From the NCBI GenBank assembly GCA_963665095.1, contig OY762069.1, forward strand, positions 1,920,001 through 1,984,000: a stretch of 64,000 bases of DNA. Reading direction: 5' to 3'. Positions 1-64,000 of this stretch are shown piece after piece. The number at the start of each line of letters is the position of its first letter. The first letter of the stretch is position 1. Source of the DNA: an uncultured Desulfobacter sp. Lineage in GTDB: Bacteria > Desulfobacterota > Desulfobacteria > Desulfobacterales > Desulfobacteraceae. The position numbers were made by a program, and so were the translations under genes. Below the pieces are notes generated by a model that saw only the letters and a list, made by a program, of their open reading frames with translations, did not search any database and was not told where the DNA came from.

Positions 1-32
1 TATCATGCGATGGTCAAAGGAGCAACCTTGAG

Positions 33-61
33 TTGACAGCTCGACCGCCGTTCGGTATAAC
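33..61 (+). promoter_or_regulatory. sigma70-type promoter for the dehydratase operon
   Basis: TTGACA-N17-TATAAC, near-perfect consensus, ~165 nt upstream of the first CDS. Confidence 0.65.
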
Positions 62-224
62 GACTCAAAGGCATTGAAGCATGACTTATGCCCTGTCCAT
101 TTACTAAAACAGGCTGAAAAAACAAGCAGTGAGAAAATATTTGAGCTAAAAATATGAAAAGCCCGGGAACTGCCACTCCGGTCCTTTTGGCATAAGCGAC
201 TAACACCCTGCACAGGACCCAAGC

Positions 225-1361
225 ATGAAAGGACAAAAGACATCCATGATTAAAGAGTTAATTCCGTTCCATTCGGCAGTAAGTGATCCTGCTGGCGCAG
301 CCCGGACAGCCCGGAAAAACAAGCGTCCGGTCATCGGCTATCTGTGTTCCTATGCACCTGAAGAACTGATTTATGCGGCCGGGGCTCACCCCATGCGTCT
401 TTTTCCGCCCCGGACACAGGTGAACCTGGCCCAGAATCATCTGCAGGCCTATTGCTGTTCCTTGGCCCGGGGCATTCTTGAAGACGCACTCCTGGGCAGC
501 CTTGATTATCTTGACGGGACAGTGTTTCCCCACACCTGCGACACAATTCAGCGTCTCTCCGATATCTGGCGTTTGAATATCTCAAAACCCTTTTTTGCAG
601 ATATCACCATGCCAGTAAATCTGACCACCTCATCTGCCCTGGAGTACATGGAAGATGTATTTAACACCTTTACATCTGAGCTTGGCGCATTTACAGGCTG
701 CAAAGTGACACCAGACACCCTTGGGGAATCCATTGACCTTTTCAACAGGATTCATGCCAGTCTTCACCGTATTTACCTGGCCGCATCCAGCCACCATGAC
801 CTGATTAAAGGACAGGACCTTTTGACCGTCACAAAGGCAGCAATGATTATGGACCGAAACATTCTTGACACGAGCCTGTCTGACCTTGCAGTCGCACTGG
901 AGTCAGCGCCGGTCAATAACAAACCGGTTAAACGGGTCATCATCTCCGGTTCTTTTTGCGACACCCCGGAACTATACACATTGATAGAAGAAGCGAAAGG
1001 AATGGTAGCCGGTGATGACCTTTGCTCAGGAATGCGCTGGTTCAACGGACAGATTCAAACAGACATGCCACCCATGAAAGCCCTTGCACAAAGATATACC
1101 CAAAGACTTATATGCCCGGCCAAACACAGCGGCATAACAGCCAGAGCAGACGCGTTAGTCGATCTTGCTGAATCCGCCAATGCCCAGGGGGTGATCTTTA
1201 CCATTCTAAAATTTTGTGACCCACACGCCTTTGACTATCCATATCTTAAATCTGCCCTGGACCAGGCGCAGATTCCCAGCCTGCTCCTTGAACTGGACAC
1301 AGAAAAAGCAAGCCTTGGTCAGCTTAGCACCCGCATTGAAACATTTATTCAAATGATTTAA
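225..1361 (+). CDS. 2-hydroxyacyl-CoA dehydratase / benzoyl-CoA reductase subunit (HGD-D family, beta/BcrC-like); start may be 246
   Basis: GYLCSYAPEELIYAAG, HTCD, KFCDPH and C-terminal QLSTRIETF motifs typical of HgdB/BcrC. Confidence 0.88.
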   Translation: MKGQKTSMIKELIPFHSAVSDPAGAARTARKNKRPVIGYLCSYAPEELIYAAGAHPMRLFPPRTQVNLAQNHLQAYCCSLARGILEDALLGSLDYLDGTVFPHTCDTIQRLSDIWRLNISKPFFADITMPVNLTTSSALEYMEDVFNTFTSELGAFTGCKVTPDTLGESIDLFNRIHASLHRIYLAASSHHDLIKGQDLLTVTKAAMIMDRNILDTSLSDLAVALESAPVNNKPVKRVIISGSFCDTPELYTLIEEAKGMVAGDDLCSGMRWFNGQIQTDMPPMKALAQRYTQRLICPAKHSGITARADALVDLAESANAQGVIFTILKFCDPHAFDYPYLKSALDQAQIPSLLLELDTEKASLGQLSTRIETFIQMI

Positions 1362-1413
1362 CGGTCTTAATTTTATTATATGATCGTTTAATTTTATGAT
1401 CAGGAGAGCATCA

Positions 1414-2637
1414 ATGACACAACCCAAACCGCCTAAAATTGAATCAGCAAAAAAAATGCGGCAGATCATGACCGACTATTACATGGGAGCACTCACGGCC
1501 CGGGAAAATAATAAAAAAGTGGCATGGATCACCTCAGGCGGCCCGGTGGAGCCGTTAATTGCCATGGATATCATTCCGGTATACCCGGAAAACCACGGGG
1601 CCATGATCGGCGCTGCAAAAATGGGAGAAGCGCTTTGCATCAAGGCTGAAGAGTTAGGTTACAGTGCGGATCTGTGTTCCTACGCCAGATCCGACATCGG
1701 CTGCGCCATTGCCGGCGGCGGTCCCATTGGCGGGCTTCCCAAACCAGATATGCTGGTCTGCTGTAACAATATCTGCGGCACAGTGGTCAAGTGGTATGAA
1801 ATACAGGCAAGACACTTCAATGTGCCGCTGTTTATCCTGGACACGCCCATCTGTCACACCGGATATACGCCGGCCATTGCCGCTTATGTGAAAAAACAGA
1901 TCGCTGAATATGTTACATTCTTAGAAAATGCCACCGGGAAAACATTTGACCGTGACCGGATGAAACAGGTGGGAATTTTATCCATGGAGGGTCAGAAGCT
2001 GTGGCAGAAGGTATTAAATACCGCCGCCAGCAAACCCGCACCCATGAGTGCCTTTGATGCATTCTTCTTTCTGGCACTCATTGTTACCCTGCGCGGCACC
2101 CAGACAGCCGTAGATTTTTACAGGGAGCTGGTAGTGGAGATGGAAAACCGGGTGACCCAGGGCATCGGCATAGTTCCAGGAGAACGGTACCGTCTTTTGT
2201 GGGATAATCTGCCAGTGTGGTATCACTTAAAATGGCTCTCCACCACATTCTCAGACCATAAAGCCTGTCTTGTGGCCGACACCTACACCTCGGCCTGGTG
2301 TTCAGCGCTTCAATATGTGGATCCGGATAATTTTCTGAATTCCATGGCTGAAGCCTACACCCGGATCTACCTGAATATCGGCATTGACGCCATGGCGGAC
2401 CAGGTACTTGAGATGATCTCATTTTACGATGTTGACGGATTTGTCATGCACTCTAACAGGTCCTGCAAGCCTTACTCCTTTGGACAGATGGACATCATGA
2501 GACAGGTCAGGGAGAAAACCGGACTGCCCGTACTGATGATTGAAGCAGACATGGTAGACCCCAGAAGCTTTTCTGAATCCCAGATCAGAACAAGAATCGA
2601 CGCATTTATGGAAATAATTCAACAGCGGGTATCCTAA
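1414..2637 (+). CDS. 2-hydroxyacyl-CoA dehydratase / benzoyl-CoA reductase subunit (alpha/BcrB-like)
   Basis: YPENH, DLCSY, GGLPKPD..CCNNIC, RSCKP and TRIDAFME motifs; AGGAG RBS before ATG 1414. Confidence 0.88.
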   Translation: MTQPKPPKIESAKKMRQIMTDYYMGALTARENNKKVAWITSGGPVEPLIAMDIIPVYPENHGAMIGAAKMGEALCIKAEELGYSADLCSYARSDIGCAIAGGGPIGGLPKPDMLVCCNNICGTVVKWYEIQARHFNVPLFILDTPICHTGYTPAIAAYVKKQIAEYVTFLENATGKTFDRDRMKQVGILSMEGQKLWQKVLNTAASKPAPMSAFDAFFFLALIVTLRGTQTAVDFYRELVVEMENRVTQGIGIVPGERYRLLWDNLPVWYHLKWLSTTFSDHKACLVADTYTSAWCSALQYVDPDNFLNSMAEAYTRIYLNIGIDAMADQVLEMISFYDVDGFVMHSNRSCKPYSFGQMDIMRQVREKTGLPVLMIEADMVDPRSFSESQIRTRIDAFMEIIQQRVS

Positions 2638-2726
2638 GCTTTGGATTTCGCCAGACAGCTGGTTAAAATTTGATAACGGCCAAAAGGCATGCCCCCCTAA
2701 ATGCATAACAATGAAAGGACCCATCC

Positions 2727-3515
2727 ATGATTTTTGCCGGTATTGACATTGGTTCACTGACTGCCAAGGCCGCCCTGATCGAAAAAAATGAACAAACCGG
2801 AAAACTGATTCTGGCAGGAACAGCTGTCATGCGCGCCGGATACGACCCTTCCCGGGCCGGACAAAAAGTTCTGGCGGCGGCGTTGGATCAGGCAGGTAAA
2901 ACCCGTTCGCAGGTAAAGGAAATTGTGGCCACAGGCTACGGCAGGAATGCGGTTGAAGGCGCTGGAAAAACCAAGACTGAAATTATCTGCCATGGGGCCG
3001 GGGCCCATTTTTTTAACCCGGAAATCAGAGGCGTTATTGATGTAGGCGGACAGGACTGCAAAGCCATCCGGCTAAATGACCGGGGCCATGTGGACGATTT
3101 TGCCATGAATGATAAATGTGCCGCCGGTACGGGCCGTTTTTTTGAAGTCATGGCAAACACCTTGGAACTGGATATTGACCAGCTCGGACCATTGGGGCTT
3201 ACAGCGGACCATCCTGCCAAAATATCTTCCATCTGTACAGTATTTGCCGAATCTGAAGTTATCTCCCTGATCGCCGCAAGGCAACCCCGGGCCAGCATTG
3301 TTGCCGGGATTTTAGAGGCTGCGGCGGTACGGGTTGCAGGTCTTGCCTCCCGGGCCAACCTGAAACCGCCGGTAGTGATGACGGGGGGGGCGGCAAAAAA
3401 TACCGGCCTGGTAAAAGCCCTTGAGACACGCCTTGGATACCACATCCTGGTTGACAAATTTCCCCAGGAAAACGGTGCTGTGGGCGCAGCCGTACTTGCA
3501 GCCAACAGTAATTAA
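2727..3515 (+). CDS. acyl-CoA dehydratase activase (HgdC/BadF-like ASKHA ATPase with 4Fe-4S)
   Basis: GIDIGSLTAK, ATGYGR, EIICH, DVGGQD, MNDKCAAGTGRF, SICTVFAESEVIS. Confidence 0.92.
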   Translation: MIFAGIDIGSLTAKAALIEKNEQTGKLILAGTAVMRAGYDPSRAGQKVLAAALDQAGKTRSQVKEIVATGYGRNAVEGAGKTKTEIICHGAGAHFFNPEIRGVIDVGGQDCKAIRLNDRGHVDDFAMNDKCAAGTGRFFEVMANTLELDIDQLGPLGLTADHPAKISSICTVFAESEVISLIAARQPRASIVAGILEAAAVRVAGLASRANLKPPVVMTGGAAKNTGLVKALETRLGYHILVDKFPQENGAVGAAVLAANSN

Positions 3516-3600
3516 AATCCTGTGCAATTTGACAAAACATCCCACTTGTGTATTGAATTTACAAATATAGATGTAAAAAACGTTTACACAACCTTAAGGG

Positions 3601-6015
3601 GTGCAAAGCCAAATGACTGACAAACTAAATTTGCCTTCCAAATCAGATATCAAAACCGTTCTATCCCAGGACCTGGACACCCTGCCAAGCTTCCCCCAGG
3701 TAGCAGCAAAGCTTTTAGAGGTGTCCAGGAATGACACGGCCAGCCTTGAAGAGATTGCAAAAATCGTGGAAACAGACCCCGGCATCTCTGTAAAGGTTCT
3801 GGAACTTGTCAACTCCGCATATTACGGTTTGAGCCGGAAGGTTACCACCCTGTCAGATGCGGTTGTTATGCTGGGGCTGGATGAAATAAAAAAAATGGCC
3901 ATGAATATGGCGGTTTTTGAAAATCTTTTCAAAGAGGGACAAACCAATGAATTCAACCGGCTGATATTCTGGCGGCACAGCCTGGCCGTGGCAGTGTTAA
4001 GTATGAAAATTGCCCAGAGAATTGAATATCCAAGCCCGGAAGAGGCTTACACAGCAGGATTGCTTCATGATGTGGGTAAAGTATTTCTGGACCTGTTGGG
4101 TCGCAAAGATTATGGGGAGTTCATCCGCCATCTTAGTGAGTCCACAGATCTGGTTATTGAAAAAGAACGATTGGAATTAGGATTGGGCCATGACGATATC
4201 GGCGCATTTTTCTGCACCCAGTGGCAACTGCCGGACAGCCTGGTGCTGGCCGTCAAATATCACCACCAGCCCTTTGAACATCAGGATCTGACCAACCAGG
4301 AAAAACAGCTTATCTCCATTGTTTCCATGGCGGATTTCCTGTGCTGGACCCAGGGTATGGGGTCCTTTGATTTTATCCGGCCGCCCATCCTCTCTCCGGA
4401 GGTTGAAGTATGTATTGATCCTGAAAAAATAGATATCATCAACTGCATTTTAGATACAAACAAGGAAATAGAGCAAATTTCCGCCTTTTACCATTTTGTG
4501 TTTCCCAGCGTCACCCAGCTTAAGGAAAACCTTTTGTGGGCCAATATCAAACTGTCCCGGGCCAATACAAAGTATTATTTCCAGGGGGATCCCACAAGCC
4601 GCCACACGTCTGAAGTTACGGAACCGGATAATATTCTGCCGCCGGACGTGGGATTTGAGATGGGGAAATCCCTGTCCAAGGCCAAAACCGTCAAAGAGGT
4701 GCTGGACATTGTGATGTATCAGGTCGGGTGCATTTTTCAGCCCTGCCACTGGTCCATCCTGCTCAAAGATCCTAAAACAGGAGATATGGTCTTCTCCGTG
4801 GTGGTGGGCACAAACAGCAAGCGTCTGCAAGGGGTACGACTGCCAAAAGGAGAAGGCATCGCAGGTTTTGTCATGGAAACCGGTCAACCCATGGTGGTGG
4901 ACGACGTCACAACAGACAGCCGGTTCAGTGCCAGGGTGGATAAATATACCCGGTTCAATACCCGCTCTATTATTGCCACCCCGCTTAAAACAGACGACAA
5001 AATTTTCGGTGTCATTGAACTGGTCAACCGGGTTAACGAAGAATCATTCAGTGAAAAGGACCTGACCCTGCTCTCCTCAATATCCGAGTATGCCGCCATT
5101 GCCATTGAACGGTCTTATTATAATCAGGCCTTAACCAACCTGGCCACCCGGGACAACCTCACCGGATTGAGAAACCGGTTCAGTTTTGAACGCAGTGTCT
5201 CCAACCCGGATGAGTTTCAGATGCGTTTCGGCCGGGTTTTTTCCATCCTCATTCTCATAGTGGAGGGGCTTTCCAGGCAGTATGAGGCATTTGGTCAGGA
5301 AGCGTGCGATAACGCAGTCAAACATCTTTCTGCCATATTAAATAAAACCAAACGGCGGGAGGATATTATATTCAGATATGGGGATAACAGCTTTATTGCA
5401 CTTTTACCGCTGACCTATTCAGACGGGGCGGTAAAAGCCAGGGAAAGAATTGAGAAAGCACTGACCCAGACTCCGGATGAGCACAAAGATATTTTTTCAC
5501 CCATTACCATTCAGACCCATACCATGGCGGCCGAAGATGCAAGCCAGCTGAAAAGACTGGTTGCAAAAGCTCTGTCTAAAACCAGGACGTCTGATCACGA
5601 TATGGAAATCGGCGATATGCAGGAGCATATCCAGGGTATGGTAGAAAAACAGACTGAAGAAAGATACAAGTCAGAGCTTCAGGGGGGATCCCAGGGAAAA
5701 GCCGGTGCAGATGCCACCAACAATTTTGGAAAGCCTGTTTCTTTGCAGGGAAAATTTAAACGCCTTAAAACCGGCGAATTCGGCCGGCTCCGTGTGGAGC
5801 AGGTATCCCTGTCAGCCGTGGGGTTCAGAATATCAAAATCCCATCGCATCCATGTCAATGACTTCCTGGATATTGAATTCAATCTGGATGACATTAAACG
5901 GGCTTTGGTCAAACGACGGGTCGTTGTCAGGGAAATTCAGGGCAATTACATTTACGGCGAGTTTTACAATCCACCGCCCTATGCCAAAAACTTAGGATTT
6001 TATATCTTCAGCTGA
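3601..6015 (+). CDS. HDOD-GAF-degenerate GGDEF-PilZ-like signalling protein (start may be 3613)
   Basis: HDOD (DP..VLELVNSAYYG, HS, GLLHDVGK, YHH); GAF (GEGIAGFV, IFGVIELVN); D-LTGL-NR start of GGDEF with RYGDNSF; C-terminal PilZ-like beta domain. Confidence 0.8.
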   Translation: MQSQMTDKLNLPSKSDIKTVLSQDLDTLPSFPQVAAKLLEVSRNDTASLEEIAKIVETDPGISVKVLELVNSAYYGLSRKVTTLSDAVVMLGLDEIKKMAMNMAVFENLFKEGQTNEFNRLIFWRHSLAVAVLSMKIAQRIEYPSPEEAYTAGLLHDVGKVFLDLLGRKDYGEFIRHLSESTDLVIEKERLELGLGHDDIGAFFCTQWQLPDSLVLAVKYHHQPFEHQDLTNQEKQLISIVSMADFLCWTQGMGSFDFIRPPILSPEVEVCIDPEKIDIINCILDTNKEIEQISAFYHFVFPSVTQLKENLLWANIKLSRANTKYYFQGDPTSRHTSEVTEPDNILPPDVGFEMGKSLSKAKTVKEVLDIVMYQVGCIFQPCHWSILLKDPKTGDMVFSVVVGTNSKRLQGVRLPKGEGIAGFVMETGQPMVVDDVTTDSRFSARVDKYTRFNTRSIIATPLKTDDKIFGVIELVNRVNEESFSEKDLTLLSSISEYAAIAIERSYYNQALTNLATRDNLTGLRNRFSFERSVSNPDEFQMRFGRVFSILILIVEGLSRQYEAFGQEACDNAVKHLSAILNKTKRREDIIFRYGDNSFIALLPLTYSDGAVKARERIEKALTQTPDEHKDIFSPITIQTHTMAAEDASQLKRLVAKALSKTRTSDHDMEIGDMQEHIQGMVEKQTEERYKSELQGGSQGKAGADATNNFGKPVSLQGKFKRLKTGEFGRLRVEQVSLSAVGFRISKSHRIHVNDFLDIEFNLDDIKRALVKRRVVVREIQGNYIYGEFYNPPPYAKNLGFYIFS

Positions 6016-6086
6016 TCAATTTTGATTTGGGCTTTAAGCCTAGTGCGTCAACTGCAAACCAGTCTGAAAAAAACAAAGGAAACCCA

Positions 6087-6923
6087 ATGGCGTCTGAACA
6101 GGCAATGTTTAAAGGACCGGATGATACCGATATCTTCTACCAGTGCTGGCTGCCCGAAATACCGGCAAAGGCCGCTTTAATTATTGTACATGGTCTAGGA
6201 GAACATAGCGGCCGGTACATGAACCTTGTCAACCATTTTGAACCCTTGGGCTTTGCCATATATGGGCTGGATCATTACGGGCATGGCAAATCAGGGGGAC
6301 AACACCTTTTTATTCCTGATTTTGACATATATACCGATACCCTTGATCTATTTGTGCAGAAAGTGCGGGCGTGGGAAAAGGGGGTGCCGATTTTCCTTGT
6401 CGGTCACAGTATGGGCGGATTAATTACGGCTGTTTATTTGTTAGATCATTCCCAGGGCATTGCCGGGGCTGTTCTTTCAGGACCGGCAGTAAAAATTCCA
6501 GGCCATGTCAATACATTTACACGTGTGGCCGCCAGAATATTATCCAGGGTTGCACCGAGAACTGGCATTACAGCCCTTGAGGCCAGCCATATAAGCCGGG
6601 ACCCTGAAGTTGTAACCGCCTATCTTAATGATCCTTTGGTATCTGCTGACAAGGTAACGGCCCGATTAGGAAACGAGATGCTTGAGGCCATTGAACGGCT
6701 TACCCGCCTGAGAAAACAAATCAGCCTTCCTTTGCTGATTATGCACGGAAGTTCCGATCTCCTTGCTGACATTGGCGGCAGCAGAGAACTCTTCAACGAG
6801 ATTTCATCAGAAGATAAAACATTAATTGAGTGCCCTGACAGATATCATGAAATATTCAATGATCCTGGATATGAAGAGGTATTTTGCGATATGGCAGCGT
6901 GGCTAACGAAGCGAATTGATTAA
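6087..6923 (+). CDS. alpha/beta hydrolase, lysophospholipase/monoacylglycerol lipase family
   Basis: HGLGEHSGRY, GHGKSGG, GHSMGG nucleophile elbow, HEIFND; AGGA RBS. Confidence 0.9.
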   Translation: MASEQAMFKGPDDTDIFYQCWLPEIPAKAALIIVHGLGEHSGRYMNLVNHFEPLGFAIYGLDHYGHGKSGGQHLFIPDFDIYTDTLDLFVQKVRAWEKGVPIFLVGHSMGGLITAVYLLDHSQGIAGAVLSGPAVKIPGHVNTFTRVAARILSRVAPRTGITALEASHISRDPEVVTAYLNDPLVSADKVTARLGNEMLEAIERLTRLRKQISLPLLIMHGSSDLLADIGGSRELFNEISSEDKTLIECPDRYHEIFNDPGYEEVFCDMAAWLTKRID

Positions 6924-6968
6924 AACTCTCTTTCTACCTGAAAAAATAACACCGCCACATATCCCGAC

Positions 6969-7014
6969 TTAGGGTTCACTCAAAATTGGTAATTTATTTT
7001 TGAGTGAACCCTTA
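6969..7014. repeat. 40-bp palindromic mini-element / bidirectional hairpin between convergent genes
   Basis: 14-bp perfect inverted repeat GGGTTCACTCAAAA (6972-6985 / 6998-7011) flanked by TTA on both sides. Confidence 0.6.
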
Positions 7015-7053
7015 GACATTGCAAAAAGATCTTTTGAAAACCACTGATTCTGA

Positions 7054-7782
7054 TCAGTTTCTCAAATCAATACCATCCAGACCATTTTTTCTTTGTTTCC
7101 AGTCAGGCAGATGGGTGCCTACAATTTTATAAAACCGCTGATTGTGGCCCGGTTCCAGCAGATGAGCCAGCTCATGGACCAGTACATACTCCAGCAATCC
7201 CACGGGAAGGTGAACAAGTACTGTATTAATCCATATCCGTTTGGCAGAAATATTACATGAGCCCCATCTTGTTTTCATCTTTTTTACTCTGAACTCAGAC
7301 ACCGCCACCCCCATGGCAGGCACCCATTTCTCCATGAGTGCGGCAATGCAAGTCCTTAAGCGGCTGCGCAACCATTGCTCCAGGACGCCCTGCTTCTTGC
7401 TGGGACCAAAGGTTTCCGGCGTCTTGACAATGATACCGGATTCAGCATCCAGATACACCTTTGGCCGCCCTGCCCCGGTCTGGTAGGCAACAGGTTGGAC
7501 CTGCCCCCATACAGTGCACGAGACATCGTCCCAAATGGCTGACAATGGCCGAAAATTGATGGGCGTTTTTTCAGGTTCAGCCATTTTTTTAAGCAACCAC
7601 TTGGATTTGGCGTGAACCGCACGCTGAAGGTCAACCAGAGGGATACGAGAGGGCGCAGAAATGCGTACAGTTCTATTTTCAGGATATACTCTGAAATAGA
7701 TGTGGCGGATGGGTCTGTAAACAATATCAAGGTGCCAGTTTGGAGGAAACCCTGGCACAAAGGTTGTGATATCCGGCATCAC
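7054..7782 (-). CDS. YgjP/DUF45-like M48-family metallopeptidase domain protein
   Basis: MKTRWGSC, EYVLVHELAHLLEPGH, PDWK. Confidence 0.85.
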   Translation of the reverse strand: MMPDITTFVPGFPPNWHLDIVYRPIRHIYFRVYPENRTVRISAPSRIPLVDLQRAVHAKSKWLLKKMAEPEKTPINFRPLSAIWDDVSCTVWGQVQPVAYQTGAGRPKVYLDAESGIIVKTPETFGPSKKQGVLEQWLRSRLRTCIAALMEKWVPAMGVAVSEFRVKKMKTRWGSCNISAKRIWINTVLVHLPVGLLEYVLVHELAHLLEPGHNQRFYKIVGTHLPDWKQRKNGLDGIDLRN

Positions 7783-8540
7783 TCGGCTGTTTTATGCATG
7801 GTATCAATCAGTTCGGAAATCAGTTTTCCTGAAGACGTCCGTGCCATGGGATTGACTTTTACCAGCTGCTGCCAGGCTTCAATGGCTTCGGGCACATTAT
7901 TGAGATCATGCATGAGTACAATCCCCTTGTTAAACCAGGCAGTCTCAAAATCCGGTTTGATGGCCACGGCTTTGTCAAATGCCTCCAGAGCTTTTTGGGG
8001 TTCATTGTTTCTTCTGAGCATCACCCCGAGGTCCGTGAGCACGTGTGGATTGTCCGGTTCAATGGCCAGTGATTTTTCATATGCGTGAATGGCCTGATCA
8101 AACCGGCTGATATCAAAGTAGGCATTTCCCAGACGGGTCCAGGCTTCGGCGTTATCAGGGTTTTCCTCTAAAAAATCCTGGATCTCTTTGATATGGGCAT
8201 CAGCCATGGCGTCAAAGGGGACACTGGCATTCTCTCCAGGACCTTCCTGAGGAACTGGCATCTCTTTGGGCATATCCGCCCCCGCATCCTTCATTGGCCG
8301 CATGCCCATATGGCCCTTTTCTGCAGGTCCGGCACCTGCCAGTTTAAATGAAGTGTATGCACATCCCAGCAGAAACCCCAACGTGATGGCAATCAAAATG
8401 GTAATATAGAAGGTTTGCCGGGTAATCATTTTTTCATTTTGTGTGATTTTCTGATTCATTTTTCCCTGTGACTGATGTTTAGCAGCTGTCATATTCTTAT
8501 TTAAAGTTTGATTTAAACCCATCCTGCTGGCCGTACTCAC
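7779..8540 (-). CDS. membrane-anchored tetratricopeptide repeat protein (true start may be 8492 or 8459)
   Basis: N-terminal TM helix followed by TPR units (AWTRLGNAY, VLTDLGV, AWFNKGIV). Confidence 0.8.
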   Translation of the reverse strand: MSTASRMGLNQTLNKNMTAAKHQSQGKMNQKITQNEKMITRQTFYITILIAITLGFLLGCAYTSFKLAGAGPAEKGHMGMRPMKDAGADMPKEMPVPQEGPGENASVPFDAMADAHIKEIQDFLEENPDNAEAWTRLGNAYFDISRFDQAIHAYEKSLAIEPDNPHVLTDLGVMLRRNNEPQKALEAFDKAVAIKPDFETAWFNKGIVLMHDLNNVPEAIEAWQQLVKVNPMARTSSGKLISELIDTMHKTAE

Positions 8541-10034
8541 CTACCTGAAAACTTTACGCCCCTTGAAAAAAGCATCTGCACCTTTGGTCACACTTGCAGT
8601 CTGGCCGGTTTCATCCTGCAATCTGAAATCCGCCAGCACCATACCATTAAATTTGCCCTGACTGTATACTTCAATTCTAAAAATAAACCCGTCCTGGTCA
8701 ATGGAAAAGCGCTGCATACAGTCCTTCCGGGTAACCAAAACCCCGGATTCGTTTTCGATGTTCTGCTTTGAAAATCCGATTATATTTACCCTGTGCTCTG
8801 GTATAGGATGAACCAAAAACTGCTCCTTGACGGCTACCTTGGATCCAAACGGCACAAGGCAGCGCTTCGCGTCAATCTCCATCTCAATGTGGTCCAGTCC
8901 CAGATCATACTCAAAATACTGGGGACTGAGCCGGGAAAGGCAGCGGTTCCCATGATAAAGGCTGTAACCGGTTTTGTTATGTACCAGAGTTAAAAGAGGA
9001 TTGTTCACCAGAAACTTAAGTTCGGAATTCTTCTCCATTGGCAGATAGTTTATTCGGTTACGTATATTTTCCGCAAGCAACAGCACCCTATGCTCACCCA
9101 TGCTAAGAGCGATATCCTTATCAATAGCCGTTCTGATTCCGTCTTCAGTCAAAGTAAAATCACGTTCAAATAAAATCCCTGCCCGGCTTAAAAAGGATTC
9201 AATGGCCAGAAGATGGTAATATACCCTGCCCGGGGTTAAAAAGGACTTACTGGCTTCAATCCCAAAGGCAGGTTTATTGTTTTTCATCGCAAAAAAAGTC
9301 AGAGTTTTAGCCATTTCCACATCCCCTTCCGCCGTGTGGGTATTTTTAACTCCCATCTGATGGGATGGGGCCAGAAGATGCTTGTTCACAACAGCGGCAC
9401 ATGCACTTGCTGTCCCTGAAAGGTCATGAAACAGCCCACCATTTCCTCCGGGCATGGCTGACTGATCAATGATGATGCTCTGCCCCCAGCGGTCGGGATT
9501 TCTCAGACTGTTTTCACGCACCGGCGTATAAAATCCTGACCCATCATGAAGATTTAAAATGAAATCCACTTTGGGATCTGTAATCAAGGATTTGATTTTT
9601 AGAATAATCTGACGCTCGGGGTCTGTCTGGCTCACATGGTCAAACTTGCGGTTCATATCCCCGTGGACACCCCTGGATCTTTTAATGATACTTTCAAAAT
9701 TCAGGTTTGGCACCACAATAACCTGGCCGGACAAAATTCTGTAACGGGTGGCAATGAGAGCCGCAGCATTAAACCCGCCGGGCTCATCCCCCTGAATACC
9801 CCCTACAATTAATGCCGTTCTTCCAGGTTGACCGGAATCCATAGGATGTACAGTAAAATCAGGACCGAAACGGGCGGCCAATACAATACCGGGATACCAG
9901 CAGAAAGAAATCATTGCCACTGTCATCACAGTCGCTATATGCCTGATCTGCGACTTTTTGTACAAATTTTTGAGGGGTGCGGGCAATCCGCAACGCCCAA
10001 TGGGTTTGAGTGACATGTAACTAACTAAAAACAT
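8541..10034 (-). CDS. M99-family peptidoglycan DL-carboxypeptidase, Csd4/Pgp1-like
   Basis: GGIQGDEPGG, DMNRKF, LNLHDGSGFY, WGQSIIIDQ, AFGIEASK, YYHLLAIE motifs recalled from Helicobacter Csd4; N-terminal hydrophobic segment. Confidence 0.8.
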   Translation of the reverse strand: MFLVSYMSLKPIGRCGLPAPLKNLYKKSQIRHIATVMTVAMISFCWYPGIVLAARFGPDFTVHPMDSGQPGRTALIVGGIQGDEPGGFNAAALIATRYRILSGQVIVVPNLNFESIIKRSRGVHGDMNRKFDHVSQTDPERQIILKIKSLITDPKVDFILNLHDGSGFYTPVRENSLRNPDRWGQSIIIDQSAMPGGNGGLFHDLSGTASACAAVVNKHLLAPSHQMGVKNTHTAEGDVEMAKTLTFFAMKNNKPAFGIEASKSFLTPGRVYYHLLAIESFLSRAGILFERDFTLTEDGIRTAIDKDIALSMGEHRVLLLAENIRNRINYLPMEKNSELKFLVNNPLLTLVHNKTGYSLYHGNRCLSRLSPQYFEYDLGLDHIEMEIDAKRCLVPFGSKVAVKEQFLVHPIPEHRVNIIGFSKQNIENESGVLVTRKDCMQRFSIDQDGFIFRIEVYSQGKFNGMVLADFRLQDETGQTASVTKGADAFFKGRKVFR

Positions 10035-10120
10035 TACCAGTCAGGTAATTTCCTTTTGATCCGGTTTATTTATCAGTACACATTATCAGATAGCAGACAA
10101 AATGCAAACAGTACAAAACT

Positions 10121-10175
10121 GGTAATGTGGTAAAATTTTTTACCGCATATTTAGGAATTTTTTTACCACATTACC
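10121..10175. promoter_or_regulatory. inverted-repeat enhancer-like site (candidate sigma54 activator binding site)
   Basis: perfect 15-bp IR GGTAATGTGGTAAAA (10121-10135) / TTTTACCACATTACC (10161-10175), with a third half-site TTTTACCGCAT between them. Confidence 0.6.
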
Positions 10176-10266
10176 TGCTTTTATTTTCACAAATTTTTAG
10201 ATACTTTTTTACATACTTATCATCAATAACTTCTCAACATATTGTTCACAAAGGTTTTTTCCTTTG

Positions 10267-10282
10267 TGGCACTCAGTTTGCA
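10267..10282 (+). promoter_or_regulatory. sigma54 (RpoN) -24/-12 promoter
   Basis: TGGCAC-TCAGT-TTGCA matches TGGCAC-N5-TTGCW exactly. Confidence 0.8.
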
Positions 10283-10393
10283 ATAAAGAAAACTGTACCT
10301 CAAAGAAGTCTTCAAAGAAAAATGATAGGTTATTCGGCTTTACCTTAAACCCTGGTGAAGTGAACTGATTACATAAATATGTTGGAGAAAAAC

Positions 10394-10567
10394 ATGAAGA
10401 TTCTTACCTGCCTGATCCTCGTAGCCGTTTCAACCTTGTCTTCAATGGTTGCCTTTGTTGACGTTATTTCTTTCAACCACACCGAGTCCGCACCAATTAT
10501 CATGCTTCTTTTGGGCTTAACCCTGATCGGTATTGCAGGAACGGTAAAACGCCGGGTCTACGAATAA
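10394..10567 (+). CDS. 57-aa protein: signal-peptide-like N-terminus plus degenerate PEP-CTERM-like sorting tail
   Basis: GGAG RBS; MKILTCLILVAV...; tail TESAPIIMLLLGLTLIGIAGTVKRR resembles VPEPxxMLLLGxGLxGLAG-basic. Confidence 0.55.
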   Translation: MKILTCLILVAVSTLSSMVAFVDVISFNHTESAPIIMLLLGLTLIGIAGTVKRRVYE

Positions 10568-11055
10568 TCCCCCATGTAATCAATGAGCATACCCGTAGTC
10601 TGACGCAGACGCTGGCTGATGAGTTTGGAAATTTTCCACATCAGTTGAACCCCTAATCTCGGATCATCCTCTGTCAGTCGGACCAGGTTATCCTGGGTCA
10701 TGAAAAATATCACGGTCTCTTTTACGGCGATCCCCGAAGCAGACCGGGGTTCGCCATCTATCAGAGCCATTTCGCCAAACGTCTGGGAGCTGGTCAGGGT
10801 CGCCACCCGCGTGTTCTCCTTAATAATGTCAATGGCCCCCTTGACGATAATACCAAGACTTTTATCCGTATCACCTTCCTTGAAAACAATGGCACCGGGT
10901 TTGGCCATCACAGGCTCAATATAAAGACAGATTTTTTTGATATGATCCAGGGAAAACTCCCTGGCCCATTTCGTCTTCTGAAGCACCTGGGTATATCTGG
11001 CGTATTTTTCAAGTGACGGGCCTGCACCTGAGGTCTGCCTGGTATTGGATTTCAT
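10558..11055 (-). CDS. stand-alone cyclic nucleotide-binding domain protein
   Basis: VFKEGD, FGEMALIDGEPRSAS phosphate-binding cassette; no HTH. Confidence 0.88.
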   Translation of the reverse strand: MKSNTRQTSGAGPSLEKYARYTQVLQKTKWAREFSLDHIKKICLYIEPVMAKPGAIVFKEGDTDKSLGIIVKGAIDIIKENTRVATLTSSQTFGEMALIDGEPRSASGIAVKETVIFFMTQDNLVRLTEDDPRLGVQLMWKISKLISQRLRQTTGMLIDYMGDYS

Positions 11056-11149
11056 GATTTTTCCGTTTTTTAAGGATTGATATACTGAAGTTACCCCGAA
11101 ATCCATACTAAAGATTTGACAGACGCATGTCAACAAACCCGATTGGTCT

Positions 11150-11311
11150 TTACTCTTTTATTATGAATTCATCCAGTTTGGCAAAAAGCGAGTCAGGCCA
11201 TTGCTCTGCGGTTAAGAACAGCTCTTTCTCCTCCGGCGTAAGGCTCTCCCTGATAATAGGGGGCAGACTGTCATACGCCTCCTGCCTTTCCCTGGTTGTT
11301 TTTTTATCCAT
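11150..11311 (-). CDS. small hypothetical protein, 53 aa (below the ORF-track cutoff)
   Basis: MDKKTTRERQEAYDSLPPIIRESLTPEEKELFLTAEQWPDSLFAKLDEFIIKE; GGAG RBS; co-oriented between rsmE and the cNMP gene. Confidence 0.7.
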   Translation of the reverse strand: MDKKTTRERQEAYDSLPPIIRESLTPEEKELFLTAEQWPDSLFAKLDEFIIKE

Positions 11312-11345
11312 TTTTCATTCTCCGTTTTATATTTAACTTGCTGCC

Positions 11346-12056
11346 TTAAGTAAAAAGCCGGGCTACCAGAGCGGTTACGGCCGTTTCCACCCTTAAAATC
11401 CGCGGTCCTATAGTGACCGGTTCAAACCCAGCCTGCACAAGGGTTGACACTTCAAGATCAATAAACCCCCCTTCCGGACCAATCACAAGGACAGTGCCGG
11501 TATTCAGTCCTGCCGGGCAAGGGGTACAGGCTTTAGGATGGGCAAGTATTCTTCTTTTTCCTTTACCGATATCCGGCAGTTCTTCTTTCACAAAGGGCGA
11601 AAAAAAGCGTTTAAGGTGTACCCGGGGCATCAGGGTGTCCCTGGCCTGGATCAATCCGAGTTCCAGGTGACGGGCCATATCGCGGTCATTGAGCAGGCCT
11701 GACTCCCAGAAACTTTTCTCCACCCGCCGGGAGTTAACCAGATAAATATCTTTAACACCCAGGCTTGCAAGACTTTGAAGTATCCGCTTCAGCATTTTGG
11801 GCCTGGGCAGTGCCAGGACGAGGTCTAAGGGGAGCGGATCAGGCGGATCTTCATCCAGGCAGACCTGCATGTCCAGCTGCCGATGGTCCATACGGACAAT
11901 GGTGCCTGTGCCCATTTTAGCGTTTATCAGGCCGCAGGCAAGGGTGTCTCCCGGTTTTGCACACAAAACCCTGGAAATATGGATCAGCCGCTCGTCTGTC
12001 AGGCGAACGACATCATTCCTGATAAAATCCTGTTCTGTGAGTAAAATCAGATTCAT
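11346..12056 (-). CDS. rsmE: 16S rRNA m3U1498 methyltransferase
   Basis: IGPEGGF and GPRILRVETA SPOUT motifs. Confidence 0.92.
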   Translation of the reverse strand: MNLILLTEQDFIRNDVVRLTDERLIHISRVLCAKPGDTLACGLINAKMGTGTIVRMDHRQLDMQVCLDEDPPDPLPLDLVLALPRPKMLKRILQSLASLGVKDIYLVNSRRVEKSFWESGLLNDRDMARHLELGLIQARDTLMPRVHLKRFFSPFVKEELPDIGKGKRRILAHPKACTPCPAGLNTGTVLVIGPEGGFIDLEVSTLVQAGFEPVTIGPRILRVETAVTALVARLFT

Positions 12057-12057
12057 G

Positions 12058-15000
12058 TCAAAACGTGACAATCTCCCGCTCTTTTATCAGTTCCTTAAAC
12101 TGTTTCACCCAGTGCGGTCCTGCGGTCATTTGAGCCAGTTCAACTGCCATATGTGCCGCTGACACACTGCCCTGCCGCCCAAGACCCTGGACGCAGGAAG
12201 GACAGTTGGTCAATATCCTGGGGTGCGGCACACCCAGCATCTGGGCCTGTTGTTCAATGGCGCTTCGTTTGCGTAAAAACATATTATAGCTGATATCCGG
12301 CCGGCTCAGGGCCATGGTGCCGGCCTCGGAGCAGCAATAGGGCACCAAATGGGCCTCAATGCCGGCTTTAGCAAGCTTTGAGACAGCTGCAGCCTTGAGA
12401 CTGTCATGACAGGGGGCATGGTATAAAAAGGGCGTGGTTTCCGACACAGTAAGGCCCTGTTCAAACAAAAACTCTGAAATATCAAAGAGCCCTGTATCAA
12501 ACAGCTCTTTGACACCCAGATTTTCCAAAGATTCCATACAGGTGCCGCAGGAGACAATGCAGCCTGAAAAATTCAAGTCATTGAACATATCCCGGATCTG
12601 GGTCATGATAATGGTGTTTTCAAGGGTAACTTTTTCGAACTCTTTTGTCCGGGCATTGACCATTAAGGGATACCCGCAGCACATGTACGGCGGCGGCAGC
12701 ACCACCTGGTGCCCCTGGGATAACAACAGGAATACCGAGGCCATGGAAATCTTTGAAAACATGCGTTCGCTGCCGCACCCCGGGAAATAAAATACCGTGG
12801 AAACAGCCGTACCAGACGGATTCAGCACCATTGCCTGGTTCCTGTCGGCATGGGGCAGATAGCCTCGGAGAGTGGTCAGGCCCGGCTGGGATACCGGAGA
12901 ATGCAGCAGCTGCACAGGCCGGGTTTCTTTGAGACGCGGAACCATACTTAAGGGTTTTGCCAGCTTGACAGCAGCACGCTGAACGGTGCTGCCTGCAGCC
13001 AGAAGTCCGGTGCGCAAAACCGGATTCAGGGCCTGGTTTCGGCTGCCCAGATACCCTAAAGTCATCAGGGTGGATAACGGCGTCTGTTTGAAATTCATTT
13101 TTTTTAAAATTTCGCGCTCCCTGATAGATATAACACCGGTATCAATGTTAACCGGACACTTATCCAGGCATTTGTGGCAGACAGTGCAATGGTCTGCAAT
13201 CTGCTCTATGTTTTTAAGTACTTTAAACTTTGTGGACTGTGTCCGCTGGGTAATATAGAGAAGGGCCTCAATCAGGGCGCCCAGCGCCAGGTTCTTGTTT
13301 CTGGGGTGGAAAAACATATTCCTGGCCGGATAAAATACAGGACACAGAGGCTTGCATTTACCACATCGTACACAATTTGAAATATTGCCGGCCAGCTCAG
13401 ATAAAGAGCCGTATTTGAGAATCTGGGCCTCCAGCTCCAGCAGGTTAAAAGAGGGGGTAAACACCTTGGAGATGATGTCAGGCTCTGACAGTTTACCCGG
13501 ATTCATTATGCCCTGCGGGTCTATTTTATTCCTGTAAGCATCAAAAACAGTTACCTGATCCGTATCCAGATATTTGAACTTGGTGATGCCGATACCGTGC
13601 TCCCCGGATACCACGCCATCCAGTTCAACTGCCTTGGCCATCACTTTGTCAGCCGTCATGTGTGCCCTTGCCATCATCTCCTTGTCATTGGAGAGTACCG
13701 GGATATTGACATGGACATTGCCGTCGCCTGCGTGCATGTGGGTGGCAATAACGATGAGGCGGCTGGATGTCTCCTTGTATATCCGCTCCACATTGGAGAG
13801 AACCAGGCTGTAACCGCGCAGAAGTTCTGTCACCTGACTGTAAAAATTCTTGGAGTGAATGGAGGCTTCCAGCGCATCCCGAGAGGCGATGTCCAGTTTT
13901 TTGCGTATTGCAAAGGCCAGATCCTTGATCCGGCCGACCTTTTTCCCAAGCCACTGGGGATCAGCCAGGGGGATGGCAGTATCCAGGTAAGCAACAACCT
14001 TGTGGATAATCCGGGTCTGGTTGTATTTTTTCTCCTCCAGATTGGTCTTGTCCACAAATCGGACAAAATCAGCCAGGCTGTCAATGGGCAGGACAATATC
14101 TTCGTTAAGCTTGAATGCATTGGTGTGGGCGGCAATGGCACCGAGGCGTTTCCTGTCCTCCCAGAACCGGGCCGCTTCCACACGGTCCCGGGCAATGGTG
14201 AATCCGGTTTTATCATAGGGTTCAAGAATCTTTTCCAGCTCTGCCATACCGGTGTTCAGCACGCCTTCATCATCACAGACCATATCAATGAGCAGAACAG
14301 CCTTTAGCCGGTCGCCCACTGGCCGCTTGGTTTTGTAGCGGATGGCCTTGATATATTCCTCGTCAAAATGCTCCAGGGCCATAAGTGCCGGATCACTGTT
14401 GTCAAAGCGGCTGCAGATTTCCGTGATCACCCGGCCCGCCTCGGTCATATCATTGCCGAAAAATTCAATGCAGCAGGTGGCCTTGTGTGCAAACTGGGGA
14501 TAAAGGATAAACTCTGCCCAGGTAATAATGCCGTCACACCCCTCTTTCTGCAGCCCGGGCAGTCCTTTCAGGGTTTTGTTGGTCACATCCTTACCCAGTC
14601 CCTGTTTGCGGATATCTGCCCCGGTCAGTTCAATGGTGTCACGCACCTGGCCGTTCGTATCGCTGACCTCAAAAATCAGGGAATCTTCATACCTGATTTT
14701 ATGCAGGGGGTGATCCTTGCGCGTCACCTTATATACCTGGCCGTCAGGCATGGTGATCCGCCAGGCCAGAACATTGTCAATGGCCGTACCGTAGAGCACA
14801 GCAGTTTTACCACCGGCATTTTCAGCCAGATTGCCGCCAATGGTGCAGGCCCAGGCAGAGGTGGGGTCAGTGGCGAAAATAAAACCGGCTGCCGCCGCCG
14901 CATCCTTGGCATCCTGGGTAATGACGCCGGCCTGCAGAGGCATCACCGCATAGTTCCGGCCGTCCCGGGTGGTGCGCTGCTCAATGGGAAAAATGGTGTT

Positions 15001-15654
15001 AAGTTTTTCCGTATTGATCATGACGCAGTCAGGGGAAAGAGGTGTGGCCCCGCCAGTCAGTCCGGTACCTGCGCCCCGTGGAATAATTTTAAACCCCAGC
15101 TTTTTGATCTTTTTAACCAGCGCTGGAATCTGTTCCTCCTGGTCCGGCCGCAATACCGCCACAGGAACAAATCGTCTCCAGTCCGTGGCATCCGTGACAT
15201 GGGAGGTGATGTTAAAAGGATCAAAACAAATATTGGCGCTACCGATGACAGGAGCCAGCTGCCGCTGCACTTTTGCCTGCTCGGCAGCCAGTGTCTGGAT
15301 CTGCTGTTTGAGGTGTTTAAGCTCCCTGCGACAGACATCAAGCACCTGCCTGACCTGGTCATGGGTGGCATGCGCGTCAATGATTAAAAGATCATTTTCA
15401 AATTCAGCAAGCAGACGCCGGCGCAGTATGGGATGTTCCACCAGTTCCTGAAACAGAAACGCATTCCTGCGGATGATGAAAAGATCCCCCATGAACCGGT
15501 GAAGCAGGCGTGATGAGCGCCCCGTATCCTTAAGCTGTTCCAGTGTGCGGATGGTGTTTAAAATATCTGCGCCGAACAGATGCACAATGATCTGGCCGTC
15601 ATCAGCAGAGGTATAATTATATGGTATTTTTCTGTCTGGGTCTTTCATTTGCAT
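12058..15654 (-). CDS. FAD-binding and Fe-S-binding oxidoreductase (GlcD/GlcF-like fusion)
   Basis: PRGAGTGLTGG, TIGGNLAENAGG, HAGDGNVH, SGEHGIG, CVRCGKC..C, CTVCHKC..CP, CCG domains. Confidence 0.85.
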   Translation of the reverse strand: MQMKDPDRKIPYNYTSADDGQIIVHLFGADILNTIRTLEQLKDTGRSSRLLHRFMGDLFIIRRNAFLFQELVEHPILRRRLLAEFENDLLIIDAHATHDQVRQVLDVCRRELKHLKQQIQTLAAEQAKVQRQLAPVIGSANICFDPFNITSHVTDATDWRRFVPVAVLRPDQEEQIPALVKKIKKLGFKIIPRGAGTGLTGGATPLSPDCVMINTEKLNTIFPIEQRTTRDGRNYAVMPLQAGVITQDAKDAAAAAGFIFATDPTSAWACTIGGNLAENAGGKTAVLYGTAIDNVLAWRITMPDGQVYKVTRKDHPLHKIRYEDSLIFEVSDTNGQVRDTIELTGADIRKQGLGKDVTNKTLKGLPGLQKEGCDGIITWAEFILYPQFAHKATCCIEFFGNDMTEAGRVITEICSRFDNSDPALMALEHFDEEYIKAIRYKTKRPVGDRLKAVLLIDMVCDDEGVLNTGMAELEKILEPYDKTGFTIARDRVEAARFWEDRKRLGAIAAHTNAFKLNEDIVLPIDSLADFVRFVDKTNLEEKKYNQTRIIHKVVAYLDTAIPLADPQWLGKKVGRIKDLAFAIRKKLDIASRDALEASIHSKNFYSQVTELLRGYSLVLSNVERIYKETSSRLIVIATHMHAGDGNVHVNIPVLSNDKEMMARAHMTADKVMAKAVELDGVVSGEHGIGITKFKYLDTDQVTVFDAYRNKIDPQGIMNPGKLSEPDIISKVFTPSFNLLELEAQILKYGSLSELAGNISNCVRCGKCKPLCPVFYPARNMFFHPRNKNLALGALIEALLYITQRTQSTKFKVLKNIEQIADHCTVCHKCLDKCPVNIDTGVISIREREILKKMNFKQTPLSTLMTLGYLGSRNQALNPVLRTGLLAAGSTVQRAAVKLAKPLSMVPRLKETRPVQLLHSPVSQPGLTTLRGYLPHADRNQAMVLNPSGTAVSTVFYFPGCGSERMFSKISMASVFLLLSQGHQVVLPPPYMCCGYPLMVNARTKEFEKVTLENTIIMTQIRDMFNDLNFSGCIVSCGTCMESLENLGVKELFDTGLFDISEFLFEQGLTVSETTPFLYHAPCHDSLKAAAVSKLAKAGIEAHLVPYCCSEAGTMALSRPDISYNMFLRKRSAIEQQAQMLGVPHPRILTNCPSCVQGLGRQGSVSAAHMAVELAQMTAGPHWVKQFKELIKEREIVTF

Positions 15655-15664
15655 TCAACAACCA

Positions 15665-17281
15665 TTACCCGTTGTGCTCGGTTGTTTTAAGAAATTGAAT
15701 CTGAGGCCACTCCTCCATGGTAAACCCAAGCTGATATTCGCTGGTGGTCAGATAGGTCAGGCGGCCTTCAGCATCCCGGGTCAGGCTGGACTCGTTTTTC
15801 CGGGTAAACTCCTTAAGAGTAGACTCATCGTCACATGCGATCCACCGGGCCACGGAAAGATCAATGGGTTCATACCCGGCATTAACATTGTACTCGGCCT
15901 TGAGACGGGCCATGGTCACATCAAACTGGAGGACACCCACCGCACCAATGATATGCATGGTCCCGTTCAGCGGCCTGAACACCTGGATGGTACCCTCCTC
16001 TGCCAGCTGGGTCAGCCCCTTGGTCAGTGATTTGGCTTTCATGGGATCTTTCAGCAGTACCCGCCGGAAATGTTCCGGGGCAAAATTGGGAATGCCCAAA
16101 AATTTGAGCGGCTCCTTGGTGGTAAAGGTGTCCCCGATCTTAATGGTACCATGGTTGTGGATACCAATGATGTCTCCGGGATATGCCTCCTCCACGTTGG
16201 ACCGTTCCTGGGCCATGAAAATGGTGGCATTGGCAATTTTGATGTCCTTGCCGATGCGGTGGTGGCGCACCTTCATCCCCTTGGTGAATTTGCCGGAACA
16301 AATTCTGAAAAAGGCAATCCTGTCCCGGTGTTCAGGGTCCATATTGGCCTGGATCTTAAAGGTAAATCCTGAAAAAGCATCTTCCGCGGGATCCACATCC
16401 CGACTGGCAGATGCCCGTACCCCGGGACACGGTGCAATCCTGACAAAGGCATCCAGCATCTCCCGGACCCCGAAATTATTGATGGCAGACCCGAAAAAAA
16501 CCGGCGTCTGGGTACCGTTCATATACAGATCCAGGTCAAAGGGTTCAGCCGCCACAGATATCAGTTCCACATCTTCCCGCAGCTGATCTGCCCTGGAACT
16601 GCCGATCATTTCATCAAGCAGGGGATCGGCAAGGTCCTCAATCAGGACGCCGTCATCATCTTTAGGGGTATATCCGGCAGAAAACAGTCCGAGCTGTTGT
16701 TTCTCAAGATCATACACCCCTTTAAACCGCTTACCCATGCCAATGGGCCAGGTCAGAGGCACGCATTCAATCTGAAGTTTATCCTCTATGTCCTGAAAAA
16801 GATCCAGGGGATCCATGCCCTCACGGTCCAGTTTGTTAATAAACGTAATGATAGGCGTGTTGCGCATCCGGCACACCTCCATCAATTTCTGGGTCTGGGG
16901 CTCCACCCCTTTGGCCGAGTCAATGATCATAATGGCACTGTCAACAGCCGTAAGCACCCGATAGGTATCTTCACTGAAATCTTTATGCCCCGGTGTATCC
17001 AGCAGATTAATCTCATAATCCTTATAGTTGAACTTCATCACAGAGGAAGATACAGAGATACCTCTCTCCTGTTCGATGGAGAGAAAATCCGAGGTGGCGG
17101 CCCTGGCGGCTTTCCTGGATTTCACGGCACCAGCCTGCTGGATGGCCCCGCCGAACAGGAGTAGCTTTTCGGTCAACGTGGTCTTCCCGGCATCCGGATG
17201 GCTGATAATACCAAAGGTTCTTCGTTTTTTGATCTCTGCCAGAAGCTTTTTATCTAATTTATTTTCTATGGGTGTATCCAT
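15665..17281 (-). CDS. prfC: peptide chain release factor 3
   Basis: [54 protein letters not shown]. Confidence 0.97.
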
Positions 17282-17408
17282 TCAACATCTCTTTTCAAAA
17301 CAGGTATATTTCAGGCAAGGGCCTTAAAATACAAAAAAATTAAGAGAGGAAATTTACCAGTATTTTTAAGGGGAATCAAGCTTTTTAAAATGTCGTTCAC
17401 CAATATAT

Positions 17409-17437
17409 TTGACTTCAAGCCGGACCGACTATATAAA
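17409..17437 (+). promoter_or_regulatory. sigma70-type promoter
   Basis: TTGACT-N17-TATAAA just upstream of an AGGAGG RBS. Confidence 0.55.
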
Positions 17438-17456
17438 AACCTAAGGAGGCTCAAAT

Positions 17457-18113
17457 ATGCATGAAATATGGATTATTATTGCGGCATTCATTCTTCTGGC
17501 AGGGTTGCTGATCTCTGAAAAAAAAGAGAGCCTGAAAGGCATTTTATCCACCAAACCCTTTCTTTCCGCGCTATTTATTTTAGTGGCTCTGATTCAGCCC
17601 CATTTTCATTTATCATATTATCACCTGATCCTATGCGGCCTGATTTTCTGTTTTATCGGAGACATCTGCCTGGCCTTTTTCTTTCACCGATTGGTGTTTA
17701 CTCTGGGGCTGGCTGCTTTTTTAATCGGGCATCTGTTTTACACAGCCGCCTTTTTTGTTTCAGCCGGCACCACTGCCGGCACCTGGATATCTTTTGCGGC
17801 GATCACGCCTTTATCCGGGATTGTGTTTATGAAACTTCGCCCCCACCTGGGCAGTATGAAAGGCCCGGTGATCGCCTATATCGTCATAATTTCTTTCATG
17901 GTTATCGGTGCCGGATCTCTGAGTTTTTGCCGGGAATTCAGCCTATCTGATCGGTTGCTGGTACTTCTGGGTGCCGTGTTGTTTTATATCTCGGATCTTT
18001 TTGTGGCACGCCACCGTTTTGTTAAAAAAACTATCATCAACAGGTATGCAGGGTTACCCATGTACAACGCAGCCCAGTTCATGCTGGCCTTCTCAGTGGG
18101 GCTGACAGGATAG
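17457..18113 (+). CDS. YhhN-family membrane protein (lysoplasmalogenase-like)
   Basis: KP, GDICL, GLAAFLIGHLFY, GAVLFYISD, YNAAQ; multiple TM helices. Confidence 0.85.
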   Translation: MHEIWIIIAAFILLAGLLISEKKESLKGILSTKPFLSALFILVALIQPHFHLSYYHLILCGLIFCFIGDICLAFFFHRLVFTLGLAAFLIGHLFYTAAFFVSAGTTAGTWISFAAITPLSGIVFMKLRPHLGSMKGPVIAYIVIISFMVIGAGSLSFCREFSLSDRLLVLLGAVLFYISDLFVARHRFVKKTIINRYAGLPMYNAAQFMLAFSVGLTG

Positions 18114-18355
18114 TCTATTCATCTCCTTCAGGTCTTTAAAAATTGAATGATGCACATCCGTCTTGTCGCGAATGACGCCAATACGATACTTTCATTTCAT
18201 TTTTTATTCATAACATCTTAATTTTAAGAGTATTTTCCTAATAAATCATTGCTATTTCATAGAATAAAAATTAGAAAGAGCGTGGAAGTGTTAGAATCCT
18301 ATTAGCGCTTCCTATAAATGACGCAAAACTTAATCTTATCGGGAACAGGAGGACT

Positions 18356-18814
18356 ATGCGCTATCCGGTTGTCGCAGCAGCAATTACTGGTTTGCTCTTT
18401 TCAATATCGTTACCGGTTCTTGCCCAGGAAAAAAAGTTTGTGGGGATGGATGCCTGTATGGACTGCCATCAGGAGCAATATGACAATTTTATGACATACT
18501 CTAAAAAGGCGCACTCTTTCATGAATATAAAAAAAATGGAAAAACGCGTGACGCCTGATGAATATAAAGAGTGCTTCCAGTGCCACACCACCGGCTACGG
18601 AGCACCAGGCGGATTCATATCAGAAAGCCAGACCCCGGATCTAAAAAATCCGGGCTGCGAGGTCTGCCACGGACCGGGCAGCCTTCATATTGAATCCGAG
18701 GATCCAGACGATATTATCACTGAGATATCCATGGATGACTGCATGGTGTGCCATAGTAAAGACCGTATAGATGCCTTTGAATTCAAGCCATTATTGTTCA
18801 GCGGTGCCCATTAA
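18356..18814 (+). CDS. periplasmic tetraheme cytochrome c (c554-like)
   Basis: signal peptide; CMDCH, CFQCHTTG, CEVCHGPGSLH, CMVCH. Confidence 0.9.
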   Translation: MRYPVVAAAITGLLFSISLPVLAQEKKFVGMDACMDCHQEQYDNFMTYSKKAHSFMNIKKMEKRVTPDEYKECFQCHTTGYGAPGGFISESQTPDLKNPGCEVCHGPGSLHIESEDPDDIITEISMDDCMVCHSKDRIDAFEFKPLLFSGAH

Positions 18815-18835
18815 ATCTTGGTGGAGGATGCCATA

Positions 18836-20509
18836 ATGAATTTTATATTTGCAAAATTAAACAGCCGATTGTGGATTAAAGTAATGGTTCCTGTCTGCAT
18901 TCTTCTGACTCTGGTCATGGGCATTTCCCTCTGGTTTAACATGAAAACCCAGACCCGATTAGGCATGGACCAGCTCAGTATTCAAAACATGAGCCTGGCC
19001 AAGGCAGTTGAAGGCGGCATGTTTGATGCCCTGGCCACAGGAGATAATGACACTGTCAGAGCCCAGTTCAAGCGCCTGGGTGAAAAGGTTGATAACTTAA
19101 AGGTTTACGTATACAGCTTTGACAAAACCATCACCTTTTCCACGGATCCCGAAGCTGTGGGCAGACCAGTTGACCAGTATACACCTGGCAATGCATCACA
19201 GGATATTGAAACGATGATGACCCAGGGGCAGGCATCTCACCAGTCTTTTGTCACCACCATAGCACAATCAAACTATATTATTATAAATGAACCCATTGCC
19301 AATGACCAGAGATGCTACCACTGTCATGGAAAGCGTAAAATCCTGGGAGGGATCTCTGTACTTTCTTCCATGGCCCCGCTTCAGAAAAATGTTGCCATGG
19401 CTGAAAGAAAAAGCATTCTGATCTGCGTGGCTGGTCTTGGGACTATTGTATTACTGATCTGGGTGATTTTTATCTTTCTGGTCAATAAAAAAGTAGGCAG
19501 TGTTCTGGAAACAGCTTCAAGGCTGATCCAAAAGGATTTTTCCCACACAGACAAGGTAAAACAGGGGGACGAGATCAACCATATTCTTAACCGTCTCAAC
19601 CAGGTCACCAGCGAACTTAGGGGCACCATCCGACAGATCATTGCCAATGCTGAGAAACTGACTGTTGCATCCTCCGACATGACCGGGATAGCAGGGACAC
19701 TTGACACGTCAAGCACCAACGCATCTGATGAGGCAACCCAGGTATCTGCCGCAGCAGAAGAGATGAGCGTTACCAATAAGGCCGTTAATGAAGCCATGGA
19801 GGGGGCCTCCGTCAGTTTAACCGCCGTTGCCAAGGCAGTGGAAGAGATGAGTGCAACAGTGGCAGATATCTCCCAAAATTCCTCTGAATCCAAGGCCGTT
19901 ATCAAGGATATGGTGACAGGTTTTGACCAGATTCTTGATGCTGTCAGTAACCTGGGTGGCCAGGCAGACGATGTGGACGCCGTTACCGACGAAATCCGTG
20001 CCATGTCTGAACAGGTATCCCTTCTGGCTCTAAACGCAAAAATTGAGGCAGCCAGGGCAGGAGAGGCTGGTAAAGGCTTTGCCGTGGTGGCCCAGGAAAT
20101 TACTGAGCTGGCACTGAACAGTAATCAGGCAACCGTTCAGGCAGACGAAAAGCTTGCAGGAATTAAAAACACGGCCAGGGATCTGATAGATCAGGTGACC
20201 GGACTGACGGAGCATGTCAAAAAAAGTGACCATGCCATGGCCGGTATTGCAACAGCTGTGGAGGAACAGAGCGTCTCCACCCAGGAGATTGCCAAAAACA
20301 TCAGTGAGGTCAGCGAAAAAATAACAAAGGTAACGGAGCGGGTTGCATCTGGAGCCCAGACCGCAGACGAAATTGCCCAGTCTATTGCGGTGGTGAGGGA
20401 GATGTCAGGTGCGGTGGGAAAAAAGAGCGACGAACTGAATAAAAGTGCCCGGCACCTGTCTGACATGGCCGATCATTTCTCAAATCTGATGAAGCAGTTC
20501 AAGGTTTAG
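18836..20509 (+). CDS. methyl-accepting chemotaxis protein with c-type heme sensor domain
   Basis: two TM helices, periplasmic CYHCH, HAMP, LLALNAKIEAARAGEAGKGFAVVA. Confidence 0.92.
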   Translation: MNFIFAKLNSRLWIKVMVPVCILLTLVMGISLWFNMKTQTRLGMDQLSIQNMSLAKAVEGGMFDALATGDNDTVRAQFKRLGEKVDNLKVYVYSFDKTITFSTDPEAVGRPVDQYTPGNASQDIETMMTQGQASHQSFVTTIAQSNYIIINEPIANDQRCYHCHGKRKILGGISVLSSMAPLQKNVAMAERKSILICVAGLGTIVLLIWVIFIFLVNKKVGSVLETASRLIQKDFSHTDKVKQGDEINHILNRLNQVTSELRGTIRQIIANAEKLTVASSDMTGIAGTLDTSSTNASDEATQVSAAAEEMSVTNKAVNEAMEGASVSLTAVAKAVEEMSATVADISQNSSESKAVIKDMVTGFDQILDAVSNLGGQADDVDAVTDEIRAMSEQVSLLALNAKIEAARAGEAGKGFAVVAQEITELALNSNQATVQADEKLAGIKNTARDLIDQVTGLTEHVKKSDHAMAGIATAVEEQSVSTQEIAKNISEVSEKITKVTERVASGAQTADEIAQSIAVVREMSGAVGKKSDELNKSARHLSDMADHFSNLMKQFKV

Positions 20510-21303
20510 GCGGAACGACCGGCGCACACCAGGTCCGATAGCTTTTCGAGAACCGGGCCGGCGGTTGCCCGGATAACCATGTCAGCCTGAGCATCCAGAG
20601 GCGTTTCCGACAGATTGATAATTGCCAGAAATGCCCCGCTGTTTTTTGCATAAACCGGCATGGAGGCTGCCGGCTGGACCTTGAGGGTGGAGCCCACCGC
20701 AACAAACACATCGCTTTGCGCGGAAAGGGCTGCCGCCTGTCGGGTCTCCTTTTCCGGCATGGCCTGCCCAAAGGAGATGGTGTCTGGCTTAAAATAGCCG
20801 CCACACCTGCACTCAGGGGCTGGGTCTCCTGCATCCATTCGTTCCAGAATCTCACCCCAGGAGATAAACTTGCTGCAGGACATGCACCGAATCCGCCTGG
20901 CATTGCCGTGAAGTTCAATGATCCTGTCCCCAGGCACCCCTGAGGCCTGGTGAAGTCCGTCAATATTCTGGGTAATCAGGCAGGACAAAAATCCCAGTTT
21001 CTCCATACGGGCCAGCGCCAGGTGCCCCTTGTTAGGCTGGGTTTCGCGAAGACTTATTTCCATATCAACCCGCTGCTTCCAATATTCGACTCTGGCAGCT
21101 TTTGATGACATGAACTCATCAAAATATACCGGTCTGAACTGATCCCACAGCCCGCCCTGACTGCGGTAGTCTGGAATACCGCTCTCTGTTGATATGCCGG
21201 CACCGGTAAAAAAAGCAATGGTGCGGGCCAGGCAGATGCGTTCCGCCCAAAGGCGAATAAGCCCTTCTGTTCTCTTTTCACCCGGTATTCTCTCTTTATC
21301 CAT
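20506..21303 (-). CDS. NAD-dependent protein deacylase (sirtuin)
   Basis: TGAGISTESGIPDYR, TQNIDGLH, ELHG, Zn-binding Cys pairs. Confidence 0.92.
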   Translation of the reverse strand: MDKERIPGEKRTEGLIRLWAERICLARTIAFFTGAGISTESGIPDYRSQGGLWDQFRPVYFDEFMSSKAARVEYWKQRVDMEISLRETQPNKGHLALARMEKLGFLSCLITQNIDGLHQASGVPGDRIIELHGNARRIRCMSCSKFISWGEILERMDAGDPAPECRCGGYFKPDTISFGQAMPEKETRQAAALSAQSDVFVAVGSTLKVQPAASMPVYAKNSGAFLAIINLSETPLDAQADMVIRATAGPVLEKLSDLVCAGRSA

Positions 21304-21383
21304 AAGATTTCCTGCGCCTCACAGTATATTAAATTTAAACCCGTATTCTATATTCAGCTAAACACTGTTTTTCAAAAGGGATA

Positions 21384-21425
21384 AATAACCAGAGCCGGTC
21401 TAAAGACAGACCGGCTCTGGTTATT
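21384..21425 (-). terminator. intrinsic terminator hairpin downstream of the DHH gene
   Basis: 18-bp perfect stem AATAACCAGAGCCGGTCT / AGACCGGCTCTGGTTATT with a 6-nt loop. Confidence 0.7.
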
Positions 21426-21510
21426 ATTAAATACGGAAAAGATGAAATCTATACAGAGGGTATGACTCCCATACGGCATCTGTTCAAAATTACCGTGAAC
21501 AGCTCTGAAG

Positions 21511-22428
21511 TTATCCCTGATTCAGTTCTTCAACGATCTTTTTGATGACTTCATCGGCATTGTCAATGGGCACCTGACAAGTTCCCACCCGCCTGTGACC
21601 GCCGCCGCCGTACTTGAGCATCAAAGAGCCCACGTCTGCTGTGGCACTTTTGTCAATAATGCTGTAACCACAGGTGATGACGATATTCTGGCGCTGAAAG
21701 CCCCACATAATCTGCATGGAGATGTTGGCATCGGGAAACAGACTGTAAAGCATAAACCGGTTACCGGTGTATATTTCGTCCTGCTCCCGCAGATCCAGGA
21801 CCACAATTTTTCCTTCCATGCGGCTGTTGTCCAGAAGCATCTGCCTGAAGGGCCTGTCCTGTTCAAAATAGCGTATAGTGCGCTCCCTGATATCAGGAAT
21901 CTTCAGGATCTCCTCATCAGTTTTGTTGCGGCAGTAGTCAATCATGTCCATCATCAGCGCATAGTTGCTGATGCGATAATCTTTATACCGGCCGAGACCG
22001 GTGCGCGGGTCCATGATAAAGGAGAGAAGCACCCACCCTTCCGGGTTCAGAATTTCCTCTTTGGTAAACTGAGCCGCGTCCGCCTTGTCCACAGCGTTAA
22101 CAAGATCATCAAGGTGGTCATTTTTAAAATAATCAAGCCCCCCGTAATAATCATAAATCACCCTGGCAGCACTGGGTGCGGACGGATCGCTTTTCCCCTC
22201 AAAATCACCAAAGGCCTGGCGTTCCTGTTCACTGGAATGATGATCAAACCAGATGCCGCAACCAGGCACAAAAGGGATATTTGCCAGAATGTCATCGGAT
22301 GTTACTTCAATCTTGCCGTCCTGGATATCCTTGGGATGCACAAATTTTATATCCTCTATGATGCCCTTTTCTTTAAGAATGGCAGCACACCCCAAACCGT
22401 CAAAATCGGATCGAGTAACCAGTCGCAT
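21511..22428 (-). CDS. DHH/DHHA1-family phosphoesterase (nanoRNase/exopolyphosphatase-like)
   Basis: TRSDFDG, FDHH, GGGH motifs. Confidence 0.85.
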   Translation of the reverse strand: MRLVTRSDFDGLGCAAILKEKGIIEDIKFVHPKDIQDGKIEVTSDDILANIPFVPGCGIWFDHHSSEQERQAFGDFEGKSDPSAPSAARVIYDYYGGLDYFKNDHLDDLVNAVDKADAAQFTKEEILNPEGWVLLSFIMDPRTGLGRYKDYRISNYALMMDMIDYCRNKTDEEILKIPDIRERTIRYFEQDRPFRQMLLDNSRMEGKIVVLDLREQDEIYTGNRFMLYSLFPDANISMQIMWGFQRQNIVITCGYSIIDKSATADVGSLMLKYGGGGHRRVGTCQVPIDNADEVIKKIVEELNQG

Positions 22429-22541
22429 GTATTTCTCCTTTATTACGAAATTGATAGATGAGAATACAGTTACCCTACCATAAAAATGATAAAAAGCTCA
22501 AATCTTTTTAACGGCTCTGTTGTTTTCAATCCAGTATCTGT

Positions 22542-23147
22542 CTATTCATAATGTCCGGCCAGGGGATCTTTACCGTCAGGAAACATGGCACCAAAGGGAT
22601 CACTTTGATCCAGATCTGCGGCAGTGCAGTAGTGCATGCCTTTTTTCCCGCCGGTCATCATCAAGGGGCAGGCCTTTTGAAGATCCAGCCGACCGCCAGG
22701 GGTGAGGAAGGCGTCGTCTACTTCCAGCCGCTTCACATGTCCCATGATCAGGGTATACCCCTCTCCTGTGTGAAGTCCGGCCAGTCTGCATTCCATCCAG
22801 GCATAGGCCCCTTCAATGCCCGGGGCCTTAATTGTTTCCGAAGGCTTAAGACTAAGGCCGGCCAGTTTAAACTCGTCCTCCTCGGGCCTTGAGAATCTGG
22901 CTGTGGGAATCACCTTGTCCACAAAAGACTTTCCCGCCAGGTTGACCACAAACTCCTCTGTATCCTTGATATTAACCAGCGTGTCCCGTTTCTGGGCCGA
23001 GGCCAGGCAGATCAGATCCAAAGGCCGCAATACCGGCATAATACAGGAATACGGGGCTATATTGTTGACACCATCCTTGCTGCAGGTGGAAATAAACGCC
23101 ACAGGCAACGGCATGAAACCTTCTCTCATAAAGGGTTTGAATAACAT
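22542..23147 (-). CDS. flavin reductase-like family protein
   Basis: PLPVAFIST, NIAPYS, RDTLVNI..EFVVN, MEC. Confidence 0.85.
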   Translation of the reverse strand: MLFKPFMREGFMPLPVAFISTCSKDGVNNIAPYSCIMPVLRPLDLICLASAQKRDTLVNIKDTEEFVVNLAGKSFVDKVIPTARFSRPEEDEFKLAGLSLKPSETIKAPGIEGAYAWMECRLAGLHTGEGYTLIMGHVKRLEVDDAFLTPGGRLDLQKACPLMMTGGKKGMHYCTAADLDQSDPFGAMFPDGKDPLAGHYE

Positions 23148-23173
23148 CTGACGTATCCTTTCTTAGGTGAATA

Positions 23174-24241
23174 CTATTTTGTTTCCGGCCAGGATGCATC
23201 CCTGCCCAGAAGCAACTCAAGGGGATTGGCGCCAAGCTGGACAAGGGCATCCACATCCTGCCTTGTTTTAAGCGTCTTTGTCTTAACCACGGAGACAAAC
23301 TTTTCGGGCTGGTCCAGGTATTGGGACAGAAAGCGGTTATACACGGCATGGAGCCAGGGGCTGCTTCGCCAGTCCAGTTCTTCTTTACCCAGTCCTGCAA
23401 ATTTCCGGAAAGCCTCCCACTGCCAGTCAAAGGAGAGTACCCATGCCTGGCCACCGGCAGCCGGTCCGTCTTTCCTGACAATGATACCCCCTAAATTCTG
23501 GTAGACCCCATCTGCTGTGGTCCATGCCCGGTTCCAGGGATAGGCCATGGTCACATAGCCATGTTTTCCCGGGGTCAGGTTCATCATCTCCATGATCAGA
23601 TCATCCTGGCACCAGGCCGGTGCCCCGATGTACATATAACTCTGAGCCTTTGACAGCGGGAACTGCCCAAGAATATACCGGACTGTAAAATACCCGGTAA
23701 ACACCCCGCAGCAAAGATGGTCATGAAAAAGGCTGCCCGAAAGCATGGCAGGCGGCACCTTGTCTGCCCATCCATTGGCCAGGGTCACCAGGGAAAACGC
23801 CTCTTTGCCAAAGGCCTGGTTAAACGGGGTAAAATCCGTGCCCTTGTTTACCCGTATATTCAAGGGCCCCTTCAGTTCATATCCCTGGCTGGTGATCCGG
23901 ACCAGCACCATGTTTAACGTCTCAGAATCCGGCTGGCTGATAAACGCAGCCCATGGCGCCATACCCCAGGCGCGGTGAACCATAAGCAGGCTGCCCTGCC
24001 CTATACTGACATGTTCCTTTCGGCAGAAAAGATCCAGAAGGATGCGACAGGAGTGACCATCAAGCATGGCAGAGTCCGCATTGGTCAGGCAGGCATCAAC
24101 AGTCCCCGGTGCCAGTGCCTTTTCAGCGGCCTGAACCGCCTCAGTGCCAAAAATTTCAATATCTTTCGCACTGAAACCGGCGGCAGGGAAACACAATACA
24201 GCACATGCCCAGAATATCAAATAAGCGCACAGGTGTTTCAT
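23174..24241 (-). CDS. exported FmdE-domain protein (putative metal-binding)
   Basis: signal peptide; FHDHLCCGV (FHGHxCPG-like) and WCQDD motifs. Confidence 0.7.
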   Translation of the reverse strand: MKHLCAYLIFWACAVLCFPAAGFSAKDIEIFGTEAVQAAEKALAPGTVDACLTNADSAMLDGHSCRILLDLFCRKEHVSIGQGSLLMVHRAWGMAPWAAFISQPDSETLNMVLVRITSQGYELKGPLNIRVNKGTDFTPFNQAFGKEAFSLVTLANGWADKVPPAMLSGSLFHDHLCCGVFTGYFTVRYILGQFPLSKAQSYMYIGAPAWCQDDLIMEMMNLTPGKHGYVTMAYPWNRAWTTADGVYQNLGGIIVRKDGPAAGGQAWVLSFDWQWEAFRKFAGLGKEELDWRSSPWLHAVYNRFLSQYLDQPEKFVSVVKTKTLKTRQDVDALVQLGANPLELLLGRDASWPETK

Positions 24242-24268
24242 TGAATTTATATTCCTTTTTTGCTTTGT

Positions 24269-26389
24269 TTAAAATGTCAGCCGAATACCGGCCATTACAG
24301 TGGTACCAGGCATGGGATATCCTTCACGTTCCTGGTACGCTTCATCCAGAATGTTGTCGGCAGCTGCTTCAAGCTCTGCAGTGACCAGCTTGCTTTCATA
24401 AATTTTATACCTGGCTGCCATATTGACCAGGGTATAGGCATCCAGGGTCACAACAGTGGCGCTGGTAAAATGCTCCCGTTCATCCACATGGGACACCCAG
24501 AACCTGGCGGAGAAGGGACCCTGCTCAAAATCAATGCCGGCGTTGAACATGGTGTCAGGCAGATCCGGCAGTTCCCTGGACAATGCATTGTCCTCATCCC
24601 AGGGGTCATCAGATTTGTCACCCTTCTGCCAGGTGGCATTGGCCCATAGTTTCAGGTTCAACGGCAGGGCATAACTGAATCCCAGTTCCATACCTCTGAT
24701 TTTCACTTTGCCGATGTTATAGTAAACAGATCCGACCCCTGATACTGTGGTAGAAGAGATGTAATCTTTGATATCGTAGTAATAGCCACGGATAAAGCCT
24801 TGAAAATTCGGACCGAATCCCTGGTCAAGCCCCAGTTCATACTGAATTGCTTCTTCAGAGTTAAAGGTAGTATTAAAATAATTTGTGGCATTGTTCAGGT
24901 ACCACCAGAAATATTCAGGAGAGGTGGGATACCGGTGGGCAATGCCCCACCTTGCGGTAATTTTGGTCTGCTCCATCGGCGCATAAACAACACCGATTCT
25001 CGGATCGGTGTTAGACTCGCTAATACTGGTCACATCCGCATCCCAGGTGAATCCAAAGGCATCAGGATCCACTGTCCCCGCCTTAAACCACTCCTGACGC
25101 AGCCCCAGTTCAAGGCTTAACTCAGGCAGGATCTGCCAGGTATCCTGAACATAAAGGGCATGATACTTCATGATGTCTTCCTGGCCCAGGAATCCATTCT
25201 TTATAAAGGTCATGTAATTAATGGAATAATTAAAATAGGATTCGTCAATATAGATCACGTCCTGGCTGCCCCAGCCGTAACGGCGGGTTTCACCGCCCAC
25301 CTCCACCAGATGGTCTCCCATGGTCCTGGCATAGGAGGTGTTCAAAAGCCAGTTATTATCCTCGGCATCGGTTTCCCGTTCATATATTTTTTTATCAGGA
25401 TTAGCGGCATCATAATAGGTTTCAGTGGCATTCTGGTTCCACAGACGGCCTTCAAACCGGAAATTTGACACCTTTGTTTTATGGGCCACATAGGCGGTGA
25501 CATTGGTGTTTTCCTCTTCCGTATAAGAGCCGTCCCCCCAGGCGGTTGCACCGCTGAGCAGCCGGACGCTGATACCGGGGCCTCCCAGTTCCTTTTCATC
25601 TGCCAGAGGATATGAGGGATCATAGTAAGCGGAGTCGGTTCTGTTATACACAGGGTTGCCGTTCTCCGTGGTGGAATAGTCAAACCCCGCACCCATTTCC
25701 CAGTTCCCGGGCAGATCCACAGAAAGAGATCCCGATCCCCTGTCCCTGTCCAGGTAGTTGTTTCTCAAATAGCCGTCGGTTTCATAATGTCCGGCAGACA
25801 GATTCCAGGAAAAGGCCCCCTGCTTCCAGGCATGGCTAATACCTGTATCCAAAGTGGACAGACTGCCAATGGAAAAATTGATCTGGGTAAAGGGATCGGT
25901 GTCAGGCTGGCGGGTCACCATGTTCACCACACCACCAAGGGTATTGCCGTATTTGGCCGGACAGGCGCCTTTAAAAATCTCAATGGATTCCAGGGCCTGG
26001 GCTGAAAAGGAGGCCCAGTCAATGGCGCCTTTGCCATAGGATCCGTCCCGGTTTAAAGGGATGCCGTTTTGTCGGACGCTTAAACGGGTCTCATCAAATC
26101 CGCGCACCCTCAAAACACCTGATCCGGTACCGGACTGGCTCTGGCGGCGAATCTGGATGCCTGCCCGGTTATCCAGCAGGTCCAGGATGTTCCCGCTGGA
26201 CACAGGCGTCTGGATCTCTTTTAAATCAACGGTTTCCGTTTCCTGGGCTTCATTGGTCTTTTGTGCCGATACCACCAGGGGTTCAAGTTCAGTTACATCT
26301 GTGTTTGTCTTCTGTTCTCCTGCATAAAGGCCTGTGCTGCAGAACAGAGCCAGACAGATCAAAACAGCTATCGTTTTCAAAACAGTCAT
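24269..26389 (-). CDS. TonB-dependent outer-membrane receptor
   Basis: signal peptide, TonB box LEPLVVSA, plug RVRGF..IEIFKG..YG..GGVVNMVT, C-terminal Phe; GGAGAGGA RBS. Confidence 0.92.
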   Translation of the reverse strand: MTVLKTIAVLICLALFCSTGLYAGEQKTNTDVTELEPLVVSAQKTNEAQETETVDLKEIQTPVSSGNILDLLDNRAGIQIRRQSQSGTGSGVLRVRGFDETRLSVRQNGIPLNRDGSYGKGAIDWASFSAQALESIEIFKGACPAKYGNTLGGVVNMVTRQPDTDPFTQINFSIGSLSTLDTGISHAWKQGAFSWNLSAGHYETDGYLRNNYLDRDRGSGSLSVDLPGNWEMGAGFDYSTTENGNPVYNRTDSAYYDPSYPLADEKELGGPGISVRLLSGATAWGDGSYTEEENTNVTAYVAHKTKVSNFRFEGRLWNQNATETYYDAANPDKKIYERETDAEDNNWLLNTSYARTMGDHLVEVGGETRRYGWGSQDVIYIDESYFNYSINYMTFIKNGFLGQEDIMKYHALYVQDTWQILPELSLELGLRQEWFKAGTVDPDAFGFTWDADVTSISESNTDPRIGVVYAPMEQTKITARWGIAHRYPTSPEYFWWYLNNATNYFNTTFNSEEAIQYELGLDQGFGPNFQGFIRGYYYDIKDYISSTTVSGVGSVYYNIGKVKIRGMELGFSYALPLNLKLWANATWQKGDKSDDPWDEDNALSRELPDLPDTMFNAGIDFEQGPFSARFWVSHVDEREHFTSATVVTLDAYTLVNMAARYKIYESKLVTAELEAAADNILDEAYQEREGYPMPGTTVMAGIRLTF

Positions 26390-26442
26390 CAATCCTCTCC
26401 TTTTGTTAAAATCAGTGTTGTTGAACACGCAAATCAGCCAAT

Positions 26443-26495
26443 AAAAAAAGCCACAAAGATCCATTCCCCCCTTTAAGGGAAAAGACCTTCGTGGC
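26443..26495 (-). terminator. long hairpin plus U7 terminator/attenuator between XRE regulator and TonB receptor
   Basis: minus strand GCCACGAAG...CTTTGTGGC-TTTTTTT with inner TTCCC/GGGAA stem. Confidence 0.7.
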
Positions 26496-26541
26496 CTGAG
26501 TTTAAAAAACTATAAAACTATGAAAATCTGTTGCTAAAAAC

Positions 26542-27069
26542 TTAAAACAACAGATGGTGGATCAACAGCAGGTTTGAATCTTCCATGGCCTCCAGTTCAT
26601 GATCATGGATGGCTTTGAAACGAATGGATTCTCCTGGTGCAAGAATGCAGGGATCGTCAAGGACGGTTACTTTTACCCGGCCTGAAAGAACCATGCAGAT
26701 CTCAGCCGTGTCATCATGCAGGTCCGGCGTAGAAATTGTCCGGCTTCCCTGGGCCGCCTCAAGATAAAATATCTCAAATCCGGAAAAGTTCACCTGGAAT
26801 CCTTTAAAGCCGTCCTGGTCATAGGCGGTTCTCCTCCCGGATTCCGGTTTTTCTATCTCGGCCATCTCAACCAGCTGGCTGGCAGTCAGCTGGAATACCC
26901 GGCCCAAGGCACTGAGCGTCTCAATGGTGGGGTTGCCCTTTCCTGACTCCAGTTTGGCAATGGTGGCACGGGTGATATTGGCTTTCCCGGCAAGCGTTTC
27001 AGCTGTCATTCCCCGCTTCATGCGAAGGTTTCTGACAATGGAAAAATCAAAATTCTGTGTCTGTTCCAT
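26542..27069 (-). CDS. XRE-family HTH regulator with C-terminal cupin
   Basis: LRMKRGMTAETLA..ITRATIAKLESG.GNPTIETL; cupin H..EI..VLSG..PGESIRF...H. Confidence 0.88.
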   Translation of the reverse strand: MEQTQNFDFSIVRNLRMKRGMTAETLAGKANITRATIAKLESGKGNPTIETLSALGRVFQLTASQLVEMAEIEKPESGRRTAYDQDGFKGFQVNFSGFEIFYLEAAQGSRTISTPDLHDDTAEICMVLSGRVKVTVLDDPCILAPGESIRFKAIHDHELEAMEDSNLLLIHHLLF

Positions 27070-27199
27070 GGCAAACTCATGTATATTATAGTTTTCATCA
27101 TGTCAATTATATTATTAAAATTCACTAATTTTTCTGAAACTTTCCCGTGGGAGTGATGAGGGGATGATATCTGAACGAGCCGGCACAGGCACCAAATAC

Positions 27200-27228
27200 A
27201 AAGCGGGCATGGAAATCATGCCCGCTTT
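27200..27228 (-). terminator. intrinsic terminator after xsc
   Basis: AAAGCGGGCAT / ATGCCCGCTTT 11-bp stem. Confidence 0.7.
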
Positions 27229-27268
27229 ATATTCAAATAGGTATCTGTATCAGTACTTTTTATGACAG

Positions 27269-29050
27269 TTAATTGATCCCTTTCTGGGGACACATATCAT
27301 CCTTGCTGATCCCTGCCACCACCACGGGTTTTTTCATGGCATCCCGCCGGAAGGGTTCACCAAGCTCCATGTTGGTCATGACCTCTATAAAGGTTGTCTT
27401 TCCCTCTTCCATCTGACGTTTTACCGCGGCCTGCAGTTCCCTGGTCAACTCATCCATGCTCCAGGCTTTAACGCCTTCAACGCCGCACGCTTTGGCAATT
27501 TCTGAATAGTGGACGTTGCGGTCCAGCTCCGTGCCCACAAAATTATCATCATACCAGAGGGTGGTATTTCTCTTTTCAGCTCCCCAGTGATAGTTGCGGA
27601 AAACGATCATGGTTATGGCGGGCCAGTTGTCACGACCGCAGGCCGTCATTTCGTTCATGGAGATACCAAAAGCCCCGTCACCGGCAAAGCCTACCACAGG
27701 CACGTCAGGCTTGGCGATCTTGGCCCCGAGGATAGAGGGCAGTCCGTAACCGCAGGGCCCGAACATACCCGGTGCCAGATATTTACGCCCTGCTTCAAAT
27801 GACGGATAGGCATTGCCAATGGCGCAGGAGTTGCCGATATCCGAAGAGATAATGGCATCCTTGGGAAGCGCCTTGATAATAGCCCGCCATGCCATCCTGG
27901 AGGTAATTTTCTCAGGGTCGGCGTCCTGAGCCCGCTGGTTCCAGGTGGTGCCGGGATCGTCCTGCTCATGGTCCATGGTTTCAAGTTCAGCAGCCCAGGC
28001 CGCTTTGGTGGATGTAATCAGAGCCACTCTCTCATCTCGGCCTGCGTTACCGGCTGTGTCAGACAACCGGGCCAGAATGCCTTGGGCCACTTTTTTGGCA
28101 TCCCCCACAATGCCCACAGAGACGGGCTTGGTTAACCCGATGCGGTCAGGATTGATGTCAACCTGGATAAGGGCGGCATCTTTGGGCCAGTAATCAATGC
28201 CATAGCCCGGCAGCGTGGAAAAGGGATTGAGCCGGGTGCCCAGGGCCAGGACCACGTCCGCCCTGGAGATCAGTTCCATACCGGCTTTGGAGCCGTTATA
28301 TCCCAAGGGGCCTGCAAATAACGGATGGGAACCCGGGAAGGCGTCATTGTGCTGGTAACCGCAGCACACCGGTGCATCCAGGCGTTCTGCCAGTGCCCTG
28401 GCAGCATCAATGGCAGCACCGATCACCACACCGCCGCCATTTAGAATGACGGGGAACTTGGCATTGGAAAGCAGTTCAGCAGCCTTGGCAACAGCGTCTT
28501 CACCACCTGCAGGCCGTTCAAATTCCACAATGGGGGGCAGTTCAATGTCAATCACCTGGGTCCAGAAATCCCGGGGCACGTTGATCTGGGCAGGGGCGGA
28601 TGCCCGTTTGGCCTGGAGGATCACCCGGTTGAGGACCTCGGCCATGCGCGAGGGGTGCAGCACCTCTTCCTGATATGCCACCATATCTTCAAAAATCGCC
28701 AGCTGGGGCACTTCCTGGAAACCGCCCTGCCCCATGGTCATATTGGCTGCCTGGGGGGTGACCAGAAGCAGAGGGGTGTGATTCCAGTATGCCGTTTTTA
28801 CGCAGGTGACAAAATTGGTGATGCCAGGCCCGTTCTGTGCCACCATCATGGACATTTTGCCAGAAGCCCTGGTATATCCGTCTGCCATGTAACCGGCATT
28901 GCACTCGTGGCCGCAGTCCCAGAACGTAATACCTGCTTTGGGGAAAAGGTCGGAAATGGGCATCATGGCGGAGCCGATAATACCGAATGCATGTTCAATT
29001 CCGTGCATTTGAAGCACTTTGACAAAGGCTTCCTCCGTAGTCATCTTCAT
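27269..29050 (-). CDS. xsc: sulfoacetaldehyde acetyltransferase (ThDP-dependent)
   Basis: MKMTTEEAFVKVLQMHGIEHAFGIIGSA N-terminus, WGAEKRNTTLW, ELGEPFRRDAMKKP are characteristic of Xsc. Confidence 0.93.
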   Translation of the reverse strand: MKMTTEEAFVKVLQMHGIEHAFGIIGSAMMPISDLFPKAGITFWDCGHECNAGYMADGYTRASGKMSMMVAQNGPGITNFVTCVKTAYWNHTPLLLVTPQAANMTMGQGGFQEVPQLAIFEDMVAYQEEVLHPSRMAEVLNRVILQAKRASAPAQINVPRDFWTQVIDIELPPIVEFERPAGGEDAVAKAAELLSNAKFPVILNGGGVVIGAAIDAARALAERLDAPVCCGYQHNDAFPGSHPLFAGPLGYNGSKAGMELISRADVVLALGTRLNPFSTLPGYGIDYWPKDAALIQVDINPDRIGLTKPVSVGIVGDAKKVAQGILARLSDTAGNAGRDERVALITSTKAAWAAELETMDHEQDDPGTTWNQRAQDADPEKITSRMAWRAIIKALPKDAIISSDIGNSCAIGNAYPSFEAGRKYLAPGMFGPCGYGLPSILGAKIAKPDVPVVGFAGDGAFGISMNEMTACGRDNWPAITMIVFRNYHWGAEKRNTTLWYDDNFVGTELDRNVHYSEIAKACGVEGVKAWSMDELTRELQAAVKRQMEEGKTTFIEVMTNMELGEPFRRDAMKKPVVVAGISKDDMCPQKGIN

Positions 29051-29143
29051 GGGTCTCTCCTTGTATGTTCTGTTTCTCCCGGCAGTTCTCTCAACGCCTG
29101 CCAGAGGCAGGCCTTGGGTTATTCACCACCGGGACACAAGTTT

Positions 29144-29956
29144 TTATTTTTCCAGTTCTGATTTAAACTGTCTGGTCATAATTCGTTCATAAAGGGGTGG
29201 GCAGAGCCTGGAAATCAGGTATCCCGCTTTACCGAAAGAGGTAAAGACCAGCATATCTTTTCCATTGGCTGCGGCCTTATGAATATGCCGGGCCACATAC
29301 TCAGGAGTCTGCTGCTGACCAATACGGCTCTGTTCATGGGTGGCAAGCTTGCCGTCCCCGCCTAGGGCCCGGCTCTGCAGGTTGGTTTTAATAAAGCCGG
29401 GGGCTATGATCATCACATGCACGCCCTTATGCCGAAGTTCGCAGCGAAGGGTGGTAAAAAATCCGTGCATAGCATGCTTGGAAGCGGCATATCCGCAACG
29501 CCCCAAAAGAGGGGAAACACCGGCCACGGATTCATTGGCCACAATAGCACCCCGGGACGCGATGAGATGGGGCAACGCCGCCTTGGTCATGTTTACGGAG
29601 CCAAAAAAATTAACATCCATGACCTTTCTGATCACCTTGACCGCTGTTTTTTCAAACAGGCTTCGCTGGGTAACCCCGGCATTGTTGAACAGGAGATCAA
29701 CAGTGCCAAACCGTTTAACAGCATCATCCACAACACGTTGACATGCCGCTTCATCTGTGACGTCGCATTCCATGGCCAGAAGGGGCCAGTCTCTGACGTC
29801 AAACTCCTGCTGCCGCAGTGCCAGTGCCGGGCCATCCATGTCCACCATCACCACATTGGCCCCTGCGCCGGCAAACTCTTTAGCTGTGGCAAGCCCTATC
29901 CCGGAAGCCCCCCCGGTGATCACCACAGTTTTTTTGTTAAATGTCCGCTCAGGCAT
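29144..29956 (-). CDS. short-chain dehydrogenase/reductase
   Basis: TGGASGIG, NNAG, YAASK. Confidence 0.9.
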   Translation of the reverse strand: MPERTFNKKTVVITGGASGIGLATAKEFAGAGANVVMVDMDGPALALRQQEFDVRDWPLLAMECDVTDEAACQRVVDDAVKRFGTVDLLFNNAGVTQRSLFEKTAVKVIRKVMDVNFFGSVNMTKAALPHLIASRGAIVANESVAGVSPLLGRCGYAASKHAMHGFFTTLRCELRHKGVHVMIIAPGFIKTNLQSRALGGDGKLATHEQSRIGQQQTPEYVARHIHKAAANGKDMLVFTSFGKAGYLISRLCPPLYERIMTRQFKSELEK

Positions 29957-30878
29957 GGATATCCTCCGGTACAGGGTTCTTTTTTATCTTTGCAAAGAAA
30001 AAGGCTGTGGAAAGTCCGGCAAAGATATGCCAGATACCCCACCAGGCCACCAGAATCGCCATGCCGCCCAGTCCGTCAAAAAAGTTGAAAACCAGAATCA
30101 GGCCCAGGGCCGAGTTCTGGATCCCCACCTCTACACATACGGCCCGGCAGTCAGCCTCTGGCAGGCCAACAATTCTGCCGGCCCAGTATCCGATATTCAG
30201 CGCCAGTGCATTGTGTAAAAATACGGCCAGCACAACCAGACCTACATAGGCCATGAAATTCTGCCAGTTGGCAGCCAGGGCTGCACACACAATAAATACA
30301 AAAAAGACCAAAGAAAAAATTTTAAATGGCTTTCTGACCATATCTGCCAGTCCTGGTTTGTATTTACTTACTGTCATACCGATGGCCAGAGGTATGCCTA
30401 AAATAATAAATACCGTCACAAAAATATCCATCGGGTTGAGGTGCACCTGCTGTAAAATAGGCGCGGTGTCGGGATTAAGTCCGCCCCACAGCGAAATATT
30501 CAAAGGGGTCATAAAAATGGCAAAAACCGTGGATACCGCGGTCATGGAGATGGATACCGCGCAATTACCTTTGGCAAGATATGTGACAATATTGGACAGA
30601 TTTCCCCCGGGACAGGCCGCCACCAGCATCATACCCAAAGCAATGGAAGGGGCTGGACGAAGAATCATGACCAGAAGAAATGTAAAGGCCGGCAAAAGGA
30701 TGAACTGGGCAAAAAGCCCGATGGCAGGCGCTTTGGGGCTTACCACAATCCGTTTAAAATCATCAAAACTTAAATCCAGGGACACGCCGAGCATCATCAG
30801 GCCGATGGCGGCATTAATGATGGCAATCCCTGCGGGGTTGAAATTCAGTCGTACCTGATCAAGTGTTACAGGATCCAT
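29949..30878 (-). CDS. bile acid:sodium symporter (BASS) family transporter
   Basis: AQFILLP, CPGGNLSN, EVGIQNS. Confidence 0.9.
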   Translation of the reverse strand: MDPVTLDQVRLNFNPAGIAIINAAIGLMMLGVSLDLSFDDFKRIVVSPKAPAIGLFAQFILLPAFTFLLVMILRPAPSIALGMMLVAACPGGNLSNIVTYLAKGNCAVSISMTAVSTVFAIFMTPLNISLWGGLNPDTAPILQQVHLNPMDIFVTVFIILGIPLAIGMTVSKYKPGLADMVRKPFKIFSLVFFVFIVCAALAANWQNFMAYVGLVVLAVFLHNALALNIGYWAGRIVGLPEADCRAVCVEVGIQNSALGLILVFNFFDGLGGMAILVAWWGIWHIFAGLSTAFFFAKIKKNPVPEDIHA

Positions 30879-30974
30879 TTTTCACCTTCCCACCCGGTGT
30901 ACAGGGTTTGATAACGGTCAAGGGCCTGCCCCCGGCTGGTCACACCGGGGGCAGGTCTCAAACAAATAAACGGT

Positions 30975-32669
30975 TCAGGCCTTGTATGCCCCCACATTGG
31001 CAAGGGCCATTGAGCCCGGGCTTACAGTGGTGGGGTCTGTCATGACGTTGATGCAGCACACCTTGCCCGAGGCAAAGGCATCTTCAAGGGCTGCCTTAAT
31101 ATCCTTGGGGTCTTCAACAAAATAGCCCTTGCCGCCAATGGCTTCCACCATCTTGTGGTAATCAACCCGACCGATATACGTGCCTTCGGGAATGGCATGT
31201 CCAATGCGAATTTCCTGGGAATGGCGGATCATGCCCCAGCCAAGATCATTGGCAATCACCACAACGATGGGCAGATTTTTACGAATGGCATTTTCAAATT
31301 CCATGAAATTAAAGCCTACAGATCCGTCGCCAGTGAGCAGGAGCACACGCTTATCAGGATTGAGCAGTTTGGCGGCATTGGCATAGGGCAGTCCCACGGC
31401 AAGGGATCCGAAAATCCCGTAATCCAGATAGTTGCCGGCTGTTTTCATAGTGCGGGTCATGCCAAGCCAGGTGGTGGTGTCTCCGCCGTCTGCCACCACG
31501 ATATCATCTTCACGGTCCATGAATTCATTGACTTCCCTGGCCAGCCGCATGGGATGAACAGGAATGTTCTCAGATCCCCAGTCGTTGGCTGACATGGCTT
31601 TTCCATCTTCATGGGCTTTTACCAGTTTTTCCACCCAGGGGGTAAATTTCTCTTTGAATCCTCTGCTGTCCTTTTCCAGAAGCCGGTTGCACGCCACAAG
31701 AAACCCTTTGACATCCGATACCACGGGCAGATCCACGGTCCTGTTGCGGCCGATTTCATCGGGCTGGATATCCACCTGGGCAATTTTGGCTGCCGGGTTA
31801 AATACGTCGCCAAACAGGTAATACAGGCAAATCCGGGAACCAAGAATGATCACCAGATCTGTTTCTATGTATGCGGCAAATCCGCTTCCGGGCCGAATAG
31901 CAAGGGACCCTTCAAAACACAGGGGATGGTCGTCAGACACCAGCCCTCTTCCGGACAGATTGGTGTAAAGGGGGATGCCGGCTGTTTCGATAAAGGTTTT
32001 CAGTTCATCCCCGGCTCCGGACTGCCAGGCCCCGGTGCCTGCGATGACGATGGGGTTGTTCGCCGCTGCGATCATATCCATGAGCTCTGCGGCCTTACCG
32101 GGATCTGCCGGTGCCGAAACAACCGTGGTGCTGGGCTTGCGCACAGCCGACATATCCACAGGGGTGTTAAGCACATCAATGGGGAACTCAAGATATACCG
32201 GACCGGGCCGGCCGCTCTGGGCTGCCCTGAATGCCATGTCCACATACTCGTGTACCCGTTCCGCCTTCTGGCAGATCAGGGCTTTTTTGACCATGGGCCG
32301 GATCACGTCAATCTGGGGCATATCCTGGAGATCGAGGCGCTCTTTGTTATCAAGCCCCACGCATCCTGCAATGAGTACCAGAGGTGTGTTGGAAAAATGA
32401 GCCGAAGCAACCCCGGTAAGGGCATTGGTGAATCCCGGACCGGCAGTCACCATGGCAACACCGGCCCGGCGGGTCATCTTTCCGTAGGCCTCGGCCATGA
32501 ACAGGGCTGACTGCTCGTGGCGGGTATCGTATATTTTTACATCAGATCCTTCAAGGTGCTGGTAAATGGGGGTGATATGCCCGCCACTCAAAGAAAAAAT
32601 ATAGTCGATCTTTCTGTCAATCAGTGCCTGGGCTGCCAGTTGCGCCCCTGTAATGGTTGTGCCTTCCAT
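30975..32669 (-). CDS. ThDP-dependent enzyme (acetolactate synthase / 2-hydroxyacyl-CoA lyase-like)
   Basis: RHEQSA, TAGPGFTN, GRPGPVY, GDGSVGF...NDLGWG ThDP motif. Confidence 0.85.
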   Translation of the reverse strand: MEGTTITGAQLAAQALIDRKIDYIFSLSGGHITPIYQHLEGSDVKIYDTRHEQSALFMAEAYGKMTRRAGVAMVTAGPGFTNALTGVASAHFSNTPLVLIAGCVGLDNKERLDLQDMPQIDVIRPMVKKALICQKAERVHEYVDMAFRAAQSGRPGPVYLEFPIDVLNTPVDMSAVRKPSTTVVSAPADPGKAAELMDMIAAANNPIVIAGTGAWQSGAGDELKTFIETAGIPLYTNLSGRGLVSDDHPLCFEGSLAIRPGSGFAAYIETDLVIILGSRICLYYLFGDVFNPAAKIAQVDIQPDEIGRNRTVDLPVVSDVKGFLVACNRLLEKDSRGFKEKFTPWVEKLVKAHEDGKAMSANDWGSENIPVHPMRLAREVNEFMDREDDIVVADGGDTTTWLGMTRTMKTAGNYLDYGIFGSLAVGLPYANAAKLLNPDKRVLLLTGDGSVGFNFMEFENAIRKNLPIVVVIANDLGWGMIRHSQEIRIGHAIPEGTYIGRVDYHKMVEAIGGKGYFVEDPKDIKAALEDAFASGKVCCINVMTDPTTVSPGSMALANVGAYKA

Positions 32670-32692
32670 GTCTGCTCCTTTTTTTATATAAA

Positions 32693-33526
32693 TTATAATT
32701 CCATCAGCTGTCCGCCGCAGATATTAAGTGCCTGACCCGTGACGTAGGAGGATGCGTCAGTGGCCAGAAAGGCAACCATGTCTGCCACTTCTTTCGGGCT
32801 GCCAATACGCTGCAACGGAATAGTTTCACACATTTTTCTTTCCTGCTCTTCCACGGTGGTATTTAAAAACTGGGCTTCAAGGCCGAAGCGCCAGCGTTCA
32901 AGATCCGTCATGATCTGACCGGGACAGATTGCATTCACCCGGATTTTAAACCCGGACAACTCTTTCGCCATGACTTTGGTCAGCATGATCACACCGGCTT
33001 TGGACACGGCATAGGCGCCGTTGAACAAAGGCGGTACCTTGCCGGCCCGGGAGGCGGTATTCACAATGGCCCCGCCATTGGCCTGCATCAGGGGTATTAT
33101 GGCCTTGGAAACCCGGAAAACACTATGCAGATTCACATCCACAGTCTTTATCCAGGCATCTTCAGGATAGGTCTGAATGCCGTTGGGCACGCCGAAAGTG
33201 GCACCGGCATTGTTGCAAAGAATATCCACCTGGCCGAACGCCTCTTTGACCTTGTCCGCCATGGCCGTCACCTTGGCGGTGTCTGTAACATCCAGATTGA
33301 CTGCCAAAGTGCGCACCTTGTATTCAGATGCAAGATATTCAGCGATTTCCTCCATCTCCTGAGAGGTGCCGGTTCCCACGTCTGAGCCGGAATCAGGCGC
33401 AGACCCGAGATCTGCAATCACCACATTGGCTCCCAGTGATGCCAGTTTTTCGGCAATGGCATACCCGATGCCGGTTTTTTTTCCGGAACCTGTTACAACT
33501 GCTGTTTTTTTATCCAACTCGCCCAT
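32693..33526 (-). CDS. short-chain dehydrogenase/reductase
   Basis: TGSGKKTGIG, NNAG, YAVSK, VNAICPG. Confidence 0.9.
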   Translation of the reverse strand: MGELDKKTAVVTGSGKKTGIGYAIAEKLASLGANVVIADLGSAPDSGSDVGTGTSQEMEEIAEYLASEYKVRTLAVNLDVTDTAKVTAMADKVKEAFGQVDILCNNAGATFGVPNGIQTYPEDAWIKTVDVNLHSVFRVSKAIIPLMQANGGAIVNTASRAGKVPPLFNGAYAVSKAGVIMLTKVMAKELSGFKIRVNAICPGQIMTDLERWRFGLEAQFLNTTVEEQERKMCETIPLQRIGSPKEVADMVAFLATDASSYVTGQALNICGGQLMEL

Positions 33527-33607
33527 GTTTCTTCCTTTCCCCGTCTAAGCGGTCTTTTTGGCCTGATGCCTTCGAGAAACAACCTGGTCAGGCCGTTAAA
33601 CCATATA

Positions 33608-34231
33608 TTATTGAGGTTTAAGCTGATTTATCAATTGCTCTACGCTGTAATCGTAAATACTTTTATGATCCTCATGATTTAAGATGGTCTGCTCAAATTT
33701 TTTAAACTGGGTCAGTCCGTGAAGGGTGCCCCAGAACATAACAGAGAACCTGTCCGGTTGTTCAATGTTTATAACTGCCTGCTCAATGCCTGTATGAAGA
33801 GTTTCCCTGATAATTTCCAGAATCCTGCTACCGGCAGTATCAACCTCCTGCTTTTGATCAGGAGTAAAAAATATCTTTGGAGAAGAGAGAAAATAATTAA
33901 TAATACTATAATATTCAGGCTGACTCTGGGAAAAGGCATAATAAGCATCGGCAATCTGCCGAAGTTTATCATCGCAGGGAATTTCCTGTTCCGCAACCTG
34001 CCTGATAATACCGAACAGCACAGACAGCCCTTCCTGCTGAAGGGCAATAAAAATTTCTTCTTTGTTTTTGTAATGAAAATAGATGGTGCCGACACCAAGT
34101 TCAGCCTCTTTGGCGATACCGGCAATGGAGATATTCTCTATGCCATTTAAAAAAAGCAGCTTGCGCGCGGCATCAAGAATCTGGCTGCGTCGCATCTGTT
34201 TTTCCAGCTCCCGGCGTTCCTGAACCCCCAT
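33608..34231 (-). CDS. TetR/AcrR-family transcriptional regulator
   Basis: ILDAARKLL..ISIAGIAKEAELGVGTIYFHYKNKEEI; GAGGTGA RBS. Confidence 0.92.
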   Translation of the reverse strand: MGVQERRELEKQMRRSQILDAARKLLFLNGIENISIAGIAKEAELGVGTIYFHYKNKEEIFIALQQEGLSVLFGIIRQVAEQEIPCDDKLRQIADAYYAFSQSQPEYYSIINYFLSSPKIFFTPDQKQEVDTAGSRILEIIRETLHTGIEQAVINIEQPDRFSVMFWGTLHGLTQFKKFEQTILNHEDHKSIYDYSVEQLINQLKPQ

Positions 34232-34427
34232 ACTCACCTCAATCATAGAAGATTGTTTTGTTATAGAATGTCATTCGACTAATGAATAGCACTCGCTGAA
34301 CTTACGTGTCAAGAAATTTTTTTTTATTACAAAATGGTGGTTTAAACCGATAGGGATTTACAGGGGAAAGGCAGAAGGAAAACGCGCTATTTGCTGGGAT
34401 CTGCGAATTTTTACGGACTATTGAAAA

Positions 34428-34470
34428 TAAACGGCAGGTTCCGGATCCAAGGCCCAAAACCTGCCGTTTA
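34428..34470 (-). terminator. intrinsic terminator after ugd
   Basis: 13-bp stem TAAACGGCAGGTT / AACCTGCCGTTTA with a T-rich tail on the minus strand. Confidence 0.65.
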
Positions 34471-34494
34471 AACTTTATTTACAACGGGAATCTG

Positions 34495-35829
34495 TTATCC
34501 GATTTCCCGTCCAATGCCGTGATACTCAAATCCGGCTTCCCGGATCTCCTCGGGATCGTACTGGTTTCTGCCGTCAAAGATAACCCGGTCATTCATAATA
34601 GTGGCCATTTTTTTAAAATCCGGCTGCCGGAAAGCTTTCCATTCGGTAACCAGAATGCAGGCATCTGCATTCTCAAGGGCGGCATACTGGTCTTTTGCAA
34701 AAATAATATTCTTTTGTTCATCAGTCGGAATCTCTTTTTTTGCCTGATCCATAGCCACCGGGTCATACACGCAGACCTTTGCACCGGCTTCAACCAGGGT
34801 TTTTATCAGCACCAGGGATGAGGCTTCCCGCATATCATCTGTACCGGGTTTAAAGGCCAGCCCCCATACACAGAATGTTCTTGCTGACAAATCTTTGCCG
34901 AACCGCTGAAGGACTTTGTTGCCAAGCACCTGTTTCTGCATGTTGTTCCGAAGCTCCACGGCCTCAAGAAGGTGTGCAGAGAAATCAGCATCCTTACTGG
35001 TTTTGACCAGAGCCTTAACATCCTTGGGAAAACAGGAACCGCCATAGCCACAGCCTGGATAAATAAATGAATACCCGATGCGCGAATCAGACCCGATGCC
35101 CTTTCGTACATTTTCCACATCCACGCCCAGCCGTTCGCACAGATTGGATATTTCATTCATGAATGAAATCTTTGTGGCCAGCATGGAGTTGGCGGCATAT
35201 TTTGTCATTTCAGCATCTTTGACTTTCATGAACAAAATTTTGTCATGGTTTCTCGAAAACGGTGCGTACAGCCTGCGCATGATTTTAATGGCCCGGTCCG
35301 ATTCTGCCCCCACAATAATCCGGTCAGGTTTGAGAAAATCATGAACGGCTGCCCCCTCTTTGAGAAATTCAGGATTGGAAACCACGTCAAATTCAATATC
35401 CCTGCCCCTGGCCTCAAGTTCTTCCCGGATCGCAGCCCTGACCTTGTCCGCCGTACCCACCGGCACCGTGGACTTATCCACGATCACGGCATACTCTTCA
35501 ATCACGGTGCCAATCTGACGGGCCACCTGCAGCACATATTGAAGATCGGCAGAGCCGTCTTCCCCGGGCGGGGTACCCACGGCAATAAAAAAAACATGGC
35601 ACGCCTTTGCTGCGTCAGAAAGGGATGTTGTAAAATTTAACGTACCTTCCTTATGGTTTTCCAGCACAATGGACTCAAGCCCGGGTTCATAAATGGGCAG
35701 AATCCCATTTTTCAGATTATCAATTTTATCCTGGTCAATGTCCACGCAGGTGACATGACTTCCCATTTCGGAAAAACATGCCCCGGTGACAAGCCCCACA
35801 TAGCCGGTTCCAATAATAGTTAGTTTCAT
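34495..35829 (-). CDS. ugd: UDP-glucose 6-dehydrogenase
   Basis: GTGYVG, KSTVPVGT, NPEFLKEG, GYGGSCFPKD, AFKPGTDDMRE, FDGRN. Confidence 0.95.
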   Translation of the reverse strand: MKLTIIGTGYVGLVTGACFSEMGSHVTCVDIDQDKIDNLKNGILPIYEPGLESIVLENHKEGTLNFTTSLSDAAKACHVFFIAVGTPPGEDGSADLQYVLQVARQIGTVIEEYAVIVDKSTVPVGTADKVRAAIREELEARGRDIEFDVVSNPEFLKEGAAVHDFLKPDRIIVGAESDRAIKIMRRLYAPFSRNHDKILFMKVKDAEMTKYAANSMLATKISFMNEISNLCERLGVDVENVRKGIGSDSRIGYSFIYPGCGYGGSCFPKDVKALVKTSKDADFSAHLLEAVELRNNMQKQVLGNKVLQRFGKDLSARTFCVWGLAFKPGTDDMREASSLVLIKTLVEAGAKVCVYDPVAMDQAKKEIPTDEQKNIIFAKDQYAALENADACILVTEWKAFRQPDFKKMATIMNDRVIFDGRNQYDPEEIREAGFEYHGIGREIG

Positions 35830-35976
35830 TGAGCAGCAATGCCTCTCATAAATATGCCGGCATCAGACAGGAAATTCCGGCAAAGAGTTTTATCACACAA
35901 AGATTCGTGAACTTGAGTATGATAGAAAAACAATTTAGAGATGTCAATTATACCAATAATTGTTATTCCAATGCGC

Positions 35977-38757
35977 TTACTTCAATATAAGCCCTGCCGG
36001 CAGGCGTTCACCAAACTGCAGGCTTTTTTCCCTCATTCCCATCTCAGTTTTTTCTTTTATCCCAGCAAGTTTTTCAGGATCACTTCCCTGGGAAATCATC
36101 CATTGGAAGATCTTTTCAAGGGCCTCATCAGATAAATCCCTGGTCCGGTCACCTGTTTTTCTTGCCAGGGAGACAATCATTTCATGAACAGGTTCGTTTT
36201 TATGCCATTGCATTTTCATTATCTTCTGGATCCACCTGACGACCTCAGCGGCCGGAAGGACCCGGTCAGCAGAGCCGTAAAGCAGTTCCCGGGCACCAAA
36301 ACGAGATAAAGTCCACAAATGGCGATCCATCTTCTTACCCGGTTTAATCATTTTTATCAACGCCTTGGCCAGGACAATCTTATCTTTTACCAGCAGACGC
36401 TCCATATTGCCGGAAGCCATCCATAATTCGGTTTGCTCCTGGGGCGTCATTTTATTTTTTTCCGGTTTGATGAGCAATGAAGCTGTATCCTGATAAAACT
36501 GACGTTGCTGCCCTGCATTCAGGCCTGCAGCCATACGGCGGATAAAAATCCACCACTCCAGCCTGTTCTGCGGAATTTTATCGTGGGTCAGCCCGGTCAG
36601 ATAAATTTTCCACAACTGCCTGATCCGTTCCTGATCAAAGGCATCACCAAAACCAGGACGCATGCAAAATCCTGTCAGATTCAACCATCGGGCTTCACAG
36701 GCAGCAGAAGCAGTACGGGTCTGCGCGATTTTAATCAGCTTATCAGCCAGAGCACGCAAAAAAGACAAAGGCCAGTTGGCTTTTTTCTGGGCAACCACAT
36801 CTTCCAGAGATCTGACAATCGTTCTCAACTGTTCCTCATCGCCCCCAAATGCCTGGTCTAACAGGTTGAGGGCATCCTGGATCATCGCATCATCATACAC
36901 TTCACTATCAGGGGCGGCCACTGCTGCATTACCGGCCTGTCTCAACTGAAACTGCAACTTCCATTCATGGTCACTGACCTTGGACCGGCAGAACATCAAC
37001 AGGCTTCCCATTTCCGTATATTCAGCCCCGACAGTAATGGGGAGCTGTTTTTTCTCGCCCTTTTTTCCAAATTTCACAATGGTCTGAATGGGTGCCATGG
37101 ATGACAGGGTGTCATCCACCGAAATAACATCTCCGGCACTGTCTCCGGATCTGAAAGAGGAAGAGTACACATCAAACGAGACCGGCTGGTTTGCCAGAAC
37201 ATCAAAAGAGAGGTCCTGTAAATCAATTTTTGACCCCTCATCAAGTCCTCTTTCCACCAGGCAAACGGCCTTCTTTTTCTCTGAATCGACAACGGATATG
37301 CCAAGATAATAATTTCTTGGACTTCCGCTGCCCACCCTGACCCCGATACCCTGCTTGACCAGGCCATAGTAGGAGGCACCAACACCGACAGCAAGTTCAG
37401 GGCGATCATTTTCAAGAATGACCGGTTTCTGAGAATTGGACACCTTAAACCATCTGCGAATGGCCTCCTTTATCCTGGACTGCACAAGCGTTGGTTTAAG
37501 GGTGCCTCCATTAAAAAGGATAAAATCCGGCATGGGGGAATCTTTTCCCAAAACCTTTTTCACTGTGTCTTTATGATTTTCCAGGAAACAAACAATATGT
37601 TTTGTGACACTGGATTCCTTTTCAAAAGGAAGCCCGAAATCAGCAATTTGTTTCCCTGTATCCTCTTCCGTGAATTCCGAAGTGACGACATCCGCAAAAA
37701 ATTTACCCCGCAAAACACTTTCCACATCGGCCCGGGTCAGGTCTGCAGCCAGGGTGCCTGCTATCAGTGCCCGGCCCTCCCCTTTTAGGGTAATTCTTAC
37801 GGAACGCTCACCTTTGTCAAGGATCCGTTCTTTGGCATCCCGGCATCTGTGGCAAAGTGTTTTCCATTTATCCGGGGTCAATGATGTTTTGGATTGGAAC
37901 TTACCCTCCACAATTCTGGCCAGGGCCAGATCAATATTGTCCCCGCCCAGTATCAGGTGATCTCCCACGGCAACCCTTTCAAACCGTGGAGATCCGTCTG
38001 TTTTCTTCAGGGTGATCAGACTGAAGTCTGTGGTGCCCCCGCCCACATCACAAACAAGGATCAACTCCTGCTCTCCCACCCGGGTCTGCCAGTCTGATTC
38101 ATGGCGGATCAACCAGCTGTAGAAGGCAGCTAACGGCTCTTCAAGGAGTGTCACCGATGACCCGAAACCTGCCATCCGGACCGCCTCCATTGTCAGGTCC
38201 CGGGCTTCCTCATTAAAGGAAGCAGGCACAGTGATGACCACAAACTGATTTTCAAGGAATTGGTCTTCATCCTTAACAAAATGATTCCAGGCACTTCGAA
38301 TATGCCCAAGATATTCGGAGGTCGCCGTAACAGGAGAGACCTTGTCAAAGCCTTCGGATCCCCAGGGCAATATTTTTGCTTCTCTGTCAACCCCTGGGTT
38401 GCACAGCCAGCTTTTAGCGGAAGAAACAAGGCGGGAAGGTATTTTTGACCCATGATCCCTTGCAAAGGTTCCGGCAAACAGGTCTTCCCTTTTTTTCCAG
38501 GGATGCCTGAGCACCTCTTTGGAGATATCGTATTCGCCCGGAATATATAAAAAAGACGGCAGGACCGGTATTTTTGTAAACTCCCCAAGTCCTGTTAGCT
38601 GGGGCACATTGAACACTTTTATAACGGTGTCTTTATCAGGAGTATGCCGGGTTTCCGCCATTGTCTTTTTCAACGCTGCCACATCTACATATGAAACCGC
38701 TGAATTGGTCGTACCCAGATCAATGCCAATGACATACTGCTTTTCCTGAAAATCCAA
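35977..38757 (-). CDS. atypical long Hsp70/DnaK-family protein with C-terminal extension (DUF3731-like)
   Basis: GIDLGTTNS, ITVPASF, LEEPLAA, DVGGGTTD, LGGDNID; tail with WLNLTGFCMRPGFG. Confidence 0.85.
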   Translation of the reverse strand: MDFQEKQYVIGIDLGTTNSAVSYVDVAALKKTMAETRHTPDKDTVIKVFNVPQLTGLGEFTKIPVLPSFLYIPGEYDISKEVLRHPWKKREDLFAGTFARDHGSKIPSRLVSSAKSWLCNPGVDREAKILPWGSEGFDKVSPVTATSEYLGHIRSAWNHFVKDEDQFLENQFVVITVPASFNEEARDLTMEAVRMAGFGSSVTLLEEPLAAFYSWLIRHESDWQTRVGEQELILVCDVGGGTTDFSLITLKKTDGSPRFERVAVGDHLILGGDNIDLALARIVEGKFQSKTSLTPDKWKTLCHRCRDAKERILDKGERSVRITLKGEGRALIAGTLAADLTRADVESVLRGKFFADVVTSEFTEEDTGKQIADFGLPFEKESSVTKHIVCFLENHKDTVKKVLGKDSPMPDFILFNGGTLKPTLVQSRIKEAIRRWFKVSNSQKPVILENDRPELAVGVGASYYGLVKQGIGVRVGSGSPRNYYLGISVVDSEKKKAVCLVERGLDEGSKIDLQDLSFDVLANQPVSFDVYSSSFRSGDSAGDVISVDDTLSSMAPIQTIVKFGKKGEKKQLPITVGAEYTEMGSLLMFCRSKVSDHEWKLQFQLRQAGNAAVAAPDSEVYDDAMIQDALNLLDQAFGGDEEQLRTIVRSLEDVVAQKKANWPLSFLRALADKLIKIAQTRTASAACEARWLNLTGFCMRPGFGDAFDQERIRQLWKIYLTGLTHDKIPQNRLEWWIFIRRMAAGLNAGQQRQFYQDTASLLIKPEKNKMTPQEQTELWMASGNMERLLVKDKIVLAKALIKMIKPGKKMDRHLWTLSRFGARELLYGSADRVLPAAEVVRWIQKIMKMQWHKNEPVHEMIVSLARKTGDRTRDLSDEALEKIFQWMISQGSDPEKLAGIKEKTEMGMREKSLQFGERLPAGLILK

Positions 38758-38814
38758 AATTTCCCCCTGTTATACTTCTGCAGCGTTCAGTCCGTAATAG
38801 TAACCCAATCCTGC

Positions 38815-39567
38815 TTACTGAATTTCAATCTCAGCCGGGGTCATTATCCCGGGGTCCTGTACATCTGCTAACTTTGGGACATCTCTCTTTCCGGCCCGCC
38901 AACCAGGATGCCTGATGATTCCCTTAAAGGGCGGGTGTCCGGAAACATTGCCCACCAAATTTATAGCTTCCATATCAAACCCTTCCTCAACGGTAATAGG
39001 CTCACCTTCGTCCCCTTTAACCACAGGTTGGAGGTCGATATATTTTTTGACGGCTTTTTTACAGTCGGCCTGAATGCTTCTGACGGCAGCACCGATCTGG
39101 CCGTCATCATAATTGTTTAAATCTTCATCAAAAAAATCAAGCAGGCGGCCTTCGCGCTGCAAAATGGACAATGTATGAAGAAATAATCTTTGTCTTCGCT
39201 CCTGTTCTATCTTCTGATCAATAAAATCTTTTTTCTTTGTTCCTGCTGTTTCAGGCTGCCCTTTGGACGGCACGTCTTTTGTATCAATGCCGGCGGTTAA
39301 AACTGAAATACATGCCCAGATAATAAAACCTGATATCAAAAAAAAGCAAAAAATACCTGGAATGCCTAATTGGTAAAACTGACTGCCTTGTAAAAAAGAT
39401 AAAATAACAGGCACATTATCACTTAAAAGAGCCCTGCCCTGATCGGCGGGAGATTGCTTAGCCAGCTGTTGCCCTGTAAAGTAGATAGCGAATGCGGTAA
39501 GTCCGGCAGCCATTGTCATCACAGTCATGACAATCCAAAATGTTTTTCTTCGATATTGTTTATACAT
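38815..39567 (-). CDS. DUF2760-domain membrane protein
   Basis: two TM helices; LQREGRLLDFF.E..D.QIGAAVR, LVGNVSG.PPFKG..HPGW, PAEIE. Confidence 0.8.
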   Translation of the reverse strand: MYKQYRRKTFWIVMTVMTMAAGLTAFAIYFTGQQLAKQSPADQGRALLSDNVPVILSFLQGSQFYQLGIPGIFCFFLISGFIIWACISVLTAGIDTKDVPSKGQPETAGTKKKDFIDQKIEQERRQRLFLHTLSILQREGRLLDFFDEDLNNYDDGQIGAAVRSIQADCKKAVKKYIDLQPVVKGDEGEPITVEEGFDMEAINLVGNVSGHPPFKGIIRHPGWRAGKRDVPKLADVQDPGIMTPAEIEIQ

Positions 39568-39729
39568 GTTCTTAATTCCGCCTTATTGAAAATTCTTTTT
39601 CCCAGAAACAAAAGACTACCATGCCGACAAATCAGCATGGTAGTCAATAATAATACAAAATAAAAAAGCTGCAAGTAAAGGAGACTGCAGAATCAGGAAT
39701 TAATCCAGTTTCAACCGTTTTTGATTATC

Positions 39730-40011
39730 TTACTCATCCTTGACGCAAATTATATCCTTATTTGCTTCAAACACTTTGGGTCCGATACCCTTTACGTTCA
39801 TTAGATCTTCAATGATCTGAAACGGATTTTTTTCACGATATTCAATAATCCGTTGAGCAAGTGCGTCGCCCACATATTTCAAAGTGACCAGTTGTGCTTT
39901 TGGCGCGGTATTGATGTTTACCTTGTCTACTTTTGCTACTGCCGGCATCGTATAAAATGCCATTATCAGGCAAACTGCAATAAAAGCAATCCTCTTGGTT
40001 CTTGTTTTCAT
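39730..40011 (-). CDS. comEA: ComEA-family helix-hairpin-helix DNA-binding protein
   Basis: signal peptide; KVNINTA, A.RIIEYR, DLMNVKGIG. Confidence 0.85.
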   Translation of the reverse strand: MKTRTKRIAFIAVCLIMAFYTMPAVAKVDKVNINTAPKAQLVTLKYVGDALAQRIIEYREKNPFQIIEDLMNVKGIGPKVFEANKDIICVKDE

Positions 40012-40328
40012 GTAACCTCCTGTTTTTGATTTGAGAAATTATATTGAAACAATCCTGACCACTGCATCAGGAAAAAACGTTAACAATCAATCTGAGCTGC
40101 ATAGGAGATTGCGCAGGCAAACGAAAACAAATTCAATTTCTCTTGGACAAATTCTGAACAGATTTATAATTTGAATATTATTTACCTAACCCCAAACATA
40201 CTAAAAAATCAATAAGTTTTTGTATCTTCATTAAAAGACATTGCTTTTCCATACATGATATATAATAAAAAGCATAAAATTAAATACGCTTTAGATATTG
40301 GCAGCCTGAGCATTGCCGGGGAAAAACT

Positions 40329-41141
40329 TTGAAGACAAAACGATTTTTAATTTGCTGTGTAAACTATAACAGTGCCATGGAAACAGATCAATTCCTGAAG
40401 CATATTGACCAATTACGGGAAAGTGGAAGCAACATATTTGTATCAATTGCCGACAACAGTGATAACTTGAATATTTGTGTTCCGGACTGGTGCTGTATTG
40501 AACGGGGACATGGCAATGTCGGGTATATGTCGGGGTGTAATTTTGCATACCATGCCGGGGTGAAACAGTTTGGCAGTTTTGACTGGGTGGCGATGTCTAA
40601 CACGGATATTAAATTTTCCACAGATTTTTTCCGGGCTGATTGCTGGTTTAATGGTTCACTTAATAAATCAATACTTGCACCCCAAGTGACCAACACAAAG
40701 GGATACCAACAAAACCCGTTTAAAATCAAACCATTATCTTACAACCGAATCAGAATGAACTGGGTTATCTTTTCTAATTATTTTCTGGCAGCGGTGTATT
40801 CTATGATTTTTCGATTTAAAGCTGCGCTTGCATATAAAAAACAGATAAATGCTTTGGAGGAAAAGGTAATTGAAATATATGCCCCCCATGGTTCAATTAT
40901 ATTTTTCCCTTCATTTTTTCTGGGAATCACCCATGGGCTTAAATATATATCTTTTATGTATGGCGAAGAGCTTTATGTTGCAGAAATAGCACGTAAACAC
41001 AACATCAAAATATTGTATGTGCCTGAATTAAAGGTACAACATAATGAAAATTCTTCTACCGGGAAGATGGATTTCAAAAGAGTCTGCCGGTGGAGAGCAG
41101 ATAGTTATGCAGCCTTGCTTGAATATATGAATCGACAGTGA
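40329..41141 (+). CDS. glycosyltransferase family 2
   Basis: VNYN, ADNS, NVGY..GCN, SNTD, HGS, FMYGEE, H.E..ST; AT-rich coding. Confidence 0.8.
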   Translation: MKTKRFLICCVNYNSAMETDQFLKHIDQLRESGSNIFVSIADNSDNLNICVPDWCCIERGHGNVGYMSGCNFAYHAGVKQFGSFDWVAMSNTDIKFSTDFFRADCWFNGSLNKSILAPQVTNTKGYQQNPFKIKPLSYNRIRMNWVIFSNYFLAAVYSMIFRFKAALAYKKQINALEEKVIEIYAPHGSIIFFPSFFLGITHGLKYISFMYGEELYVAEIARKHNIKILYVPELKVQHNENSSTGKMDFKRVCRWRADSYAALLEYMNRQ

Positions 41142-41514
41142 CAGGGATGCATAGTCTACATCTATAAATCAGAAGCGTTTTATCAATAGTCCCGCCGATA
41201 AAAACGCCAAGGCAGTAGCACTTAAATGTGCTGTTAATAAATTTCGAGCCGGTTGATTTAGAGAGCGGGATTATTGATAAAACGTTGTTGAACAATGCTG
41301 CGGCTCAGTGACCGGCATACAACTTTCTGATATGGGGTTTATATCGTGTGCCCTTTTATGGTGCAACGATAATTTGGCAGGATTTTTAGAAATATTTTTT
41401 AAAAAAGTGGGTTGCATCGATAACCTGTTCCCTGACTTTTTGATTTTCTTGGGCGAGCCGCCTGATAACACCGTTTTTGGACGTACCTATCCGGTATGAC
41501 TGTTTGTGTCATTG

Positions 41515-43450
41515 CAAAAAAAACGGATTTTTTAGCCAGCGTCAAAATTTCAGGAAAAAAGGAACTGTGTTAACCTCTGAGGTGCTTGAGCAAGCCCAGG
41601 GTCTCTTGAATGAGGGGCAGCCAAGAACCGAAATTGCACAAAAACTTGATGTAAAGCCGGACACCCTGCGCAAGGCCATTAATGACGGCCGCCTTCAAGA
41701 ATTGAAAAAGCCTGCAAAAATAACTGTTAAATCATCTCGAACAGAAATTGATGCTGCAGAGTCTGATCGGCTGGGAACAGCCTGTACCCGTATAGAAGAA
41801 AGGACCCTTGCAGCCTTTGGCGCCATTCAGGGGGTACCTGTTAATTTTGAGCCCTGCATGGATGTTCCCAAAGGAGGCGTTTTAACCTCTCTGCCAGCCC
41901 TGCTTGCTAATGGACTTATGGAAGGGGTTCATAGTTTTGCAATAAAAATAACGGGGTATTATACGGCTTTCCATGTGCTGCTGCTATTGGCTTTGATGGC
42001 TTTATGCCGAATAAAAACTGTTGAAAGAATCCGAGGAGAATCAGCAGGCGAGTTTGGAAAAATTATGGGGCTTGACCGCATCCCTGAAGTAAGATGCTTT
42101 CTGCAGGCACCCTTTATATTGATGGACACGTTCGGTTATATCATGGTGAGCTGACCAAACTGCCCCGCAGGTATGTATCCCGAGAAAGATTATGTTTAAG
42201 GGGAACAACTGACTATTGGGTTAATGATGCAGTAGGGCGACCATTTTTTGTTGTAGAGAAGACCGTCGATCCCGGCCTTTTACAAATATTACGCTCTGAT
42301 ATTGTCCCAAGACTGTTGAATGACATCCCAAACCAACCAACTGAATCTGAGTTACAATTAAACCCATATTTAAGCCGGTTTATTTTGGTGTTTGATCGTG
42401 AAGGGTACAGTCCTGCATTTTTTCAGGAAATGTGGAAGAATCACAGGATCAGTTGCATGACCTACCATAAACACCCAGGCAACGATTGGCCTGAAGAATG
42501 GTTTGAGCAAGTTGACGTTTCGATGCCCAATGGCGAGACCGTTACAATGAAGCTGGCTGAAATGGGTAGCCTGGTGGGAACGGGTAAAGACGCTACCTGG
42601 ATGCGGGAAATCCGGAAGCTGACGAAATCCGGTCATCAAACCAGTTTGATCAGTACAGAATATCAGCTTGACCACACCCGGTTAGGGGCCAGGATGTTCA
42701 GTCGATGGTGTCAGGAAAATTTTTTTAGATATATGATGGAACACTTTGCTATTGACCTTCTTCAGGAGTATGGGACCCAGGATCTTCCTGCTACCGAAAA
42801 GGTAATTAATCCGGTGTGGAGAGAGTTTAACCGGTCTCGTGCATCAATCCAGAGCAAATTGACATATAGAAGAGCTCGTTTGGGTGAAATGACCATGCAT
42901 CCGACATCAAAAGACAATGTAAACAATATGAAAAATGGCTTGAAAAAAAAGCAGAGCTATTTGAACAGATAGAGCAATACGAAAAACAGCTGGAGGAAAT
43001 AAAAGCCGAGCTGAAGAATACAAAAAAACACATTGCATGGGAGAGATTGGACGAAAAAGATCAATTCTTTCAACTTCTCCCGGGCCGAAGACGCCTTATG
43101 GATACAAGAAAAATGATCGCATACAGGGCAGAGACGTCAATGGGAACTTTGCTCAAAGATAAGACAACTGATATGGCAGCAGCCAGGAGGTTTCTACAGG
43201 ATCTCTATGTTACTGAAGCAGATATCTTGCCTAAACCGGAAAAAAGCCGACTGCTTGTACGAATCCATAATGCACCCAGGCCAGCAGCAAATAAAAAAAT
43301 ACAAAAACTGCTTGAGCATCTAAATGATACCGAAATAAATTTTCCCGGCACACAATTCAGGCTGCATTATGAACTGGCCAGCAAAGAACTTTGGGACGAG
43401 AACTCACGCCTTGAAGTGTCATGATTTTTCCTCCAAGTAAGGAGTCCTGA
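41515..43450 (+). pseudogene. degenerate large DDE transposase (5'-truncated, internal deletion/frameshift at ~42098, frameshift at ~42922)
   Basis: three ORF pieces read as one protein: HTH, GLDRIPEVRC, LYIDGH, VFDREGYSP, RWCQENFFRY, MIAYRAET. Confidence 0.75.
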
Positions 43451-43451
43451 T

Positions 43452-43854
43452 TTTATAGAAAAAATTCTGCGTCACCTGGGCTTATGGGATATTCACAACC
43501 ATGATCCACCGCAGGCGGTTATTTCTGAGCCCATTCCTGAGTTGGTTTATGACTTTTCAGACTCTCAAATTCCGGCGGTTGAGTATTGGAATTGATTTTC
43601 ACTGTACGCGGGGTTTCTGGTGAGGTGCGCTTAAAATCAGCTTAAATTTTGGAATTTTCATATTTGCTTTGGAGATTTCTGATACAGGCTGTTCTTTTCC
43701 CTCTGTCCTGCTACATCCCTTTTTTCGGCGAATGCCCCCGCCGGGCCACAGGCACAACATGTTGTGGCTGTGCCCGGTTGGGACCATATTCCAAACTTAA
43801 TCATCTTTGTCAAACGTTCGTCATACTTTGCTTCACAAAAAGCGTCTCCTATCC
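43452..43854 (+). mobile_element. 3' remnant of an IS91-like rolling-circle element
   Basis: frame reads IEKILRHLGLW..HDPP..stop, like IS91/ISCR transposase C-termini; ends in an oriIS-like TCCTATCC. Confidence 0.5.
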
Positions 43855-43974
43855 TATTTGATTTCAGCCTTGAAGGAATCGTTTTTATCAAGGGCCGATG
43901 AAAGCCCTACCTCAAAGCCCATACTTGTTCTTGTTCATGAGATGAGCGGTACGGTCTCACTATACAACATCAGC

Positions 43975-44100
43975 AATTGACCCAATAAGCATTAAAATTT
44001 TTGGGCTCCTTGAAAAATGATATCAAGGAGCCCAAATGACTTGTTTTTCAATTTCCCAAACGACAGAACCCTGAATTTTAAGGTTCTCCTGTCCACTGAA
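43975..44100 (+). mobile_element. degenerate 5' fragment of an IS4 related to the intact copy at 47156
   Basis: AAAATTTTTGGGCTCCTTGAAAAATGATATCAAGGAGCCCAAATGAC aligns with 47241-47287. Confidence 0.65.
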
Positions 44101-44133
44101 AAACAATCCTCCTACCGGGTCTATGCACGGGCT

Positions 44134-45384
44134 TTAATCTGCCTCATTAAATTCAACAAATTTTTCACAGAATTCATCCCATGAGGTATTAAGGGCAAAG
44201 GGGACATTCTGCTTGTAATAGTCAAAATCAATATCCAGCTCTTCCTGGCTTTTGGGCCAGTAAATGCTTAAACCGTGGGCATTGTCATACTCCGGAGAAG
44301 CAGTGTTATGCCATTCATAGAGAACAACTGTGTCCATGGCATCCATCACGGCCTGGCATTTATCCTGGATATCTGCGTCGCCAACGTTTTGCTGGATGTT
44401 GTATACAGCATCATACAGGTCAATATTGGTTTCCCAAACATCGGTATCATACCCGTAACTGAAGTGCTGGGTGGCATACCGTGCTGTGACAAGTGATGGG
44501 TAATAGGTATCTATCCCGTCAACCAGAGCCTTTGCCAATTCGTCCACGGCACTGACCAACGTTTCCATATCTGACCCCATAGAAACTGCAGAGGCGGTCA
44601 ACTCGGAATCATGAACACCTATACTTTCGGCAATTTTAACGCCTGTATCCTGGGCCGACATATCCGGATCATCCTGCAACGCCGATATCACCTCGGCATA
44701 ATCAACTCCATCCCAGTCAATCCACTCCTGGGATGCGGCCATAATATCCACATTATTTTTAAAAGCATCAGCCGCCTCAATCCACTGGGACTCACAGGCA
44801 TCAAAAGCCACCACATCAACATGACCAATGGAGTCAAACGCATCCGCCATTTCATCCAAATCCATGGTATCTTCGTCATTGGTTTCATCATACATATTGT
44901 ACCATGGCCGCCAGCCTGCGCCATGCCCCCAAAAGAAAACGGCATAATGATCTGCCGGATAATTTTCTTTGGTCCATTCCACGAACTTGACCAAAGTCTC
45001 TGGATCCGCCATATTCATTTCACCCCAGTTTTCAACGGCATTGTCCTTTGTAGCCGTCATATTCTTGGTGACGTGAAACAGCAGCGTGTCTGTCCAGTCT
45101 GTGTTCTCATCGGTTTCAGTCTCGTCATCGGCATAGCTCATCCGGTCAGCCAGGGCGATGACCTGCACCTCTTCATTGGACCCCAGTACGGCAAGTTCTT
45201 CTTCAAGGTCCTTGACAACATACTCTTCAAGATCGTTGTCACCGCTCATGTAGACCATCAGCGTCCATTTGGCCTGGGTATCTTCGGTGTTATCTGATGA
45301 ATCGCCACAGCCTGACAGTGCAAATAATGTGATAAATACTGCGGTAATCCGTATGCATAATCGCAAGCCTGACTTGAAATACAT
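44134..45384 (-). CDS. clostripain-family (C11) cysteine peptidase, lipoprotein
   Basis: lipobox LSGC; WTLMVYMSGDNDLE, ENYPADHY..WGHGAGW (His), FDAC (Cys), GLSIYWP. Confidence 0.88.
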   Translation of the reverse strand: MYFKSGLRLCIRITAVFITLFALSGCGDSSDNTEDTQAKWTLMVYMSGDNDLEEYVVKDLEEELAVLGSNEEVQVIALADRMSYADDETETDENTDWTDTLLFHVTKNMTATKDNAVENWGEMNMADPETLVKFVEWTKENYPADHYAVFFWGHGAGWRPWYNMYDETNDEDTMDLDEMADAFDSIGHVDVVAFDACESQWIEAADAFKNNVDIMAASQEWIDWDGVDYAEVISALQDDPDMSAQDTGVKIAESIGVHDSELTASAVSMGSDMETLVSAVDELAKALVDGIDTYYPSLVTARYATQHFSYGYDTDVWETNIDLYDAVYNIQQNVGDADIQDKCQAVMDAMDTVVLYEWHNTASPEYDNAHGLSIYWPKSQEELDIDFDYYKQNVPFALNTSWDEFCEKFVEFNEAD

Positions 45385-45641
45385 GCTTTCCCTCCCTGTT
45401 TTAATGTTCAACAATTTCTATTTACCAACTGAATGCAAATAAAAAAGTAATGGCACATCTTCAGGTATCGAACCACCTGATATTCTTTGTACCAAACAGG
45501 TATTTCTTGTACCCAGCAGATGATTTCAGGCGTTGCTGACAAAAAGAAAAAAAAACGGCAACAACAATGACGGTCATACAACCTAAGGGCAGCTTTTTTG
45601 TTTTCTTATTCCCCGACAAAAAGACAGACAAGGAGGTATTA

Positions 45642-46071
45642 ATGGAAAACAGTCAGACCGATCCATACGCGGCCCTGGATCAGCCCCGGTGCTGCAGTTT
45701 CTGTTTCACCCACGACAGGATTACCCAAAGGAAACAGCATCAGACAGGGACCACCTTATTCCGGTTGACCAGGATATTGATGTGGGGGCGGCCTTTCACC
45801 TTGCAGCCCCCTCATTTCCCAAAACCCTTTTTTTTCACGGCAACGGCGAGATCGTATCTGACTACGATGACCTGGGCCCCATTTTCAATGGCCTTGGATT
45901 CAATTTTATTGTGGCCGACTTCCGGGGATACGGCAGGTCATCCGGCACGCCGACGGTCTCCTCTATGCTGATGGACTGCCATACTATTCTTGACTATGTG
46001 GTCAACGAACTTGAAAAACGTCAATTTACAGGTCCTCTTTCAGTCATGGGCCGCTCACTTGGCAGTGCTGC
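45642..46071 (+). pseudogene. frameshifted, 3'-truncated alpha/beta hydrolase
   Basis: AGGAGG RBS and ATG; frameshift at ~45690; FFHGNGE, DFRGYGRS, breaks after GRSLGSA. Confidence 0.8.
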
Positions 46072-46466
46072 CCGATACCATTGACAACTGTCCGAATATT
46101 CCCAACACAAATCAGTGGGACATGGACGGGGATGCCAGAGGCGATCTTTGTGGCAACTGCCCTGGAACTGCGAATCCGGATCAGACAGACCTGGATCTTG
46201 ACGGACTTGGGGACGCATGCGATAGCTGTCCCCAGTCAGAGCCGGGGCAGATCATTGACGAATCCGGATGTACACCCGTCTCTGAGCCAGGTGACCTGGA
46301 CAAAAACGGAGATGTGGACAGCAATGATCTAAGAGTGTTTGCAGCTACTTTCGGCGATAGGGAAGGTAACGGTGATTTTTTTATCCACCAGCGGATGATG
46401 AACCGGACGGTGATATTGACGGCAGAGATTTATATCATGCGGCAGGTAATTTTTAACGCCTCATAA
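46072..46466 (+). pseudogene. 5'-truncated fragment with thrombospondin type-3 Ca-binding repeats and a dockerin-like motif
   Basis: DNCP..PN.NQ.D.DGD..GD.C repeats; GDLDKNGDVDSNDL..FA..FG. Confidence 0.7.
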
Positions 46467-46701
46467 AAGATGGTTCAGGAGGGTAAAGCCCCTCCTCATG
46501 AAATATCAGGCAGAAAAACAGGGGGCTTGTTTTTGAAATTAATCAGGGTGCTTACACCTATACTCTTGGGGTTCCGAAAAACGTCGATGATGAATGTAAA
46601 GGCTCATCACCCAAAGGTTTTCTTTTAAGCGTAAAAGAAAACCGGCTTTTGCTTAATTTGCATAATGCTTCTGTCAAAATTTGCGTTGAATTGCAGGGAA
46701 G

Positions 46702-47080
46702 TTAAATAGGCGTTTTCTGGAGGTCTCGGACATATACGGATACCGGTTTATTCCATCCTTTGACCATGATTGGGGCATCACAAGGCAGGATGGATAATAC
46801 TCCGGGGTCCTGTTTCAGGTTGGAAATGGTCTGCTGGGAAATGATCATGGCCACATCCAGGTCCCGGGTTTTTGCCTGGAGGCGTGAGGCCAGGTTCACC
46901 GTGTCCCCCACCAGAAGGTATGAGAGCCGGTTGGGGCTGCCGATATTGGCGGCCAGGACCTGGCCTGTGTGGATGCCGATGCCGTGGGAGAGGCTGGGAA
47001 GCTGTTTTTCTTTGAACCTTTTGTTGAGTTCAGCAAGGCGAGATTCCATATCCAGGGCGGCACTCACCGCATTGGACGCA
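46702..47080 (-). pseudogene. adenylate/guanylate cyclase C-terminal fragment interrupted by a transposon; continues at 51498-51537
   Basis: GIGIHTG, Y.LVGDTVNLASRL, VKG; across the element the frame reads AVFGAPVSDPRDA-SNAVSAALDM. Confidence 0.85.
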
Positions 47081-47155
47081 TGTAGATTCCCGAAATAATC
47101 TGAACAAAAACCCGCCAAATTTTTCATATTAAATTGACAAAGTTCCATTTTTCTC

Positions 47156-48465
47156 CAGTAGTGTCCGGTTAGGTTGTTGCATATAAAAAATATCTAAAAT
47201 TATTCAAAAAACGTCATTTTTATGTTGACAAATGTGCGTAAAAATTTTTGCGCGCCTTGAAAAATTTTATCAAGGAGCCCAAATGACGCGCATTTCAATT
47301 ACCAAAGCCATAATATCGTCCCTGAATTTTGACAAGTTCCGTAACCCTCTGATAAGGTCGCTTCCACAAGCACCAGAATTGCAATCTCGAGGAGACCGAC
47401 CTTTAAAAATGACATTCGAAGACCAGATAAATGCCCTGATTTATTTTCATCTGCAGGAACACAAATCAGCCCGGCATTTAGTCCAAGATCTCAAGGAAAA
47501 TATTTTTGCCAAAGAACATATTGCTCCGGAAGGCGGTATCAGCCGCAGCAGCTTTTGTGAAGCAGTCAACCACCGAGGGCTTGAACAACTGCAATTTGTC
47601 TTCGAAGATCTTTATAAACAGGCTGTTGGGTGCCTGCCAAAGGAGCATGCCGAGTTGGGCGATCTGGTTTCCATTGACGGCAGCCTTATAAATGCCGTCC
47701 TTTCAATGCATTGGGCAAACTACAGGAAAGGAAGTAAAAAAGCCAAAGCGCATTGCGGATTTGACATAAATCACGGCATTCCAAACAAAATATTCCTGAC
47801 AGAAGGCAACGGCGGGGAGCGCCCTTTTGTCCCAAAGATACTTACCGAGGGGCAAACAGGTGTTATGGACCGTGGCTATCAATCACATCACGATTTTGAC
47901 TTGCTACAGGCACAAGGCAAGCATTTTGTTTGCCGTATAAAAGCCAAAACAACCAGAACGGTAATTGAGACTCACGAGGTCAACTATGGCAGCTACATTT
48001 TCTATGATGCTCTGGTCTTCCTTGGCACTCCGAACCTGAACCAGACAAAAACTCCCGTCCGGGTTGTTGGCTATAAAATTGCCGGCGTGAAATACTATGT
48101 AGCAACTGACAGGCATGATTTAACGGCAGAGCAAATAGCAACCATATATAAGCTCCGGTGGACCATTGAAGATTTTTTCAAATGGTGGAAAGGACACCTG
48201 AAAGTTTACCACCTCATTGCCCGCAGCGAATATGGCCTTATGGTGCAAATCCTTAGCGGCCTCATCACGTATCTGTTGCTTGCAATCTACTGTCGAAACG
48301 AGTTTAATGAAAAGGTTACTATTAAAAGGGTTCGGCAGTTACGAACAGCCATCTTGAATGATCTGATTGAGAGCAACAATGATGCTTTTCACGGTTCAAA
48401 CAGAGACAATATTGTCAAAGATCAAAAAATTACTGAGCAAGCAAAAACCTAACCGGACACTACTG
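47156..48465 (+). mobile_element. intact IS4-family insertion sequence (1310 bp)
   Basis: 20-bp perfect IR CAGTAGTGTCCGGTTAGGTT; 9-bp TSD ATTTTTCTC (47147-47155 / 48466-48474). Confidence 0.95.
47283..48452 (+). CDS. IS4-family transposase
   Basis: SIDGS, VMDRGY, YKLRWTIEDFFKWWK (YREK-type motif). Confidence 0.93.
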   Translation: MTRISITKAIISSLNFDKFRNPLIRSLPQAPELQSRGDRPLKMTFEDQINALIYFHLQEHKSARHLVQDLKENIFAKEHIAPEGGISRSSFCEAVNHRGLEQLQFVFEDLYKQAVGCLPKEHAELGDLVSIDGSLINAVLSMHWANYRKGSKKAKAHCGFDINHGIPNKIFLTEGNGGERPFVPKILTEGQTGVMDRGYQSHHDFDLLQAQGKHFVCRIKAKTTRTVIETHEVNYGSYIFYDALVFLGTPNLNQTKTPVRVVGYKIAGVKYYVATDRHDLTAEQIATIYKLRWTIEDFFKWWKGHLKVYHLIARSEYGLMVQILSGLITYLLLAIYCRNEFNEKVTIKRVRQLRTAILNDLIESNNDAFHGSNRDNIVKDQKITEQAKT

Positions 48466-48591
48466 ATTTTTCTCAAATTATCCTGTACAGGTTCTGATCA
48501 AAGCATTCTGACAAAAATGAAAAGGGCGAAAAGCTTTGCAGAGCCTCGCCCTTAAGACCGGGATTTATAAAATCCCAAAACAACCATAAAA

Positions 48592-49038
48592 ATGATAATA
48601 AAGGTCAAAGCTGATATCAAGCAAATTTTCAAGCAGGGCAAAAATTTTACATGGCCAAAACCGTCACGATGTCCACATTGCAACGACTCCAGGCTGTGGG
48701 GACACGGCTTTGTACTCTCCTTTTTTGATGGATTTGATCAAGGGGTGTATTTGAAGCGATATCGCTGCCCCTATTGCAAAACCGTATTCAAATTGAAGCC
48801 ATATGGTTTTTTCAAGAGGTTCCAGGCCAGTATCTGGCAAATCCTTACCAGCATTATGAGTCGTCTATACACAGACCGGTATCTGCCGGAACTCTCCTGG
48901 AGTCGACAGCATTTTTGGTTTACTGCATTGAAACGAAATATAGCGGCCTACCTGTCCAACAGTTGGGACAAAGGTGTGGTTGCTGGTTTTATCAAGCTAA
49001 TCGGTATGGGTAAAATCCCGGTTACCAGTTCAATTTAA
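48592..49038 (+). CDS. Zn-ribbon accessory protein of E1 (DUF6431-like)
   Basis: CPHC..LWGHG..RYRCPYC..LKP.F. Confidence 0.7.
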   Translation: MIIKVKADIKQIFKQGKNFTWPKPSRCPHCNDSRLWGHGFVLSFFDGFDQGVYLKRYRCPYCKTVFKLKPYGFFKRFQASIWQILTSIMSRLYTDRYLPELSWSRQHFWFTALKRNIAAYLSNSWDKGVVAGFIKLIGMGKIPVTSSI

Positions 49039-49141
49039 CCATGGGGCTGGATCAGGTTTAAACCACCCTACCGAAGGCTGTGATTTACCGAAGGATCATA
49101 CTGTCATACAAGCCCTTAGAACCAAATTTTAAGGAGGAAGT

Positions 49142-50398
49142 ATGACAGAAAATCAGAAAAAAGAGGTTGCCGTGTTCAGGTTTGGGGTCATTTGTGAATT
49201 TGTGACCGGAATAAATTTTGATTACGGTGAAAAAGAACGAATTTTACAGCAGAAGTGCGCCCGCAAATGGTCCATCCCGTATTCTGGAAGGACCAGGCTT
49301 TCCAGAAGTACGATTCTGGGATGGGTCCGGCAGTATAACGGTCGAATAGAGTCTCTTTACCCCAAAGACCGTTCAGACCAGGGAAAATCAAGGGTATTCG
49401 ATGACGAGACTGCATCTCAACTAATCAAACTCCGGTTAGACCAGCCTGATGCGACAGTCGATACATTGATCTGTTCACTTCAAAAAACTACATGCCAGAC
49501 ATACAGTCCATCCAGTGTATACCGTTTTTTACGCGGCCGGGGGCTAATGAACACGGCCCGGCCAGAGGATAGAAGAAAGTTTGAAGCCCCGCACCCCAAT
49601 GATATGTGGCAAAGCGACGTCATGCACGGCCCTACAGTCCTGGTTCAGGATAAGCAAAGAAAAACGTACCTGATTGCCATTATGGACGATCATTCCAGGC
49701 TGGTTACGGCTGCAGGTTTTTATTTATCTGAGAATCTGAAGACCTATCTTATGGTGCTGGAGCAGGCTTTTTTGAGCCGTGGGCTTCCCCGCAAGCTGTA
49801 TGTAGATAACGGTCCTGCGTTCAGATCCCATCATTTAAAATATGTAGCAGCGTCTCTGTCCATCGCTTTAATCCATGCAAGGCCATATAAGCCCCAGGGG
49901 AAAGGTAAAATCGAGCGCTGGTTCAGAACGGTTCGGCTTCAGTTTCTGCAAAGATTTACAGGTAAGACCCTGGATGATCTGAATGGGGCATTTGAGAAGT
50001 GGCTTCATAATGAGTACCATCAGCGTAAACACAGCTCCACAGGCGAATCACCGTTTAAAAGATTTACCTCGGCCATGGAGTGCATCCGTACCGCCCCACC
50101 GGATCTGAAAGACCACTTCCGCAAAACCGCCCGGCGCAAGGTGGCAAAGGACCGAACCATCACCCTTGACGGCAACATGTTTGAGGCCCCGGTTGCGCTG
50201 ATCGGCAGACATGTGGATGTAAAGTACCATGAGGACACCCCTTTGCAGGCTGAAGTTATCTATAAAGCAAAGTCTTATGGCTTGTTAACCCCGGTGGACC
50301 TTGCTGTGAACTGTCGGGTCAAGCGGCACCGCTGGAACGAAAATGATATCCGGATTATGCCTGAACCCTCAAATTACAAGGGAGGGCAACTGTTATGA
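49142..50398 (+). CDS. DDE integrase/transposase (IS481/Mu-like, rve core)
   Basis: WQSD, DDHSR, LYVDNG, PQGKGKIERWF, Mu-like C-terminal domain. Confidence 0.92.
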   Translation: MTENQKKEVAVFRFGVICEFVTGINFDYGEKERILQQKCARKWSIPYSGRTRLSRSTILGWVRQYNGRIESLYPKDRSDQGKSRVFDDETASQLIKLRLDQPDATVDTLICSLQKTTCQTYSPSSVYRFLRGRGLMNTARPEDRRKFEAPHPNDMWQSDVMHGPTVLVQDKQRKTYLIAIMDDHSRLVTAAGFYLSENLKTYLMVLEQAFLSRGLPRKLYVDNGPAFRSHHLKYVAASLSIALIHARPYKPQGKGKIERWFRTVRLQFLQRFTGKTLDDLNGAFEKWLHNEYHQRKHSSTGESPFKRFTSAMECIRTAPPDLKDHFRKTARRKVAKDRTITLDGNMFEAPVALIGRHVDVKYHEDTPLQAEVIYKAKSYGLLTPVDLAVNCRVKRHRWNENDIRIMPEPSNYKGGQLL

Positions 50399-51204
50399 GT
50401 GAAATGTATCGTACCTTTTTTGGCTTATATAGGGAGGCCTTCCCGGCGCAGATAGAAATCAATGATATCCTGGTCACCCCGGAGGTCTCGGGCGTTAAAA
50501 ATCGGATTGATTATTCCTTAAGACTTGGCTGCAGTGCGGTTATCACAGGGGATGTGGGCAGCGGAAAGTCCACCGCCTTAAGGTATGCCGCCTCATCCCT
50601 ACACCCTTCGGAATACAAAGTCTTTTATGTTACGGCCTCAAGCGGTTCCATCATGGAACTTTACCGGCAGATTGTTGAAGAACTGGGCATAGAGCGGACA
50701 TCGACGTCCCGCGCTGTTATGATCTCCATTATTAAAAATGAAATACGTGAATTCGTCCTGGGAAAAAAGATCAAAACCGTTTTGATTATAGATGAGGCAT
50801 CTCTGCTTCGCATGGAAGTCTTTGCCGAACTTCACACCCTGGTTCAATTTGAAAAAGACGCCATGCCCTGGCTGCCTGTGATCCTTGCAGGTCAGCCGAC
50901 ATTGATAGATAAGCTTCAGTACCGGACGTCAATCCCGTTTGCATCCAGGATTGTGGCTAAAAGCCATCTGGATGGTCTGGATGTGGCTGGAATGAAAACT
51001 TACCTGATCCATCATTTAAAACTATGCGGCGTTGACACCAACTTTTTTTCTGACCAGGCGGTGACTGCGATTCATCAAGGCTCCGGCGGCCTTTTACGAA
51101 AGGCGAATAATCTTGCCAGAGGCTCATTGATTGCTGCTGCGGCAGAAAAATCAATGACGGTATCTGCAGAGCATGTCCGCATTGCTTCATCGGAGATTTT
51201 TTAA
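50395..51204 (+). CDS. ExeA-like AAA+ ATPase (transposition helper)
   Basis: GDVGSGKST Walker A, IIDEA Walker B, ILAGQ; ATGA overlap with the integrase. Confidence 0.9.
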   Translation: MSEMYRTFFGLYREAFPAQIEINDILVTPEVSGVKNRIDYSLRLGCSAVITGDVGSGKSTALRYAASSLHPSEYKVFYVTASSGSIMELYRQIVEELGIERTSTSRAVMISIIKNEIREFVLGKKIKTVLIIDEASLLRMEVFAELHTLVQFEKDAMPWLPVILAGQPTLIDKLQYRTSIPFASRIVAKSHLDGLDVAGMKTYLIHHLKLCGVDTNFFSDQAVTAIHQGSGGLLRKANNLARGSLIAAAAEKSMTVSAEHVRIASSEIF

Positions 51205-51235
51205 GAAAAAACAGCCATAGAGCAGAATATTACGA

Positions 51236-51414
51236 TTTCGGTGAAACGGAGCCGGGCTCTGCTGAGGAGCAACCTGGTAAGGGATAGCCGGAAGCAGGCA
51301 GCATTGAATAATGCGCCAGGGGAAGTGGGGATTACCTGCTTCCCCTTTCTGCTTTATTCAAGCTGTTCTGCCTATGCCTTAAAAACCTACTGAGAAGGAG
51401 CGCAGCGACTTCTG
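51236..51414 (+). ncRNA. candidate structured RNA in the E1 right-end region
   Basis: homologous to 55650-55835 with compensatory changes; two-hairpin fold. Confidence 0.55.
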
Positions 51415-51539
51415 TAGCTGTCTTAAATAATATGGAAAAGATTTAATCTGTTCAAAATAATTAGAAAATTTAAGTCAGGATAAAATGCGACTCAACAACG
51501 CATCCCTGGGGTCAGACACAGGTGCGCCAAATACCGCAT

Positions 51540-52032
51540 AAATTTCATCACCTAAGAATTATATTACCGCAAAAAAGCTTCATGAAATGCTTTCACAAAA
51601 AGGTCTGATTGGAGACCCGCCCATCCATTACAATACACTGCTGTGTATCGTTAAAGAAGAGCAGTTACTGGCTTTCGGGAACAAACGCCGGGATGTGCGG
51701 ACCAGCTTTGAAACCGATCATGTCAACTGCCTTTGGATCGGCGATTTCATGCATGGTCCCCTGGTGACTATAAACCGGAAAATGCACAAGGCCATATTAT
51801 GTGCGATTATAGATGACCACAGCCGGATGATTGTGGGACACGCCTTTGCCTCCACAGAGACAGTCCTTTCCCTGACCCTGGTATTGAAAGATGCCTTTCT
51901 GGCTTTTGGATTTCCGGAACGTCTTTATGTGGACAATGGAGCATCTTTCAGCTCTGATTTTCTGGCCAAAACCTGCGCCTTGTCCGGCATATCACTGATT
52001 CACTCCAAACCCTATGATTCACCTTCCCGAGG
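51540..52032 (+). pseudogene. internal fragment of a third DDE integrase of the same family
   Basis: LWIGDFMHGP, IDDHSR, LYVDNG, HSKPYDSPSRG, then a break. Confidence 0.8.
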
Positions 52033-52510
52033 TTATGGAAAGTTAGCTGTTATGTAAAGTTGAATAGAAAGAGCTGCTTGGGATATAGGCGACAGCATTG
52101 AGTTACTTTTCATAATAATCCGATCTAATTTTAGGTGATTAACCCAAAATAGATAGGAGATTATGAAATGGAAACAAAACAATTACCGGCGTCAGAGCTA
52201 TTCAAGCTCAGTAAACATCCTGGCCCTGAGGGCCAGGCTTTGGACTGCCCCTAAAAGGGGCTTAGTATGCCTTGCCTCCTGAGGAGGCAAGGACGGTTGT
52301 CCCCACCGTTTATTATTTATTGAACAAATCTCTTTGTTCGGCTCTTCTCTCTTTATTCTCTTGGTGCTTTACTGAGAATGATCACAAAAAATCATGGAAA
52401 AATTAAAGATAATTTGCAAGATATGCCAGGGATGAGGCAGAAGCTCCCCCGTTTATCTCGCAAATAATCAATGGAACTTCTGCCCCTATTACCCTAACAG
52501 GGCAGGAGAT

Positions 52511-53086
52511 ATGCTATCAGAACTTATTAAAAACAAAAATCTTTTTTTCCATCTTTACGAAATCGATAAAAATACAGCAAAACAGTACAGACAGTTGCCT
52601 TGTCCGCATTGTGGAGGCCCCTTATATTTCAGCAATTACATGCGCAAGCCCCGGGGAGAGCCTGAGGGCGTGCCGGAGGAATTCTTTATTCAGTTCAGCC
52701 TATGTTGTGGAACCGAAGGGTGTCGCAAAAGATTGATGCCGCCGTCCTGCCGTTTTCTGGGGAGAAAAGTCTACTGGTTTGCAGTTATTCTGTGTGTTTT
52801 AACAGACTGGCAAAATACCAATGAAAAAATCACCGTTTATGATTTGTCCATACGAACTGGCATTAGCCGGAACACAATAAACCGCTGGCTTGCCTTTTTT
52901 CAGGATACATTTCCAGTGAGCCGAACCTGGCGAAGGCTTCGGGGGCAGATATCCGCTGGTGTCAGTAACAGCCGTCTGCCGTCAAGTTTCATCAATTATT
53001 GCCGGGCGGTGAAATCCAACGCCGAAAACGCACTTGTATCAAGCCTGATAATCTTATCAGGCGGGTCCAAAATCAGGGCCGGATAA
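52511..53086 (+). CDS. Zn-ribbon/HTH accessory protein of E2
   Basis: CPHCGG..Y.RKPRG..SLCC..GCRKR..PPS.RFLGRKVY; HTH ISRNTINRW; AGGAG RBS. Confidence 0.75.
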   Translation: MLSELIKNKNLFFHLYEIDKNTAKQYRQLPCPHCGGPLYFSNYMRKPRGEPEGVPEEFFIQFSLCCGTEGCRKRLMPPSCRFLGRKVYWFAVILCVLTDWQNTNEKITVYDLSIRTGISRNTINRWLAFFQDTFPVSRTWRRLRGQISAGVSNSRLPSSFINYCRAVKSNAENALVSSLIILSGGSKIRAG

Positions 53087-53192
53087 TCTCGCGCAGAGGA
53101 TGAACATAGACAAATATATGCAGGCTGTTTTACCACCTGATTTCAGACGTTGATCCGAAATTTTAACCTGAAATTAAAAAGGAGCCTGATTT

Positions 53193-54638
53193 ATGAGTGG
53201 TAAAACACAGCACCCGGCAGACCTGTGGGCATTATTTCGCTTTTCGGTTATCGGCGGTTTACTGGCACGCCCTCCGGCAAAGGGAGAGTTGCAAAATGAA
53301 CTGACCCGGCTCGCAGGTCAAATCTATTCTCATCCTGTGACGAACAAACCGACCTGTTTTCATTTTTCCACAATTGAGGCCTGGTATTACAGGGCAAAAA
53401 ATTGCCAGGACCCAATTCTGGCTCTGGGCCGTAAAGTTCGTTCAGATATGGGCAAATCCACAGCATTGAATGCTGAATTGATCCGCCTTCTTGGTGTCCA
53501 GTACAACACTTATCCGCAATGGAGCTATCAGCTTCATTGCGACAACCTGGCAGCTGAAATCGCTGAACAGGGCCTGTGTGAGAATCCGCCGTCCTATGCA
53601 AGTGTGAGAAGGCGTATGGTTGAACGGGGTTGGAGAAAAAAGGCTTCCAAGAACAAAAATCAAACATCCGGACAGAAATCAGCTTTTAAGCGATTAGAAA
53701 CGTATGAAGTCCGTAGTTATGAAACCGAAAACATCCATGAATTATGGCATCTGGACTTTCACGAATGCAGCAGGCGCGTGGTGGACGAAAAAGGTCAGTG
53801 GCATACGCCCAAGGCATTGTGCATTCTTGATGATCGCTCCCGTCTGTGTTGTCATATTCAATGGTATTTGAATGAAACGGCAGAGGTTTTGATCCACGGC
53901 TTGTCCCAGGCGTTTTACAAAAGAGGGCTTCCCAGAGCCTTGATGACAGATAATGGTTCTGCCATGATTGCTCATGAAACCGGCAACGGACTTAAACGAT
54001 TGGGCGTCAGTCATGAGACCACGTTGCCATACTCGCCCTATCAAAATGGGAAGCAGGAAGCCTTTTGGGGTACACTTGAAGGCCGTTTGATCGCCATGCT
54101 GAGCCGGATGGATTCTTTGACCCTGGTATATTTAAATCAGGTCTCCCAGGCCTGGATCGAGATGGAATACAACAAGTCAACCCATGATGAAATTCATATG
54201 TCGCCATTGCAATGCGCCCTTGACGGCAAGGATGTGTCACGTCCTGCACCGGAACCTGAACAGCTTCAATTTTCGTTTACAGCCTGTGAATCCAGAAAAC
54301 AGCGTCTGTCCGATGGTACCATCTCTTTGATGGGCATCCGGTTTGAAATCCCTTCACGGTTTAATCATATCCAGCGTCTTCATGTCTGTTTTTGCTCCTG
54401 GGATAAATCGGTTGCCTGGCTGATAGATAAACGAACCGGAAATAAGCTTGCCGCAATTTATCCCCAGGACAAGACAAAGAATGCTTCAGCAATCCGTCGT
54501 ATCAAATCCACTCCGGATGAAATTAACCCTGGCCATGAAACCCTGTCCGGATCAGAACCGGCCCTGCTTAAAAAGCTCTTGTCCGATTATGCAGCAACCG
54601 GAATGCCTTGTGCCTACTTGCCAATGGAGGAAAAGTGA
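53193..54638 (+). CDS. DDE integrase/transposase (IS481/Mu-like)
   Basis: WHLDFH, LDDRSR, MTDNG, PYQNGKQE. Confidence 0.92.
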   Translation: MSGKTQHPADLWALFRFSVIGGLLARPPAKGELQNELTRLAGQIYSHPVTNKPTCFHFSTIEAWYYRAKNCQDPILALGRKVRSDMGKSTALNAELIRLLGVQYNTYPQWSYQLHCDNLAAEIAEQGLCENPPSYASVRRRMVERGWRKKASKNKNQTSGQKSAFKRLETYEVRSYETENIHELWHLDFHECSRRVVDEKGQWHTPKALCILDDRSRLCCHIQWYLNETAEVLIHGLSQAFYKRGLPRALMTDNGSAMIAHETGNGLKRLGVSHETTLPYSPYQNGKQEAFWGTLEGRLIAMLSRMDSLTLVYLNQVSQAWIEMEYNKSTHDEIHMSPLQCALDGKDVSRPAPEPEQLQFSFTACESRKQRLSDGTISLMGIRFEIPSRFNHIQRLHVCFCSWDKSVAWLIDKRTGNKLAAIYPQDKTKNASAIRRIKSTPDEINPGHETLSGSEPALLKKLLSDYAATGMPCAYLPMEEK

Positions 54639-55462
54639 TGAACAGCAAACGATTATTGGCTTATTATGGATTGAAGTACAATCCTTTTTTACCAAATATT
54701 CCTGTGGACTCATTATGGCATCCACCCCGGATGGAGGCATTTATTACACGCCTTGAAAATATGACCATGAACGGTGGATTTGCATTAATCGCCGGTGAAC
54801 CCGGTCTTGGCAAATCCAAGACACTACAGGCGATTGCCCATCAGCTTGGCAAGCTTGATGAAGTCGTTGTCGGCGTTATGGAGCGCCCCCAAAGCAGCGT
54901 GGCCGATTTCTATCGGGAAATGGGGACACTGTTTGGTGTCAATTTGAGTCCGGCCAACCGTTACGGAGGGTTCAAAGATCTGCGGCAACGATGGAAAAAT
55001 CATATTAAAACAACCCTGTTCAGACCCGTCCTGCTCATTGATGAGGCTCAGGAAATGCTTACCGGATGCCTGAATGAGCTTCGGTTGCTCAACAGTATGG
55101 ATTTTGACTCCCAGAATTTATTGACCACCATTATCTGTGGTGATACCCGGCTGCCGGAACGGTTCAGAACCAGTGCATTGGTAGCCCTGGGGAGTCGACT
55201 CCGGTTCCGGTTAAAATTGGATCCTTATACCCGGGAAGAATTGTTGGATTATATAGCGCATTGCCTAAATCAGGCCGGAGCTCCTCAACTCATGACAAAA
55301 CCTTTAATCACCGCTTTGGTAGAGCACTGTACAGGAAACTTACGGGTCCTCAATAATATGTCGGCAGAACTGCTTGAAGTGGGCGTTCAAAGAGAGCTGC
55401 CGCAACTGGATGAGAAACTTTTCATAGAGCTTTTTTCACTGAAACCGTCGCCAACCAGATAA
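54638..55462 (+). CDS. ExeA-like AAA+ ATPase
   Basis: GEPGLGKS, LIDEAQ; TGATG coupling with the integrase. Confidence 0.9.
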   Translation: MNSKRLLAYYGLKYNPFLPNIPVDSLWHPPRMEAFITRLENMTMNGGFALIAGEPGLGKSKTLQAIAHQLGKLDEVVVGVMERPQSSVADFYREMGTLFGVNLSPANRYGGFKDLRQRWKNHIKTTLFRPVLLIDEAQEMLTGCLNELRLLNSMDFDSQNLLTTIICGDTRLPERFRTSALVALGSRLRFRLKLDPYTREELLDYIAHCLNQAGAPQLMTKPLITALVEHCTGNLRVLNNMSAELLEVGVQRELPQLDEKLFIELFSLKPSPTR

Positions 55463-55473
55463 GAGGTATAAAA

Positions 55474-55716
55474 ATGACAATCAATGAAACACAACTTGAA
55501 AAAACAATGGCTGAAATTGTCGACGAGCTGGGCAATCTGGTCATGGAGTTGATCCTTGTCAGTTTAAAAAAAATAAACTCGGAAAATCATCTTTTGACAG
55601 AATTGCTGGAGATCAAACAAGAGGAACAAAGAGAAAATGAATTTTATGGTTTTGGTGAAACGGAGCCGGGACATCCTGGGGAGGAAACCCGGCAAGGGAT
55701 AGCCAAAAGCAGGTAG
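55474..55716 (+). CDS. small hypothetical protein of E2 (80 aa); 3' end overlaps the candidate RNA
   Basis: GAGG RBS, helical acidic sequence, directly after the ATPase. Confidence 0.5.
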   Translation: MTINETQLEKTMAEIVDELGNLVMELILVSLKKINSENHLLTELLEIKQEEQRENEFYGFGETEPGHPGEETRQGIAKSR

Positions 55717-55835
55717 CATTGAATAATGCGCCGGGGGAAGCGGGGTTGACCTGCTTCCCCTTTCTGTATTATTCAAGCTTTCCTGCTCATGCCTTAAAAA
55801 ACCCAATAAAATCAGTCGGAGCGCAGCGACATCTG
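55650..55835 (+). ncRNA. candidate structured RNA in the E2 right-end region
   Basis: homologous to 51236-51414 with compensatory changes. Confidence 0.55.
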
Positions 55836-55913
55836 CTAATCATTGAAAATACAGTTATGCCTTTCCCTGATTTATCCTGATTGTCGCTCCATTGATTATC
55901 GTGCTTCCTCTCA

Positions 55914-56297
55914 CTTTACATATTTTCTAATCATCTCAGAATCCAAACCAACTGTATCGACACAATACCCTCGTGCCCAAAATTTGTTACCCCAATAGGG
56001 CTTAGACTTCAGCTGCCTGAATTTACTGAACACCCTTATTGCAGTTCTGCCCTTCAGAGTCCCAACGTAATCTGATATCGACCCCTTCGGTGGAACCATT
56101 GCGAGCAAATGAACGTGATCTGTTTGCACATTCAGTTCCATAACCTGGCACCCCTTCTGCTCCGAAAAGGCTCTGATACAGTTTCCCACCTCATGCCCTA
56201 CTTCCCCTGTTAGTATCCGAAATCTATATTTCGGAACCCATACGATATGGTACTGACAATGCCATATCGTTTGTGATAATTTCTGAAATCGGCTCAT
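55914..56297 (-). pseudogene. tnpA: IS200/IS605 TnpA (HUH Y1 transposase), interrupted; last codons lie at 52313-52366
   Basis: YHIVWVPKYR, DHVHLL, FWARGY, IRKYV; continues HQENKERRAEQRDLFNK* beyond E2. Confidence 0.88.
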
Positions 56298-56418
56298 TTG
56301 TTACTCCTTGATCTTCTGTTGTGGGGACAACTTGATCTTTGAGTAACATTGAGCCATACAGAGGGCAAAGCCTCTGCACTCTGACCTGGTCCTGAGGACC
56401 AGGGTTTCTACGCTGGAC

Positions 56419-56754
56419 TAAAAGCTGGTCAACAAACTGCAGTTCTTCATCCACAATTTCAGGATATGGTTTTCTTAGCCGGTCGAAATCAAACAGGTTA
56501 TCAGAATGGAAGTTATCAATATAAATAGCCATTTCCTGAAGATTGCGAATTCCCCCAGACGGGCTTTGATCTTCAATGCCCGTAAGCTTTTCGATGGGAA
56601 GACCCAATTCTTGGGAGTAATCATAATTATCCACAACCTCAATCATGATTTCTCTGGTCAGTTCTTTCTTGGACTTCCTGGTCATATTTTTCCAGTTCGG
56701 AAAATCTTTTTTCAATTGATTTGTAATGATTCGCCTGATATTTTTCTCGTGCAT
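56419..56754 (-). pseudogene. N-terminal fragment of another transposase-like gene truncated by the IS200 element
   Basis: MHEKNIRRII..LKK..PNWK...DEELQFVDQLL, then the IS200 left end; family recalled, not verified. Confidence 0.55.
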
Positions 56755-56894
56755 AAAGCCTCTGTTTTTGTGTTTTGTTTTTTGAATTAAACGCTTAAAA
56801 TAATACACTTAAACAGAGTTTTTTCAAGGCTTAACTAATTGAATTTTAAATAAATTTTGCTAATTTTTCGCTATTGACTTCAACACCCTTTATT

Positions 56895-57641
56895 ATGGAT
56901 ATTTTTAAGGAAGCCGCCCAAAAAATTGTTAATTCAAATTATACGGTGGCATTTACAGGCGCGGGCATTTCCGTTGAAAGTGGTGTCCCGCCGTTCAGAG
57001 GCAGGCACGGGCTTTGGAACAAATACGACCCCAAAACCTTTGATATTGACTATTTTATGCAGGATTCCGGCCATGCCTGGGAAGTTCTCCGGGACATATT
57101 CTATGATCTGTTCGGCACGGTTCTGCCCAATGCCGCCCATTATGCGCTGGCTGAGATGGAACATACAGGCATGCTGCGCTCGGTGATTACTCAGAACATT
57201 GACAACCTGCACTCAGATGCCGGCAATAAAACTGTTTTTGAATTTCACGGGTCATTAAAAAAAATTCTTTGCATGAACTGCCATCGCAGAATCGGCGTCA
57301 ATGAGGTGAATATGCATCGTCTGCCGCCGGTATGTCCTGAATGCGGGGGACTTTTGAAGCCGGATGTGGTCTTTTTCGGTGAAGCCATCCCGGAAGCTGT
57401 GGCCTCCGGTGCCATGAACGCGGCACAAAAAGCGGACTGCATGATCCTTATCGGTACCACCGGCACTGTGGCCCCGGCCAATATGATCCCCCCCCAGGCC
57501 AAATCAAACGGCGCCACCATTATTGAAATCAACCCCTCTCCTTCTGAATACACCCGGGGGGTCACGGATATTTTTCTTCAGGATAAAGCCACAGTCGCCA
57601 TGGAACGACTGATGGATGAGATTGATTCTTTAAAACCATAA
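56895..57641 (+). CDS. NAD-dependent protein deacylase (sirtuin, CobB-like)
   Basis: TGAGISVESGVPPFRG, TQNIDNLH, FHG, CxxC pairs, KPDVVFFGE. Confidence 0.92.
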   Translation: MDIFKEAAQKIVNSNYTVAFTGAGISVESGVPPFRGRHGLWNKYDPKTFDIDYFMQDSGHAWEVLRDIFYDLFGTVLPNAAHYALAEMEHTGMLRSVITQNIDNLHSDAGNKTVFEFHGSLKKILCMNCHRRIGVNEVNMHRLPPVCPECGGLLKPDVVFFGEAIPEAVASGAMNAAQKADCMILIGTTGTVAPANMIPPQAKSNGATIIEINPSPSEYTRGVTDIFLQDKATVAMERLMDEIDSLKP

Positions 57642-57669
57642 GAAGAATTCTAAAAAAGGGAAAAACATC

Positions 57670-57999
57670 ATGGAAAACTGTTTGTTCTGCAAAATCGCCA
57701 ACAAGGAACTTCCCAGCGAGATGCTGTATGAAGATGACAATTATGTGGTGTTCAGGGACATCAATCCCCATGCACCGGTTCATCTTCTTATTGTACCTAA
57801 AACCCATATCCGCAGTGTTAATGATCTTGACCCGTCCCATACTCAGATTGTGGGCGGCCTGTTTCCTTTGGCTGCCAAGATGGCGGAACAGGAAGGGGTT
57901 AACAAGTCAGGGTATAAACTGCTGTTTAATGTGGAAAAAGGCGGGGGACAGGTTATCTTTCATCTTCATCTGCACCTGATGGGCGGCTGGGACCATTAA
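57670..57999 (+). CDS. histidine triad (HIT) nucleotide-binding protein, HinT-like
   Basis: CLFCKI, DINPHAPVH, GQVIFHLHLHLMGG. Confidence 0.93.
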   Translation: MENCLFCKIANKELPSEMLYEDDNYVVFRDINPHAPVHLLIVPKTHIRSVNDLDPSHTQIVGGLFPLAAKMAEQEGVNKSGYKLLFNVEKGGGQVIFHLHLHLMGGWDH

Positions 58000-58351
58000 T
58001 GTTTGGACTGAAAGTCTCCCACCTGCGCCTGCATCTGGGCAACTTTTAACCCAAACGTCAAAGAGCGTTTTGACACCACATAACGCCTTGTCCCAAACAC
58101 TATTTTTTAACATTATCCGGGCAGATATTTTTTATCTTTATTTTTTTATATATGGAAAAACAAAAACATTTCAAAAGAATCTATACTTTATTTATCCTGA
58201 GATTGAACAAAGTTAAGCGGTTTTTCGTTCAGACAAAATAATTTGGGTTTGGGGCTGAAACAGCTGAGTTTATGGGGTCTTGACTTGGGAAATGCTTAGC
58301 TGTAAAAAGCCATGGTGTTTTGAATTAATAAACTTAAGGTGAAACTGAAAG

Positions 58352-58429
58352 ATGAAAATTTTTAAAACTGATTTTTTCTTTTTTAGCTTTGGACGCTTCT
58401 TCTTTTTTAGAGGCGTTCATCCGGTTTAG
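58352..58429 (+). CDS. phenylalanine-rich attenuator leader peptide (PheL-like)
   Basis: MKIFKTDFFFFSFGRFFFFRGVHPV*: 10 Phe in 25 codons; AAGGTG RBS; directly upstream of an aromatic biosynthesis gene. Confidence 0.85.
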   Translation: MKIFKTDFFFFSFGRFFFFRGVHPV

Positions 58430-58454
58430 CCTTATGTCATAATTTGACTGTCAA

Positions 58455-58495
58455 GCCCCGGGTGGACGGTAAACCACCCGGGGTTTTTTGTTTTT
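58455..58495 (+). terminator. attenuator terminator 1
   Basis: GCCCCGGGTGG / CCACCCGGGGT plus T-run; 5' arm can instead pair with 58414-58424. Confidence 0.85.
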
Positions 58496-58502
58496 GCGCC
58501 TG

Positions 58503-58540
58503 ATGCCCCGGGGGAAACCTTCGGGGCATTTCTTTTTTTT
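58503..58540 (+). terminator. second terminator in the same leader
   Basis: ATGCCCCGGGGG / CCTTCGGGGCAT followed by TTCTTTTTTTT. Confidence 0.75.
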
Positions 58541-58591
58541 AATGGACTAAAGGCGTAAAAAAGTCGCCGTAAGGCAAAGGAGAATTCAGCA

Positions 58592-60463
58592 ATGAAACTA
58601 ATCTTAGAACCCGCCATAACGAACCCGCAACTGGCACAGATTCAGGCTGCGCTTGATGCCGATGGCTGCATCACCAGCCGGATTGTGGATGCCGGTGCTC
58701 AAGTTATCTGCATCACCGGAGCAAAGGTAAAACAGCCCTGCAATCATTATATCGGACTTGACGGTGTGGCCAAAGCCATTCCCATCACCACCGCCTATAA
58801 ACTTGTCAGCCGGGAGTTTAAAACCGAAGATACCCGGGTAAAAGTAGGCCCTGTCACCGTGGGCGGCGACCGCATTGCCATTGTGGCAGGACCCTGTGCC
58901 GTGGAAAGCCGGGAACAGGCCATGGCCATCGCCCGGGAGGTCAAAAAGTACGGGGCGGTCCTGTTCCGGGGCGGAGCATATAAGCCAAGGTCCTCGCCCT
59001 ACTCTTTTCAGGGCCTTGAGGAAGAGGGGTTGGAAATTCTGGCTGAAGTCAGGGAAGAGACAGGCTTGGGCGTGGTCACTGAAATGACCTCCCCTGCCCA
59101 GGCGGAACTTATGGAAAAATATGTGGATGTAGTCCAGATCGGCGCCAGAAACATGCAGAACTTTGAACTTTTAAAGTGTGCCGGAAAAATGAGCAAGCCT
59201 GTTGTTTTGAAACGGGGCCTTGCCGCCACAATCCAGGAGTGGCTAATGTCGGCCGAATATATTGCCGCAGGGGGAAACACCAATATCATTTTATGCGAAC
59301 GCGGCATCCGCACCTTTGAACCCTATACCCGGAATACACTGGATCTTTCCGCCATTCCGGTACTCAAACAGCTTACTCACCTGCCCATTATTATTGATCC
59401 CAGCCATGCCACGGGCATCCGGGAAAAGGTTGCCCCCATGGCCAGAGCGGCAGTGGCTGCCGGTGCCGATGCCTTGATGATAGAGGTTCACAACGATCCG
59501 GACCATGCATTGTCTGACGGTCCCCAAAGCCTTTATCCCGAACAGTTCGGCAACCTTGCCCGGGATATCTATGTTATTGCCCCTGTGGTTGGAAAACAGC
59601 TCGACTTTGATTATCTGAAAAAAAGCCAGATCGTGAATGACTGCCAGACAAAAGAGGCGGGGACCTGCGCCTTTACCGGCGAGGCTGGGGCCGACTCACA
59701 CAAGGCCTGCCTCTCCTATTTTGGAGATGATGTAACACCTGTTTCCATGCCGGGATTCAAGGATATCTTCGCGGCAGTTGAGGGTGGTACCGCAGCCTAC
59801 GGGGTGGTGCCCATGGAAAATTCCCTGTCCGGATCCATCCATGAAAATTACGATCTCCTGCAGGAACATGACCTCAAAATTGTGGGAGAGGTGACCATCC
59901 GCATCAAACATGCCCTGATCACCCATCCGGGAGCAGATGTCAACTCTGTGACCAGGCTGATGGTCCCGGCCCAAACCATTGCGCGGTGCCGTAACGTGCT
60001 TGACCAGATGCAGCACATGGACATCATCCCTGTCAGGGAAGGCGTCTCTGCCGTCAGGGTGGCAAAGGAGACCGGAGACCCCATGGCAGGAGCCATTGGA
60101 CCGGCAATGGCGGCCGGCATCTACGACATGACAGTTGCCGACGAATCCATTGAAGACAATCCCATGAACTTCACCCGGTTTGCCGTCATTGCCAAAGACT
60201 TGAAGGGTAAACGCAAGGCCCATAAAACCAGCATCATCTTTTCAGCCGGAAACCAGCCCGGTGCGCTTTTAGAGGTGATGCAGATATTCAGTGACCACCA
60301 CATCAACCTGGTCAAGCTTGAATCCCGGCCTATTTCGGGAAAACCCTGGGAATATCTGTTCTATGCGGACCTTGAAGCGGATCTTGATGATACAGGTGAT
60401 GATCCTGTGATGGCGGACCTGGAAAAGAAGGTGGAGACACTTCGGGTCATAGGCCGCTATTAG
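58592..60463 (+). CDS. aroF: bifunctional DAHP synthase (type I-beta) / prephenate dehydratase-ACT fusion
   Basis: [42 protein letters not shown]; then PMENS..GS, NFTRF and LESRP (PDT-ACT). Confidence 0.9.
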
Positions 60464-60669
60464 AAACCAGCTTAAAAAAGCTTTTGACTGGTTTATAGCA
60501 GACCACCTCGAACAGGGCCGCCATCAATTATCATATTTTTTAAGATTAAGATGACGGTTCTGTTCCTATTTTATTTCCTTCTCCCCCATTTGGGTGATGT
60601 TTCTATTTGATTTTTATTCAAAAATAGATACTATCACATAACTTTTTCTTTTGAGGAGAAGAATAAGCC

Positions 60670-61302
60670 ATGTCCCAGCAAGCAGAAATTTTCAAAACGC
60701 ACTATCATAACTATCTGACAAAAATCGGGGAGATCAATCCTGACACAGTCAAAGAGACCCTGGGCCTTAAAACCCGGGCAGATCACTTTCTTGTACCGTT
60801 CCTGGGAAACGTTTATCAGGTCTCGGCAAGGGGAATATCCGATGCCCAGGGAGAGCGGCCCAGTTACGGGCTTTGTGTAATCCTTGCCAGATATCTTCTG
60901 AACTGCCCGTCGCAACTTCATAATGATACCCAGTGGGTCGCATTCCGCGAATTCAGACAGGCCTCCCATTTTACCAATGTCAATTATTTTGCCACTGACA
61001 CGGAACAGGCCCTGATAAAACATTTTTCCGGCAGAATGGCGGATCTTGTTCAGGCCTGTGAAAAAGCAGGAGGAACGGCCGATGCCGTGCAGATGCCTTA
61101 TGATCTGGCTGTCTCTTTTCAGGCCCTGCCCAGGATTGGCCTTTTGTTGCTTTTCAACGAAAAGGATGAAGAGTTCCCTGCCCAGTGCAAGGTGCTGTTT
61201 AACAAACATTCGGAATTTTATCTTGATCCGGAGGCCCTGGCCATGACCGGCGCGGCCCTGGCAAAGACCCTTAAAAATCTGGCGCCCGGCGCCTGTGGAT
61301 AG
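60670..61302 (+). CDS. DUF3786-like protein
   Basis: WVAFREF, ALPRI.L....DEEFPA.C.VLF; GAGGAG RBS. Confidence 0.7.
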   Translation: MSQQAEIFKTHYHNYLTKIGEINPDTVKETLGLKTRADHFLVPFLGNVYQVSARGISDAQGERPSYGLCVILARYLLNCPSQLHNDTQWVAFREFRQASHFTNVNYFATDTEQALIKHFSGRMADLVQACEKAGGTADAVQMPYDLAVSFQALPRIGLLLLFNEKDEEFPAQCKVLFNKHSEFYLDPEALAMTGAALAKTLKNLAPGACG

Positions 61303-61340
61303 CACCCCTAAACATCAACACTGCAATAAAAGGAGGCAAC

Positions 61341-62300
61341 ATGGCAACACCTGTGCTCAAAGAGATCGACTCGGCTGAAATCGTTGTACTAACGGACAAT
61401 TACTCCGACCTGTTCCTGACCGATACACCCCAGGCAAAACGAATGCTTGCCCCACCCCCCCTTGCCCCGATGAGCGAACCGGGCTTGTCCATTCTTATCA
61501 AGACAACATCGGGAAAGGATTCGCACACTATACTCCTGGACACCGGCATATCCGGGACCTGCCTTCTGCATAACGCCCGGGTGTTGCCCAACAGCATCCC
61601 GGCAATGACAGGCGCGGTTAAGGCCCGGCTGGAAGACATTGAATCTATTGTTTTAAGCCACGGACATTTCGATCATTATGGCGGATTGATACCTCTCTTA
61701 GAAGAGACAAAAAAATCATTTCCGGTATATCTGCACCCGGATGCCTTTGTTCCCCGGCGAGTTGCCGTTACACCGGAGTTTGCTGTACCACTTCCGGCAA
61801 TGGATGAGGCAGCCGCCCGGAAAGCAGGCGCTGAATTTATTAAAAACAAAGGACCGGTCAGCGTGGCCGCCGATTCAGTTCTGCTGTCAGGAGAAGTGCA
61901 GCGCCAGGTGGATTTTGAACAGGGCATGCCCAATACCCAGGCTCAAATCAACGGGGAATGGGTGACGGATCCTTTTCTCGATGACCAGGGGCTGGCCATT
62001 CATATCAAAGGGAAAGGCCTTGTCATCATAGGCGGATGTTCCCATTCAGGGATCATCAACACCATAAAACATTTTCAGCAGATCACAGGCGTCACCGCCA
62101 TTCATGCGGTAATGGGCGGTTTCCATCTTGCCGGAGAAAATGAAAAAATCATTGATCCCACCATCCACGAGATGAAAACATTTAATCTGGATTTTATTAT
62201 CCCCATGCACTGTACCGGATGGAACGCCATTAACCAGTTCTCCAAAGAGATGCCGGACCAGTTTATTTTAAACGGCGTTGGGACAACGTACATTTTTTAA
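61341..62300 (+). CDS. metallo-beta-lactamase-fold hydrolase
   Basis: LSHGHFDHYGG, DDQ, GCSHSG, GGFHL, PMHCTG. Confidence 0.88.
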   Translation: MATPVLKEIDSAEIVVLTDNYSDLFLTDTPQAKRMLAPPPLAPMSEPGLSILIKTTSGKDSHTILLDTGISGTCLLHNARVLPNSIPAMTGAVKARLEDIESIVLSHGHFDHYGGLIPLLEETKKSFPVYLHPDAFVPRRVAVTPEFAVPLPAMDEAAARKAGAEFIKNKGPVSVAADSVLLSGEVQRQVDFEQGMPNTQAQINGEWVTDPFLDDQGLAIHIKGKGLVIIGGCSHSGIINTIKHFQQITGVTAIHAVMGGFHLAGENEKIIDPTIHEMKTFNLDFIIPMHCTGWNAINQFSKEMPDQFILNGVGTTYIF

Positions 62301-62398
62301 TTCATTTTTCCTCGAATTCGGGGGATATAATCCCTATCCCCCGAACTTATATTTGTTATGAAACATATTCATTCAGGGCAATCCTATGTAAAATAAAA

Positions 62399-63473
62399 TG
62401 TAACTATTCAGCAAAAAAAATGCATTTGATGTTATTTTTTCCTTGACAGGGGTTTTGGCGATAAATTTGAATTTTCGGTTTCATATACAAAACCCTTCAT
62501 TGGGGAGGGTTATAACGGATATCATTAGATCCACTGGTTTTTAGCCGACAGATGCATGGCCAGCCATATCCAAAATTTAAAAATGCGTTAAAACGCCTTT
62601 ATGTTCGAAAAAAATTACCTCAAAAACCTGTGTTATAATCTCTTCATTCAAATGACCCTGGCGTTTCCCCTGCTTTGAAAAGCACCATAGAGATGTTGCT
62701 GGTATTAATCATTCTTATGATGAATCAACTGGGCCTCAACAGTCGTAACAGCAGCAAACCTCCTTCAACAGACCCTAACCGGGACAAGAAAAAGAAACCA
62801 ACGGGAGACCGCAAAGTTGGAGGACAAAAAGGACATACCGGCACTACTCTGCAACAATTTGATTCCCCGGATTTTATTGAAGATATCCCTTTGGACAGAA
62901 AAACTCTGCCGGAAGGGATGTACAAAGATGCAGGGTTTGAATCCAGACAGGGTGTCGATATTGATATTTCACGGATAGTAACCGAATACAGGGCACAAAT
63001 TCTTGAAGATGCCAATGGGAAAAAGTTCACGGCTCCATTCCTTGAAGGAGTCACCCGCCCGGTGCAATATGGCCTTAATGTGAAAGTCCATTCAGTCTAT
63101 ATGTCACAGTACCAATTGGTTCCGTATAAACGGATTGAAGAAGATTTTCAGGATCAGGTAAAGATTCCTCATTTCAAGGGGGTTCTTTGCCATGATCATT
63201 GGAAACCATATTTCAAATTAGACTGCCAGCATGCCCTGTGTAATGCTCATCACCTCAGAGAACTGGAAAGAGCCTGGGAACAGGACAAACAATCATGGGC
63301 CTATCACCTATCAACTTGCAAAAAGCATGGAATAAGAGCAACCGAAGCGTTACGCTTATTGTTCCAAGGCAAACTGCCGGATTTTATAGCTGAGTGATTC
63401 TTTTGCTTGTCAAAAAGAAAAAAGATTGTATCCCATTAAGTAATCTTGATGTTCATTGAACTGAATAGTTACA
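62399..63473 (+). mobile_element. internally deleted IS66-family element
   Basis: 13-bp IR TGTAACTATTCAG / CTGAATAGTTACA; ORF joins NSRNSSKPPSTD, GGQKGH.G, HDHWKPY and CNAHHLREL pieces; no TSD. Confidence 0.8.
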
Positions 63474-63658
63474 GTCTGCGATGGTTGAGGAAATTACTAC
63501 AATATCATTGGAGAGTTCCGATCCTGAATGATTTATCACAGACTGAAGACATTCATTAGTTTGACTGAATCAGCCTAAACATATAATATGAATCATGTCC
63601 ATCCACCTACAAGGCTGTTATCTCACCGGACTGAAATCGTAAATAACAACAAGGGGAG

Positions 63659-63952
63659 ATGAGTATGGCTATCAAAGTATTAATCAGGCGTAAAATGTCT
63701 CAGGCAGTCGAGCAGGAACTGTCAACCCTGCTCAGAGAACTCAGGGTGTTAACCACCGGCAGGAAGGGCTATATTTCAGGAGAGACCTTCTTTCGCTGTG
63801 ACCGGGAAGGGGAAAGTCTGGTGATCAGCACCTGGCAGTCGGCTGACGACTGGAGACAGTGGGTACTTTCCGGGGAACGTCAGGCACTACAGAAAAAAAT
63901 TGATACGCTCTTAGGCGAAGAGACAATCTATGAGATATATGAATACTCATAA
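63659..63952 (+). CDS. antibiotic biosynthesis monooxygenase (ABM) family protein
   Basis: GYISGET, VISTWQS..DW..W; GGGGAG RBS. Confidence 0.8.
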   Translation: MSMAIKVLIRRKMSQAVEQELSTLLRELRVLTTGRKGYISGETFFRCDREGESLVISTWQSADDWRQWVLSGERQALQKKIDTLLGEETIYEIYEYS

Positions 63953-64000
63953 AAGCCCTATCTGCCCCGGAACTGGTCCGGATCAATGGCATACCGTTTC

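What the first reader, a model, noticed from the sequence alone, without database searches (positions are those of the whole stretch)
51236..55835. Candidate transposon-encoded structured RNA conserved near the right ends of two divergent DDE+AAA transposons
Seen in sequence: E1 (51236-51414) and E2 (55650-55835) have very divergent proteins and different terminal IRs, yet share a ~180-nt block that aligns easily at nucleotide level, after the ATPase gene. The differences preserve base pairing. The outer stem is TTTCGGT/GCCGGAA in E1 and TTTTGGT/GCCAAAA in E2. The middle stem is GCCGGG/CCTGGT versus GCCGGG/CCCGGC. The apical stem is TGCT-GAGG-AGCA versus TCCT-GGGG-AGGA. An invariant purine-rich internal loop (GAAACGGA / AAGGGATA) separates the first two stems. 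A second ~80-nt hairpin follows (GCAGG..TTGAATAA..GGGGAAG / CTTCCCC..TTATTCAA..CTGC). A 1-nt indel breaks any shared reading frame, and E1 has no start codon here, so the selection appears to act on RNA or ssDNA structure. Inference: a functional ncRNA (regulatory, antisense, transpososome scaffold or possibly guide) belonging to a Zn-ribbon/DDE/ExeA-ATPase transposon family. I do not recognise it as a known riboswitch or ribozyme.
Basis: partly seen in the sequence, partly recalled or inferred. Interest (0 to 1): 0.82.

Follow-up and report, generated by a model that had tools for sequence, protein, structure and literature searches.

The report
Pseudoknotted passenger of circle-forming jumping genes
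Two jumping genes here carry the same folded stretch of about 180 bases, a structure with no match in the Rfam library that also rides in four unrelated jumping-gene families and is sometimes split between an element's two ends, so it likely works on the element's circular form, probably by helping to start the copy of its second DNA strand.

Summary
E1 (14 copies) and E2 (13 copies) are recently mobile DUF6431-like/DDE/ATPase insertion sequences; their proteins are 23-28% identical but the block is 80% identical. Across 74 homologues 43 of 45 pairs covary. New here: a pseudoknot between the apical loop and a downstream CCC (10 of 12 loop changes compensated), and a second long-range pairing.

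It is not a feature of one transposon family. It is missing from 66 of 78 related loci, is swapped between subfamilies, and also lies inside IS3, ISL3, IS110 and IS256-variant elements, all families reported to form circles. Copies not behind an operon have their own promoter-like site (12 of 14). In two elements the module is split between the right and left ends, so it would be whole only on a circle junction. Its tail resembles plasmid single-strand priming signals.

Best reading (0.4): a priming signal for second-strand synthesis on IS circles. That function is inferred, not shown.

The parts
47081..51497 (+). E1, insertion sequence, 3098 bp without the nested IS4; ends TG...CA; 14 copies in G000
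   Evidence: 13 of 14 copies with 4-5 bp target duplication; empty site in run X5
47156..48465 (+). IS4-family element nested in the left end of this E1 copy
48592..49038 (+). E1 zinc-ribbon gene, DUF6431-like
   Evidence: Atlas neighbours 0.96-0.97 with PF20020 on 41-90% of members; no Pfam hit over cut-off
49142..50398 (+). E1 DDE transposase, IS481-like but below the cut-off
   Evidence: 208.7 bits, cut-off 224
50395..51204 (+). E1 AAA_22 (ExeA-like) ATPase
51236..51293 (+). E1 5' domain: P1, purine-rich internal loop (51243-50/51279-86), P2, P3 with loop GAGG (51264-67)
51294..51371 (+). E1 P4 long stem enclosing the terminator-like hairpin P5 (51319-45)
51374..51389 (+). E1 tail: ATGCCTT (predicted to pair with the internal loop), A-run, CCT (pairs with the P3 loop; compensated change)
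51393..51413 (+). E1 cap hairpin with GAGCGCAGCGA (51398-408)
51587..52057 (+). remnant of a third DDE subfamily between E1 and E2
52373..55913 (+). E2, insertion sequence, 3541 bp, ends TGAGA; 13 full copies in G000
   Evidence: 12 of 13 with 3-7 bp target duplication; empty site in run X5
52511..53086 (+). E2 zinc-ribbon/HTH gene
53193..54638 (+). E2 DDE transposase
54608..55462 (+). E2 AAA_22 ATPase
55474..55716 (+). E2 small orf4; its 3' end overlaps the 5' domain; optional among carriers
   Evidence: no family found
55650..55708 (+). E2 5' domain (P1, internal loop, P2, P3 with loop GGGG at 55678-81)
55709..55786 (+). E2 P4 and terminator-like P5 (55734-60)
55789..55805 (+). E2 tail: ATGCCTT, A-run, CCC
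55819..55829 (+). E2 cap motif GAGCGCAGCGA

Best explanation
The block is a conserved, pseudoknotted module of about 155-190 nt that sits inside several unrelated insertion-sequence families and likely acts on the element's circular intermediate, most likely as a priming signal that would start second-strand DNA synthesis during copy-out. Shown: the secondary structure, the loop-to-tail pairing, passenger status, exchange between subfamilies, promoter-like sites and the split form. Inferred: transcription through the 5' half (from the operon or its own promoter) makes an RNA that ends or pauses at P5. When the transposon strand is displaced as a single-stranded circle, the tail (ATGCC, A-run, CCC, cap hairpin) docks on the 5' domain as RNA-RNA, RNA-DNA or DNA-DNA. 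Host RNA polymerase and/or the PriA primosome would then lay down or extend a primer, as on plasmid single-strand origins. It is an optional booster tuned to this host lineage, not part of any transposase reaction.
For: 1. The carriers with a named family (IS3, ISL3, IS110 twice, IS256 variant) are all on the list of circle-forming families in bioRxiv 10.1101/2023.06.07.543989; boundaries. Neighbouring IS701-like and IS4 elements do not contain it. 2. Position and orientation vary (left end, right end, either strand), which matters little on a circle. 3. Split form: in L118 and L310 the 5' half is inside the right end and the tail inside the left end. Joined in silico, the core P4 pairs form across the junction at probability 0.88-1.0. 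Left-end tails of L118, L310 and L242 are 87-93% identical against 58-65% for the DNA before them. 4. The cap motif GAGCG(N)AGCGA lies about 140 nt past the ColE1 origin motif and directly before the pC194 nick-site motif; G000 has only 2 copies outside the 27 IS copies, about 12 expected. 5. pT181 and pC194 RSB fold with the same unpaired G inside TAT-G-CC followed by an open A-run. RSB is described as needed for RNA polymerase binding (PMC8860593) and single-strand origins as host-restricted (PMC5703833). 6. The host has priA.
Against: No experiment, no transcript, and no circle junction among the listed joints. That E1/E2-type elements form circles is itself inferred from TG...CA ends, variable duplications and the ATPase helper. 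The cap is absent in L274-L278, L286 and L290. UNCG loops, G-U bias and promoters point to RNA, whereas single-strand origins are DNA; folding energies do not separate the two. In ssoA the RSB strand is 5' of its partner; here it is 3'. The RSB likeness was noticed after the fact, rests on about a dozen bases, and the profile does not match ssoA. Only two elements hold both split halves, possibly from one ancestral event; L326 has a (decayed) tail without a 5' half and L284 of the same subfamily is unsplit. Tail-only copies are common, five in G113. Roughly half of IS families form circles (my estimate), so the family pattern alone is weak. A relative without the block occurs in over 20 near-identical loci of one genome.
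Confidence: 0.4

Rival explanations
1. Circle-specific leader: the module is an RNA attenuator or antitermination element. On the circle (or at the ISL3 left end) it sits upstream of the transposase, P5 stops transcription by default, and read-through switches on a burst of transposase.
For: P5 is terminator-like in E1 and E2 and in 39 of 64 long and 9 of 10 short copies; UNCG loops in 7 copies; promoter-like sites 5-7 nt before P1; it is the 5' leader in ISL3; the split tail lies just before the first gene.
Against: By inspection no covarying antiterminator helix; the pseudoknots form only after P5 is passed; in one IS110 group and the IS256 variant it points into the 3' end of the transposase gene; no conserved antisense promoter (2 of 62).
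Confidence: 0.2
2. Trans-acting small RNA: a stable RNA (possibly RNase J-resistant) that binds a host protein, for example a factor that silences or destroys mobile DNA, and so helps any IS that carries it.
For: Own promoters, conserved purine-rich internal loop, pseudoknot, lineage restriction, no partner gene in cis; host has RNase J and CsrA.
Against: It does not explain the split form or the DNA-type cap; the GGA motifs vary, so a CsrA sponge is unlikely.
Confidence: 0.15
3. Self-cleaving ribozyme that trims transcripts at IS ends.
For: Two long-range pairings, conserved core with variable peripheral stems, context- and orientation-independent.
Against: No Rfam ribozyme match over the block beyond chance; dedicated promoters at P1, a mid terminator and host restriction are not expected of one; no known catalytic core recognised (recalled cores, by eye).
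Confidence: 0.08
4. Ordinary terminator or stabiliser cassette spread by recombination between IS ends, with no special role.
For: P5 is a terminator-like hairpin; exchange is evident; broken and half copies persist.
Against: Compensated 3-bp pseudoknot in about seven lineages, new promoters, and conserved split tails need more than termination.
Confidence: 0.07

Closest known systems
ssoA single-strand origins of rolling-circle plasmids (pT181, pC194)
   Same: About 160-200 nt of folded single strand; ATGCC plus A-run with an unpaired G in the same register; a (T)AGCGA motif downstream on the same strand; orientation-bound and host-restricted.
   Different: Lies in insertion sequences; partner strand is 5' of the ATGCC strand; two hairpin domains plus a pseudoknot; upstream promoters and RNA-type loops; no profile match.
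ColE1 primer RNA with ssiA/n'-pas primosome site
   Same: Promoter, folded transcript, A-run, then the same 11-nt cap motif on the transcript-sense strand (ssiA described in PMC3167613). That the cap is part of ssiA is recalled, not shown.
   Different: Cap 15-25 nt after the A-run instead of about 140; no G-run before the A-run; no antisense RNA promoter found; not a replicon.
IS110 bridge/seek RNAs and IS junction promoters
   Same: A function assembled from both IS ends upon circle formation (recalled for bridge RNA; junction promoter in PMC7780238).
   Different: No target or donor matching, no dedicated protein; in IS110 carriers it is an optional insert beside the element's own non-coding region.
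IS21 / IS481-type elements (for the carriers E1 and E2)
   Same: DDE transposase plus AAA+ helper, TG...CA ends, variable target duplication.
   Different: Below NCBIfam cut-offs for IS481 and IS21; the ATPase is ExeA-like; extra DUF6431-like gene.
Orphan structured motifs with 3' terminators or plasmid links (drum, skipping-rope, ARRPOF, GEBRO, PAGEV; PMC5737381)
   Same: Found by covariation, function open, RNA versus single-stranded DNA hard to tell.
   Different: No Rfam match; no fixed neighbouring protein.

Membership tests
Any Rfam 15 family | score at or near the gathering threshold | tested here: not met
   best over the block 16 bits, E above 1; 8 divergent loci, one chance microRNA hit at 34 of 86 bits
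ssoA single-strand origin | RSB consensus TTTATGCCGAGAAAA | tested here: inconclusive
   ATGCC and A-run shared, middle bases differ; same unpaired G
ssoA single-strand origin | RSB closes one long hairpin with CS-6 in its apical loop | tested here: not met
   partner is 5' of ATGCC; NAGCGA sits in a separate small hairpin, T at N only in some copies
ssoA single-strand origin | RNA polymerase primes on the single strand | not testable with these tools
   needs an assay
ColE1-type primer / n'-pas | cap motif downstream of an A-run on the transcript-sense strand | tested here: met
   absent in some lineages
ColE1-type primer / n'-pas | antisense control RNA | tested here: not met
   2 of 62 copies with a significant antisense promoter near the 3' end
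ColE1-type primer / n'-pas | persistent RNA-DNA hybrid and PriA loading | not testable with these tools
   priA present only
Guide RNAs (bridge, seek, omega) | segment matching target or donor DNA | tested here: not met
   longest matches at chance level; fixed-offset test reached by 4 of 40 and 3 of 40 random sets
Guide RNAs (bridge, seek, omega) | one cognate protein family | tested here: not met
   DDE of four kinds and IS110 recombinases
Riboswitch / attenuator | consistent position 5' of a related gene set | tested here: not met
   5' of a gene in ISL3 and a few others only; met only if the circle is counted
Riboswitch / attenuator | intrinsic terminator downstream of the conserved domain | tested here: met
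Self-cleaving ribozyme | cleavage in vitro | not testable with these tools
   needs an assay
Type I toxin-antitoxin | conserved small toxin gene overlapping or adjacent | tested here: not met
   no shared small frame by inspection; P4/P5 sequence fully replaced in several copies; orf4 optional
REP-like genomic repeat | many dispersed copies outside IS | tested here: not met
   all 27 full copies in G000 are inside E1/E2

The most novel reading that the evidence does not exclude
Insertion sequences of unrelated families share a portable RNA/DNA priming device, a pseudoknotted transcript that docks on the element's own displaced strand and is completed only at the circle junction in split versions, giving copy-out transposons an element-encoded origin for second-strand synthesis.
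Probability: 0.3. Interest if true: 0.93.

Novelty: categorically new. Interest (0 to 1): 0.8.

Why it matters
Copy-out-paste-in is a major route by which bacterial insertion sequences move, and its replication step is ascribed to host machinery (PMC7780238). A sequence signal that several such families pick up independently would give a direct handle on that step. Even if the priming idea is wrong, this is a new pseudoknotted motif with unusually clean covariation and a natural split version, so one deletion and one compensatory pair of mutations can test it.

Tried and rejected
No RNA holder listed for the stretch, so expression is untested. Contigs of four runs showed empty sites but no circle junction among the listed joints; 66 loose ends and 378 pieces were not shown and contigs drop rare forms. 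Pattern scans of viral and metagenome collections gave 12 and 11 loci; 0 of these 23 scored with the model. No real match in phages or plasmids. Guide tests negative; two 10-nt and one 9-nt E2 site matches fall on different parts of the block. RNA versus DNA folding z-scores did not discriminate. Antisense promoter not conserved. orf4 found no family. IS701-like element next to one copy does not contain it. An inventory of G000 repeats was not turned into a test of family enrichment. A 16-nt likeness between the E1 tail and a second pC194 site may be chance. Resemblances to SRP, RNase P, 16S rRNA, TPP, SAM-I, cobalamin, twister, hairpin and hammerhead cores were considered from memory and dropped (no Rfam support). 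Literature: ten full-text searches found no description of this motif; the library lacks most subscription papers and I read no supplements, so motif tables such as those of PMC5737381 could still hold it if it never entered Rfam. Look-ups of this scan's notes returned nothing on it.
Full report
OBSERVATION. They are 80% identical over 197 nt while the DDE proteins are 27.6% and the ATPases 22.6% identical, and the zinc-ribbon proteins do not align. Both fold far better than shuffles (z -4.5 and -5.3). Rfam has no match, for these copies or for eight divergent loci.

THE CARRIERS. E1 runs 47081-51497 (3098 bp once a nested IS4 is removed) with 14 copies in G000, 13 with a 4-5 bp duplication. 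E2 runs 52373-55913 with 13 full copies, 12 with a 3-7 bp duplication. Contigs of run X5 hold the empty site of both. Each encodes a DUF6431-like zinc-ribbon protein (Atlas lead for E1), an IS481-like DDE enzyme below cut-off and an AAA_22 ATPase. In G000 the full block occurs only in these 27 copies.

STRUCTURE. In 34 MAFFT-aligned homologues 31 of 45 named pairs have changes on both sides, against 6-15 for slid controls and 0 of 500 shuffles. In 74 model-fitted homologues it is 43 of 45 (a fitted alignment leans towards the structure). G-U cells outnumber A-C cells 201 to 35, fixing the strand. The layout is P1, purine-rich internal loop, P2, P3 with a four-base loop; then P4 enclosing P5; then ATGCCTT, an A-run of variable length, CCC and a small cap hairpin.

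PSEUDOKNOT. The P3 loop pairs with the CCC. In 64 long copies 6 of 8 non-G loop letters are matched by the complementary change; 0 of 200,000 permutations reached this, a test that ignores relatedness. E1 itself is one case. Exceptions are L010 and L169; L161 and L124 change the partner only. In loci fetched later 4 of 4 were compensated (L283, L284, L286, L290; the script printed 4 of 6 because a spurious pattern row in L293 added two letters). By the tree and by inspection these are about seven separate events. A second pairing joins the internal loop's AGG-G-AU to AU-G-CCU; support is thinner (L144, L170, L285), and in E1 it can replace P1 in the nested fold.

RNA OR DNA. For RNA: 12 of 14 copies that do not follow a same-strand transposon gene have a sigma-70-like site ending 5-7 nt before P1, against 3 of 60 other copies (my own simple scoring, classes set by context after seeing the sequences, perhaps seven independent settings). 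P5 is terminator-like (39 of 64 long, 9 of 10 short copies) and has UNCG loops in seven copies. For DNA: the cap is a GC-GNA-GC triloop, a form recalled as stable in DNA rather than RNA. Energies do not decide, and PMC5737381 notes the two are hard to separate by computation (passages). No RNA run was listed.

DISTRIBUTION. Of 78 loci found with the E1 ATPase, the 12 at 84-89% identity carry the block and 66 do not (many are repeats of one element, some are cut short; 11 of them also gave no model hit). It occurs in 49 of 151 family genomes, 17 of 151 order genomes with strong scores (32 at E 0.01), 2 of 151 phylum genomes with strong scores and 6 of 81 around one outlier. Record titles suggest the family is Desulfobacteraceae. 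Among 40 long copies behind an ATPase there are eight ATPase clusters, and blocks reach 90% identity where ATPases are 22-23% identical: it is swapped, not co-inherited.

OTHER CARRIERS. It lies inside ISL3 as the transposase leader (two copies share it), inside one IS110 group 3' of the gene (three copies), antisense in another IS110 group where a sister copy has different DNA in the slot, antisense at the end of an IS256 variant (boundary judged from end repeats), and between gene and right end in IS3 elements. All these families are on a list of circle-forming families in bioRxiv 10.1101/2023.06.07.543989 (passages); IS481 is not named there. Several copies (L165, L169, L170, L174) could not be assigned to an element.

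SPLIT FORM. In L118 and L310 (two host families, ATPases 75% identical) the 5' half and P5 are inside the right end and the P4 3' arm, tail and cap inside the left end. This order is the reverse of what an insertion into the block would give. Joined end to end, core P4 pairs form across the junction at 0.88-1.0, at the point where unsplit copies tolerate inserts. G308 has both halves on separate contigs. Left-end tails are more conserved than their surroundings (87-93% versus 58-65%). Against: L326 has a decayed tail and no 5' half, L327 a 5' half with its left end cut, L328 neither, L284 an unsplit copy; all split arms are of one variant, so their match is not independent evidence.

LINK TO PRIMING SIGNALS. 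The 11-nt cap motif occurs about 140 nt after the ColE1 origin motif and just before the pC194 nick-site motif (both origin motifs recalled). pT181 and pC194 RSB fold with the same unpaired G and open A-run as the tail. RSB and CS-6 are as described in PMC6395029, PMC8860593, PMC5703833 and PMC10378824 (passages), ssiA in PMC3167613 (passages). These likenesses are short and were found after the fact; it fails membership of ssoA.

MECHANISM. In copy-out transposition replication turns a strand-bridged intermediate into a double-stranded circle (PMC7780238, passages). A host-read priming signal anywhere on that circle would help any such family, in either orientation, could be split across the ends, and would be host-bound and optional. 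This fits more of the facts than the rivals (0.4, against 0.2 for a circle-specific leader, 0.15 for a trans-acting decoy RNA, 0.08 for a ribozyme, 0.07 for a plain terminator cassette; the rest is unassigned). No step of it has been shown.

VERDICT. A real motif, not found in Rfam or in ten literature searches, richer than first read and not tied to one transposon family. Existence and structure are well supported; action on the circle is likely; priming is the leading guess. Interest 0.8.

Noticed in passing
window 52373-55913 and its 12 other copies: E2 makes target duplications of 3 to 7 bp; E1 of 4 to 5 bp with a bias to ATGG or its complement.
   Followed up: partly
window 46702-47148: E1 inserted into an adenylate/guanylate cyclase-domain gene; the listed frame starts inside E1's left end.
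   Followed up: no
window 51587-52057: DDE remnant 42% identical to the E1 enzyme, ending at a joint seen in runs X4 and X5.
   Followed up: no
window 55911-56297 (-): E2 sits at the 3' end of an IS200 TnpA frame; a 194-codon frame beside it is multi-copy.
   Followed up: no
window 44000-44059 and 47247-47306: A 60-nt stretch 83% like the IS4 left region occurs at about 44000.
   Followed up: no
L261 (G066:C133), slot after the IS110 gene; L170 tail; right ends of L016, L020, L059, L065, L067: A different small GC hairpin (GGGGC-N3-7-GCCCC) appears in the slot that holds the block in a sister IS110, replaces the cap in L170, and ends block-less relatives.
   Followed up: partly
L118:3947-3975: The left terminal repeat of this split element contains a near copy of the P2 3' strand and internal-loop strand.
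   Followed up: no
L327:3100-3290: An extra hairpin is inserted between P2 and P3, showing that junction tolerates insertions.
   Followed up: no
window 55474-55716 and loci L012, L015, L061, L172, L274-L278: Small acidic fourth genes of several unrelated sequences follow the ATPase in many family members, before or after the block.
   Followed up: partly
L227: A degenerate copy lies directly upstream of an RtcB-family RNA ligase gene.
   Followed up: no
G000:C1 near 3464860: One E2 copy lies between two copies of a repeat that looks like a CRISPR repeat (label recalled).
   Followed up: no
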